Shown in pieces: positions 1 to 64,000 of a stretch of DNA of 64,000 nucleotides. The notes under the pieces are model-generated. The model searched no databases. It was not told where the DNA came from and saw only the letters and a program-made list of their open reading frames with translations. Made by a program: the position numbers and the translations under genes. Source of the DNA: Eledone cirrhosa (lineage: Eukaryota); assembly GCA_964016885.1 (NCBI GenBank), contig OZ024743.1, positions 30,628,001 to 30,692,000 of the forward strand, given 5' to 3'. Positions within the stretch are counted from its first letter, which is position 1; each line of letters starts with the position of its first letter.

Positions 1-159
1 GGAACAACCCTACAAAATTTAATCAAATCGTGGAAACAGGACTGCGAGAATGCAGAAATTATTTCCCTTAAACGGTGGGAAAAATCCGAAAACTGGTTCC
101 TCAAATATGAAGAAGACTTTAAAAGGACGCACCAAACAGGTAACCCCTTTATAAAACAT

Positions 160-2960
160 TTGAACATAACAAGAACTACAACAGACACATTTACACCACC
201 AAACCCAACACACACTATCCACACGCACATTCCCCACCAACACAAACCAAATACGGCCAACTATACCAACAGAAACACACCCAACCACCACAACACAGGT
301 TTCCGTAGAAATGCCCCCTACATAAACCAACGACGAAATAACATAGATCCAACTCACAACACATACACCACATTCCTCAGAAGAAATCCACCCAGACCAC
401 TTGAAATCACAACAGAACTTACCCACAACCACACCAGACATCACCCTCAATCCAACAAAAGCCAACCCCCCAACCTCAACACTCTGTACCACAGAAATAA
501 CGCACCCAGACCACATGAGCCAACAACAGAACCCTTGCTCATCAACAACCACAACACATGCCACCCCCAGCATCACATTCACCCTCATGAAACAACAAGC
601 TACAGACCCACACGCAACAGACCAACAAAATATAATCACACACAAAACTACATTCCTTTTTTAGGGAAAAGCCTGAAATACCAGGATACTCGATGCCCCC
701 CCCCCCTCCCTCAGGAGAAACCAAAAATAATCAACCTCTCAAAGACACCTCTAACCAACACACAAATCAACATTTTAAGTAAGGGCCTGAAATTTACACC
801 TACACCACGTAAACCAAACTTCCCCGAAATGAAGGATGACATCATGGAATACTGCCGAAAGCTGCGACTAACGGAATTCTTCCACAACGACACCAACACT
901 GAAGACGAATCACTGGTTAGAAATAAAAGCAATTTCTGCCCACAAAAGGGAAGAAATAAAGCACTGGACACGTACTGCGAACACATCACCAACTTTCCCT
1001 ATGAAAAAATTACAAATAAACACACGAAATCAAACCTATCTACACACGAATGGGAAGAATTATTCACTCTTAGAAACAACCCTGAGATAACTTTCAAAGA
1101 AGCCGATAAAGGCAGTACTGTTGTAATTATGAATACGGACTACTATAGGATCCTCGCACTTAACATTTTAGAAAACAACACATACTATGAAAAAACAGAA
1201 AACTACAAACACACCAAAACAATGGGGAACCTTTTGACCTTACTGAATAAATACCGCAACAGCTTAACCACAAAAGAGTTTAACTATATAAGCCACTTCA
1301 AATGCAATACAAGCTCTTTTTACGGCTTACCGAAACTCCACAAATGTAAACCCATAAACGATGCATGTGACACCTCAACCAACAATTACATTGAACTAAC
1401 ACCACCAGAAGACCTAAAACTCAGGCCAATTATAGCAGGCCCTACATGTCAAACCCACAGACTTAGCAACTTTCTGGACATCCTACTGAAACCCTTTCTA
1501 CAACATATACAGAGCTACATACGAGATGACCTTGACATGCTGAAACACCTCCCTAAAACAGTAAGTGCAAATATAATTCTTGTCTCCTTTGACGTAATAA
1601 ACCTCTACACAAACATACCCCACAATTATGGAATAACAGCAGTCCAATACTGGCTTAACACACACCCATCAGAAATACCGACACGCATCAACAAAGATTT
1701 TATCACTGACGGACTCCGCTTTATCCTACAAAATAACTACTTCACATTCTATGGTTCAACATACAGACAAGTATCAGGTACGGCAATGGGCACGAAAGTA
1801 GCACCCACATATGCCAACCTAATCATGGGATTCCATGAACAACAAATATACAGTCAGTCCCTTCTCTTATTTGGAGACTCTTTCCACACACACCTCAAAG
1901 CCAATTGGAAATGATATCTAGACGACTGCTTTATCCTATGGCAAGAAGACATGAACTCACTTACTATGTTTAAAAACATGATAAACAACATAGATAATAA
2001 CATACAATTCACAATGGAATCCAATCCCAAAGAATTAGCATTCTTGGATCATCTCTGTAATAGACGGGAAATTAGATACAGATATATTCTATAAACCCAC
2101 AGATTCCAAGCAATACCTCTTTTTCACATCAAGTCACCCAAAACATACAAAACTTAACATTCCTTACAATTTGGCCAAAAGTATATGTACCATAGTATCA
2201 GATCCACCTAAACGGGAGCAAAGACTAAAGGAACTAAAAGACTAAGAGCCTTTCCACTTGAAATAATCAACAATAGAATAGACAGGGCAAAACACCTAAA
2301 TCCCCATCAACTTAACAATCCAAAACGGAAAACCACACTCAACACCCTGCCATATGTATCCACTTTCAACCCCAGAAATACCGAAATGTTTGATCACCTA
2401 CACAAAAACCTCCCCATCCTACTTAAAGATGTAAAAATGAAGTCTATTCTTGAAACACACAAGATCCTTAAAAGTAAAAGACAACCCAAATCACTAAAAC
2501 GCATTCTCACTGGACCAAATATACCCAAACCAATCCTCAACCCTACAGTTACCAAATGTGGTAGAACAAACTGTGGAACATGCCTCTACCTCACTGAAGG
2601 ACAAAAATGTACATTTAAAGATGGCCAAACATTTACAGTAAAAAATAATTTCACCTGCAACTCGGAGAACTTGATTTACGCAATAACTTGCGGTGGGTGC
2701 AAACACAACTACATAGGACAGACGGGCACTCATTACGCAAAAGAATGACCATCCACCACCAACAAATCCGGGACGCTATCACAAGAAAAATCCCATTGAG
2801 CAGCCATATTGCGAACTGCGCAGGAATGACACTACCCAACTTTAAAATCTTCCCCTTCTACAAGTGCTCAGATTCGTTCACACAGCAACAAAGAATAAAC
2901 AAAGAAAATCTATTCCTTAACAAATTTAAACCAAAACTAAACGGGTTATCACCCCAATAG
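160..2960 (+). pseudogene. PLE reverse transcriptase + GIY-YIG endonuclease, disrupted
   Basis: Motifs NLS..LSKGLKFTP, ADKG, FYGLPKLHK, LRPII, FDVINLYTNIP, GTAMGTKVAPTYANL. Stop at 1912-1914 just before YLDDCF; frameshifts after about 2050. Linker CGRTNCGTC (Neptune-type Cys motif); NLIYAITCGGCKHNYIGQTG; C-terminal E..F...FKPKLN. Confidence 0.93.
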
Positions 2961-3284
2961 AATTGTCATAAAATATAAACACACATACGCACGGAGTGAC
3001 AGATATATGTGTTTGTATGTGTGCATGTATATAATTATCACTACTATTAAAGACCAGAGACCAATTCTGTAGAATCAGGTTTATTCGTTGACAGACCATG
3101 TCTTTGTGTGACCAACACATCCATGTTAAACCCTGCACGTGCACACACATATATCTATATATATATGCGCACACAGAATTCACCACTGTCGGTTGCGGGG
3201 CCCAATCTACATGAAGAACTCAATGTGATCAGAATGACTTGTATTTTAATTTCACTGTCCTAACTTCTTATATTATGGGAAAAA

Positions 3285-3785
3285 TATATGTGTATGTATG
3301 TATATATATATATTTGGAGGCCATTTCTCTGTATGTAGGTGTATGTGTGTGTGTATATATGTGTGTGTGTGTGTGTGTGTGTATGCGTGTGCATGTGGAT
3401 GTATGTATTGTGTGTGCGTATGTGTGTGTGTGTATGTATGTGTGTATCTGGATGTATGCGTATGTGTATATATATATGTGTGTGTGTGTGTATATATATG
3501 TGTGTGTATGTGTATATGTGTGTGTGTGTGTTTGTATGTGTGTATGTATATATATGTGTGTGTGTATGTATGTGTGGGGGGTGTATCTGGATGTATGTGT
3601 ATGTATATATATATGTGTGTGTGTGTGTGTATATATATATATGTGTGTGTGTATGTGCATATATATGTGTGTGTGTATGTGTGTGTGTATATATATGTAT
3701 GTGTGTGTGTATGTATGTGTGTATATGTGTGTATGTATATGTATATGTATGTATGTGTGGATGAAGGTATGTGTGTATATATAGG
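3285..3785. repeat. Compound (TG)n/(TA)n microsatellite inside the PLE 3' UTR
   Basis: Directly visible; explains the low-complexity ORFs. Confidence 0.95.
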
Positions 3786-4281
3786 TGTAAGTGCACTAAA
3801 TCCCTTTCTATCAATCTCCCCTCTCCAACCTACCACAGGAAGATATATGTATGTATATTGCTTCCACTCCCTCACTGACCAGCAGCTGGCCACCTGGCCA
3901 TTGCTAAATTTGACCTTTATAAAATAACCCACAACCCCAAGTAACTTCTCATTCACTACCAGAAAGGCATCCAGCAGTCGACGAACTGCTACCAAGATGA
4001 AAACTACTGTGAAATCCCACAATGAATTTTATACTTGAATTTTCAAATCTCAAATTTGAACTCTTCTTATTATTAATTTTTCTTAATATTAATCAACATT
4101 TGAAAAAAATGGCTTTTGCAGACCCATCGAAACCGGTCATTTTTTATACCCTTTATTATTTCTTTACCTTATAAAATTATATGCTTTTTCACAAAAAAGT
4201 ATTCTGTCTCTTATATATTCCATGTGCCATTACCAACCTCAATTTTCTCTATAACCTTCGTTTTGTGTAGTAAATTACACT

Positions 4282-4317
<36 letters not shown>

Positions 4318-4611
4318 AGAGTTTTATGAATGTTTTTATAATTTTTTTGGCACCCTTGAAATATATATATATATAAAACTACAAACCCTCCATCTCAATT
4401 CTACTTTTGAAAAGCATAAGAACTGTGAAACCCGTAAAGAAAAAAAAGAAATATTCTTATAATTACTCCTGTTGCATTTTCGATTTCATCATTTTTGCTT
4501 ATACATTGACTCGTGTAGAACATCACGTTTTTATTCATTTAAAAACAAAAAAAAACACTTTCAAACACACGCGCGCACAGACACACATATATATATACAA
4601 ATATATATATA

Positions 4612-5535
4612 TAAATGGAAAAGAAACAAACGAAATTTCATTTTTCACTCTTAATACGGCTGATACTTAAATGTAAGTATGTATGTATACGTACATACAT
4701 ACTTACATTTAATTATCAGCCGTACTAAGAGTACAGTAGTATGTATATACATACTTGCACACATATATAATAACGTATCGGTTTACCGAAAATTTATTAT
4801 AATGCTCGGTTTGTTCGTTTGTAAACAAACAAACAGCCCCAATTACGCCGTATAGGGTTCAGGCAACCGTCGTCGCCCTTTTCTTCAACACTGACACAGG
4901 AACATTTACTAGTTTCAAGCTTATTAGCTATCGTCAGCATCGTAAACATTTCTGCCAGATGATTGAACGTTTGAAAGTATATACTTTCCTTATGCATATT
5001 AACGGCTGAGCAGCCTAATTTGCATATCGAGTGAGTTAGCCGGCCGGGGCACAGAAAACGATACGTTCAAAATAATGAAACGAAATTTCATTTCTCACTC
5101 TTAGTACGGCTGATACTTAAATGTAAGTATGTATGTATACGTACATACACATATGTATACAGACGTACAGTAGTATGTATATATATACATATATGCACAC
5201 ATATATATATGTACGTATCGGTTTAGCGAACATTTATTATAATGCTCGGTTTGTTCGTTTGTAAATAAACAAACAGCCCGTATTACGATAGCTAATAAGC
5301 TTAAAACAAGTACATCGTTCCTGTGTCAGTGTTGAACAAAAGTGTGACGATGGTTGCCTGAACACTGTAGGGCGTAATCCGGGCTCTTTATTTGTTTACA
5401 AACGAACAAACCGAGCATTATAATAAATGTTCGGTAATCCGATACGTACATATAAATATGTGTTCATGTATCTATATATAAACATACTACTGTACGTCTG
5501 TATACATATGTATGTACGTATACATACATACTTAC

Positions 5536-5540
<5 letters not shown>
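4612..5540. repeat. Scrambled direct/inverted cluster of one HHR-bearing pLTR family (also at 16060-16380)
   Basis: Near-perfect hairpin 4646-4732; direct copies at about 4612-4850 and 5075-5290; 5287-5540 is an inverted copy. Confidence 0.85.
4901..4942 (-). ncRNA. Type I hammerhead ribozyme, helix I damaged
   Basis: Minus strand: cgatg CTGACGA tagc taataa gctt GAAA ctag TA aatg; sister copies read catcg/cagcg at the 3' strand. Confidence 0.65.
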
Positions 5541-5633
<93 letters not shown>

Positions 5634-5682
5634 TTACCTCCTGTAAAGTCGAGCAACCCACACAGCAAACGCAACCACAACA

Positions 5683-8007
5683 ATGGAAAAACACTACCTG
5701 GATATGTCACTCAAAAACATACCAACCCAGGGTAGAAAGGAATATTTATTGAGCATGATTCAAAAAACTAATGAATTCATTCGACGTGTCAGGTGGAAAA
5801 CGCTCCACTATGATAGAAGCCGTATGAACTCCCACATTAGAAAGTGGTGTACACAACAAATTCGGTTTTAGGACTTGTAAAAACCCACCCACCAACCCAC
5901 TATTAGATGCATTTGAGCAGGACCTTATGAACTTAATCCTTAAAATTAAATTCAAAGGACGCAACACCAACAGCAAATTACAGAAAGATATAAAAAAACT
6001 ACTGGACGACCTTAAAAACACCAAAGGAATTGTAGTAAAAGCGGACAAAACATCAAACCTGTACACTATGGATTGCACTACATACAACAACTTCATTCGA
6101 AAAGAATTACATAAAAAATATAGAAAAACGAGTGAAGTAACCCTTAAGCACATCAATGATGAGGCATGCGAAATAGTGAAAAATCTCGGAATCGAAGATA
6201 GGACAGGACCACTCTTACCGGCGGTACCCACCTTCAATCTTAAGGACCACAAGGTAAACTTTGATAATGACCCTAAAATCAGATTAATCTGCCCCTCTAA
6301 ATCAGATATAGGTAAAATAAGCAAATATATCTTAGATAGAATCATCCCCCAAATTAAGGCTAAGGTTAACATTAAACTCTGGGGGAAGACCCAAGAAGCA
6401 ATAAGATGGTTTAATAGCATTAGCAATAAGAATAAATCTAAGTTTATCCAGTTTGATATCGATGAATATTACTCATCGATATCACCTGAAACTTTGAATA
6501 GAGCCATTAAGTTTGCTAAGGATAACTCTGACCTTACAAACGATGAAATTAAGATTATATTAGAAGCTAGGAAAACTATAGTCAAATTTGAGAACAGTTA
6601 TTGGGTACGTAAAGATAGACCCTCTAACTTTGACATAACAATGGGCTCTAACGATTCGGCGGAAATAACTGATATTGTGGGGTTATTTATCGCCTTTAGA
6701 CTCCAGGAAAAATTCAGCAATCTCCACGGCGGAATATACCGCGACGATGTTCTCCTCCTAGCTAAAAACCTTAATAACCAAAAACTAGAAAAACTACGCA
6801 AAGATATAAGAAAACTACTACTCGAAATAGGACTAACTATAACATATGAATACAACCTTAAAGTAGTTAACTTCCTGGATGTCACACTCAATTTAAACTC
6901 GGGTTTGATTAAACCGTTTCATAAATTGAATGAAAATCTCAAATACGTAAATGTTGGGTCTAACCACCCCATCTCTATAATTAAATCTATCCCTAAAAAT
7001 ATTTCCCTTAGAATCTCGGGTCTATCTTCTAACATACAAGTATTTAAGGAACACGCCGAGTACTACGATAACGCCCTTAGTAAAGCAGGCTACCTCAACA
7101 AAATAGAGTACATAGATGGGAACAATCAAAACACCCAAAATAAATCCCACATAGGTAGATATAATAACACAACACCAAACCACACTTACTACCATAGTAT
7201 GCACACCAGTAAACCAACAAACAAAACTAATAGAAAGTGATGCAAAGAGTAATTATGGTATAACCCCGAATACAATAGCTCCATTAGTACAAATTTACCA
7301 GTACTCTTCTTTAAAATAATTAAAAGACATTTTCCCACATCACACAAATACCACAAAATCCTAAACCCTACCACTATAAGACTGTCATACTCTACAGCGT
7401 TAAACCTTGAACTACACATAAAAAAGATCAATACTAGAAGATTAAACGAAAACACTAAGAACTTAAGTACAAAGAACACAAAAAAAAAACAGTAGACAAT
7501 ACACTACAGAACATAAATAAACCACACCTAAGTTCGTCCGCAATACTACTCCAGAGAAAACCCAACGTACACAACTGTAACTGCACCTATCCTGACAACT
7601 GCCCCCTCGGCAATAACTGCCTGGAAAAAAATATTATTTATAAGTGTACCATTAAATCCGGAGGCAACGAGTGGTATTACGTGGGATCAACGGCAACATC
7701 GTTTAAATCTCGATTGTATAGGCATTCTTACTCAATAAAACACCAGAGCCAAAGAAATGTAACAACTCTAGCAGAAAAAGCTTGGACGCTCAGGGATAGC
7801 GATCAAAAGTTTACCCTAAAATGGGAAAAATTAGCTAAAACCCAAAGCTTTTCCAGGAGCCAAAATTTCTGCAAATTGTGTAATCTTGAGATTTATTACA
7901 TAATCACACACAAGAAGAAACTGCTGAATAACAGAATTGAACGAACATTATTCTGCCGTCACAGAACTAAAACCCTTTTTTCCCACTACAAGCCGAATAT
8001 TACATAA
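5683..8007 (+). pseudogene. Naiad-type PLE RT + GIY-YIG endonuclease, disrupted
   Basis: SLKNIP..Y..RRVRWK N-terminus, KADKT, LKDHK.NF, RLICPSKSDIGKISK, FIQFDIDEYYSSI, FDITMGSND, YRDD, FLDVTLNL, WYNP, CNC-x5-C-x5-C (CNCTYPDNCPLGNNC), IIYKC..YVGST, CKLCNLE, CRH; frameshift near 5860, stops at 7238 and 7250. Confidence 0.92.
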
Positions 8008-8329
8008 AAGAGGGACATCCCCCAACTATATAAACCTTAATCTAGTTAGAAAAATATAAAAACAATCTCTTCTCAACATATATTAATAACCTTAAATTAC
8101 CATACTAATAATGAAAAGATATGCTGATGAGAATAGGTACAAATATGCGATAATGAATGTGTCTAAAAACGTCCATAAGTATGTATATATATGTGAAAAT
8201 GTATATAAATAAGTAAATATATATATATGTTTGATGTGTATAGTTAGATGTAAGTGTATTCATGTATTAAAGTGCTTATATATATATATATATGTATATG
8301 TGTGTATATGTATGTTTGTGTATGTATGC

Positions 8330-8393
<64 letters not shown>

Positions 8394-8973
8394 GTATATA
8401 TGTATGTATATATGTGTATGTATATATGTGTATATGGATGTGTATGTATGTGTATGTGTGTACACATGGACTAGAGTATGTATGTATATATGTGTGTGTC
8501 TATACGTGTGTATATAAAGATAAGTTGAGTATGAAAATGTATGAGCGCGTATGTATGTACATGAATACATGTGTGTATATATATGTGTATGCATGTGTAT
8601 ATATATGTAAGTATGAATATGTGAATTGTGTGTATATGTATTTTGTAGAGGTGTGCAAATATATTTGTGTGTGAATGCGTGGGTGAAAGGATACGTACAC
8701 TTGAAAGAAAAATTTAAGCCTGAATGTTAATTAAGTGCAAACACAAAACCAACCACGCATATCTTCACTATCTCTAATCCTTCCATAGATTTAGAAAAAT
8801 AACCAATAATATATTCTATAAAAAATGTCAAAACAACAGATGGGAATCTAATTACTCACTGCCACCAAGAATTCTCACTGCTATCGAAAAACCACTCCTT
8901 CAACTATTCTTCTAACAACTTCACCCCTCCCTCCTAATATTCTCTATAAAAACTAAATAGGTCCTCAGTAATA

Positions 8974-9090
8974 TTATTCTGATGAAATGACAGTAAATAA
9001 TAACATTGAAATATTGAATGTCTGCATAACTAAAAGTTTGTAGATAGCTGTTTTAGGTTATGTAACTGTTATAGAAACACGTGTCAATAA
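8974..9090 (+). ncRNA. Type I hammerhead ribozyme with expanded helix II
   Basis: ttatt CTGATGA a-atgacagt ...(~70 nt)... actgttat-a GAAA cacgtg TC aataa; palindromic helix III, GUC site. Confidence 0.8.
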
Positions 9091-9124
9091 ATTCCTTTCA
9101 ACTAAACTGTATCCATTCAAATCT

Positions 9125-9170
<46 letters not shown>

Positions 9171-12100
9171 ATATATAAATATATATATATATATATGGGT
9201 GTGTGTGCGTGTGTGTGTGTTTGTATGTGTGTGTGTAAGTGTGTATCTGTGTATATGTGTATGTGTGTGTGACTGTGTGTATGTATTGTAAATATCAGAG
9301 TAAGATGCTGCTATAATATAAATATTTAAAAAGTTCGGATGTCTACATACCTAACCAAGTATCATATATTTCCTATGAAGTGTAAAGTTCAATATCACCA
9401 GTTTAAACTAAGTGTAATTTATGAAAGCAGGGATGGAAACTAATTACGAATTCTATAATTGGATAAGAATGTTGAGAGGTTTTGCAAAAGTTGAATAATG
9501 TAACCTAATCACTTCTTGCTGGTAAATTTGTTGAATTTTGAATATTACATATGAAGTACTTTATCAGGAATATCATTCATTACCTTTAGTAGCGATAAAG
9601 ATTAATATTGTTTTACTAGAAGATTCACAAGGTTGGCATTACCGCCCCAATGCCAACGATAAACTGAAAATATGTGCAAGCGAGGAAGATATAGAGAGCA
9701 CTGTGATACTACATGTGTACGAGTCAACATGATTCAGCTGTGGTAATGAAGAATATGAATATGAAAATATATCTCTAATAATATTTTTTTAAATACATGC
9801 AACTGCTACAGGATCAAAGATGAAATGTAAGTAGGGCAGTATCGTCGATTCAGGATATATATTCCGTTACTCACAAACGATTTTATCAATACGATTGTCA
9901 CCCATTTATGTTATTGATAAGGGATACAATTAAGCTAGATACTATTGGTGAAGAAATGACCATACAAGCTACTCTTTAGATTCTACATACCACTGTGCAA
10001 CAGGATAGTGGTTGTCATTAACAATAAATGTTTTTTACTAAGTACTATACATTGTCACATTGATGTGGTAGACATGGTATTTGTGAGGTTTCCCCACCAG
10101 TAAATTAATCATTTTTTCTCCAAATAACGATTTAGGGGTAGTTAGTATTGTATTCATAAAGGATGAAAAAATTACTTAGGAATCATTATCTATGTATTTG
10201 CTAATAAGCTCTGAATGAGAATCAACGTTTCTTAATACGAACACTTTTTTTAAGAAAGCGAGATTACGCATAAACATCTAATTTCAGTATCACCTGCTGG
10301 AAATCTGTGGATGGTGAACAGGCACCCAGGCTTTATTCCTCAACAAAAGGTGTCTGTACAAAATGTATCACAATACATACTATATTGACACCTTATAATT
10401 ATAATTAACTAAATCTGAAACTATTCTCTCAATGACATAAGAACTAAATCACTTACCATTGGAAAGGGAGGTTCGATGGTTGTAGAAAAGCGTATAACAT
10501 TTTGCAAAACCTTATTAGTGACATACATTATACGTCAAATTTATCATTCAAGTAAAATGAAATCAATTTTCTCCTGTGACAGACAAAAGATTGAAGACAA
10601 AAGAATGAAATTAATCATTAGAATACGGTCATGCTGTGGCGCAACCTTAATCAATCATATTCCAGATAGTACATATTTGTTTAGGACAGTTGTATATTTT
10701 ATAGATCTCGCTTCGGATAAACGCTAAGTCACTGAAATCAGCACAAAGACGGAAACGTAATTTTAGGCTGGAATACTCCGCCATATATATATATATACGA
10801 CTAGGATTTGCAGCTACCCTTTATCAACTACTAACAATGATCAACATAAGATGTTACAAGGCATTTATTTTCGTCGCAGTGTTATGTCCGTGTCTGCATG
10901 TGCATTTGTCTCAAAGCATATTATGTTGAAGTTAAACATGTAATGTTGAATCATTTATAAGTCTGCCATGGCTTTATTTACTCAAAGAAAATAAGATGAT
11001 TACTCGACGCCATTAATATCACTGTTTTAAAGCCTGATGAATCTGGAAATATGCTCGTTTTGAAGATTCCATGTTTGTTTAATGAAAAAAACAATTTCAA
11101 TTTCCGGAATTGATTCAATTAGAAAGCAACAAGTTTTATGAATTGGTACTTACATTCAAAAATGTTTGTAACACCAATTTATACAACTTTTCTTTGGATT
11201 GTGAACGGTAATGAAAAGGTTTCCATTTGTGTTTCTATCAGCGTATGTATTTGGACGTGTATTTCGTACTGTTTCGGACATTTAAAAATTGGAGTAAAAC
11301 TCATTTAAAGCGACGCCTGTGGTCAGAGTTGCTAATCAATCTAACGGCATAATTAGATTTGATAAATCAGATAACTTTATGATTCATTGCCCCATCATAA
11401 ATTTGGTCATTTAAACATCCTAGAGCGTGAGTATATGACGTAGTTTCGTGATAAGTCAGCAATGATATCAAATAACAAAAAGTTGCAAATTGCTTTGTTT
11501 TGATTAGTAGCATGCCAGTGCTACGAATGAATAGTATTCCGTAATGGCAAAGAATAATTTGTATAACATTATTCATAGCATATTTATGAATGATACCAAT
11601 GTCATTTTTATTGGGTTAAATAATGTTTGAATGCTTAACTGTAGAATGTTTAGCATTCCGTTTAAATGAGACTTATGTCAGATCAGATATTTATATGTTT
11701 AATTATTTGCTTACGTCGAAAGTTAGTTAATGTCATGAAAGAAATTGTAATTAGATATATTTCTAAGTTAAATAATTACATAGATATCTTTCGTACATAG
11801 GTTTATTTGTTTGGTAAACGTTATTAGACCTATCTGATTAAATGAACATATTTTATTCCTTTACAGCTAGTGTATATTAGCCATTAATTTATTCCTGCAA
11901 ACTATTAAAGTCACTTCATACTTTTATTGTTTTATAAACAAACAGTGATCATCTTATGAAAATAATTATGAAGTGGGAAGTTCCTAGTCTTGAAGCAAAA
12001 TGTTTTCACGAAGGGCTGTTCTGCTAGAAAACGGCTTGCAGGTGGCGGATAGTGATACGATCACCAGATATGATGGTGCGTTGCGATATAAGCGGGCAAC

Positions 12101-14769
12101 TTCCGGACGAATAATCAATCCCGGATCAACAGCGGTATACTACTAAACGTGATCAATCAATGAGTGATACCTGTAACTCCAAAGAAAAATCTCACAATCC
12201 AGTGCTGTAGCTAGGAAGAGTCGAGTAAAGTCAGCCTCTAAAAAACCTGACAAATATCCTTCTTTCAACAGAGTCCTGAACACCTGTAATAACATCAACG
12301 GGTTCACTATATTATTTATTATTCAATACGTTATTTTAATACCTGAATCTCATTCGATCATGCACAATGGTTTAAATGTAATCACAAATGTCAAACAGAA
12401 ATGTTTGCAGTTTTATCGTAACACACTACCCTCAATTATTTACAGCAATTTAACCTATTAAAACACTTAATAAAAACCAGTGAGCAATAACAATTACACT
12501 GCCGCTAACACCAACTATTTCCTCTGCGATATAACTGCATGCTTATGAGATTCGTTTACCACTATTTCGTCAATATGAGAAACATCTCTAAATATTACAT
12601 TTCCGCCGGTAGCATTTAGTCACGTTTATGGGATATTCATTATTGAATACATACATAATACGAGTGAAGAAATACCACAATGTAGTTCAGTGCTAATATA
12701 TTCAACAGAATATGTGATATACGGAAAATAGTGTATTTTAATAAACATAAAAAAGCATTTCATGGTCTGTCAATGCTGATATAAATCAGGCAGCAATTCA
12801 TAAGCGCATAAAATGTCAATCTTGATTATCGTAAAACATAACATTTTGATATGAAAATAGTAATTTTAAATGTCAGACGTTTAATATTATTAAACACGAA
12901 ATACCACACTTTATGAAACTGACATATTCTTTCAGCTAATCAGGTGTTTCATGTTTTAGATTAGCCAAATAAAAAGGTTTTATCATAAGTTCAGAATCAT
13001 GATGCTAAAACATAGGAAGAATGTGTAATCGAAATTGCTTGCCTTGCTGAACTATAGGAAAATGACTTATGCTTTTAAATTGCACACGCTACTAGGAAGT
13101 AATACCTTTATTCTCTCACATTTCATGGATCTCATTGCACTTGGGTAATTCCCTATAATAAAAACGAATGATACCTGAAATTTCGTGGCTCAAATTAAGC
13201 ACTTGGTGGTAATGCAAATTGTTTATATATTAGCTCTACTTGCCTGGGAACGGCAGAGCATAAACGGGGAGAATCTTCTTCTGTTGGTGGCGTGAAACTG
13301 TGCCGCCAGTCTTTGGACAAATGTAAAATAAATTAAAAAAGGATTATTTACTTAGTTTTGTCGATCAGGAAAGTCTATTTTTATACCAGTATTTCTCATG
13401 GAGGTAAACTACTTTCTGACGTACGGACATACACATTTCGACGCAACACACGATGCATCTTACGAAATTTGGTTATGGACGTCCAATGCAAGTGTTTTCT
13501 AATATTGCTATCAAAAATTACCATCGCGCGTATTCCGTATCTCGAAGTAACGCATTCCGTTACACTTTTCATTCTGTAAACATACGATCTGGTGCAAAAT
13601 AATTCATAATGTATTTCAAAATGTATTGATATGTCTTGGCGGTAAATAATACCAATTAGAATAATGTTAGTCAACACATACGTTTATAGATTCCCATGCT
13701 TGTGTGAAGCCAGGACTTTAAATTCAATGTTGAGTATTTTATGGTCATATTCTTCGTACAATATTTTCCACTAGCTGTGAATATATGTCTTATTTTCGCA
13801 ATATATGTCCGCTTCAGGAGGTTATATGCTCAACTCCACATGGGTGAAGTCCAAGTTGCAATTTCTATCATTATATCGCCTACATTGAAATACGATTCTC
13901 GAAACAAAACATACTGTGGCGGATATCTGGCTATAAGTTACTATGTCATAAGATTTACAGTAATCGTTGTTCGCTTATCCTTTAGACTGCCAGTGGCTGT
14001 TCGAATCTAACGGGTGGCGCAGGTAACGTTTTGTCCGCCCACTGGATAATATCCCTAGCGTACATTAATTTTTCTTAGTCAAAAGCATTCGTCGAAGCTG
14101 TTAATTCAAGTTAGATTTAAATTGAAAATACTTAAGAATCTGAATGGTTGTGTTTCTTTGTGCTGATTAATATAACTTCAATTAACGATTGTAATGATCA
14201 GTTTCACTAATGGTAGCAAAGAAGCAAACCATATAGCAGATGTGAATTCGAGTCCCACTGGTGTGGCTGTCCAATTATCCTCCGTGCAGGAGTATATTTG
14301 ACTGACATTGGCAGCTTTTCATAGTAAAAAAACGTTGGAGCCATATATACAGGCTCTTTCTTCTGAATGATTTATATAGCTTAAATAAAAAGTAAATTGG
14401 GCAGTCACAGTTTAGTGCAAAAGAAGCACAGCCGGGATTATCGACAAATGGGAGTTCGAGTCCCACGTGTGACACACTCTACCTTTGAGCGTCTAAAGTT
14501 TTTATACGCTACATATGCTATTTTTCATAATCATAAGCCAGCCTTAAAGATGCCAGTTTTTAGTTAGCTTTCTATTTAACATTCTTAATTCACTCAACGA
14601 TGCCAAAAATAGACTGTAGACACACACATATATATATGTATACATGCATATGTTCTTTTAGCTGATTTTTATAAGTTATTTTATAGCACCTTACTGCAAT
14701 TGAAGTTTTTCTGCGCCTAAGCTGAGCACATGACGTGTGTGTGCATACATACACACTTATACACACGCA

Positions 14770-14862
14770 CATATCTATCTATCTATCTATCGATAGCTCT
14801 GTCTCGCTCTCTCTCTATCCCTCTCACTGTCACGCTCTCTCTCTCTCTCTCTCTCTCTGTCA

Positions 14863-14947
<85 letters not shown>
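14770..14947. repeat. (TATC)n/(CT)n/(TA)n compound microsatellite
   Basis: Directly visible. Confidence 0.95.
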
Positions 14948-14949
<2 letters not shown>

Positions 14950-15231
14950 AATTTCACAAGGAAGACATTATTAAAAGATTGTCAACATATTTTAGTTTGA
15001 TGTAAGGAATGTAGAGAATAATAATAATAACAATATTAATAATAATAATGAATATTTCCAGCCCTGCGCACCTAACCTCTGCATGAACCCAGCCACCTAG
15101 CTGCTTTCTACTGCATATTTCACATTGAGCACATGCCTTTGTTCTTTGGCTTCTAACTAACTCATCCATCCTTTCCTCTAATATCTTCTCTACTATCTCC
15201 ATCTCTCCCTCTAAGATTGGTTACTCTTGAA

Positions 15232-15273
<42 letters not shown>

Positions 15274-16119
15274 ATATGTATGTGCATGTGAGTGTGTGAT
15301 TATGTGTGTGTGTGTCGTATTCAGTAGAAGTTTTGTCATAATTTGTGTACATCAAGAAAACGAAATTTCTTGATATAATGATATCATCTATAGAATCGAA
15401 CAACTAATTCCAATTATCTCTTTGTCTGACTATCTAATTCGCAATGCTCCCTATTTATCAACACTTCTACTCGACCACCCATCTTTTCTTTCTATCATTT
15501 TTTCCTTGCTCTATATTCTCTCCTTTATTCGCAGTATTACGCGTTCTCTGAGTAGGTTTCTGCGTACATGTATGCGTGTGCTTTTGTATGTGAGTGTACT
15601 TATGTGTTGCTAATTGTCATGACATTTAGATTACAGCAGTTAATATGAATTTAGGCTGCTAATGACCTGTGGCGTGAAGAAGAAAATGAAGTATATCGAG
15701 ATAAGGAATTACTGAAAATATTCCGCTAAATTGCGTTACTATTGAAGTATACAAATGATTGTGAGATATCATCAAATTTTTATCATTGTCGTTATCTTGA
15801 AGCAGAAATGTACAGATTAAACTTCTCCTTCTCATTAGATGACCTTTGTTTAGTAACAATTTCATAAATCAAACCGTTAGGCAACATATATAACGAACCG
15901 TTGTAATATCCATATCCATTCAGCTGTTGAATTCACATACAGGCAAACGTGTCACTAGATAATATTCATAGACACAAACACATATGCATAGATACACAAC
16001 ACCTCATATGTACGTACGCAAACACACACACGCATATATATATATATAAATATATATATATGAACGGAAAAAATGAAACGAAATTTCATTTCCCACTCTT
16101 AGTACGGCAGGAAGGTATA

Positions 16120-16160
16120 CGTTGCTGACGATAACGAATAAGCTTGAAACTAGTACAGCG
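16120..16160 (+). ncRNA. Type I hammerhead ribozyme in pLTR fragment 16060-16380
   Basis: cgttg CTGACGA taacgaataagctt GAAA ctag TA cagcg; same family as 4901-4942; weak helix II. Confidence 0.7.
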
Positions 16161-16372
16161 TTCCTTTGTCAGTATTGAACAAATGAGCAACGATGGTTTC
16201 TGGACACTACGCCTTAATATGGGATGTTTGTTTACAAACACACCGAGCATTATAATAAATGTTCGGTGAATCCATACGTACATATATATATGTGTGCATG
16301 TATGTATATATATATATATACATACATACTAATGTACGTCTGTATACATATATGTATGTGCGTGTACATACT

Positions 16373-16404
<32 letters not shown>

Positions 16405-16419
16405 TATATATATAAATAT

Positions 16420-17362
16420 ATATGGCGAAGAAGTTTATGAAATGGAAATGCGGGTATAAAGAATGTATTAGGTAACAATTGTTTCTATAGTGTATGGGTT
16501 ACCTATACCTCGCTATTTTAATATAAAAATATCATCATAAACCGAAGGTACACTGTAAGGAAACACACCATGTTGTCAGACCTTTGTATTGGAATGATAT
16601 GAACATATTTTATACACTAGATAAAAGAGAAAGAAGGAGGTAGGAAGAGAAGGGGAAGAGGGAAGTGAGTAAGGTGGAGGGAGTCCTAGGATTTAAGACT
16701 GTCAGACTAGTAGAGATTGTAAGGAGAGAATGTTTTGGCAGCAGTTAGCTTAATGAGGCTTGTTAGGGTTGGCGGGGGAAGTAAATTCTTCTAGTGGTGT
16801 TGTTCGGACAAAATTTAGTTAACGCGGTGAAAGTGGTACAGAGTTACAGACAAGTTATTGGGGCTATTATAGTAGCAGGTTATTTCTAAAGGGGTCCAGA
16901 AAACAGTGTTTAGTACTATTATTATAGAAAGCCATATCTTGTGTATAAACATATAAAACAGAAATTTGCAAACGGTGGTGTAAAAAGGTAACATTATATG
17001 CATTTAAAAAAAGAAAAAGTCGTTTTCAAACGATGGTTACAGTATAGAGAACGTTCAATTTTGCTGTTCAAAAGTTTGTTTACCGACGTTAAAATGCATA
17101 ATTTGCAGAATCGATGAGTTTGCCTTATGCAGGCGCAGCTGCAATAATTTGCCAATCAAGGGAGAATGCTTGATTGTTCCTCCGGAGCTGCCAGGCTTTA
17201 TCGGCGAGGGTTGTTACGGAGCGCATTTTCTCGTGCCTGATCGAAGATCGATGTTGGTATAGGCGAGCTTTGAAAGAAGTTGCGGTACATCCGACGTAAT
17301 ACCATTTGTTGGTTCCGGAATTTATTGTACATCGGTAGACAATATTGCGTGCTAGGTACTGG

Positions 17363-17365
<3 letters not shown>
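16420..17365 (-). mobile_element. 5'-truncated Naiad-type PLE (GIY-YIG C-terminus + pLTR)
   Basis: NIVYRCTINSGTNKWYYVGCTATSFKARLYQH..TTLADKAW, similar to 7620-7800; degenerate HHR at about 16468-16545 (GAAACAATTGTT). Confidence 0.85.
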
Positions 17366-17402
<37 letters not shown>

Positions 17403-17410
17403 ATATATAT

Positions 17411-18240
17411 CTTTCCGGAAACACATAGGCAAATGCGGAAACAAAGACGGAAGGCCCATGGTCACAATTCTAGCGACAGAAAGAAACGTCGGCACGTTAC
17501 GTATCAAGGAAGCACTTTGGATCAAAAGCTTAGGGCCACAATTAAACAACCGATCCGAGAGAACCGAAATGAGGTGGTTGGTTTAAGTTAACAAACGAGG
17601 CAGCAACACACGCACACACACAAGCGAGACACCAACACACGCACACACACACACAGTAGCATTCCACCATACGAACATACTACACTGCCAATACAGAGGA
17701 ACAAGGCAACAACACACGCACACACACAACACAGTAACATTCAACAAACATGCAGAGAATGGACTGACAGCTAGCACCATCCCACTCCCACAATTGAAAG
17801 AACTACTTCGGCCGCTGACCTCTGCCTGACCGACCCCATTTAACGCGCACGCGCACTCTGATGAATACCTCAGATATTCAAATCAACAAACAGCGGAGGA
17901 CACGTTTCGCACCTTTCCGACAGACAACCTTTCCCCCACCCCTGAAAAAACCCCCAGTTGATGGATGTGAATCCGAAATATATAGGGACAATTGAATCTC
18001 TCCTTAGGTAACTCTTTCTCGTGTTGTTATTTTTAATTTTATCCTTTACCCTCTTTCCTTCATTCCTCTACACGTCTTATACACGCCACGCCTCTCAACG
18101 TACACCTACTTACATCTATCTCTACACCACCCCGGATCTTGTTACCCGGAGTTTTACCCATTTGCATTGTCGAGGCTTCCAAACGCCTTACAGAAATTTA
18201 CCTTATTATTCCACAATGATTCAAGCAAACTTCAATACTC
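17411..18240 (+). mobile_element. 5'-truncated PLE (GIY-YIG C-terminus 17413-17586 + pLTR)
   Basis: FRKHIGKC..VTILATERNVGTLRIKEALWIKSLGPQLNNRSE; degenerate HHR 17951-17987 (CAGTTGA..GAAAtataTAggg). Confidence 0.8.
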
Positions 18241-18341
18241 TCTTATATATATATATATATATATATTTCATCGTATTTTTGACTAAAGAAAATTTAGTCT
18301 GAAAATGCGGTTTAGTCAGATAAATGGAAAAAGATGAGTAT

Positions 18342-18415
18342 TGAGGTACATGGGAGTCGAACCCACATCTTTGGTTATCCAGACCACTGTGCTACGATTA
18401 CACCAACACATCACC
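18342..18415 (-). other. tRNA-derived sequence (SINE head or tRNA pseudogene)
   Basis: Minus strand: A box TGGTGTAATCGTAGCA, stem tggt/acca, T arm gtggGTTCGACTcccat; acceptor stem imperfect. Confidence 0.65.
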
Positions 18416-18648
18416 TATCTCCTTCCACTCAAATTAGAAGCTACATTCTTAGCGAGTATAAATGAGAAACATATATGATTTGAAACAGTGAGCAGGTTTG
18501 AAATTAGATTCCATTTATGTGAGGGTTCTAAACCCCATTTTCAGACTAAAATCTCTTTAGTAAAAAATACGGTGAAAGCTAATTTATTTTCTAATTTCAA
18601 ACCTGGTCACTGTTTCAAAACATACTAACTTGTCATATATATATATAA

Positions 18649-18710
<62 letters not shown>

Positions 18711-18777
18711 AAGGTTTAGTAAATTATGATAAAGTCTCAAAATAAATTTTAAAAAATTTACTTTACCTACTATAGTT

Positions 18778-18861
18778 ACCTTTACCGATCGGTTTCGAAT
18801 CCCAAAAATAAAACGGAGACCATACGGCCTTCGTTGCAAAGAGAGATTCTCGTCAGAAGGT
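18778..18861 (-). ncRNA. Type I hammerhead ribozyme (copy 1)
   Basis: acctt CTGACGA gaatct...ggattc GAAA ccgatcgg TA aaggt. Confidence 0.9.
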
Positions 18862-19260
18862 TCTTTTCATTCAAAGAATATAAAATTCCTGAATTAAAAT
18901 CACAAACTAGCGCTATCAAAAACTGTTCCTGGGATGAGAGTGGATGATGTAGAACAGGTTTATCAAGGGCCGTAGCAAAGATAGAGGCAAAAGGAGGTAG
19001 GTCAAACTAGCCACCGCTGTTGCCAGCAGCAGTCGGAATGATCCGGTTTGTTCTCAACGTTAGTGGAGGTAGTAGTAATATGAAATACGTCCCTTCACGC
19101 ACAAGGCGCCAAGGTACGCATGTATTGTCCAACCAAGTGCCAATGTGGTTCAATGGCGGGTTAATAAATTAACGAGCCAGAACAAATATAAACAAGGTTT
19201 AGTAAATAATGAAAAAGTTTCAAAATAAATTTTAAAAAATTGACTTTACCTACTATAGTT

Positions 19261-19344
19261 ACCTTTACCGATCGGTTTCGAATCCCAAAAATAAAACGGA
19301 GACCATACGGCCTTCGTTGCAAAGAGAGATTCTCGTCAGAAGGT
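19261..19344 (-). ncRNA. Type I hammerhead ribozyme (copy 2)
   Basis: Same core and helices as copy 1. Confidence 0.9.
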
Positions 19345-19729
19345 TCTTTTCATTCAAAGAATATAAAATCTTTGAATTAAAATCACAAACTAGCGCTATC
19401 AAAAACTGTTCCTGGGATGAGTGTGGATGATGTAGAACAGGTTTATCAAGGGCCGTAGCAAAGATAGAGGCAAAAGGAAGTAGGTCAAACTAGCCACCGC
19501 TGTTGCCAGCAGCAGTCGGAATGACCCGGTTTGTTCTCAACGTTAGTGGAGGTAGTAGTAATATGAAATACGTCCCTTCACGCACAAGGACTAAACCTTG
19601 TTTATATTTGTTCTGGCTCGTTAATTTATTAACCCGCATTGAACCACATTGGAACTTGGTTGGACAATACATGCGTACCTTGGTGCCTTGTGCGTGAAGG
19701 GACGTATTTCATATATATATAGAGAGAAA

Positions 19730-20055
19730 AAGAGATGAAATCGAAAATGCAACTGGAGTCTTATTTTTTTTTTTTTTTTTAAATATATATATTTATTTGG
19801 TTCCTTTACCGGTTTCGCAGTTCTTCTGCTTTTCAAAAGGTGAGTTGAGATGGAGGGTCTGTGGTTTTTCTCACATCCCACAGACCCTCCATCTCAACTC
19901 ACCTTTTGAAAAGCAGAACTGCGAAACCGGTAAAAAAAAAAAAAAAAAAAATACGACTCCAGTTGCATTTTCGATTTCATCCCTTTTTCTTTATACATTC
20001 ACTCGTGTAGGACACCTCGGTTATATTTCATTTTGTAAAAAAAACCTCACTTTCT
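19730..20055. repeat. Fold-back palindrome of a pLTR tail (related to 4385-4560 and 21545-21660)
   Basis: Arms about 19733-19863 and 19878-19982; HHR 3' half GAAACCGGTA only. Confidence 0.8.
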
Positions 20056-20077
20056 AATATATATATATATATATATA

Positions 20078-21475
20078 CACATTAATATATATGATAAACA
20101 CAAAACGTGTTTGCATTGTAACAGACAAAGTTAGCTATCTATGAAATAAACTAATTAAAGTGAATACAATTTGCCTGTCTCAATATAAGTCAATGAGGAC
20201 AAGCTTATATTGGCAAAGGCCGTGATTCCTGGACAAATTTAAATTTCAAAATATAAACCCGCTCCGTTGATGAATTTGAACTTCGAAACCCAAATATGTT
20301 TCGCAACGATGGTACATGAATTGAAAAATAAAGAGAATCGAAATGGAATTGAAATAAAAAGTGAAATATCCAAATCTTCTGTGCTTATCGACAGGAATCC
20401 AGTAAAATTAGTACATTTCACCATCAACAATTTTGCAGGTCTGACTACACATGTAGCCAGACCAAACTAGCCGTCCCGCATTCCCGGTGCTAGAAATAAC
20501 AGCCGTTTATGCGGGATTAAAGATCATCTCTACAGTTAAGGAGCAATATACTATATTATATTTTGACATTAAACTCTCAGTCGTTTACAATTAATAAGCT
20601 CCAAGAAAGGGTCATTTCCGAGCAGTTAAATACATTAATATATATGATAAACACAAAACGTGTTTGCATTGTAACAGACAAAGTTAGCTACAATGAAATA
20701 AACTAATTAAAGTGAATACAATTTGTCTGTCTCGATATAAGTCAATAAAGACAAGCTTTTATTGGCAAAGGCCGTGATTCCTGGACAAATTTAAATTTCA
20801 AAATCCAAACCCGCTCCGTAGATGAATTTGAACTGCATATTTAACTGCTCGGAAATGCCCCTTTCTTGGAGCTTATTAATTGTAAACGACTGAGAGTTTA
20901 ATGTCAAAATATAATATAGTATATTACTCCTTAACTGTAGAGCTGATCTTTAATACCGCATAAACGGCTGTTATTTCTAGCACCGGGAATGCGGGACGGC
21001 TAGTTTGGCCTGGCTACACACACGTATAGTCAGACCTGCAACATTTTTTATGGTGAAATGTACTAATTTTACTGGATTCCTGTCGATAAGCACAGAAGAT
21101 TTGGATATTTCACTTTTTATTTCAATTCCATTTCGATTCTCTTTATTTTTCAATTCATGTACCATCGTTGCGAAACATATTTGGGTTTCGAAGTTCAAAT
21201 TCATCTACGGAGCGGGTTTGGATTTTGAAATTTAAATATGTCCAGGAATCACGGCCTTTGCCAATATAAGCTTGTCTTTATTGACTTATATCGAGACAGA
21301 CAAATTGTATTCACTTTAATTAGTTTATTTCAGTGATAGCTAACTTTGTCTGTTACAATGCAAACACGTTTTGTGTTTATCATATATATTAATGTATTTA
21401 ACTGCTCGGAAATGCCCCTTTCTTGGAGCTTATTAATTGTAAACGACTGAGAGTTTAATCTCAAAATATATTATA

Positions 21476-21478
<3 letters not shown>
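20078..21478. repeat. ~555-bp monomer present as ~1.4 direct then ~1.15 inverted copies
   Basis: 20078-20631 repeats at 20632-20833; 20835-21478 is the reverse complement running through the unit junction; (TA)n on both sides. Confidence 0.9.
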
Positions 21479-21514
<36 letters not shown>

Positions 21515-22112
21515 ACCCATGAGGAATATATTAAAATTATTGGGAATAGAATTTGAAAATGCAATTGGAGTCTTTAAGAAGATTTATTTTCAATTATCTA
21601 CAGTTAACCGGTTTCACAAGTTTCCTGTTTTCAAAGGTTAGGAGGGGTTTAGAGATGTGTGGCTATGCCGACATTAAAATTGCATCTAACATGCTTCGGG
21701 AACTCCTTTCACTTTTATGAAAATGTGGATCAGCTTTCTGTATGTTTCCAGTACATTTGTTTGAAATTTCAAAAGTATAGGAATTTTGTTTATGCATGTA
21801 TTTGTTTGTGGGTGTGAAGGTATTTGTTTTTGTTTTTGTTTTGTTTTCTGCTTCACCCGAATGCAAATATCAATAACAGCAATAACAAAAAATAGCAAAA
21901 ATGATGATTGTTATTACCATTAACATCACTATCATAATGACAATAATAATAATAATAATGGTCTAATCGGCAAAATGAAGAAGAATTATACACGACTCTC
22001 TTTTCTCTATCTCTCTGTTGATGTGTGTATGTGAGAGAGTGTGTGGATGTGTGTGTGTAGCAATACAGATTTATTTTCTTCTCTGTTTGTGTACAGAGTG
22101 CCATGTGATAAC

Positions 22113-22522
22113 ATAATAATTGTTTCTACTTTTAGCACAAGGCCAGCACACAAGGCCAGCATGCAAAGCCAGCAAATACCCAGTGAATTACTGGTACTTT
22201 ATTTTATCGATCCCGTAAGATTGAACGGCAAAGTTAACCTCAGCGGGATTTGTATTCAGAATGGCATGGGCCGTAACTCTATGGGACAAACATGGTGATA
22301 ACATAATAATAATGCGAACGTCAATAGCAATAATAATTGTTTCTACTTTTGCCACAAGGCCAGCAATTATCCAGTACATTACTGGTACTTTATTTTATCG
22401 ACGCCGTAAGGATGAAATGCAAAGTTAACCTCGACGGTATTTGAACTCAGACCGTACAGTAACGTAACTATGCTGGAAAGCATGGCCTCCGACCCTCTAC
22501 CGATACTGCCAATTTACTGCAA
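22113..22522 (-). mobile_element. Two tandem tRNA-derived Nin-domain SINE copies
   Basis: Minus strand: A box TGGCAGTATCGGTAGAG, B box GAGTTCAAAT, Nin-like tttcatccttacggcgtcgataaaataaagtaccag, tail ccttgtg..gtagaaacaattat. Confidence 0.8.
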
Positions 22523-23289
22523 TAATAATAGTGTTAACAATAACATTAGCAAGGTGAAAAATGTTACGTGTCCGTGAGTGGGTGCGGAGCTGAATTCAGA
22601 GTCTATTCAGACAATTTTGTATTTTTGAATGAATATATTTTCTTTTATATGTAAGTGTGTTACCTGTGGAATTAAATGGACAACGCTATAGGGGAGAAAC
22701 CTGGAATTTGGAGGTCTTGTTCGTTGTATATATATATCTAAATGCTCATTAAGTGGTATCTGTCTTGTAACGAGGTCTATCAACTATTGGCAGTGAAATC
22801 TGCTGGTCAACAACATTTTTGGTGCATTGATACTGACACTTGATGTTATCTAATTTGAGTGAGCTGAATTAAATTATGAAGTTAGTTTTCCTCTGATAGC
22901 TCCAATTTTTTTGCAATAAAGCTTTTTTTATACTTTCCAAAAGTTGAATCTTTCTCGTGTTATGATGCAATCCAGCTGTATATTTTATGGTTATATCATC
23001 TTCATAAAATTTGGTAATCACATACCTTTGCACTGAGGTTCTAGATTTATTCATAAATACGAGTTAGTCCATCTCACTAAGAATTGGGCTCTAAAAATAA
23101 TATCTATATTCCCATAAATCATACCATTTGCCAATACAGAAATGTAACTCCGTAATAATAAGTGTGTCTACTATTTTCTCAGGGGAAAACATCGATTATA
23201 TGCCAATAATCCTTAGCTAGGTCAGAAACGGAATAGTATTGAAAGCAAAACAAAAATGGATCTTATTCAGGTTTAGAATTTGCGCTTGT

Positions 23290-23642
23290 AGCTCTTACCT
23301 TTCTGGATTTTAACCTGGGCAATATCGCTTAATGCTCCAGCAGTAATTAGCTATCATATTTTTGTCCCATCTAAATGGTTACCACCCTTCCATGGTCGTG
23401 ATGTCTTGATAGAAGCGCTCTCCATGCTCATAACTAACAGCCCCGAGATTCTCAGGAAATTGACCAAGGTGACTATGCAGCAAATGGAGTTTAACACTCA
23501 TTTTACTCCCAAGATCATGAAAAGCTGACAGGCTAGTTACCAGAATTTCATAGTCATCTACATTTATGTTACCAAATAAATTTTGTATAACTGCCATGAA
23601 TGACAGCCCTGCTGCTTCTTTCCTTGTCATATTGCAAACCAT
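23290..23642 (-). mobile_element. DNA transposase relic, Chapaev3-like
   Basis: LGSKMSVKLHLLHSHLGQFPENLGAVSYEHGERFYQDITTME followed by W...MIANYCWS; family assigned from motif recognition only. Confidence 0.65.
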
Positions 23643-25703
23643 ATTGTTTTAAATTAGTATTTTTTCAACCTAGCTAATTTGGTCATTTGCAATTGGAACA
23701 CATACATACTTATATCGGTGTTCATCCCTCTCTCATATATTCAATTATATATATATATATATATATATATGCCATTAAATGTAAAGGGAGAAACTAAAGC
23801 TATATAAGGCAAACGATTCTTAGCCTCAGAAACAGAATGATAATACTAGGAAAATATTTTGTTCATTGTTTTTGGTGAATGAGATTATTTTGCTGTTTCT
23901 ACCTTAATTTTTTGGTGAGAAACTTTCCTAATGTGATTTGGTACCCATTAGGTGATATATTCCATTACTTAGTTTTTAGTTTAGGCCCTTTTGTTTGCCA
24001 GCATTATTATTATTATCATCATTGTTATAATTGGTTTTTGATGACTCTTCATTCTAGATCTCATAATCTTTTGGCTACTGTACCACATCTATCTTCTTAC
24101 GCATTAAATTTTCACTGTTACACCTTATGAATGTATATAAGATTATATATTTTACGGTATTTATTTTATTTTACTCTTATTCTTATTCTTATTTTTATTT
24201 GTATTTTTATTTTTATCTTTATTCGGATTCTTCTTTGGACCCCCCCCCCCTTTCTCCCCCCCCCCCCCCCATGCGCACATAAACTTATTGTCAACCCCTC
24301 CAATTTGACTATGATTATATTATATTTAACCCCCCCCCTCTTTGACACTCCTTTCTATTATGTAATATAGTATATCGACTATATTTTATGCCCCTTTGCA
24401 TCCTCCATACATTTCTTCTTTTCTGTCCCTATTAGCCTACCTTAATTCTGCTTAAGTCAGTTATTTAGATATCGTTATGTATATGATAATAATAAATTTT
24501 CATTCCTTCTTGTAAACATTTGTAACGAAATATTAACGTTTATAAACTTTAATGACTTAAACTATAGCTAATATTATACTGCCTTATTGGATAGTTTAAA
24601 TATTTTTAATATTAATTTATCAAATAGGGTTTTCGAGTCATTTACAGGGGTTGTTTTCCTTAGCTTTTACTTAACTACTTAACTGCATGGGAGACCTATA
24701 TGTATACGTTTGTTTTTGTTTTTTTAAATTTCCGGTTGATTCTATCTATTTATTTATTATATTCTATATTATTTTCACTGTCTGGCACTCACTCACTCAT
24801 CCATGGTCTGTCTACCAACATTGTAATTATAAGTAATTATATATTATATTGTATTAATTTATTTTATATAATATATTATATTGTATTTTTTATTGTAATA
24901 TTGATCCTTATTACTTACCGTTAATTATATGTAACATTATGATATGTTAAACTTTATATATCATGTAAGATGTTTCTACTTCTAGGTATTGTACAATTTA
25001 TTTTTCCTCACCTACTCTGTAACCCAATATGAACCGATTTGTTAACTCGAGTACATTGATAAATGTCAGTATATTGTATATTGTAAATGTTATTATTATT
25101 ATATTATTATTGTGACATCTATATTGTTTTTGTAAATTAACCGGAGATTATCTATTCTATTATATTGTATTAAATAGTATATAATTGTATTAATTATTAT
25201 TATATGTGTTACTTATAATTATATCATATTATTACCTCATGTATATTGGGTAGATGTATTAGTATTATTATTATTATTATTTTCATTCCTACCATGCTTA
25301 TTTTTATTTTTATATTCAAATTCTTAATAAGGTTTAATTTGTGCAGTGGAAGATGGATGTGCGTATTGTTGTATGTGTGTGTACGTGTGCGCACATATAT
25401 ATATATGCATATTGTATATTTTGATTTTTATTGTAATTTTTGATTCTAATGTTGGTAAAGGTATATTATTGTATGTTATATTGTATTATATAAAATTCCT
25501 GCTCTATATAACCGCCCTTGTTTAGCTCTAGTTTTTGCTTTGGACTATATTTGTAATATGGTTCTTAATGTTATATACATCCTTAGTAATTATTATCATA
25601 TATTTTTATTATATATTTTTGTAATACTTCAGTTTATGTACACTCCATATTCTTCGGAGATTCCGGCTTGTATCTGCCGATATTACTTCTTGTTGTTTTA
25701 ATT

Positions 25704-25741
25704 GCCCTGATGAGTCCTTAATAGGACGAAACATTGTCGGC
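25704..25741 (+). ncRNA. Minimal type I hammerhead ribozyme
   Basis: gcc CTGATGA gtcct taat aggac GAAA cattg TC ggc, then AATAAA; ends a ~1.9 kb AT-rich pLTR-like region. Confidence 0.92.
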
Positions 25742-25888
25742 TAATAAAGACTTTTGATGTATTGAAGGCTTCTTTGTTTTACTCTCTTAATTTTTCGGCT
25801 CTGTTTAACTACATTGAGCTATACCTTTTACTGTCATTTCTATAATACGAAGAGGGTGTTTAACTCCAACACACTCCAGTATTTTAAC

Positions 25889-25980
<92 letters not shown>

Positions 25981-26029
25981 TAAACTAAAATTTGATCGTT
26001 ATAACACTTTGTATATATATATATATACA

Positions 26030-27325
26030 CAGTGTTATAACGATCAAATATTAGTTTAGAACATTTATTTGCTGACAATTGTTTCTTCCAGAGGGGAGGC
26101 TGGGATTATCGGAGCATAAGAAATGTCGAAACATGTTAGTAAAATCCTAGTCATTTAGAACATTCAGGGTACATAATTGTTGTTAGTGTCATAGGCATCA
26201 TGTGGAGAGTCAGGAGTTAAAAAGATGTTCTACTTGAAAGAACACAATTACAGGCAGCGCTGGTTGGAAGTGTAATAGGTATAAGTTAGAATCACAAGCA
26301 AAAAAATCACAAGCAAAAGAAAAGAAAAAAGAAATACAGGCAAAAAGGTTATGAGCAAGGAAAGTTGGTGTACAATGCAGGAGTCAATACAACCAATAAA
26401 GCATGTATGATGGAAGAGTTATAATGCAGTTGAAATAAACATATTTTGTGTGGGGTGTTGAAGCATGTTATAATTGTTATAAATGTTTAAGATAGTGTGC
26501 AATTTGGTAGAGAGGCATGTGGTGATAATGTAGCTATTTGTTATGTAAGGTGTAAAGCAAAGCACCTGATAGAGTTGGGTATGTGATTTTCATTTAAGTG
26601 TTTTTGTGTTGTAGTTCGTATGTATGTGTATATGTTGTTTGTTATTGACAGCTATTAACCATGGGATTATTTTGAGTCGTTTATAGTCAATAGGTGTTTG
26701 TTTGTTAAATGTAAATTCCTCCTAATTACTGGCCATGTTGTTATTGTAGGTATATTTTATGCATTTTTTATCTACAAATTATCTTTTCTGGGGTTTGTAT
26801 TACAAACCTAGAAAAGAAAATTACACCTTACATACATAACAAATACCTACATTATCACCACATGCCTCTCTACCAAATTGCACACAATCTTAAACATTTA
26901 TAACAATTATAACATGCTTTAACACCCCACACAAAATATGTTTATTTCAACTGCATTATAACTCTTCCCTCATACATGCCTTATTGACTGTATTGACTCC
27001 TGCATTGTACACCAACTTTCCTTGCATATAACTTGTTTGCCTGTGTTTTTTGCTTGTGCTTTTTACTTATACCTATTATACTTCCAACCAGTGCTGCCTG
27101 TAATTGTGTTCTTTCAAGCAGAACATCTTTTTAACTCCTGACTCTCCACATGATGCCTATGACACTAACAACAATTATGTACTCTAAATGTTCTAAATGA
27201 CTAGGATTTTATTAACATGTTTCGACATTCCTTATGCTTCGATGCGTACAGACTTCCCCCTGGAAGAAACAATTGTCAGCAAATAAATGTTCTAAACTTA
27301 AATTTGATCGTGTTAACACTTTGTA
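26030..27325. repeat. Long inverted repeat (~500-bp arms, ~265-bp spacer) with a degenerate HHR in each arm
   Basis: 26030-26555 vs 26820-27325; HHR minus 26070-26116 (CCGATAA..GAAAcaattgTC) and plus 27235-27281. Confidence 0.9.
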
Positions 27326-27454
27326 TCTCGGCTCTTTAAAACACTTGAAATGTGCATTGAGCCTTATGTCATACCGGTAACGGGCTAGTACTTAGTACTA
27401 TTCTACATATTTATAGTTATATCAAACATATATAAATATACATATTCTTATTAG

Positions 27455-27486
<32 letters not shown>

Positions 27487-30467
27487 TATGTATATATATA
27501 CGTATATATATAGAAAGAGAGATGTGCATGTGCGTTTGCTTATGCATATATGTATATTGAGTGTCTGTATATGTGAGAGAGGAAGAGAAATGGAAAGAAA
27601 GCGAAAGCAAGAGAAAGAACGCTGGATCGACCCAAATATGTATATGTTTAAGGCACACTGTAACTGTAATAATCAATGAAGCTAAAACTACACCGAGTCC
27701 GTTTCTATTAAATGTTAAATATCCTTGTCATTTTAGCAAATGAAATATTTCTTTTAATTTTGACTTAGAAACGTACAACCATTTCATATGTCAACATATA
27801 TAGAGGAAATAGTTATTTTCTTTGACGCTCCAATTTGAATCACATATTATGTGTTGCGTAAAATATTGAAACTGCTAGGCTAATTCTGACAGGTTCCACA
27901 TATTTTTAAGAGCAATGTAGTGCCGTATTTTTCTGTGTTATTGTGATCTCAAGAAGAGGTATGTAGATGGAATGCTATTTACGATTGAGCTAATATGTGA
28001 AGTATAATGTTGTGGGAATGGGATTAATATACCACAGAAATATCCCTAATATGCGGACAATATTTGGATTACATATTCAAAGCACAATCATGACTATTAG
28101 ATGGACACTATTTTGTAAAGTTTCCAAATCTGTATTGTGTGAAATATATGAAAAGAACAGATATTCTTGCATTTAGCTTACTTCCTCTCTTTTAGCTGTA
28201 CGAAATTCAACGAAATTCCAAGAGCTACAATGAAAAAGTAAAGGAAATTTAAGGTTATTACCTACTAATATGAAGAATTGCAAGCAAATGTTCATATATA
28301 CTCTATTGCAATTCTGAAGTAAATAACAACATGCAGCATTGATTTAAATTCACTTGAAACATTTTCTATAATTCCTGCAGCATGGGGCGAAGAATAGTCA
28401 AAATTATTCTTCACAAGTGCTTCATATCCTCAAACGAAATCATTTGATAAAATGACGTGTGTTCACGTGGATGTTAGATGACAAATACATTCTCAAATTT
28501 TCAAATACTACAGAGTTGCTATATCACTCGGTTGGAAAATATTTTTCTATATCATAGTAAAGTTTCAACGCTGTTTCTCTTACACGGTATCTCAATTTGC
28601 TAGAAAGACAAGGCACATTGTCTTTAAAGAAGATTCTGCTTAGATAAAAGAGAAATCCCAGAGGTGTTAATGGACATGTAGGTGAATCCTCTAAAATAAT
28701 GATGGATTTGGGTATCTAAAACTCTTTTGAATATTTCTAAGTTAGATCATGCCTGACTTAATTCAAAAACGGGTAAACCAGTTATTTATATATAGATAAA
28801 CAAGTTCACATTTATTACCAATCGAGTATGATAATATCTATGCGAAATTATAAGCAAACGGCATATTTGGTATAAAAGGAAGATACCAAATTTTTGTTTT
28901 GAAATATTGTCGCCATTCCTCCTTTACTACGAAAATAGAGATGCAAATTTCTTTTTTGATTATCCACTTTCCTGTAGAAATAGCATGTTTGAAATTTAAA
29001 TGTTGTAGTATAGTGTAATTGATTATTATAAACACAACCATACATTTAAGTGGTGAACATTAAAGGCATTTTAACATTTATCTTTCATAGTGATAATATA
29101 TGTTCGGGTTTATACAATACTATTAAGAAGATTTGTCCATATTCATCGAGATGTTTATAATCATTATTAATGCATTATGACATTCATCTAATGGGAAAAC
29201 AAAGCCCGTGATTCGAAATTTGAAAGATACCTTTTTAAAGAACCTAAAGCTAACAGAAGATTGCTGAGAATAAAACTAAAAGCGAGATTAGAGTAAACAA
29301 AGGAAGCATACGCCAATGTGTAGGAAATTATATTAAATCACATGCAAATTACTGCATTAAAGATTTAAACATTAAAATATTGCATAAAATATAAATGTAG
29401 CTGAGGATTTCTATTCATTACGCTTTCACAATCATTTCATTAATGAATTGGTGGTGAAACATAAACGAAATGGGATGTTGTTTATATTGACTCAAGAATT
29501 CTAGCTTCTGATACAAAGATCTAACTACATTTCTATTAGCTTATCAGGTATAATTTATTTCTTTATTTTATATTAATATATTTCACTAATATACTTTTTC
29601 AATGATTTAAAATTACATATATACGTGTTATATATAAACGTATAGCCACAAAACACAAACACCCTCCACCCATAATTATATGTGTATATATATATAGATA
29701 TATAGATATATACACAGACACAAACACACACATACATATATATATATAATATATTTATATAGTACAAAGAAAACGAAAAATCAGTGATGCATCTGGACTC
29801 AATTTATTCCGTATTACAATTGTTTCGCCGGCAGGTAGCTCGAGACATGATCCATGTATGGATCTGGCTGATTCTACGGCTGCAGGTTCCTTCATACAGG
29901 AGTAGTTCCTTCGGAGCAAATTTTATCACTGGGGGGTTATCATACAAAAACACCCTAAAAAAAACCTCTTCCACTCTTGTCATGCCATTGGCTGTTTTTA
30001 CCCCACGTCATCTTAAGTTCTGATCAGTATTTACTGCGACATGGGTCATCAGCCATTTTCTGTCGGACACACTTCAATGGAGTCATGCTGGGTCCAGTAT
30101 CTCACACGTCTGTTCACACTCCATAGTAAGCACCCACACATACGAATATACACACACATATACACACACAGGCAGACACAGACACATGCGTTTATAAACA
30201 TACATGCGTAGACACCCCCCTCCACACACATATACATATATGTATAATTACACAAAACAAGCTCTCCCTCACTTCCACGGACCCATTCATACCCACTTCT
30301 AGATACATACCGCCACAAGCCTTTTAACGGCTGCTTAAGTCGCGCCATATATCCGGTCCGAGAAGCATGGCCTACGCAAACATACACATATACACACACA
30401 TACGCGCGCACACGTAACTACGCACAATCTTATATACATTTATATATATACACTCATACACACACAC

Positions 30468-30534
<67 letters not shown>

Positions 30535-30762
30535 GAAACACACAGATACATGCGGACACACACATATACATGAATGCATCCGCACCCAACCGTGAGTTAA
30601 GGGTGCCAACTTCACCGATGTTGCTCAATGAATGACTGGGACAGACCAATCCGGTTGAACCAGACTGAACCAGTATCAGAGTTAAAAATACATTATGAAG
30701 AGAGAAGAAACATTTAGATATAATTAGTAATAAAATGTATCATACCTAAAGTGCTCCTAGAT

Positions 30763-30852
30763 TCCCCGACTACGTAGTTTCGTGGCATAAACAAAAACAA
30801 TACATCATAAAGATATAGAGTCCTTGCGAGGTCTGCCGACTTATCAAGAGTA
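30763..30852 (-). ncRNA. Type I hammerhead ribozyme with U3-A8 core covariation
   Basis: ctc TTGATAA gtcggca ...tgccac GAAA ctacgtag TC ggg. Confidence 0.65.
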
Positions 30853-31196
30853 TATCTCATTTTACTAGTCTCAAGAACGCGTCTACACGACGTGAGAAAG
30901 AATCTCAAAAGGCGGAGGGGGAGATAGTCACGCGATATAACGGTCGAGAAACAGAGCTAAGCCTCTTATAACCCCGAAGAAAATACCACGGAGGCTGAGG
31001 GGGTATTTATATCGAAGCCGTAGAAGAGGTGGTGAAGGAGTCGAGAAGTATGAGTAATGGAAGCTTTCCAGCAGTCCCTACACTTCAAAGATTGCTCGAC
31101 CAGAGGGAGTTATTAACAATATTAATTATATATATATATTATTTTTATATGAGTCCCTAGTGTCCGCGCATTGCCTGGAGACTTAGCTGAGAATAG

Positions 31197-31278
31197 ACTC
31201 CCTGATGACGTAATCATTTCTCGATGGTTTTATTACGTAACTATCTTTATTCCATTACAGAAACTAATTAGTTGGAGT
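31197..31278 (+). ncRNA. Type I hammerhead ribozyme (copy 1)
   Basis: actcc CTGATGA c-gtaat...attac-a GAAA ctaattag TT ggagt. Confidence 0.8.
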
Positions 31279-31391
31279 GAAAATTTTAGTAAGTAAGTTA
31301 ATTTTTAATTTTTTTTTTAATTTTCTTATTTTACGTCTTTCATATTATTGTTCTGTGTCCGCGCATTGCCTGGAGACTTAGCTGAGAATAG

Positions 31392-31473
31392 ACTCCCTGA
31401 TGACGTAATGAATTCTCGAGGGTTATATTACGTAACTATCTTTATCCCATTACAGAAACTAATTAGTTGGAGT
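31392..31473 (+). ncRNA. Type I hammerhead ribozyme (copy 2)
   Basis: actcc CTGATGA c-gtaatg...cattac-a GAAA ctaattag TT ggagt. Confidence 0.82.
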
Positions 31474-31532
31474 GAAAATTTTAGTAAGTTTATTTATTTA
31501 TTTATTTTTAATTTTCTTATTTTACGTCTTTC

Positions 31533-31563
<31 letters not shown>

Positions 31564-31711
31564 TAAATATATATATACATATATATATACACGCATATAT
31601 ATATATATATACTCACACAAACATATCTATATATATATACATACACACACACATGCACACACATACATACAAAATACACATACGTACACAAAATTACATA
31701 CACACATACAT

Positions 31712-31752
<41 letters not shown>

Positions 31753-32344
31753 AAAAAACACTACATGCATACTCGCACCCACACATATACATACATAAAT
31801 TCATACAGGCATATATACATCTACATATACATACGCACACGGACCGCCACATGCAGACACCTGCACAGATGCATATTTGCTTACACACACATGTTTCCAC
31901 ATAGACATATATAAAAAAAAACGTAAATTAAAAATACATTATGTAATAAAAAACACAATATACTATAAAATAACGGTAAAATAACATAACATAAAATATA
32001 AAATATCAATATAGTATACAATATAATATATATTTATATATCTATATATACACATGTACACACATTCATGCATACATACATATACCGATATACACAATGG
32101 ATATATGATAAAATAATACAAACATAAATAATAGAAATAAAATGCATATATACTCCATATATAATCATCCGTACACATTCCTGTGAGATGTACATAAACA
32201 TATACATGTATACACAAATACACATAGACATATATAGAGGCCCACATATGCATACACTCGCACCCACACATATATATATATATACACACATACGCACCCA
32301 CATACACACACATACACATACGTAGTTATAAGTACATATGCAAA

Positions 32345-32443
<99 letters not shown>

Positions 32444-32462
32444 ATATATATATATATATATT

Positions 32463-33148
32463 TATGAACACTGACGAAACTTTCAAGTGAGTAAAGAATC
32501 ATTTGTACTCTACCAACATGCTAAAATAAGGTAAATGAGAGAACATAGAAATAAAAATAGAATCTACACACAGAAAAGACGCAATGTTTAGACAACTCAC
32601 AGAGGCAGTAAACATAAATGAATTACAACCAAAATTAAATAGAAAATGTGAGTGTAACAGCAACATCACAACTTACAATTAAGGACAAAATGAAAACACA
32701 CACGCACATAGAACAAACAACCAACCAGTAACATGTAAATAAACAAATAAATAAACCAATATAAACACACACAGACAACCGGATGTAACACATGCGCAAA
32801 CTAAGCACACAACACACACACAGAAACAAGATGGCGTAGGACAGAACAAAGGAGAGGCACACAATACAAAGAAAATAATCCCCAGTCACTGAAGAGGTCA
32901 CAGAATGTGTGACGAAAAAACTTTGACAATATATAAACAAACATCTTGTTGTGGAACCAACCAACCAACCGGAAATTTATAAATTCCTAAATTTATAAAT
33001 GTATTATAATAAATTTAAGTGAAAGCAACTGGTACGTGTGTTTCTTATTGGCAACATGACCCTCCCAGAGTATAACAATATCGGTTTCAACACACGTGTT
33101 CACATAAATAATCTTGCTAAACAAATTCAGAAACGAAATATATATATA
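32463..33148 (+). mobile_element. 5'-truncated PLE (GIY-YIG C-terminus + pLTR with HHR 32885-32927)
   Basis: Homologous to 37200-37830; gtca CTGAAGA ggtcaca..tgtgac GAAA aaactt tgac. Confidence 0.85.
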
Positions 33149-33450
33149 TAACAATAATCTGTTACCTCGAATATATATATATATTTATATATATATATAT
33201 ACTCACACTCTGCCTCATACTTACATACATGTACATGCCTGCACACACACGCGCTCATAAGCTCATGCATATACGTACACATGCCCATATACATTCCCCC
33301 ATACACAACCACGTATATATATATATCTACATTCACACACATACATATACCTACGCAGAGGTCCACACACAAAAACATCCAAATATAAACACAATAGGAT
33401 AAAAAAATAAAATAAATAAATACATTTACAATATTTTAACATCTGTACAC

Positions 33451-33526
<76 letters not shown>

Positions 33527-34142
33527 GAGAGGAAAAACGGTTGTTGGTTCCGTGTAATATAATGAAATTATATTTTACGTTTAGATATTTAAAGTGTAAT
33601 CACACCTTTAAAAAATTAATTTCTTATTTGGCAATACAATATAACATAAAATCATACTGCAACGCAATATCATATAATATCATGAACAATGTCCTCAACA
33701 TATATTTTTCCTTTCGCAAAAATTCACTCTGTGTGCTATTATAAAAGCTTAGCAATATTTATGGAAATGCCGATATTTACTTTAATAATGAGCCATTTTT
33801 ATTGTGTGGTGTAGATAGTATTGGAACATAAAAACCAACGAATACAACTGTGATGAGCAGCCATGGAGTAAAGCAGAATTCGATTATGGCAGAAAACTAC
33901 ATTTAACACGATCGTATAACATCGTGTAACAAGGAATCGTTATGAACATTTATCAACGTACAATCAATTGCAGGAAGTATAGGTTGAAATATAATATTAT
34001 ATTACTCATTATTTTATATAACAAAAGAAAGTACAATTGATATGGTAAATCAAATTTTGATGTATGGATTTACGTAAATACACACCACACAGGTACATGA
34101 ATGTGCAATTATATGTAAATATCTATATGTACACAAATATCT

Positions 34143-34181
<39 letters not shown>

Positions 34182-34182
34182 C

Positions 34183-34234
<52 letters not shown>

Positions 34235-34237
<3 letters not shown>

Positions 34238-34354
34238 AACGAGTAGGACCCCCGAGTTGGGGTCCTACTCGTTCCTATTACCCACTCTACTACCCTAAGT
34301 ATTGAGTACTTTGGGGCGTTATGGTCCACCTGGTTCCTTACCACATTTCCTCCG

Positions 34355-34357
<3 letters not shown>
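34235..34357. repeat. Short (TA)n-embedded dispersed repeat with terminal hairpin
   Basis: Same sequence (ccactctactaccctaagtattgagtactttgg..ccacatttcc) at 42917-43118, 44272-44352 and 48140-48299; variant at 36331-36450. Confidence 0.85.
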
Positions 34358-34436
<79 letters not shown>

Positions 34437-34632
34437 ACGCGTACACACATACACAAACACACAAACATATACATATATATCTATATTTGCATGCCCAAAC
34501 TTTCGCCGAAAGATTGAAAGACATACTGTGAATAAGTATGTGCATACAAGAATCAACACCTTTATGTAAAATAGTGCTCTAGGCCACAAATGAAATATTT
34601 TACAAAAATAACTTAAATCTATTTCATGACAC

Positions 34633-35390
34633 ATAATTGTTTCTACTTTTTGGCACAAGGGTAGCAAATACCCAGTGCATTACTGGTACTTCATTTTATC
34701 GACCCCATAAGTATGAAAGGCAAAGTTAACCTCGGCGTGATTTGAACTCAGACCGTAAAGGGGCGTAACTCTATGCTTTAAAGCATGGTTTCCGACTCTC
34801 TACCGATACTGCCAATCCACCGATAACACATAATTGTTTCTACTTTAGGCACAAGGCCAGCAAATACCCAGTGCATTACTGGTACTTTATTTTATCGACC
34901 CCGTAAGGATGAAAGGCAAAGTCAACCTCAATGGCCTAGAAATAGGCCTACCATCGAAAACATATAGGAGGAAATGCAAATCGAACAAGTTTGCAAATGA
35001 AAATATATCCTTCGCAGATGAGACGTGGAAGTTATTAAGGATAACATTAATAATATAATTGTTTATACTTTTGGCACAAGGCCAGCAGTCCACCAGTGCA
35101 TTACTGGTACTTCATTTTATCGACCCCGAAAGGATGAAAGGCAAGGTTAACCTCGACGGGATTTGAACTGAGACCGTAAAGGGACGTAACTTTAATAATA
35201 TAATTGTTTCTACTTTTGGCACAAGACCAGCAATTACACAGTGCATTACTGGTACTTTATTTTATCGACCCCGTAAGGAAGAAAGGCAAGGTTAACCTCG
35301 GTGGGATTTGAACTCAGAATGGAAAGGGCCGTAACTCTTTGCGTGAAAGCATGGCGTCCAACCTTCTAACGATACTGCCAATCCACTGTT
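34633..35390 (-). mobile_element. Cluster of four head-to-tail Nin-domain SINE copies
   Basis: Copies starting at about 34633, 34830, 35055 and 35200 with tRNA A/B boxes and the Nin core gcctttcatcc..ggggtcgataaaat.aagtaccag. Confidence 0.85.
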
Positions 35391-35458
35391 CGTAATCAAG
35401 GCACAAAACATGGAGATACATATTACGGATATATTATATAATGAACTTTATGTCTGAC

Positions 35459-35531
<73 letters not shown>

Positions 35532-35568
35532 GAGTGTGTGTTTGTCAATGTATATATGTATAAATCTG

Positions 35569-35599
<31 letters not shown>

Positions 35600-35649
35600 C
35601 ATTGTCTGTTGATGTCAAAGAGGTCTGTTAGTATAATTGATTAGTTATT

Positions 35650-35880
35650 TACGAGGGGTAATTGAAACGATTTGAACCTCATAAAGAAAATAAATATTTA
35701 AGCAAATATTATTTTGTCTGTTAAATCCGTGACATGTTCTGAGAGTGCTAGTCAGATTTTATATTCTAACCACTTGTCCATTTATTTTCGCAGATACTCA
35801 ATGTTGCCTGGGATGTATAAGGACATGCATGCCACATTGGGGAAGGATGTCTCGTCACATGTCATGATCAAGCGAGGCAA
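35650..35880 (+). mobile_element. Mariner-like relic
   Basis: TA-CGAGGGGTAATTGAAA terminus resembles a mariner TIR; faint HTH-like coding remnant (TLGKDVSSHVMIKR). Confidence 0.4.
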
Positions 35881-36267
35881 GAAAGGTGTGTAGTTTGTCT
35901 AGGTCTGAAAGGGCCATCAAAGACAGAACATTCGAATATAAAAGGAATATATATTTCTCGAATTACTTATTGATTTATATTCCATAGAATTACATTTCTT
36001 TGAATTACTACCTAAGCATACATTTCCTTATATTTAATATTAGTTTTAGGATAGTTGCCTCACTTTAACATGACTAATACATTTGATTATTTACAGCTAT
36101 TTATAGTTATTCTCGAAATTACCTGCCTTTCAAGAGCTCTCATATATTCTTTCCAAAAGAAATTTCATTTAATCTTTAGTAGCAACCTTTCTATTGATAA
36201 CAGGCTGTATGTGTTGGGGTGAATAACCCAACGAGACGTAAGTACCTGTATATATCATTGTTGTGAC

Positions 36268-36330
<63 letters not shown>

Positions 36331-36449
36331 AGGAAAAATGTGAGGGCCCCGACGGCTGTACTACGGCCGCTTCGATAGCTAGATCCGAAATGAGTATCGA
36401 GTACTCTGGTGCGTTATGGTCCACCTGGTTCCTTACCACAATTCCTTCG

Positions 36450-36490
<41 letters not shown>

Positions 36491-36635
36491 ATATATAATA
36501 AATGTAATCTGAGTTTTTCGAATATTAATAATAACATTTGATTCGGTTGCAATTATGCAAACAAGCCTCAATTTTATAGCCATGCCAGTAGAAGGAACAC
36601 TTCATCCTTGCTCTTATGTTGGCATGCGTACAAAA

Positions 36636-36679
36636 CTGCAGATACTAATGTTTCTGGATATCACCCTTCATCAGTACAA
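36636..36679 (-). ncRNA. Type I hammerhead ribozyme
   Basis: ttgta CTGATGA agggtgatatcca GAAA cattagta TC tgcag. Confidence 0.7.
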
Positions 36680-36861
36680 CTCACTGTTCACCTGCCAAGC
36701 TGCTGATATGCAAATCTGGCTGATCCGTGGATTAAATAATATGCAGATCTGAATGATCAGCCAGTCTGCTGATATGCAAATCAGGCTGATAAGTCACTGT
36801 GTATTTTTGAAAATAGCATACATTTTCACTAGCTCTGACATTTTGGCAGGTGAACAGTGAC

Positions 36862-36905
36862 CTATACTGATGAAGGGTGATACCCAGAAACATTAGTGTC
36901 TGCAG
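36862..36905 (+). ncRNA. Type I hammerhead ribozyme
   Basis: ctata CTGATGA a-gggt gat accc-a GAAA cattagtg TC tgcag. Confidence 0.78.
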
Positions 36906-37079
36906 TTCTGTTCGCATGCCAACATAAGAGCAAGAATGAAGTGTTCATTCTACTGACATGGTTATAAAATTGAGGTTTGTTTGCATAATTGCAAACGAAT
37001 CGAATGTTATTATTAATATTCGAAAAACTCATATTACATTTATTGTATTTAGCCATGTAGAGCGAAATTTTTCTTTTTG

Positions 37080-37832
37080 ATATATATATATATATATATT
37101 TCGTTTCTGAATTTGTTTAGCAAGATTCTTTATCTGAAATCGTGTGTTGAAACCGATATTGTTATACTTTGGGAGGGTCATGTTGCAAATAAGATAAATG
37201 AATGGATAAATGAACACTGGCGAGACCTTCAAGATAATAAAGAATCATCTGTACTCTACCAACATGCTAAGATAGAACACAAGGGTAAATTAGAGAACAT
37301 AGAAATAAAAATAGAAACTACACACAGAAAAGACGCAATGTTTAGACAAATTACAGAGGCAATAAACATAAAAGAATTACAACCAAAATTAAATAGAAAA
37401 TATGAGTGGAACAGCAACATCACAACTTACAATTAAGGACAAAATGAAAACACACACACACATAGAACAAACAACCAACCAGTAACATGTAAATAAACAA
37501 ATAAATAAATGAACATAAACACACACAGACACCCGGATGTGGCGCATGCGCAGACTGAGCACACAACACACACACAGAAACAAAATAGCGTAGGACAGAA
37601 CAAAGTAGAGGCACAGAAACAAAGAAAGGAATCCCCAGTCACTGAAGAGGTCTCAGAGTGTGTGACGAAAGAACTATGACTATATATAAACAACTATCTG
37701 GTTGTGGAAGCAACCAACCAACCAACCAGAAATTTATAAATTTATAAATTTATAAATATATAATAAATTGAAGTGAAAATTGTGGTGCGTGTGTTTCTTA
37801 TTGGCAACATGACCCTCCCAAAGTATAACAAT
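37080..37832 (+). mobile_element. 5'-truncated PLE with inverted pLTR piece at its 5' end
   Basis: INEHWRD..SVLYQHAKIEH..RQITEAINIKELQPKLNRKYEW; about 37091-37195 is the reverse complement of the family 3' end seen at 33045-33148. Confidence 0.88.
37637..37681 (+). ncRNA. Type I hammerhead ribozyme
   Basis: agtca CTGAAGA g-gtctca..tgtgac GAAA gaac TA tgact. Confidence 0.82.
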
Positions 37833-37856
37833 ATATATATATATATATATATATTT

Positions 37857-37962
<106 letters not shown>

Positions 37963-38231
37963 AAAAGTCAAACAGAATTACCAAACCAAATGAAGAATAT
38001 TATTAAATTTACCTATGGTATATTAGGAATAGTGTCACATATATCAGAATTGTACCACCTTATCACTAGTAAGATCATTATTCATTAAAATATTTGATAA
38101 TTCAGATAGTAGACTGTAGATATATGATAGAGTCGGGGCCCCATCTCTGAGCTCAAGACGTTTCAACAGGAAATTCTAGACTTGGACATTTTTCAAATAA
38201 AGCAAGCCCCCAGCCGTCGGGATCCATCTTC

Positions 38232-38337
<106 letters not shown>

Positions 38338-38743
38338 CGGCCATCTTGTTACCCATAGGCAGATCTTACATAATGCAGCCTCGACCGATGTATACTGCTT
38401 GATTATGGCTGGCAACTGATACAACCTGGACACCATAGTGAAACACCAATATATGGAACACTACATTATGTAACATTCTCCCCTTAGTTTAATTTATATT
38501 CCTTTGATGTTCCGATGATCCGCTCTCCTTTTAAATATGTTAATTATTTTCAATTGAACCAGATCAATAATGAAATATAGTCATCTGCTCCAGAAATATT
38601 ATATGGAGTAGCGAAACAATTGTAAACGGACATTATTATTATAAATATTATTATTATTATTCTCTACATTCCTTACATCAAACTAAAATATGCTGACAAT
38701 CTTTTAATAATGTCTTCCCTATGAAATGTGTAGCCTTAACTAA

Positions 38744-38779
<36 letters not shown>

Positions 38780-38840
38780 TAGGCATATATATATATACAT
38801 ATATATATATATACATATATATATATCCATATATATATAT

Positions 38841-41800
38841 CCATTTATGGGTTAAATAACTACCTTATTCGAGTGGCGCCGGTAAGGTATTGTCAGCCAT
38901 TGAAAAGAAATATGGAGAGTCGATTTAACAGCACTAGGGTTAGAGCCCCTAATTACACTGTCAAGGAGCAGCCTGGTCGTTCTGACTCTGCTGGCTTAGA
39001 GCCACAGAGAGGGCCAGTGGATGATGGATCAGCTGTCTCTGAGACAAATATAAAGAATGCAGTTTTGTCCTGCAGAAGAGCCATCAAAATGGGCACTTTG
39101 AATGTGAGGACTATTCGAACGCTGGAGAAGAGAGAGGAGTTGGGACATCTGTTCGAGGAGAGTGGTATACAGATACTTGCGATCCAAGAGCACAGGATTC
39201 TACACGATGAGCCCGTGAGGAGTGTGATGATCGGGAGGAAGAGCCAGCTCATCACTACATCGGCAGTGAAGAACACAACAAATGCTGCAGTAGGAGGAGT
39301 GGGTTTTGTGTTCAGTGCAAAAACCAATCTGTTGGTGAGGGAAATAATGCCTATCTCCCCGCGAGTGTTGAGGGTGACCTTCAATGGAAACCCAAGACTG
39401 ACAGTCATCTCAGCCTATAGTCCAACCGAGGGGGACAGTGATGTGAATGCCGAGGAGTTCCATGAGGAGGTGTGTAGAGCTGTCAACACCACTCAGGCAC
39501 ACAATATCCTGCTTGTTTTGGGGGACGTCAATGCACATCTGAGTAAGGAGGGCAGTGAAGATCCTTGCTGGTACTTCCATAACAACACGAACCGAAATGG
39601 AAGACTACTGAGAGACACCCTGCTGGAGGCGAACTTGATGGCGACCAACCTAGGGTTTAGGAAGAATCTGGGGAAGATGTGGACCTACATCTCAGATATG
39701 CACCTGTCCAAGTCCCAGATTGATTTCATTCTGGTGAGGAAAAAGTGGCGGAATAGTGTTCTGAACACGGAACCATACAGCTATTTCAGTACACTGGGTA
39801 GTGACCACCGGCTTGTTAAGAGTGAGGTCCGCGTGAGCTTAAGAAAGAGCAAGGCTCAGCCCCGGAGAACAATCTATGACTGGGGAGCTTTCAAGGAAGA
39901 TGATAAGCTACAGGAGAGGTTCACAGTGGAAGTGAGAAACAGGTTTAGTGCTCTGTGTGGAGAGTCAGAGGAGAGAGAGATTGGATGGACTGAGGAGAGT
40001 GTGACGAGGAGGTACGGGCACTTCACCAATGCAGTGGCGAAAGCAAGTGAAACCCTGGTGCCGAGGAAAAAGAACAAAGGGAAGCACGTCAGCTCTGCAA
40101 ACCCAAAAGTGTGTGCAGCCAGAGAACACCTGAAAGCTGCCAGGGACCAATTCTATGCTGATCCTACGGAGGAGAGGATGGAGACTGTGGAGGTGATGAG
40201 GGAAAAGCTTTGTACCGCTTACACTGAGGTCAGAGAGGAGGCACTGATAGAGAAGATCAGAAGTGTGGAGAGAGCGGTTGACAGATCTGGATGTAAGGAG
40301 AGCTGGATGATCATCAACGAGATCACAGGGAGGAAGAAAAGGTGTTCGAGTCAGATCCAGGGAACGGGGCCCGAGGATAGGAAGAGGAAATGGCTAGACC
40401 ATTTTAGGACCCTACTAGGAGAGCCACCCTCCACAGCCCAGAGCACTGGGGAGATCAGGCGGCTGTTTGAGGAACTGGATGTTGAGACAGAGCCCTTCAC
40501 CAGAGAGGAGCTTCAGAGAGCCAAGAAGAAAATCAAGGAGGGCAAGGCTCATGGAGAAGATGGAGTGGCATCAGAGGTGATGAAGAGGTGTGATTTTGAT
40601 GATATCATCCTGGGGTTCTGTAACGGGGCACTGGAGAAAGGAGTTGCCCCGAATCAGTGGAGGATCAGTAACATCGTCCCAGTGCCAAAGAAGGGAGATC
40701 TCTCTAACACCAACAACTACCGGGGGATCTCACTGACGTCACTTGTGGCAAAGACCCTCAACAGGATGATTCTTAACAGGATTCAGCCTGAGATGGAGAA
40801 GAAGCTCAGGGACAACCAGAACGGCTTCAGAGAGGGTAGATCAACCACCAGTCACATCCTGATGCTGAGGAGGATATTAGAGGGAGCTAGAGCAAAGTGC
40901 CTTCCTGCGGTCATGGTTTTCATTGACTTTAGGAAGGCCTTTGATTCTGTGGACCGTTACTGCCTGATGAAGATCTTACAGGCTTATGGAATCCCCAAGA
41001 GGATAGTGGACCTGATATCACTGCTCTACACCAACACCAAAGCCCAAGTCATTACACCTGATGGGATGACAGAGTTCTTTGAGATACTGGCTGGAGTGCT
41101 CCAGGGAGATACATTGGCTCCCTACCTTTTTATCATCGTAGTAGACTATTGTATGCGCCTTGCACTGGAGAAACACCAGGACACTGGCTTTACTGTAGCA
41201 CCGGCTCAGAGCAGGAGAGTTGGGGCGAAAAAGGTATCGGATGCTGAATTTGCCGTGAAGGAGGCAGATGATTTGATGCGGGAGGTTGAGACTGTGTCGA
41301 TGAGTGTGGGGCTGAGAATGAATGAGACTAAAACAAAATATCTGGTAGAGAATGTTGAGAAGCCAGAGGGGATCACTAATGTAGGCGGGAAGCCGCTGGA
41401 ATTGGTTGAGGACTTCCTGTATTTGGGAGCAAAGATTGGGAATACGGAAGATGATGTGGTTGAGAGGAAGAGCAAGGCCTGGGCGGCGTGTCACAGCTTG
41501 AGATCGGTGTGGAAGTCGGACCTTCGTAGAGACCTGAAAATCCGCCTCTTCATTGCTGTAGTGGAGTCTGTGCTGCTGTATGGGTCTGAGACTTGGACAC
41601 TGACCAAGAGACTCACTCAGATGGTGGATGGGTGCTACACGAGAATGCTGAGGATGGCTCTGAACATTAATCAGTATACACTGAGGGTGAAAAACTCAGA
41701 GCTGTATGGGAGCATCCCAAAAGTCAGCTCAAAAGTGACACAGAGGAGACTGAGGTTGGCTGGACATGCTCACCGACATCCAGAGTTGACATTGCACTCA

Positions 41801-41980
41801 GTGCTCCTTTGGTAGCCCCTACATGGACACACTAGAAGAGGAAGACCAAGGTTAACATATGTTGATGCCCTAAGGACAGACACTGGTCTGTTGGAGATGC
41901 AGAACATGGCAGCGATAATGAGGGACAGAGACCGCTGGAGAGAACTCGTCCATGGATCTTGGGAATTTTATCCGCCTTAG
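38841..41980 (+). mobile_element. RTE-clade LINE, near full length, inserted in (TA)n
   Basis: Single APE+RT ORF; C-terminal RRGRPRLTYVD..D..RDRDRW; ataggcatatatatatata occurs in both flanks (about 38779 and 42019), a possible TSD. Confidence 0.92.
38912..41980 (+). pseudogene. APE endonuclease + reverse transcriptase; catalytic DD deleted, one late stop
   Basis: TLNVRT, IQEHR, AYSPT, GDVNAH, IDFIL, SDHR; YRGISL, QNGFR.GRST, FIDFRKAFDSV, QGDTLAPYLF, YLGA. FADD motif truncated at 41254; TAG at 41813-41815 with the frame continuing to 41980. Confidence 0.92.
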
Positions 41981-42024
41981 AGATATATATAGATATATAT
42001 ACACACACACATATATATATAGGC

Positions 42025-42057
<33 letters not shown>

Positions 42058-42099
42058 TATATATATATATATCTATGTATATATATATATATATATATA

Positions 42100-42396
42100 C
42101 AATATTAAATAAATGGAAATAAATGCCAAATCAACCTTTTCAAATACAAGTCGATGTTGTTACGGTATGTCGAATCTATTTATCTATAAAACTGTTTATA
42201 TTGTATTTTGTCTTAGGAAGGCATAGCATATTGTTAATATGATATCCCTGAAATATACATAATGAAATAAATATGGTTTTATAAATATAGTTTCCATTTA
42301 TTTAATATTGTAAATATACTCCAAATATTTGTCGAGTGCTTTTATATCAGTTATAAATATTTACTAGTTGTAACCCAACAATTTAAATATAACTTT

Positions 42397-42400
<4 letters not shown>
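42100..42400 (+). repeat. pLTR remnant with decayed HHR (family also at 43165-43320 and 52075-52320 on the minus strand)
   Basis: GAAAtatacaTAatgaaa at about 42250-42267; shared ataaatatggttttataa..tttccattt. Confidence 0.7.
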
Positions 42401-42458
<58 letters not shown>

Positions 42459-42471
42459 ATATATATATATA

Positions 42472-42525
<54 letters not shown>

Positions 42526-42652
42526 TATATACATATATATACATATATATATATATAAACATATATATATATATACATATATATATATATTAGGAAGATG
42601 GATCCCGACGGCTGGGGTCTTGCTTTATTTGAAAAATTCCCAGGTCTAGAAT

Positions 42653-42745
42653 TATTTCATTTACCAGTGGTTTCTTGAAAGCAAACTAATCTGCTTTCAG
42701 TCATCAGATTTGTTTGCTTTCAACAAACCACTGGTAAATGAAATA
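42653..42745. repeat. Small fold-back hairpin containing a minus-strand HHR core
   Basis: Arms 42653-42693 and 42705-42745; same HHR family as 51643-51700. Confidence 0.85.
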
Positions 42746-42843
42746 TTTATCTTAGAGAGCGCTCTTTTTTCCTGGACCTTTGCGACTGAATTACTTTATT
42801 TATATACATACATATACATATATATATTTAGATATATATACAC

Positions 42844-42916
<73 letters not shown>

Positions 42917-42917
<1 letters not shown>

Positions 42918-43114
42918 CGAAGGAAATGTGGTAACGAACCAAGTCGACCATAACGCACCAAAGTACTCAATACTTAGGCTAGTAGAGTGGGTAATAGGAA
43001 CGAGTAGGACCCCGACGGCTGAGCGCAAGCCGTTTCGACGGCTAATGCTGGAATTAGCCGTCCAGAATTAGCCGTCGAAACGGCTTGAGCTCAGCCGTCG
43101 GGGTCCTACTCGTT

Positions 43115-43118
<4 letters not shown>
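42917..43118. repeat. Dispersed (TA)n-embedded repeat ending in a ~120-nt GC-rich hairpin
   Basis: Arms about 42995-43046 and 43067-43118. Confidence 0.85.
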
Positions 43119-43168
<50 letters not shown>

Positions 43169-43212
43169 ATTATATTAAATAAATGGAAACTTTATTTATA
43201 AAACCATATTTA

Positions 43213-43270
43213 TTCTATTATATATATTTCAAGGATACCAAAAATGTTGGTACGCTATCATCAGATAAAA
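43213..43270 (-). ncRNA. Type I hammerhead ribozyme
   Basis: ttttat CTGATGA tagcg-taccaa..ttggta-tcctt GAAA tatata TA atagaa. Confidence 0.72.
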
Positions 43271-43319
43271 TACTAAATGTTTTATAAATATTTGACATGA
43301 CAAAGGATAATATAGCTTA

Positions 43320-44200
43320 CCAGTTCAAGTTATCCCTGGAAAGTGAAGGGAAGAGAGAAGAAAAGACCTATGCCACCAGGCTTACGTCGTATACAGACTA
43401 GAGTGTGACAAATGCAACAACTTCTACGTAGGTAGCACCACCAGACCACTCCACATAAGAATAAAAGAAATACCTCAATACTAACGCTTCCTCATTTAAG
43501 AAACACCTAGTTATATGCAAAAACACAGACAAAACCATAACAGTTAGGATAGAAACTAAGGAAAGAAACCTCGGCAATCTTAGAATTAAGAAAACTAATT
43601 ATAGATAAAACACAACCACCAATCAATAATAGACTAGAACTCAACACCTAATTTATAACCTGATAGGGCTTCTAGCCCCATATTTACACCACCACCCCAC
43701 ACACACGCTTACACCTCCACTTATTCTCTCTCACACATACACACACAAAACCAGTTCTAACACCAGATAACATTTATACCCCACATTTACGAATAGACTT
43801 ATCTTCTCCAACTCACACACACACACTCACATACTTACACCTTTATGCATTCTCCCACACACTTATACAGGCATGTATATAACATAAAATAAAAAAAAAC
43901 CCTAAACAAACCTCTTATAAAGGGAGACTACTCTCTATCCACCTAATTTTAACTCTTTGACATTAGAGATAGAACAGATACTCTATACTATTTCCTGTCA
44001 GCATGGCTTGGCAAGATATTTAGAACGCTGGTTTGAGACCTTTAATTCCCTCTGAAGAAGAGATATTATCACGAAAATTAAGGACATTTAAATAAATCTA
44101 AGCTAAAGGACGAATTGTCAACAATATCTTTTACAATTGCATTCTTTTTTCTATGTCCATACCTGCATTGTTACCAGCTTTATTACACATATTCAAACGT
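43320..44200 (+). mobile_element. 5'-truncated PLE (GIY-YIG + pLTR)
   Basis: About 43377-43650: YVVYRLECDKCNNFYVGSTTRPLHIRIKE..SSFKKHL; HHR at 44049-44083. Confidence 0.85.
44049..44083 (+). ncRNA. Minimal type I hammerhead ribozyme with loopless helix III
   Basis: cct CTGAAGA agagatattatcac GAAA at TA agg, then AATAAA. Confidence 0.7.
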
Positions 44201-44201
44201 T

Positions 44202-44274
<73 letters not shown>

Positions 44275-44348
44275 CGAAGAAAATGTGGTAAGGAACCAGG
44301 TGGACTATAACGCACCAAAGTACTCAATACTTAGGGTAGTAGAGTGGG

Positions 44349-44400
<52 letters not shown>

Positions 44401-45276
44401 AGTTTAACATGGAAATCATCAGGGAAGCCGTTAAAACACCCAAGTGTTGGGCAAAGATGCATCAGAGGACAGAGACCAGTGGCCAGTGGTCAACAGAAAA
44501 ACGATCCACATGGTGGTTGACAGGCAGATGGAATATAGGAAATATTGAAAAAAGAGTAGGAAAAAGAGAAGTGTGTTGGCTTACAGATGTGACAGGAAGA
44601 AGAAATATAGAAAGGCGATTTACAAGACAAATTTTCACAGAGATATCTTAAATCTCTTCAGCTCTCAAACCAGCAAAACGGTTTCGCAATATTTAAATTA
44701 TTAATATGAGTATGCAAATGATGTTTATATTAAAAGGCTGAAAAAACGTTATTTTAGACGCTATGTAAAATTTAAATAATTATGATAACGAAGGAACAGA
44801 AGGAGAAAGGAATAACGTTAATCTGGGGGTAAAAATGTGTTACCTATATTATGGGTTATAATATTGTTTATGAATTATATGAAGAATTATGGTTGTAAGT
44901 ATTTTTATTAAGATAAAAATACATTAGGATAAGGTTATATGTATATAAATATCCATATATATATTAATAAGTTGCGTATGTATTGATTGTTTATATAAAC
45001 AAATATGAGTTACGAAGGATGTTGAAATTATTATAATGATCATAATTAAGAGTGGGGTGATTTGCCTTATTATTGTTGTCAATGTATTTAATTTTATTCG
45101 TATACCCTGCTCTATTTAAAGCTTCATTATAATATTCAGGCTTATCCTCAATTACCTCTATTAACCCCAGAACAGAAATATTTAGTTCTTGCAGACACTA
45201 TTCTGAAAGCATTCTCAATGTTGAAACATTTTTGAATCCACAAATTATTTTAATCTCACAACATGAAAATAAAATG

Positions 45277-45346
<70 letters not shown>

Positions 45347-45359
45347 CATATATATAATA

Positions 45360-45915
45360 TAAGATCAAAGATGGTTAAAAGAGTTCCATGTATTTTATTA
45401 TGCGCAATTCAAAAACAATTATCATCATGGGATGATATTTCCGTTCTCATCAGAGAAAAATAGGGAGACATGATATGAAGCTTAAAAAACACTTGCGAGC
45501 AGTGTAGTGTTAAATCTACATATGAAAAATAAAATAAAGATGGATATATGAGATTGGGGAAAAAAGAAGGAAGGTGGATGGAAACGGCAAGGAAGAGGAA
45601 GAAAGAAAATAAAGGATGAGAGAGGAGGAGAAATGAGTGACAGAGAGAAAGAGATAGCCTTTAATACTGAGAAACACTGTGTCATAGAGAGAAATAAAAA
45701 AAACCGTTGTAAGATAATACATAATATAAAACAAATTTTGAAATTAAAAGTTAATGAGGTTTATGAATGGTGATGTTTATGATTAAAGAAAGAGGAATTA
45801 AGAATAGTATTTATTTAAGGTTTATATATTGCTGGGTTTAATAATATCTGCGAAAAGCAATTTATTTCATCCGATATTTGCATTGCTTTATTGTGTTACA
45901 ATAAAAATCACCTCC

Positions 45916-45918
<3 letters not shown>
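45360..45918 (-). repeat. pLTR remnant, paralog of 55895-56530, with decayed HHR
   Basis: Shared aaagatggttaa.agagttcca..tcatcag..aaaataggga; HHR consensus CTGATGA..GAAAtgcgcaTAataaaa. Confidence 0.75.
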
Positions 45919-45998
<80 letters not shown>

Positions 45999-46173
45999 TT
46001 ATATATATATATATTAGGAAGGGGCTTGCTTTATTTGATACATATATATACACATATATATGTATATATACAAATATGCATATATGTATATACAATTAAT
46101 ATATATATATATGTATGTATGTGTGTATATACATATGTATGTATGTTTATGTATATATGTATATTTATGTATG

Positions 46174-46229
<56 letters not shown>

Positions 46230-46294
46230 TATGTGTATATATGTATATATGTTTGTATATATATATATATGTATGTATTATATATATGTATATA

Positions 46295-46336
<42 letters not shown>

Positions 46337-46378
46337 CCTTTAATATATGAATATCTGTATTTGCAATTATATTATATA

Positions 46379-46466
<88 letters not shown>

Positions 46467-46469
46467 TTC

Positions 46470-46800
46470 ATTAAAATAACAGATTAAAGATTAAGCAAAG
46501 AATCGCTGCTTTCACCCTTAACGGGATCTTCTCAAACTAACAAAGTCAATCTGTAAACGCAGAAGTGGATATTTCAAAAAACGTTGCAAACGGAGGAAGA
46601 CAGGGAGACGATACTTTGGTTCGTGGAAACGTTCGCTATGTAAATAAGTAATGGTATCGTCTCCCTGTCTTCCTCCGGTTGCAACGTTTTTTGAAATATC
46701 CACTTCTGCGTTTACAGATTGACTTTGTTAGTTTCATAGATCCCATTAAGGGTGAAAGCAGCGATTCTTTACTTAAACTTTAATCTGTTATTTTAATAAA
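46470..46800. repeat. Fold-back palindrome of the 3' end of the Naiad family at 49501-49670
   Basis: Arms about 46470-46614 and 46653-46800; left arm matches 49501-49650. Confidence 0.92.
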
Positions 46801-46924
46801 TATTTGCTGTACGGTTCTTATATATTTGATATATATTTATCCTTATCGAGCCCTCTTTGGATTTTAGTCTTGAAATTTATTATTATTACTATATATATAT
46901 ATATACATATGTATGTATGTATAT

Positions 46925-47272
46925 ACAGTAGCCCTCCGGGATTCGCCGGGGTTATGTTTCTAGAGCACCCGCGAATATTGTACGAGAATATTGTACCGCG
47001 AATATTATAAACGTCAAAATATAACGTAACATATAATAAAAAAAAGAGGAAGCATTTTATGCGAAGTGTTGTCCAATAAGCCGTCAAAAACGGTATACTG
47101 TTATTCATAATTTAGAGTTACACAAATAAATATTCCCACCAAAATAGCCATGAAAATATCATGGAAGATAAATACGATTCCTCGGATATGCGGTGGTTTC
47201 CACAAAGAATCATTAATTAGGTTCTAAAGAGATATCCTCGAATAACCGGGACCGCGAATACCAGGGGTACCC
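46925..47272. mobile_element. Tigger/pogo-like MITE
   Basis: TA-CAGTAGCCCTCCGGGATTCGCCGGGGTTATGTT start; imperfect inverted end cgcgaataccaggggtacc; TA flanks. Confidence 0.55.
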
Positions 47273-47473
47273 TATATATATATATGTATATATATATCCC
47301 TACTTTCAAGCGTGAAACTAAAAACCGTACCATTTATACTGCCTCTTTGTTTTTTGTTTTCTGTTCATTTATTCAACTATATATATATGGACCTGTTATT
47401 TTTATCTAAAGACATATTTTTCCAATGCCAACCCGCCCGTCCCCTCAGTCTAACTTATTTATTATTCTTTCTT

Positions 47474-47502
47474 CTGATGAAGGACTAGGGTCCGAAATGT
47501 TA
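47474..47502 (+). ncRNA. Hammerhead-like motif, helix I not formed
   Basis: CTGATGA a-ggac tagg gtcc GAAA tgt TA. Confidence 0.5.
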
Positions 47503-47594
47503 TGACCCTCTTCCTGCTATATCGCGCGTTAACCTAATATATCTCTTCCTTCCATATACTGTACCGATTGTGTTGTTATTTCCGGTTACCTTTT

Positions 47595-47625
<31 letters not shown>

Positions 47626-47709
47626 GGACAAATTTGAACAGGGACAAAACAGAGAGACAGTACAACGAATGTTTATTAATTTCACGCTCTTTTATATATA
47701 TATATATAT

Positions 47710-48067
47710 AAAAGAGAAAACACAGGTAAGCATTAAGAGAAGGATTTTATCCAGGTATTTATGACCGTTTCATTGGTAAGCGGAACCTTATATTGCTATA
47801 CTGCAAATAGCAGCCACTCAATTATAATTGTTGTTCACAGTCCAAATTTTCAAAATAGTGAGTCAGTTACTCTTGAAATAGTTCTTAATATATAGAGAAA
47901 AACATTTATTTAAAATTGTATTTACTACTATAGAGAGAGAGAGGAATTAGAAGGTGAGGGGACAAACGGAATAGTATAGAGAGAGAGGAAGTAGCAAGAG
48001 TTAGGAAGTAGAGTGACAAACTGAGATGGATGGCGGAAGGATTCCTTGATCAGTTTTGATATGTAGA

Positions 48068-48142
<75 letters not shown>

Positions 48143-48298
48143 AACAAGTAAATCCCCGACGGCTGAGCTCAAGCCGTCGAAACGGCTTGAGCTCAGCCGT
48201 CGGGGTCTTACTTGTTCCTATTACCCACTCTACTACCCTAAGTATTGAGTACTTTGGTGCGTTATGGTCCACCTGGTTCCTTACCACATTTCCTTCGT

Positions 48299-48329
<31 letters not shown>

Positions 48330-48790
48330 CTCTTTATACCTCCCCCCTCTCTCTCTCCCTCTCTATCCATGCCTCCCACTATGATCAATTTAATTCTCCT
48401 TAACTCACTACACTCCACGATATGAAATCTGCTATCAAAACTGACCAAAGAATCCTTCCACCTCTACCCCTCCATCCATCTCAGTTTGTCATTCTACTTT
48501 CTACATCTTGCCCCTTCCTCTCTCTCTATACTATTCCGTCTGTCCCCTCACCTCCTATTTCCTCTCTCTCTATACTAGTAAATACAATTCAAAATAAATG
48601 TTTTTCTCTATACATTAAGAATTATTTCAAGAGTAACTCACTATTTTGAAAATTTGGACTGTGAACAACAATTATAATTGAGTGGCTGCTATTTGCAGTA
48701 TAGCAATATAAGGTTGCACTTACCAATGAAACAGTCGTAAATACCTGGATAAAATCCTTCTGTTAATGCTTGCCTGTGTTTTCTCTTTTG
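47710..48790. repeat. Inverted repeat (~350-bp arms) enclosing a (TA)n-flanked hairpin element
   Basis: 47710-48065 vs 48427-48790; insert at 48140-48299. Confidence 0.88.
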
Positions 48791-48969
48791 TACTTTATAC
48801 TCCAAGATTGAACGGAATTCTTACAAACATGTGGAGTTACCCCTAACCGTACGTTGAAACCATCCATGAAACTGGCTTTCTTAACCAAAAACTGGATCAC
48901 ATTAAGCAATTTTTTGCCTCTCTAACTATATATATATATATACATATTCTTCTCCACGCACTTATTACT

Positions 48970-49430
48970 GAGAGACTTGTATCAGATGCAGCCGTTTCCT
49001 ATTTGTCCGCATCATCCATAAGCTAGACCAACCGATCTCATGATTTTTATCATTACAGGTAACACGAGGTTTACCACTGAGCCTCTGGCTTGTTGGTTTT
49101 GACCCTAAAATCTGTCCTGCGGTTTTTAGCGGTGATATTGTAGACACCTGTCCATAATACCGTAGCTGTGATGTATCGAAAAACTATTTGCTCTACACGG
49201 AGCGTCACTTTGATCTCCGAGCTACGCACTCTATCGTGTAACGTTGTTTCTAGGGCTCTTTGGAAGAAGCACATTTCGGACGCTTGTAATCACCGCGATC
49301 CTATTCTTTTGTTCATTATCCAAGATTCCTGATTATACGTAATGTTTAGCAGGAATGCGGAAATGAAGACACCAACTTTGGCTTTTACTCCTACTTCCCT
49401 GTTTGTTCGTTACTGAATGCAGAAGTTGGG
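48970..49430 (-). mobile_element. Old RTE LINE 3' fragment
   Basis: LQASEMCFFQRALETTLHDRVRSSEI.. and GSKPTSQRLSGKPR resemble the RTE C-terminus. Confidence 0.65.
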
Positions 49431-49461
49431 GCATGCATATATATATAGAGCACCAATTCTA

Positions 49462-49499
<38 letters not shown>

Positions 49500-49521
49500 A
49501 TTTATTAAAATAACAGATTAA

Positions 49522-49572
49522 AGTTTAAGCAAAGAATCGCTGCTTTCACCCTTAACGGGATCTTCTGAAACT
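49522..49572 (-). ncRNA. Type I hammerhead-like ribozyme with U4A core variant
   Basis: agttt CAGAAGA t-ccc gttaa ggg-t GAAA gca gcgattctt tgc TT aaact. Confidence 0.62.
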
Positions 49573-50499
49573 AACAAAGTCAATCTGTAAACGCAGAAGT
49601 GGATATTTCGAAAAACGTTGCAACCGGAGGAAGACAGGAAAACGATACTTTGGTTCATGGTTACGTTCGCTGGCAAAGAACGGGAAAAAACGAATAATAC
49701 GTCATTAATAGGGGCGGTGAAAAACAATTACGCGCAAAGACAGAACCACGTGTATGGTATAAAAGAGGTCGTAGACTAATGTTCTCTAAGTGGTGCATAG
49801 AGACGTTCTCTGGCAATGAACGAAAAAACGAAGATAATAAGTCATATGTGGAGCGTGGAGAACAATAGCACGCAAAGACAAAACCACGTAAATGGTATAA
49901 GAGAAGTTGTAGACTAAAATTCTAACTAGGAGACCGAATGAATCTCCGCTACAGAGTTAAGAACAAAGTAAATAAATACAATACAGAAGTAATAGAAACA
50001 AATAAATACATACACGCAAACAGATACGTACATACACAAGCATACGCAAAACCTTACCATAGGTATACAAAACCACGCACATATAAATGTGTGTATGTGT
50101 GTATGCTTGTGTACAAATAAATAAATAATTATATAAACGTATATAAGTAAATAAATACGTATATAACAAGCGCACACACATACCTACAAATAAATACACG
50201 AAGGTTCGGAGACGTAAGTCAACTAAAACAAGAAGTACACATATACACACACCCACCATACGTACGAACCTGCATACTCACGCAGACGCAAAACTCCCAT
50301 ATACACATAACCAAACCCTAAATACCAGAATATGTAAAAATTATACGCCATAACAGTCAAATATACGTACGAGAAGGTATACATATCTTCATAAAACTTA
50401 CGGGTAACATATACTTACCTATGCAAATAAGTAAAGGAATAAACAAAACATATACTTAGCTCCCACATCAAGACGTAAAATATCCACGTATAGATCGTG

Positions 50500-51486
50500 C
50501 TATCCGTTAGGGTATAACGTGGGGCTGTAATACAGGAAAGTTTTGTGCAATTTATGTTTACAAGCCGAAATTGCCTCAGATTTTTTGTTTAAGATGTGGT
50601 CTGTGGCGTAGAGTATTTCCAGGGCCTCAGCGGCGCAGAGGTCACATGGTCTTTTATTTCCGTTATACGATCTAGCCCTAGCTAGGATCTCCCAGTGTAA
50701 CTTATATTGGGTGTGGTTGTCTTTTAGACTCCAGATATAAGCTGAAAGTGAAGTCATATTCCTTCTTAGAGGGTAACGAATAGAATGGGTATGCATGTAA
50801 AGACGCTGCTTGAAACTATTGGCGGTTAACCCTATGTAGGCCCTACGGGACGTGGGTGTTACAACCTTACATTTGTAGACAATGTTACTAGAGAGGCATT
50901 TCCCGGATAGGGGACAATCAGCCCTATTCCTACAATTACAGTTAGTACTAACTACAGGGTTGCACGTGTTCCTACGGCTAGGTAGTTTAGCTAAATTTGA
51001 AGCTGTGATGTTATGTGCAAGGTTAGGAGTCGTAGAGTAAGAAATTTTAATAGTGTTTCTATTAAAAAATTTACTATATTTATGTGTAGGGGGGAAATGC
51101 TTCGTAATAAGGGAAAGAAAGATCTTAGCTAATGGTGTGGCCACCTCCATAGTGTATGGTGGGTTAAACCAACAAATGCGACGGGATCTATTTCTTCTAG
51201 GTCTATTCCCGTACTCTGTATATGCTACCTTATCGACAAATCCACTTCGAGCAAGAGCTTCATTGTAATAAGTGGAATGGACGTTGAAAATGCGCTCGTT
51301 GGTGGAAAGACGGGAAAGCCTCAACGAAACGTTTTTTACCAGGTTCTTGGTTATGCTGGCAGGATGGTTGGAATGCTTACTCATGTAATTAAGCGTATCA
51401 TTCGGCTTTCTATACGGGTAATACAACCCATTCAGTAAATTGAGGGTAACGTCGAGGTAATTAACGACCGAGAGATTGGCCTCATT
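50500..51486 (-). pseudogene. PLE RT thumb + uninterrupted GIY-YIG endonuclease domain
   Basis: YLDVTLNL, YRKPND, SNHP, WFNPPY, IKISYS, CNCRNRADCPLSGKC, IVYKC..YIGLT..FKQR, CDLCAAE, LNKKSE, CKH; no internal stop. Confidence 0.92.
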
Positions 51487-51497
51487 ATCACTATATT

Positions 51498-51529
<32 letters not shown>

Positions 51530-51642
51530 TATATATGTGTGTGTGAATAAAGTAATTCCGTCGGAACGGTCCAGGAAAAAAGATTGCTCTATGTAAGTTA
51601 CAGAGCTTATTAGTTATGTAATAAACATCATAAGATAATTAT

Positions 51643-51700
51643 TTCATTTACCAGTGGTTTCTTGAAAGCAACCAAAATGGCTTTCATTCATCAGAATGAA
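51643..51700 (-). ncRNA. Type I hammerhead ribozyme
   Basis: ttcatt CTGATGA a-tgaaagc..gctttca-a GAAA ccactgg TA aatgaa. Confidence 0.88.
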
Positions 51701-52207
51701 AACTTCCTGGTAAATTTTTTGGCACTGGATTTGAAAAACAAATATATAACAGATATGAAAATGAGGCTGGAGGAAAAAAGGGGGGAGGGGGAGAATAATA
51801 AATAAGGATATATAACAACACACACGTACACACACATTCACACGAACACACACTCACATATACACACATATATACATATATAGATACATATATACACGCA
51901 TATATACACATATATATACACAGAGACACATATACACACATAGAAATATATATATATATACATATATATCCATACATAAACACAACAATATATATATATA
52001 TTTATATATATATATACACATCTACATATATACACATGCAAACACATACATATATATGTATATATACATATATGTAGAAGTTCTATTTAAATTGTTGTGA
52101 TACAACAAGCAAATATTTTTATAACTGAAATAAATCACTCAACAAATTATTGGAGTAAAAATACGATATATTAACAAATGGAAACTATAATTATAAAACC
52201 ATATTTA

Positions 52208-52268
52208 TTTCATTATACATATTTCAAGGAAACCAAGTTAAATTATGGTGTGCTTTCATCAGATAAAA
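52208..52268 (-). ncRNA. Type I hammerhead ribozyme
   Basis: ttttat CTGATGA aagcacacca..tggtttcctt GAAA tatgta TA atgaaa. Confidence 0.75.
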
Positions 52269-52847
52269 TATAATATAGATCAGTTTTATAAATAAATATT
52301 GACATACCCTTAAAGAATGCGACCATTTCTGTTGGAAGCTCCCAGATAGTGGGGTTATAAATTTATTTATTCTATTATGCAAATTAGTGTCGGATATGTT
52401 TACATCACAGTAGATTTAAAATAAGCCGTTGTGGTATGGAGAAAGGGAAAGAAAAGAAAGAGAAAAAAAAGAAAAAAGAGAAAAAAGAGCAAACTCTAAG
52501 AGGAAAATAAGAAAACAAGAAAAAGAGAAAGAGCAAGAGGAGAAAAAAAAGGAGCCAAAGAGAAAGAGAAAGCTCTAAGTGATAGGTTGTTGTATTAGCG
52601 TAACTTTTAAGATGAAGTGAAAAAATAAATATTTTGGGGATGAATAAAGAAGAGTAAATAAGCGTGAATAGAAAATAAATAAATAATAACTGGAGAATGT
52701 TAACCGGTGTTTAAATATGATTAAATGTTTAGTTTATCAATAACATTATCAATTAAATTATTGAGATCTATACATTAAAATTGAGATCTATATATTATAA
52801 AAAAATCTATATATTATTAAAATAATATATTCATATATATACTTACG

Positions 52848-52964
<117 letters not shown>

Positions 52965-53401
52965 ATATATATATATACCTACACATACATGCATATACAT
53001 ACATACAATAAAGGACTTTTTATGTTTAAGATATAGGAATTATTCTAAACTTATAGATTTTTCGGAGAAACCGGAGAAAAAACCGGAGAAAATCATTTCT
53101 ATGTAATAGCAAAACAGCATGAAGGAAATTAAGTTATTTAGTTATATTAAACGTTATAAACGTTAAGATAATAAGGGAAATTTAAGATTATACAAACCTT
53201 ATGTTAATTAATACATTTTATAAGTTTTATATCTAATAAATCCACATTTTATGTAGTTGTGACTGTTATTATATAAGTTTGTTTATCATAAACCGGAAGA
53301 AATCCCTTATAACCGAGTGCATTCGAATTGTATGCATACATACATATACACAACCCCCACATAGATACACATACACATATATACACATACCGGTAGACAT
53401 G

Positions 53402-53466
<65 letters not shown>

Positions 53467-53489
53467 TATAGATATAGATAGATAGATAT

Positions 53490-53541
<52 letters not shown>

Positions 53542-53989
53542 ATATAAAGTACATAGTATAATTGAAGTACATAATATATAAAATAAAAATGAATTATATT
53601 ACGATTTGGAAATATATTCTTACAATTATAAGCAATATAACTTTAAAACTATCATTTTCTAATAATATTACAAAATATTTTAAAATATAATTTTAAAATA
53701 AGAATATGTCTGAAAATTTCAGTATAAGAATTTAAATTTTTTTATATATAATATTTAACTCTTAGTATGTTTAACTTAATTTTTATAACCATATGGAAAT
53801 TTTCAAAGAAAAAGAAAGAGAAACTTTCAGAGAAAATAGTTTTCCCTTTTAAGAGCTTTCAGTATTTTTATCTAGAGAAATTTTCTAGGAAAATAATTTT
53901 TAATATTTGAGAGTTTAAGCAGTCAAATGAAGTAATCTAATGATTTATCGATAGGTTAAATATATTAATAGAATTAATTATATATTACA

Positions 53990-54620
53990 TTTTAAATTTA
54001 TATTTAAACGTTGAGTTCAAGCTGTCTGCAGCAACTGAAGAGATTGCTCCTTATGTTCAGGGAATTTTTGCTTTTTAATATCAAGTATATTTCCTCTATA
54101 CAAATATCACAATTTTCTGAAGAGGAGTAGCTTTTGAAATAATATTCAAAAGTAACGAATATTTAACGTTCTTTAATTTAAGGTCCCATAATAAGCGAGA
54201 TGCAGAAGTTGAAGATTTTTTGTTTAAATGCGTAAAATAGCTTTTATGGTTATTAAAACGAGATTTAAAACTGTGGAAGTAGATCCTACATAATTAAGTG
54301 AATTTAAATTAGTTTTTACATTACAATTATATACTATATTTTTAGCTAAGCTATTGTTATTTAACGGACAGTTAGATTTATTTCTACAGTTACGTTTATC
54401 AAATTGGATATTGCTGGGATTATTAGTGGTATTTTGGTTAGGTTTTAAATCTCTATTATTAATTCTATTAATATTCTGCGCTAAATTTTTGGTCGATGAA
54501 TAAGTTAACATTATAGTACGTCTATTAAATATTGAGTAATATCTATGTGTTCTAGGGAAGCATTTGTCAAGAGCTTTAAAGAATAGTTTAGCAATAGGAG
54601 TTTTAATATTTAATGAGAAC
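53990..54620 (-). mobile_element. Decayed Naiad-type PLE GIY-YIG fragment
   Basis: LTYSSTKNLAQNI..NCRNKSNCPLNNNSLAKNIVYNCNV..YVGST. Confidence 0.8.
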
Positions 54621-55615
54621 CATAATATAGAAGTGATTCTAATAAGACTCTGCCAGGTTCTGCGGGTGGACTACACTTACAAAGATCATTGATTTGGAGA
54701 TCTGACTCTTCATGTAGAATGTTCGGTTGTGAAACTCTATGATAGAAGGTAATCATCCTAATATGAACACCTTTAATACTTCTTGATAGACTACACTGTA
54801 ATTTATAGATAAGATACTTAAATTTAGAAATTGTTTATAGCCTTATATGATAGGGACTCATTTGAAACACCATTAATGTACTTTAGGATAATAAATTTAA
54901 CTATAACAATCAGCTAGTTACCTCCCCTTACGCATTAACTCCCCTTAATCACACACACACTTCCGGAATATAATACGATGTCAACTCTCACAACAACCTG
55001 CTCTATAGAATCGAATAGAGAACGACAAGCTGTGATTTCTAACATGGTTCACCAGGCACCCAATGTTGAATCATCGTGGATTGGGTGATGGACATGTAGT
55101 CTATAAATTGCGTTTCCTGGATTGTGAGAGTGGTGATGTTTGCGAGGACAGTGGTGCTGTTTTGCTTCTCATTTGTAATATTTTTCATATTTTTGGTGTT
55201 TCTCTACACACAGGCTTCTATATCGTACAGGTGTGTGTGAAAAATGCTTTACCAGTACAGCCCCCATGATGCTCTTGATTGCCTGCTTTGACTGCTTGTA
55301 CATGTAACAATCTGCCGCACTATAATTTTGTATAAATAGGACACGCGTGCATGCCTCACGTGAGACTGTTGCATACACTGGCTACTCCAAACTTTCCTCT
55401 TGCTTTATCTTCTTAAACTGCCAATGTTTTATTTTAATTTTAATTTTAATTTTAACTTTAATGTTGTCCTTTAATATGACTGTAATTTTGTATGTAAATT
55501 GCCATGCTATATTATTATAATGGATGTCAACCCACTGTGGGTCAATATATACATATGTCTCTATATGTCTCTTGTGTTGAAAAGGAGGTCATGTATGTAA
55601 AAAATCACTAAATAA

Positions 55616-55664
55616 TTGCTCCGAAGACACCAAACCTCGGTTTGGAAGAAACAATTGTAAGCAA
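55616..55664 (+). ncRNA. Type I hammerhead ribozyme, U4C core variant
   Basis: ttgct CCGAAGA ca-ccaaacc tc ggtttgg-aa GAAA caattg TA agcaa, then AATAAA; 3' half resembles the 26070/27235 family. Confidence 0.75.
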
Positions 55665-56617
55665 ATAAATGATTTAAACTGAAATTTGATTCATGTAATT
55701 TCTATATAACTGTTCTGTAAAATAACTGATGTTGTTACATTGAGCTACTTATCTTACTGGTAATACGATAGTAATAAATTACTGTCTTTCATTATAGGGT
55801 TTAACTTATATATAACTATAAAAGGTTTTAGTATATACATAACCATAAATAGTATCCTTAATACTATATATATATATATATATTTTTCATAATATAAGGT
55901 CAAAAGATGGTTAAGAGAGTTCCAAGAATTTATTAATCGCATTTCAAAAACAAATGTCATCATCGGATGATAGATGCGTTGTCATCAGATAAAATAGGGA
56001 TACATGATATGAAGCTTAAAAAACACTTGTGAATAGTGAAGTTTTAAATCAACATATGAAATATAATTTAAGATTGATGTATGAGATTGAGAACAAGTTA
56101 GAGGAGTTGGAAAAGGTAGGGAACAGGAGGAGATGAGAGTAAAGAATGGGGGGGAGGAGTATAAGAAGGAAGGAGGAGAGAGGAGGAGAGATGGGTGATA
56201 GAGAGAGAGAGAGAGATAGCCTTTACAACTGAGAAAAATATATATATTGTCTCCCAGAGAGAAGTTAAAAAGTTGTTGGAAGATAATAGATAATTTTAAA
56301 GAATTTGAAATTAAAAGTTAATGAGGTTTATGCATGAAGAGAAAAAGGAATTATAATAATGTTAAATTAAGGTTTGTATATTGAAGGGTTTAATAATATG
56401 TGCGAGGAAAAGAAACTCTTTTAACCATCTTTTGATTTTATATTATTTATACTCCAGTCCTACAAACTGCAGAGTGCTACTTATTCGATATTTGCATTGC
56501 TTTATAAAACTCAATAAAACTCACCTCGTACATAGATTTTTATAAATATATATATATATTTAGTGTTTTTTTGTGCATTTGCTTACCACGTGCGTTTGGT
56601 CATTTATTATTATTATG

Positions 56618-56667
<50 letters not shown>

Positions 56668-57470
56668 AGCTGCATTTATCTTGCTTTATGTTCATACGAG
56701 TTATCACCAAGTTACAACCAGTGACCTCAAGAGACAACAAGGTCCGCCATGTTCAAGAAAGAACATACATACTCACACGTGCATCTTTATTGTTTAGACT
56801 TGTGATGTACTTATATTGACAGAATCTTCCTTAGTATATGGGCAGTTCCCATTAGGACTATCTTTTGTATTTCTCCTATACGCGGCTTTCCTGGGATTTG
56901 CGATAAGTAATCATTAGACCCCTTAAGTATCATTCCTAGAGCGCCTACAACCACTGGTATTGTTTTAGTTCTCAATTTCCACATTTTCCAATTTCTATCT
57001 CCAGGTCCTTATACTTGCTCAATTTTTCAAATGTTTTTATAGATACATTCTTGTCTAGTGGAACGGACATATCAATTAGCAGGCATATCCTCTTTTTAAA
57101 GTCCTTCAATATTATATCAGGTCTATTTGCATCTATTTTTCGGTCTGTTTGGGTGCTAAAGTTCCACAAGATTGAGATGTGATCTTTTTCAAGTATGGGA
57201 GGTGGTTGATGCTCCCACCAATTCTTTTGATGGGGCAGGTCAAAATGCTTACACATTATCCAATGTATGTATTGTGCAGCTCAGTCATGCCTGTTTAGGT
57301 ATTCGGTTGGAGCTATAGGACTGCACATTGAAAATATATGGTCAATGGTCTCTGGTTGTTTTTTACATACACGGCATAATGGACTGCATCCATTTTTTAT
57401 TATGTTGGCTTGGTAATTTTTTGTTGGCAGACACTGATCTGTGCTGATATAATCAGTCCTTCAGTCTCCG
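56668..57470 (-). mobile_element. Dong/R4-clade LINE 3' fragment (second family) between (TAA)n tracts
   Basis: ETEGLII, CRVC..ETIDHI..C, ILWNF..QTDRKIDANRPDI..LIDMSVPLD..EKLSKYKDL, IPVVVGALG. Confidence 0.88.
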
Positions 57471-57506
<36 letters not shown>

Positions 57507-57516
57507 GTTGTTATTA

Positions 57517-60500
57517 CTCTTTGAGTCTCAGTCATTAATGTTAGTTAACTGGAAAGTTTGTTGAGATGAATATCAAGCCACTACCTGCAGCCTCAGATAT
57601 TCAGGACGTATCGGAGGCTTCTTGCTATTCCCAGCAAGCATGCCTTTTGAAGCGTTCCAAGAAGCGTGAAAAGGCCAATTTTCTTTAACTATCCCTGGAA
57701 ACTTTTGGAGATAGTCCCTAGTGCGCCTATGACAATCGGGATCACTTTGACTTCATGGCAGTTCCAAATCCATTTTACCTCCCACTTTATGTCCTGGTAT
57801 CGGTTAATTTTCTCCCTCTCCTTCTCTTGCACTCTCGTGTCGAATGGGCAGGCCACATCCACAATCAGGCGCAATCTTTTTTCTTTGTCCACAACCACCA
57901 GGTCAGGTCTATTGTGTTCCCGTTTCTTGTCCGTCTGTATCCTAAAATCCCACAGCACCTTCACCTGATCGTTTTCTATCACCGCCTGGTAAATCGTTTA
58001 CTTTGCATAGGTGCCAGTGGATCACCCTGCCCATCACATCAAGTCTCCAGCCCTTATAGTCTGGGCTAGGTGTTTACACTCGGATACAATGTGAGCCAAA
58101 GTCTTCTCTCTCTCTCCACAGATCCTGCACAGTGGGCTAGCCTCCTCATTGTAAATGTGGTGTTTCAACCAGTTCCATGTCTGTGGATCTCTAAATTCAG
58201 TTTTCTCAAAGAAGGTAGTATGAAGGGATTTTTCCTGAAGGCTGCTCTTTCTCCTTGATGTTATTTCCTCCTTGGACATCCTCTGGCCTATTGTCCCCTC
58301 CTTCAGTACAGTTCTGAGCATTGGCTCCTTACTATCAGTCACGTATTTGTGTAGGTTGTTTCTCTCCATCTGAACACAGTCCTCTATGCTGATAAGACCT
58401 CTTCCACCCTCAGATCCCATTAAGTAGAGTCTATGGACATCACTCCTCTTGTGGAACATGTTGTAGATAGTCAATAGCTTCCTAGTCTTCCTATCCATTT
58501 CTTTTTGTTCAGCAACATTCCATCTCAGAATTCCCGCACTGTACCTAATAATAGACACAGCTCGGGAATTTACTGCACTTATGGCATTCCTACTGATGTG
58601 ACTTTAATACGCTCCTTACTCTCCGAAGGTATTCAGTTCTTATCAATTCCTTCATTTTTTTTTACCTTGATGTCATCAGCCTCCAGAACGCCCAAATACT
58701 TGTATCCTTCCTCAGAGTCAATTTCTTTTATCATCTCACCTGTTGGTATCTGGATTCCGTTTCTTCTGCTCAACTTACCCCCTCCTCATCACAATGACTC
58801 CACACTTACAAATACCAAATTGCATACATATATCATTGCTGAAAATACGGACAGTGTCAACAAGCACATCCAACTCCTTCTCACTCTTCCCGAAGAGCTT
58901 AAGATCTTCCATGAAGAGGAGGTGATTGATGGTAAGCCCTCCCTTTCCAAACCTGTATCCTGCTCTCACTTTTGCAGTACACTGGTCAGGGGCATCAGGT
59001 CAAGGACAAACAACAGAGGGGACAGAATATCTCCCTGAAGATACCTCTCTTGATCTTCACGCCCCCAGGATTCTCCAGTTGATGTTAACTCTGTTTCCCA
59101 GGACTTCATACTTTTGCCCAACAACTGTCTGATGTTATCTGCCACCCTGAATATCTCCAGGCTTTTGGTGATCCAAGAATGAGGCACCATGTCAAATGCC
59201 TTTTTGTAGTCTATTCATCACATGGCAAGACCAGTGTGTCTCCTCTTGCAATTCCTCATTACCATCTTATCAATAAGTAACTGGTCCTTTGTACCACGTG
59301 ACTTCTTTCGGCATCCTTTCTGTTCGTCCGGTAACAAGTTGTTTTTGTGGAGGTGTTGGTAGATTTCCTCAGACATAATGCTTGTCAACAGTTTCCACAT
59401 TACGAACAGACATGTGATAGGTCTATAGTTGGTAACATCATTACCCTTGATTCGGTCTTTCATTATCAGAACTGTGGTACCTCTTGGCAACCACTCTAGT
59501 ACCTCACCTGAGATCAAGCAGTCATTGAACATGGTTGTCAGTTTCGGGTGGGGGGATGTTATGTTTTTAATCCAATACCCATGCACACCATCTGGGCCAG
59601 GTGATTTCCAGTTTTTTAGTTTTTTGGCCTGCCCCTTAAGAGTTTCAACTGTGATACTCAAATCAGTTTGTTGGTGTGCCTGTTCACTGATCTCCTTCTG
59701 TACTGTCTCAATACACACTGCCTGGTCATTATGTCTAACATCCTGCTCCCATATTCCTCTCCAGAATGTTTTAGTTTGTTCCACCTCAGGGATCAAGTCG
59801 TTGCCTCTTTCTTTCCCTTCTAGCTGTCCAAACAGCATCTTCTGGTTGTTGTCAAAATGCGGTTCTGTCTATACTGGCTGACTCTGTTCTCGTATCCCCT
59901 GATTTTTGCACTCTTTGCTACAATGCGTTACTTCACTTCCTCTATGATAATATATAGCTTTTTACTCCTAGTGTTGTACTTTATTTCCAGTCTAATTTTA
60001 GTGTCTATGTTTGTCAGTGTCCCATTCAGTAGGGACTCAAGCTTTCCAATGTGATTTGTCATTTCCCTGATTTGACCACTCAGTCGTTTCTTCCACCAAG
60101 GCTCTGCACTTTCTTGTCTGTTGTTTCCTCTCGCTTTTATACCAAGTAGTTTCCTCACCGTATTTGCTGTTGCTTTGAGAATATTGTTGCACTGGTGAAG
60201 GCTCCTCGCCTCAAGGTATGGGATGACTTTGTTTACCTTAGCTGTTGTTTCTTTTAACTTTTTCCTGTCTACAAATCTTAGGTTCATAGGTCTCCCACTA
60301 TCATTGTTCAATTCATCTACCACTAAGTTTAGGCTATCTACCAAATCTTTTCCTAGCCCGTCAGCATTCATCTCCTCAGTGGCCGTATCTCTGTTCCAGG
60401 TATTATTTATCTCAGCATTCAGATCATTGTCTGTTTCGCGTGGTTCCTCCGTTCTCTCGACCTCTTCACCTTCATTTCCCACTGGCTCTTTTGCCTGGCA

Positions 60501-61070
60501 TACTCCACCTTCCATCTCCAAGCTAATCTCTCTGCTCAGTTCCTCCAGTTCCAGCTCGCTTATCCACCCATTAGTTCTTATTACCCGAGCCTGCCCGGCC
60601 AGTTTTTGTTCATCTAATTTAAATGGACCAATCTCGTTCCAGATGTTATGCATCCTTTTCCTATAGCCTTTCTCCTTGGGGTTACTCTTCAGGTAACATT
60701 GCATAACATTTCTATTCAATTCTTTCGTCCAGTTGGTTCTGGTCCCTTTCCTTCTTCTTCTTCCTCCGACACCAGCAGTATTTGGTTGACTGCCAGGTCC
60801 CTGCTGCTGAGCCAGGGGCCACCTGTTGGGTGAGAGTCTGTCACATGACGTTCTAGTCTCCATTTCACCATTATTCGAACTGTTTAGGTTCGATATTTAA
60901 ACACTCTTATCGAGGATTGGCGAATGTATGGTTACATAGCCATCTGTGGATTCAGCGTCGCCGGTGTTTGCGCCGCTCCACTTGGCACTTGTGTGGCATT
61001 ATCACCACGCTGTAGACGAACACAAATAAACAAACAAACACACTGGCCGAAAAGACCCCAAAAATGAATA
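57517..61070 (-). mobile_element. Near full-length Dong/R4-clade LINE (RT + CCHC + RLE), degraded; 5' limit approximate
   Basis: N-terminal W..E.N..VM.CY..S.P..GYRKRM..EQKLAGQAR; RT YRPITCL, EQKGC, GTKDQLLIDK, KAFDMVPH, QGDILSPLLF, HLLFMEDLKLF; CRICG..HIVSEC; RPDLVVVD..IVDVACP..E.EKINRY; (TAA)n at the 3' end; several stops and frameshifts. Confidence 0.92.
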
Positions 61071-61916
61071 AGCATAAGTTTCATTGTAATGTAGTGTTCG
61101 AATGTCTGACTTAGTTTTTCCACCTCTTCTCTGTCCGTCCGCTTGTTTCTCTCTTCATTCTTATTTTCTTTACGTTTTTTTTTTGTTTTTTTGTTTGTTT
61201 TTCTCTGTTTGTTTTTCTCGTTTTTTGCTGTTGTTTCTGTGCTGCTTTGGTTTTGTTGTATGTTTTTTCTTTTTTCTTTTGAGTCTATCTATATATTTTT
61301 TAGTAGTAGGAATTCTTTAATGTGGAGGCACCAGCTAGCAGGGAGCAGTGGGAGACAGTAGCGGCGGTAGCAATACTGAGACAGTGGTGGTGGTGATGTC
61401 GATACCGAGGCAGTGGTGGTGGTGATGTGATCGTATTACTGTAGTGATGGTGTTGTAGCGGAGGTAGCAATGAAGGAGTGGTGGCGGCGGTGATGGGATA
61501 GTGGGGGTAATGATGGCAGTAGTGAGTGGTGGTGGCTAAATTGCCGTTATCTGGCTGTTGTGTTTAGTGTACACAGAGAGGTGATGGGGTAGGTGGTGTA
61601 TCTAGTTTCTGGTGTTGGTGAGATTGGTGTTGTGTGGCTGTTCTATATAGTGTAGACAGAGGAGGGGGGGGTTCTTCTTCCATTTATATCCATTTTCTTT
61701 TTTGACTATACAATGTACAATACAAAGTTGAATATTTGAATATTTGAGCCTTATAACAATATATTTTGGGTCCGAATTTTTTGGGGCTCAAGCCGTAGGC
61801 TTTACGTAGCAATTGTGCTAAGAGTTGTTATTTCACAAATGATTTAAATATGTTAAAAATTCAAAACTTACGGGAGCGATTTCATGACCTTCCACCACCT
61901 CGAGCGTCTTCTTCCC

Positions 61917-61978
<62 letters not shown>

Positions 61979-61984
61979 GTTGTT

Positions 61985-62470
61985 ATTCCTTGAATCTCAG
62001 TCATTGATGTTGGTTAACTGGAAAGTCCGTTGGAATGAATATCAAGCCACTACCTGCAGCCTCAGATATTCAGGACGTATCGGAGGGTTCTTGCTGTTCC
62101 CAGCAAGCATGCCTTTGAAGCGTTCCAAAAAGCGTGAAGGGGCCGATTTTCTTTAACCATCCCCGGAAACTTTTGGAGATAGTCCCCAGTGCGCCTATGA
62201 CAATCGGGATCACTTTGACTTCATGGCAGTTCCAAATCCTTTTCACCTCCCACTTTAAGTCCTGGTATCATTTGATTTTGTCCCTCTCCTTCTCTTGCAC
62301 TCTCGTGTCGAATAGGCAGGCCACATCCACAATCAGGCACGATCTTTTTTCTTTGTCCACAACCACCAGGTCAGGTCTATTGTGTTCCAGTTTCTTGTCC
62401 ATCTGTATCCTAAAATTGCACAGCACATTCACCTGATCGTTTTCTATCACCGCCTCCGGCTTATGCTCAT
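61985..62470 (-). mobile_element. 5'-truncated copy of the same Dong family, bounded by (TAA)n
   Basis: Closely matches 57520-57985. Confidence 0.9.
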
Positions 62471-63249
62471 TATTATTATTATTATTATTATTATTGGCGA
62501 CTTATGTAGTAAATCGTATCATCGTGAGCTCCGCAAAGGTTTGTTATTTTCAGTTGTTTAAAATTGCCCTTCATGGAAAATGTTATTGTTAACTCTATAT
62601 AAGTGCACATACAATGTTATCTGAAAAGTACACCCAAAAAGATTGGGGCCTTGAGCCCAAAATTTAAACTTTTATAATTATCAAACAAACATTTTTTTTG
62701 AAAAATCATGGCTGACTCAGAGTCACTACTTTCTCACAAACTAACACCTCACACCGACATATCCATTGTAAATATTACTACGTTTGCCAAGACTAAAAAT
62801 ATATGCAGTAGCAATATTTTAAATTTGTCTCAGGCAGACATTCATTTCCCGCCATTACCAATGACTGCAGGTGTTAAAGACGCCACCACCACCAACACTG
62901 CGACAACCACCACCCCCACCACCACCGCGACAACAGAAACAAAAGAAACAAATTAATTAACTCGTGATATCGAAATGAATTCAGCCAATATGAACTCTTC
63001 CACACCGAACACCACTGACGCCACCGCCACCACACCTGAAACTGAAATTAAAAAATAACAAAAATAACGATAACAAGAACAGCAACAATGTCAATAAGAA
63101 CGCCACCCTGAGTTTTGCCAGAGTAGCAAAAAATGCGAAGCATTTCAGGTAACTCAGGAGGAATTAGAAGAAGCCAAAATAATTGTAAAGAAAGATGGGT
63201 ACAGGGTTAACCCCCCCCCTACACCTAATAAGATGGAGCAACATCGCCT

Positions 63250-63813
63250 ATGCACCGTGTCTTATCGGACAATCAACATAAAATCGCGCCGAGTGGAACG
63301 GGCATACGTGTCCCAAATCCAAAAAAGCTTTGGGACATGTGTGGGCAAAAAAAACCCACATCGGACGTCGGCAGAAGTATGGAACCGTGGACCTGTTCTT
63401 TGAAACACCAGAGGAGGCTAGAGAACACTCCATGGCCCACACTCGTCCCAAGCTATTGTGGCCAGAGGCTCGTAAAGTTCAGGGTCACCCACGTTCCACC
63501 GGCCATCGCAATTCCCTGGCTAATAGCTGCTGTCCTCGCCGGCATCGAGACCAACACCAAGATAATCGAAATAGCGAAAGAAAAGCAGGAGAACTGGTCC
63601 GGATCGGGGATGGAGCTCCTGATCCAAGCGGACCAAAAAAGCATTGAGGAGATCCCAGAGGTAATCGACCTCACTAACGGCAGCCATCTCACCGTAATAG
63701 TCGAGGGCAGAAGGCCTAGGTTCGTCGATTGTGGTGAAGGAACCCACCTAAGGGCTTTCTACACTCAGGATAAAAGTGTGAAGCCACCTCTCCTACCCAC
63801 CCCAGTGACCTAA
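63250..63813 (+). pseudogene. Decayed gag-like ORF1 of a non-LTR retroelement (RRM-like + degenerate zinc knuckle)
   Basis: KYGTVDLFFETPEEA (frame of 63330), RVTHVPP, VIVEGRRPRFVDCGEGTHLRAF resembling C-x2-C-x4-H-x4-C; Thr/Pro-rich flanks; element probably starts near 62495. Confidence 0.5.
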
Positions 63814-64000
63814 CCACCAACACCACCAGAACAGGAGAGGCAGCAACAACCTCAGCAACAGTAGCAAAACCAACACCACCACCACACAACGCTTCAGAAC
63901 TAGCACCAGCGCCTACACCATCCACCACGCCACAACCAAAACTAACGCCTGTGGAGGATTTTCTCCACCCCGGCCTACCACAACTGGAAACAGATTGTGA

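Follow-up and report, generated by a model that had tools for sequence, protein, structure and literature searches.

A candidate type I hammerhead ribozyme with a U3-A8 core pair in a 593-nt retrozyme-like repeat of Eledone cirrhosa

The stretch of DNA analysed here, called the window (64,000 nucleotides), carries on its minus strand at 30759-30857 a motif which, to judge by its sequence, is probably a working or recently working type I hammerhead ribozyme of a Penelope-type retrozyme with an already known core variant. The hammerhead reading fits the family context of the motif, a test against chance, the strand that we infer to be the RNA sense strand, and a pile-up of the 5′ ends of insertion arms at the predicted cut site. 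The 593-nt repeat that holds the motif is of a class expected to carry type I hammerheads, and the motif lies on its presumed sense strand.

The motif and its repeat unit

The first-pass annotation had listed a core UUGAUAA, a G10.1-C11.1 pair, GAAA, the palindrome ACUACGUAGU and a GUC site. Every one of these elements was found, all on the minus strand, and in the window copy they are arranged as follows.

30759-30857, minus strand: type I hammerhead domain, from the helix I 5′ strand through the helix I 3′ strand
30848-30857, minus strand: helix I 5′ strand, with distal AGRU (30857-30854), a bulged A (30853) and proximal UCCUC (30852-30848)
30841-30847, minus strand: core strand U3 U4 G5 A6 U7 A8 A9 (UUGAUAA)
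30782-30840, minus strand: helix II, 59 nt, with G10.1 (30840) paired with C11.1 (30782)
30779-30781, minus strand: core G12 A13 A14, which together with A15.1 at 30778 reads GAAA
30769-30778, minus strand: helix III, the 10-nt palindrome ACUACGUAGU, based on sequence and pairing invariance
30768-30770, minus strand: GUC
30767-30768, minus strand: C17 (30768) and G1.1 (30767), with the predicted cut between them, based on sequence and genome-wide arm 5′ ends
30759-30767, minus strand: helix I 3′ strand, GAGGAAUCU in most copies

The conserved hammerhead letters U4, G5, A6, N7 and A9, G12, A13 and A14, and C17 (H17, not G) are all present. The position of the C3-G8 pair is taken by U3 and A8, which on the sequence are still Watson-Crick letters, of another kind. 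Three helices surround the core and helix I is open-ended, with 5+4 bp in helix I, 6 bp plus an extension in helix II and 3 bp in helix III in the majority copies. The majority helix I consists of UCCUC/GAGGA, a bulged A and four further pairs. Helix II runs from G10.1-C11.1 through U-A, a bulged C at 30838 and GGCA/UGCC into an extension made of an 8-bp and a 6-bp helix, and helix III has three pairs (A15.1-U16.1, C-G and U-A) around the 4-nt loop ACGU. Apart from the bulged A of helix I at 30853 and the bulged C of helix II at 30838, no loop-loop tertiary contact was identified.

Helix I had been put at about 3 bp. This holds for the window copy, in which only C-G, U.G and C-G form contiguous pairs, but the shortness is private to that decayed copy, most copies having 5+4 bp. 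The private changes are an A in place of the majority C at 30851 and a G in place of the majority A at 30766; 30855, a further position on the 5′ side of helix I, reads A in the window copy and G in most others. With its two private helix I changes the window copy is, by its sequence, probably a poorer ribozyme than the source copies of the family.

The motif belongs to a repeat whose features in the window are listed below. Unit coordinates (u) are given as 31123 minus the window position.

30526-31122, minus strand: one copy of the repeat, a 593-nt unit (30530-31122) plus 4 nt of TA overlap, with boundaries that recur at other loci
30460-30525, no strand: (AT)n microsatellite, the target site, at the sense-3′ end of the copy
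31123-31150, no strand: TA-rich flank at the sense-5′ end of the copy
30688, minus strand: unit position 435, one of two fixed sense-3′ ends elsewhere and internal in the window copy; a putative internal priming site

The window copy is exactly one turn of the 593-nt unit, which has a GC content of 0.42 and no long ORF and is thus non-coding. Elsewhere such units stand head to tail in tandem with a period of 591-595 nt, and in this they agree with the low-GC, non-coding character of retrozymes. The 18-mer CTCYTGATRAGTCGGCAG has 6,137 matches in the 3.0-Gb genome, which gives at least 6,137 copies, and a second 18-mer of the unit has 7,942. With a 201-nt query at least 41 matches were obtained, with identities of 94-100% except for one short fragment, among the best 40 of 339 candidates scored. 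Contigs from two other organisms span the unit at 30500-31150 with few differences; either the family is common to close relatives, or it is common to samples under different labels.

The insertion architecture was examined in a sample of 40 loci, picked by an anchor outside the hammerhead motif. The insertions, the window copy included, lie in TA microsatellites and occur as tandem and as tail-out inverted arms. Nearly all of the 62 arms have one of two sense-3′ ends, u435 in 30 and u597 in 29 (59/62). Tail-out arm pairs occur at 22 loci, and 20 of these pairs combine one u435 end with one u597 end. At 30688, which corresponds to u435, the loose ends of contigs read TATATA. Within a locus, array units and opposite arms are 0.4% apart, as against a mean of 2.65% between loci. 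Fixed 3′ ends, variable 5′ ends and tail-out arms are together what target-primed reverse transcription with twin priming would be expected to leave, and we interpret them in this way. Because the arm sense-3′ ends are fixed, the RNA sense strand would be the minus strand, which is the hammerhead strand.

Two further observations concern the outlines of the copies. Six of the 62 arm 5′ ends (L033-L072) fall at u19-38, which is 19-38 nt short of a full turn from u597, where about two would be expected. Exact one-turn arms such as the window copy exist too, and copying of a circular template could account for the ends at u19-38. Internal deletions have taken part of the hammerhead domain in some copies (L071:973-1097 and 722-979; L124; L126); the L071 deletion, from about u258 to u341, is bounded by short repeated words (ACTA).

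Conservation, folding and the chance of a look-alike

The non-canonical core could in principle have been the product of two chance transitions in one copy, in which case other copies would all read CUGAUGA. The family consensus of the other copies keeps UUGAUAA, and CUGAUGA was seen in none of those examined. TTGATAA is present in 35 of 35 copies of L002-L020, a few of them counted twice through the overlaps L003/L004 and L014/L017. Among the matches listed for CTCYTGATRAGTCGGCAG (100 of 6,137), 99 have TTGATAA and one has TTGATGA, and a genome search for a canonical-core version with the same flanks gave no match. The 63 full copies, found at 37 of the 40 anchor-sampled loci, all carry the motif, with private core changes only. 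Since UUGAUAA is kept in the examined copies, it is a feature of the family and not the outcome of two chance transitions.

An older subfamily (L042, L048 and L051), 88-93% identical to the window copy, has the core, the 6-bp helix II stem and helix III unchanged, and its differences lie in the flanks and the helix II extension. Its helix I differs by no more than a C/U exchange at 1.8, which preserves the pair, and a G-to-A at 1.4 that is private to L048. Relatives more diverged than the known copies were not found in a genome similarity search, of which the best-scoring candidates were dominated by near-identical copies. A 606-bp repeat of this genome that also has UUGAUAA (L093, C4:69137600-69141600) proved unrelated to the 593-nt unit, microsatellite sequence aside, and so offers no comparison for the family.

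Pairing was assessed in an alignment of 59 distinct sequences, made up of 58 distinct natural copies and the window copy. Paired cells amount to 98.6%, with unpaired cells in at most three sequences per pair. A15.1-U16.1 is present in 59 of 59 sequences and all three helix III pairs are invariant; G10.1-C11.1 is G-C in 56, G.U in one and unpaired in two. Every variant at a paired position that occurs in at least three of the 59 sequences preserves pairing, as an exchange between G-C and G.U or between A-U and G.U. The copies, which are 2-5% diverged, have 15 extra types of one-sided pair-preserving change, compared with 4-12 in slid-partner controls. Two-sided compensatory change was found at none of the pairs among the 59 sequences, which are 95-98% alike. 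The family is too young to display covariation, and a shuffle control on covariation is uninformative because the copies are so alike. The pair-preserving variants are consistent with the hammerhead fold and stop short of covariation proof. The earlier suggestion that the double change speaks for selection could not be substantiated, as no C3-G8 relative was found and the copies are without two-sided compensatory change.

Variants shared among loci are often A/G on the sense strand (30855, 30824, 30823, 30821, 30814 and 30803). Editing of the template RNA before reverse transcription could leave such an excess.

Energy calculations place the hammerhead fold near the minimum for a natural copy (L056:756-869; −25.7 versus −26.8 kcal/mol); for the window copy the values are −18.5 and −23.9 kcal/mol. 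Among three natural copies, the minimum-energy fold always includes the distal GGCA/UGCC stem together with the helix II extension, and in two of them (L056 and L051) helix I as well; an alternative small hairpin stands where helix III would be. The fold z-scores, between −0.6 and −1.45, are unremarkable. When two L056 copies are folded together, a 10-bp helix III is predicted to form via the palindrome, at −67.3 kcal/mol compared with 2 × −26.8 kcal/mol for the separate molecules.

A motif relaxed enough to admit a non-canonical core and a helix II of 59 nt will now and then turn up in a repeat by chance. The frequency of such look-alikes was estimated with a descriptor that demanded a C3-G8 or U3-A8 core, G10.1-C11.1, GAAA and H17; helix II could span up to 80 nt and hold one bulge but needed 4 bp or more, helix III needed 3 bp or more with U16.1 as its last base, and helix I a minimum of n bp. 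The descriptor matches a natural majority-type copy with a helix I of 5 bp. When 620 nt of L055 containing one unit were dinucleotide-shuffled 20,000 times, it matched none of the shuffled sequences. Over both strands of 300 shuffled windows it gave four matches with a helix I of at least 2 bp and two with at least 3 bp; the latter rate, taken over about 250,000 windows, corresponds to chance matches of the order of a thousand, and this, together with the lack of an Rfam match and of covariation, is what a look-alike has in its favour. It has against it the 0/20,000 result for shuffled units, the 5+4 bp of helix I in the majority, the position of the motif on an independently inferred sense strand in an element class known for type I hammerheads, the jump of arm 5′ ends at the predicted bond described below, and a sibling family that shares the build and has a canonical core. 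A chance origin thus appears the least probable of the explanations considered, and a very improbable one.

The real window gave three descriptor matches, the U3-A8 motif and two motifs with a canonical core. The latter two belong to a 483-nt repeat with the following features.

18703-19485, minus strand: about 1.6 tandem units of the 483-nt repeat
19637-19714: inverted arm of the 483-nt repeat
19266 and 18783, minus strand: A17 of the two sibling hammerheads

Tandem Repeats Finder reported nothing in 16500-21500, and a repeat search then revealed the 483-nt pair. The hammerhead of the 483-nt unit combines a CUGACGA core and GAAA with a 59-nt helix II, a helix I of 5 bp, a GUA site and the 10-nt palindrome ACCGAUCGGU. 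Its build is that of the U3-A8 motif, so the genome holds a class of long-helix-II hammerheads with a palindromic helix III. A tRNA-Ser (GGA) gene lies at 18341-18413 on the minus strand, about 290 nt past the end of the 483-nt array and on the same strand.

Rfam yielded no hammerhead match at the gathering level in the whole window and none at E ≤ 10 in 30500-31150, and other ribozyme classes were likewise without a match in the 593-nt unit at either level. The sibling hammerhead was not reported in the gathering-level search of the window either. The first-pass annotation had expected that standard motif searches would miss the family. Rfam indeed misses it, but probably mainly through the 59-nt helix II and not through the core; the miss says little about the core because the canonical-core sibling with the same long helix II was missed too. 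Matches resembling mir-297 and mir-466 were rejected as artefacts of a TA/CA microsatellite. Elsewhere in the genome the Rfam family Hammerhead_1 (RF00163) has 18 matches over the cut-off, in other repeat families, an example being CCUGAUGAGUCCUAAAUAGGACGAAACAUUGUC. Those copies resemble the present motif in being type I with a short helix III; they differ from it in that their core is canonical, their helix II compact and their helix III 2 bp long, and are without sequence similarity to the 593-nt unit.

Arm 5′ ends at the predicted cut site

If cut RNA is sometimes reverse-transcribed, arms should begin at G1.1, which is u356. Junctions were counted genome-wide at seven positions as two non-native bases followed by the native 16-19 letters, and the flanks of every match were inspected.

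u323: 5 junctions
u346: 3 junctions and 2 internal deletions
u355 (C17): 1 junction
u356 (G1.1): 20 matches, all junctions, 17 independent (4 are copies of one event)
u357: 16 matches, 15 independent (one duplicate)
u366: 11 matches, 10 junctions (one is a 1-nt insertion)
u403: 5 matches, 4 junctions (one abuts an assembly gap)

The count of 17 at u356 compares with a baseline mean of 3.25 on a background of 3-5 (Poisson P for at least 17, 7e-8), and the difference between u355 and u356, 1 versus 17, has a binomial p of 1.4e-4. Because their native letters are nearly identical, the patterns for u355, u356 and u357 have almost the same denominator. Since the commonest haplotype (GGAACA) is excluded by the pattern word for u356, the enrichment relative to u403 is a conservative one. 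That the numbers would step up at the scissile bond was foreseen from the hammerhead model before counting. Eighteen arms that start at G1.1 were mapped: seven end at the first u435 and seven at the first u597, these 14 being as short as a cut monomer allows, and the other four run on through an uncut site. The pile-up of 5′ ends extends about 10-20 nt downstream of the cut site. This spread and the four long arms leave room for two other explanations, stalling of the reverse transcriptase at the folded motif and a transcription start.

According to the first of these, the hammerhead is a relic that folds and no longer cuts; the family would have spread via uncut multimers, and the pile-up would reflect stalling of the reverse transcriptase at helix I and the palindromic helix III or dimer duplex. 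Stalling would suit the raised numbers of 5′ ends at u357 (15) and u366 (10) and a cluster at u365-376 in the 40-locus sample. It would not explain why the step from 1 (u355) to 17 (u356) falls exactly on the scissile bond, and a hairpin of 3 bp is a poor obstacle to a reverse transcriptase. The loss of cutting itself would be in line with the 25 of 62 arms that exceed one unit and pass through uncut sites, and with the poor in vitro cutting of Penelope-type minimal hammerheads described in the part of PMC4209133 used here, and is at odds with a core that is intact in the older subfamily (L042, L048, L051) as well. We consider a relic unlikely, and yet the most serious of the alternatives.

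A transcription start at u356 would make the arm 5′ ends true RNA 5′ ends in which the hammerhead-like motif upstream has no part. The end base is a G, and the four of 18 u356-starting arms that exceed one unit resemble read-through transcripts of a tandem array; the other 14 are no longer than a cut monomer allows. As the site was predicted beforehand, coincidence at the same base would have a chance of about 1 in 593, and no promoter was identified. We give this explanation little credence, only marginally more than a chance look-alike.

Under the hammerhead reading, multimeric minus-strand transcripts would be cut by the hammerhead, with self-cleavage predicted between C17 (30768) and G1.1 (30767) and U3-A8 replacing the usual C3-G8. 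From folding, cutting would likely take place as a dimer via the 10-nt palindromic helix III, and the unit-length RNA would likely be circularised. The architecture of the insertions suggests that cut, partly cut, uncut or circular RNAs are then copied into DNA by a Penelope-type reverse transcriptase, with priming presumably from both nicked target strands at two AU-rich unit sites, positions 435 and 597.

A wider proposition, for which we see the arguments on the two sides as evenly balanced, is that the insertions form a fossil map of 5′ ends in which the arms prefer the exact U3-A8 hammerhead bond. They would then provide the first in vivo evidence of natural cutting by a U3-A8 hammerhead with a very long helix II in an animal, and cut, partly cut and uncut or circular RNAs would all have served as templates for twin-primed Penelope-type reverse transcription from two fixed internal sites.

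Relation to known hammerheads and retrozymes

The exchange of the core pair has precedents. In several natural hammerheads C3-G8 is replaced, by covariation, with U3-A8, and activity in vitro has been shown for such ribozymes (Perreault et al. 2011, PMC3088659, in the part of that paper drawn on here). U3-A8 as a natural variant is already in print, in the portions consulted of both PMC3088659 and PMC4209133. Perreault et al. describe the same C3-G8 to U3-A8 change; neither the organisms with the variant nor a link to the 593-nt repeat family appear in the consulted part of PMC3088659. About 1,300 minimal hammerheads with U3-A8 have been tied to Penelope-like elements of Schistosoma mansoni, and Penelope-element hammerheads are described as having low in vitro activity and a probable action as dimers (Cervera and de la Pena 2014, PMC4209133, sections used here). 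Neither the U3-A8 swap nor the connection between hammerheads and Penelope elements is new.

Dimers are also known from the double hammerheads of newt satellite and viroid RNAs (Forster et al. 1988, as cited in the used parts of PMC4209133 and PMC7229834). The 593-nt motif shares with these a weak helix III and a palindromic loop, by which two motifs form one extended helix III; for the 593-nt motif, dimer action is a prediction from folding, unlike in those systems.

The Cercyon/Penelope hammerheads of S. mansoni, as presented in the sections of PMC4209133 used here, share with the present motif the type I topology, U3-A8 and the conserved G10.1-C11.1 pair, a helix II of 6 bp whose 5′ strand bears a bulged base, and a short palindromic helix III that suggests a dimer, and they too occur as tandem and inverted genomic copies. 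Compared with them, the 593-nt motif has a real 3-bp helix III with a 4-nt loop instead of an absent one, and its helix II has a further extension of about 45 nt. It also resides in a 593-nt unit without a long ORF, and the copies at the 40 loci are bare units or arms; the S. mansoni motif belongs to the repeat that flanks a coding element, and a Penelope-like element of that kind encodes a reverse transcriptase and a GIY-YIG nuclease.

Should the motif cut, the more than 6,000 copies of the family are sustained by a hammerhead whose core pair is U-A and whose helix II measures 59 nt. Surveys with Rfam-type models miss both the U3-A8 family and its canonical-core sibling, so that animal hammerheads would be undercounted. 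The most useful by-product of the analysis is the arm 5′-end record, which offers an RNA-free check of predicted ribozyme cut sites in any young retrozyme family. An insertion footprint with such a record was not found in the consulted text of PMC7229834 or of the preprint 10.64898/2026.07.22.740005, supplements aside, and the same text, again without supplements, makes no mention of U3-A8 or of cephalopods.

In overall organisation the 593-nt family also resembles the non-LTR retrozymes of animals, for which a circular RNA intermediate and dependence on Penelope-like elements have been proposed (Cervera and de la Pena 2020, PMC7229834; Li, Clavereau and Pollet 2026, 10.64898/2026.07.22.740005; both as far as their consulted text goes). 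According to the same portions of these sources, they have in common with the 593-nt family non-coding tandem repeats with a GC content below 45%, one type I hammerhead per unit and thousands of copies. The family described here, known from DNA, differs from their examples of 330-390 bp in its unit of 593 nt, its U3-A8 core and its very long helix II.

Follow-up and report, generated by a model that had tools for sequence, protein, structure and literature searches.

The 64,000-nucleotide stretch of DNA analysed here (the window) contains two type I hammerhead copies starting at 31160 and 31355, and their 195-bp spacing raises the question of whether they form a small retrozyme in their own right or are the remains of a larger element. 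A descriptor scan of the 64-kb window gives 9 candidate rows, the clearest being these two copies and a pair spaced by 483 bp at 18783-19339 (-). Both copies, their spacing and the parts named in the preliminary description are present as given there, and the locus is arranged as follows.

About 31124-31138: short TA run preceding the 5' end of the insertion
31137..31536 (+): whole insertion, a 5'-truncated, internally deleted dimer of a ~544-bp repeat as mapped onto the natural family unit
31197..31278 (+): hammerhead copy 1 (helix I, CUGAUGA, extended helix II, GAAA, palindromic helix III, GUU)
31263..31272 (+; copy 2: 31458-31467): self-complementary helix III
31273..31274 (+; copy 2: between 31468 and 31469): predicted self-cleavage site after U17, between unit positions 78 and 79 (u78/79), from hammerhead numbering and the junction cluster
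31346..31368 (+): locus-specific junction creating the 195-bp period, where unit position ~508 follows the tail's first 9 nt; 1 genome-wide match
31392..31473 (+): hammerhead copy 2
31514..31536 (+): recurrent family 3' end A, running into (TA)n, likely a reverse-transcription start; 4,584 exact matches, and 64 of 148 arms end there
31533..31750 (no strand): (TA)n microsatellite target, 3' side

Helix I of copy 1 is formed by ACUCC (31197-31201) and GGAGU (31274-31278), and the core by CUGAUGA (31202-31208) and GAAA (31260-31263), which enclose a helix II domain of 51 nt (31209-31259). Helix III is the palindrome ACUAAUUAGU (31263-31272) and leads into GUU with a predicted cut between 31273 and 31274, a placement after U17 that we take from the established hammerhead numbering. 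The elements of copy 2 are those of copy 1 shifted by +195, and CUGANGA, GAAA, A15.1-U16.1 and H17 are present in both copies. The base of helix II consists of an unpaired C opposite A (C..A), followed by GUAAUG/CAUUAC with a distal hairpin on top. The copies differ, as had been described, only in the helix II domain and the T-rich spacer: every one of the 5 substitutions in the first 126 nt lies within the former, and the remaining differences lie in the latter. Compared with a family copy, copy 1 carries 4 substitutions, including a private G>C that disrupts the sixth helix II pair, and copy 2 carries a single private one in the distal helix II hairpin. The probability that 5 changes avoid the 31 core, helix I and helix III positions among 126 is about 0.24 (hand arithmetic). 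The differences between the window copies are uninformative on selection because they are mostly private mutations, one of which breaks a helix II pair; the constraint suggested in the preliminary description is thus not borne out by these two copies, but it does hold for the fold when subfamilies are compared.

The origin of the spacing can be read from the unit content of the insertion, which comprises unit positions ~485-543 and 1-160, then 508-543 and 1-150. Copy 1 continues for 9 nt beyond the first family 3' end and then jumps to unit position ~508, with about 348 bp missing and a 1-nt overlap at the junction. The 26-mer across this junction has 1 match in the 3.0-Gb genome, and two diagnostic motifs are exclusive to the locus among the loci compared. 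Copy 1 has flanking sequence on both sides that is absent from copy 2, and no private change is common to both; a deletion or template jump within a dimer therefore fits better than local duplication. The 195-bp spacing is likely the result of one such event, and the locus itself is a damaged family copy in ordinary decay, as seen in the assembly sequence.

The assembly searched comprises 3.0 Gb and is rich in (TA)n. DNA similarity searches return 1,781, 2,176 and 1,877 candidates (40 scored in each). A 27-nt ribozyme stretch has 948 exact genome matches compared with 0 for its reversed control, and ribozyme occurrence therefore exceeds chance; the 3'-end 23-mer has 4,584 matches and a tail motif common to related families 7,750, both with reversed controls of 0. 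Loci were sampled in two ways, as all 58 loci behind the first 100 listed 3'-end 23-mer matches, chosen against ranking bias, and as 40 loci picked from the first 100 listed ribozyme 27-mer matches, mostly single copies. L135 was dropped before the arm-end count as a duplicate of L134, and L092 and L094 are absent from the spacing and arm-end counts. The natural unit measures 538-545 bp in the window subfamily and 516-522 bp in another, units are colinear across subfamilies 7-23% apart, and of the 49 spacings between same-strand tandem copies, 46 lie within 471-546 bp and none falls below that range. The ~544-bp unit contains no long open reading frame (ORF), and, L108 excepted, no family copy is continuous with one at the loci examined, 90 of them sampled by position (L092-L181) and 20 by the tail motif; motif-like words in unit translations were set aside as likely chance. 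An ORF with RT plus GIY-YIG, the criterion for an autonomous EN+ Penelope-type element (PLE), is absent from the unit and the sampled copies, and tandem ORF-less units each with a type I hammerhead, the criterion for a non-LTR retrozyme, are present. The family consists of thousands of protein-free ~540-bp repeats and is a new family of a known kind, bearing a real, selected hammerhead.

Selection on the fold is supported by the comparison of subfamilies, which suggests that the hammerhead is maintained across them, and the hammerhead identity of both window copies is likewise supported. Among 205 stretches anchored on the 3'-end motif, the 117 that covered the ribozyme were kept and form 9 clusters; every cluster anchored outside the ribozyme retains the core in its majority row, part of cluster 3 having itself been sampled through the ribozyme 27-mer. 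A region-by-region conservation table was discarded as circular at the GAAA/helix III stretch on which it was anchored, and core retention was taken from the clusters anchored outside the ribozyme. An alignment of 22 hand-picked genomic copies, of the kind that the preliminary description had proposed for all copies as a check on covariation, gives two-sided helix II changes, counted as sequences and not as events. Here, 94.9% of cells are paired compared with 32-48% in slid controls, and two helix II pairs and two distal pairs are altered on both sides, pair 2 being U-A in 12 copies, A-U in 7 and G-C in 3 and pair 5 being G-C in 12 and U-A in 9. Helix I shows a C-G>U-G change; helix III is invariant and hence uninformative for covariation. 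Two of the 5 covariation measures did not beat shuffles (54/500 and 469/500). RNAalifold recovers the hammerhead fold unprompted from the alignment. In a set of 197 copies, five fully paired helix II versions dominate (91, 29, 20, 13 and 12), and pair 2 shows a fourth type, C-G, in 20 copies, so that U-A, A-U, G-C and C-G are all seen.

With its C..A base, helix II deviates from the canonical G10.1-C11.1/G12 arrangement. Pair 10.1-11.1, next to A9 and G12, lacks the usual pairing and is C..A in most copies, U-A in a few and A..A in one subfamily; this pair is usual rather than defining, with a U.U precedent in the axolotl HHR_Amex2 (PMC7229834). An Rfam search of the window returns no hammerhead at gathering score, nor at E<=10, for which the long helix II domain is a likely reason. 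The palindromic helix III has an energy of +1.5 kcal/mol as a hairpin alone and of -9.0 kcal/mol as a 10-bp duplex between two copies, and the window pair reaches -56.5 kcal/mol as a double hammerhead compared with -47.0 kcal/mol as two single hammerheads. The hammerhead is not the minimum-energy fold: the minimum for the window tandem, -64.9 kcal/mol, is a misfold below the double hammerhead, and helix II has probabilities of 0.11 and 0.23. From these folding models we infer that cleavage would be slow and dimer- or protein-assisted, as has been reported for PLE hammerheads (PMC4209133; PMC11167929). A pairing of ACGUAAU with AUUACGU that hides the core (probability 0.77 in copy 2) was considered as a switch and dropped, as it is not kept in other subfamilies (by eye).

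Several unrelated hammerhead families in the genome have an unpaired helix II base (C..A, A..A or U..U), and others have a normal G-C; descriptors demanding that pair would therefore miss the former. In a hammerhead at window positions 8979-9085 (+), helix III is palindromic and the helix II domain, ~75 nt long, has A..A at its base; this hammerhead lies 1 kb downstream of Neptune-like frames (5828-8004), shortly before a (TA)n run. Two more hammerhead-like motifs are found at 51694-51649 (-), adjoined by a 5'-truncated PLE-like frame (50503-51588, -), and at 52262-52214 (-). The 483-bp hammerhead repeat family at 18783-19339 (-), with truncated pieces near 19636 (+) and 44845 (-), features a paired G-C helix II base and a 10-nt palindrome, and a motif just after the first 3' end is common to the 544-bp, 483-bp and 457-bp (L234, L111) families. 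Elsewhere in the genome, L039:1-900 (-) contains the start of a PLE-like ORF, and a compact hammerhead belonging to it precedes the ATG by about 150 nt. The window further contains a 1,010-aa LINE-like open frame (38783-41812, +), a PLE-like element (1-2957, +) and a broken LINE-like element (57651-60896, -), labels that presumably hold and that we give from motifs. A tRNA-like match at 18342-18412 (-) is perhaps a SINE head, and two-copy repeats of 145 and 138 bp at 35042-35336 and 49663-49917 are without a hammerhead match.

The arms of the family show a strict insertion pattern. The 148 arms counted at 89 loci comprise 64 with end A (u150), 67 with a second end B (~u263) and 17 with other ends; the 131 that stop at A or B continue into (TA)n or (CT)n(TA)n. 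Head-to-head insertions number 56; all 41 with both ends typed combine A with B (p 4.5e-13), and the 15 others had one end untyped. Autonomous elements are also present in the genome, among them one with a 3,542-bp unit and a 784-aa open frame containing RT-like and GIY-YIG-like motifs and a Cys linker, which we take to be Neptune-type from these motifs. A Pfam search with 7 PLE-like frames gives no match above cut-off. The two 3' ends of this element are separated by 80 nt, and the two-end rule holds in 13 of the 13 pairs that were typed (hand count); L212 (G000:C1:91472500-91482400) is a young representative, and many copies have open frames of 780-790 aa. As parent of the 544-bp family it was rejected, being without a hammerhead core (no CUGANGA on its sense strand) and without clear DNA similarity to the family (nothing real, best E 0.022). 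An autonomous parent with matching terminal sequence was not found, one autonomous family having been compared in full. In one case, L108/L182, an A arm of the family is fused head to head to the distal-end arm of the Neptune-type element; the fusion (L108:432-3200) runs through a 14-nt fold-back and is possibly a co-insertion of two RNAs.

The family thus combines partial tandems, 5' truncation, an inverted 5' copy, a tail at one end and a microsatellite target. According to PMC8557442, PLE copies form partial tandems, carry an inverted 5' copy, favour (TA)n and frequently have the tail at just one end; two internal RT starts define this tail (PMC11167929). The ~544-bp repeat with its PLE-type hammerhead was probably copied into (TA)n by the reverse transcriptase/endonuclease of an autonomous PLE, the 195-bp spacing likely being a single deletion or template jump, and from the insertion pattern we infer that mobilisation by the PLE protein takes place in trans. 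In the proposed mechanism, tandem units would be transcribed as multimers and the PLE protein would nick both strands of the (TA)n target. Priming of cDNA would occur within the RNA, with one strand using a site 72 nt and the other a site about 185 nt downstream of the cut, and would be followed by head-to-head joining of the two cDNAs or completion of one alone. The ribozyme would likely fold as a slow double hammerhead via its palindrome, with most templates uncut (or re-ligated) and a minority beginning at the cut site.

A prediction on junctions at the cut site was written down before testing. A general pile-up of 5' ends is not seen there (1 of 86 sampled 5' ends at u77-81), and 75 of the 76 arms that reach u78/79 pass it by more than 5 nt; most templates would therefore have been uncut or ligated. 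The cut-site signal appears in targeted junction searches only, which were prompted by the single locus L229, where both arms start at the cut site. At 16 loci, each arm contains the bases that immediately follow the cut; the spacer between the arms is 0-3 nt long in 11 of these loci, and in three of the 11 it is 0. Inspection of 14 double cut-site loci shows 13 to be A+B insertions, one interrupted, with arms that are either a short piece after the cut or one unit longer. Of 29 loci with (TA)n-joined arms, 13 have the start at u77-80, a count that has no downstream control. At L249, one arm contains a second internal junction, again restarting at the cut site. A downstream-anchored control was tallied by hand for the first 50 of 275 loci. 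In 27 of these 50, the junction coincides with the AAAATTTT palindrome or is filler. A single arm lies upstream of that palindrome in 13 others, of which 5 are compatible with u77-79, and both arms lie upstream of u85 in the remaining 10, 6 of them at u78-79 and 0 with both at u80-84. This clustering gives a p of 6e-7, or 0.002 under a symmetric-arm null. The 483-bp family has 0 double cut-site junctions in 9 loci, and 4 of its 8 arms upstream of the palindrome start <=1 nt from the cut (hand tally; weak). The cut-site junctions may well be a trace of ribozyme cleavage in living cells, and it is somewhat probable that the insertion class with both cDNA arms, one per internal start, ending at the cut site and bluntly joined records cleavage by a PLE-type hammerhead in vivo.

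As a possible though doubtful alternative to cleaved RNA ends, short T/A microhomology could have produced the junctions at u78-79, or the reverse transcriptase could have stalled on reaching the base of the helix III duplex, which would likewise end cDNA near u78. Terminations exceed expectation all along the ribozyme (for u1-78 after 300 nt, 15 events compared with 4.9), palindromes attract junctions, as in the 27 control loci, a start at u78 may be a templated U, and an untemplated A is indistinguishable from a copied U; the single sampled 5' end at u77-81 and the result for the 483-bp family point in the same direction. Stalling or microhomology fits poorly with three blunt junctions in which both arms begin exactly at u79 and one with a single G between, where no microhomology is available, with the concentration of control loci at u78-79 and none at u80-84, and with the (TA)n-joined arms, uncontrolled downstream as they are. 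Another question is which template was mainly copied. A ligated ~544-nt circular RNA undergoing rolling-circle reverse transcription, in place of an uncut linear multimer, is a tentative candidate and is compatible with PLE mobilisation. The read-through of nearly all arms at the cut site, arms reaching 1,340 nt in the sample and arrays of up to six or more units agree with it, and circular forms of coral, mussel and axolotl retrozymes have been described (PMC7229834). However, uncut transcripts of existing tandems account equally well for read-through, and unprocessed RNA is the dominant PLE substrate in vitro (PMC11167929).

Two further explanations dispense with such copying of a ~544-bp ribozyme unit. 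Spread of a satellite by DNA-level recombination, or derivation from terminal-repeat debris of an ORF-bearing PLE, would make the ribozyme incidental; most PLE copies are indeed 5'-truncated, and short arrays exist (C1604, L128), but the family is dispersed, its copies have fixed 3' ends while their 5' ends vary, no ORF is found where one unit joins the next, and compensatory changes accumulate between subfamilies, which leaves this very unlikely. Less probable still is a 195-nt retrozyme monomer in its own right, with the pair processed to a propagating 195-nt circle. The two cores are intact and, at a distance of 195 bp, might fold together as a double hammerhead, and the size lies inside the 170-400 nt range of animal retrozyme circles (PMC7229834). 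Both copies, however, bear private changes, and of the tail that separates the two family ends the 195-nt unit retains just 9 nt, tail-like sequence being required for recognition in other PLEs (PMC11167929). The junction seen once genome-wide and the spacings of 471-546 bp, 0 of 49 falling below 471 bp, rule out 195 bp as a propagating family monomer, and the retrozyme-sized monomer of the preliminary description gives way to a family unit of about 516-546 bp.

With PLE-mediated copying of the ~544-bp unit as the preferred reading, the interest lies in the family-wide junction pattern and not in the window locus; the element is of a known kind, and what is new is a testable observation on cut-site junctions. 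The function of EN+ PLE hammerheads is called unclear in the accessible text of PMC8557442, and that of PMC11167929 reports no RNA-seq reads ending at the cleavage site and cleavage to be unnecessary in vitro. Cut-site junctions provide a cleavage test based on genome sequence, repeatable in any PLE-rich assembly. If the cleavage reading is true, cleaved RNA serves as template for a two-site reverse-transcription complex of PLEs, ribozyme activity can be assayed by counting junctions in any assembly, and the family represents a slow, dimer-dependent hammerhead variant with an unpaired helix II base and a 51-nt domain missed by standard models. The strict pairing of two 3' ends constrains the priming of both target strands, and the family provides genomic evidence, though no proof, that animal retrozymes are mobilised by PLEs. 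Openly accessible main texts yielded no literature on PLE insertion junctions at a hammerhead cut site; the accessible text of PMC6962438 merely counts hammerheads in a squid genome.

Animal non-LTR retrozymes (PMC7229834; 10.64898/2026.07.22.740005) resemble the family in their ORF-less tandem units with one type I hammerhead each, their high copy number and their presumed mobilisation by PLEs. The preprint 10.64898/2026.07.22.740005 proposes animal retrozymes to be non-autonomous PLE derivatives originating from PLE terminal repeats, and 1 of 9 dimers tested there cleaved. The family unit lies within the 51-972 bp range of this preprint and is larger than the 150-450 bp retrozyme repeats of PMC7229834. 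In contrast to these retrozymes, the family has a PLE-type and not a canonical hammerhead and occurs mostly as dispersed, 5'-truncated, inverted insertions with two fixed 3' ends.

The hammerheads of PLE terminal repeats (PMC4209133; PMC6765202) are likewise of type I, with a 5-bp helix I, a long helix II, an unpaired base after A9, a palindromic helix III and a predicted dependence on dimers. The family differs from them in its 10-nt palindrome, its 51-nt two-stem helix II domain and an additional A before GAAA, which gives the C..A base of helix II. The insertions of the Neptune, Naiad and Poseidon EN+ PLEs (PMC8557442, PMC11167929) share with the family the (TA)n targets, partial tandems, the inverted 5'-truncated copy, the tail at one end and the two internal RT starts. 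Compared with these elements, the family is without protein, and its tail measures about 113 nt instead of 30-40. It also shows a strict A+B pairing, whereas the in vitro study of Poseidon detected no strand difference in start site (PMC11167929).
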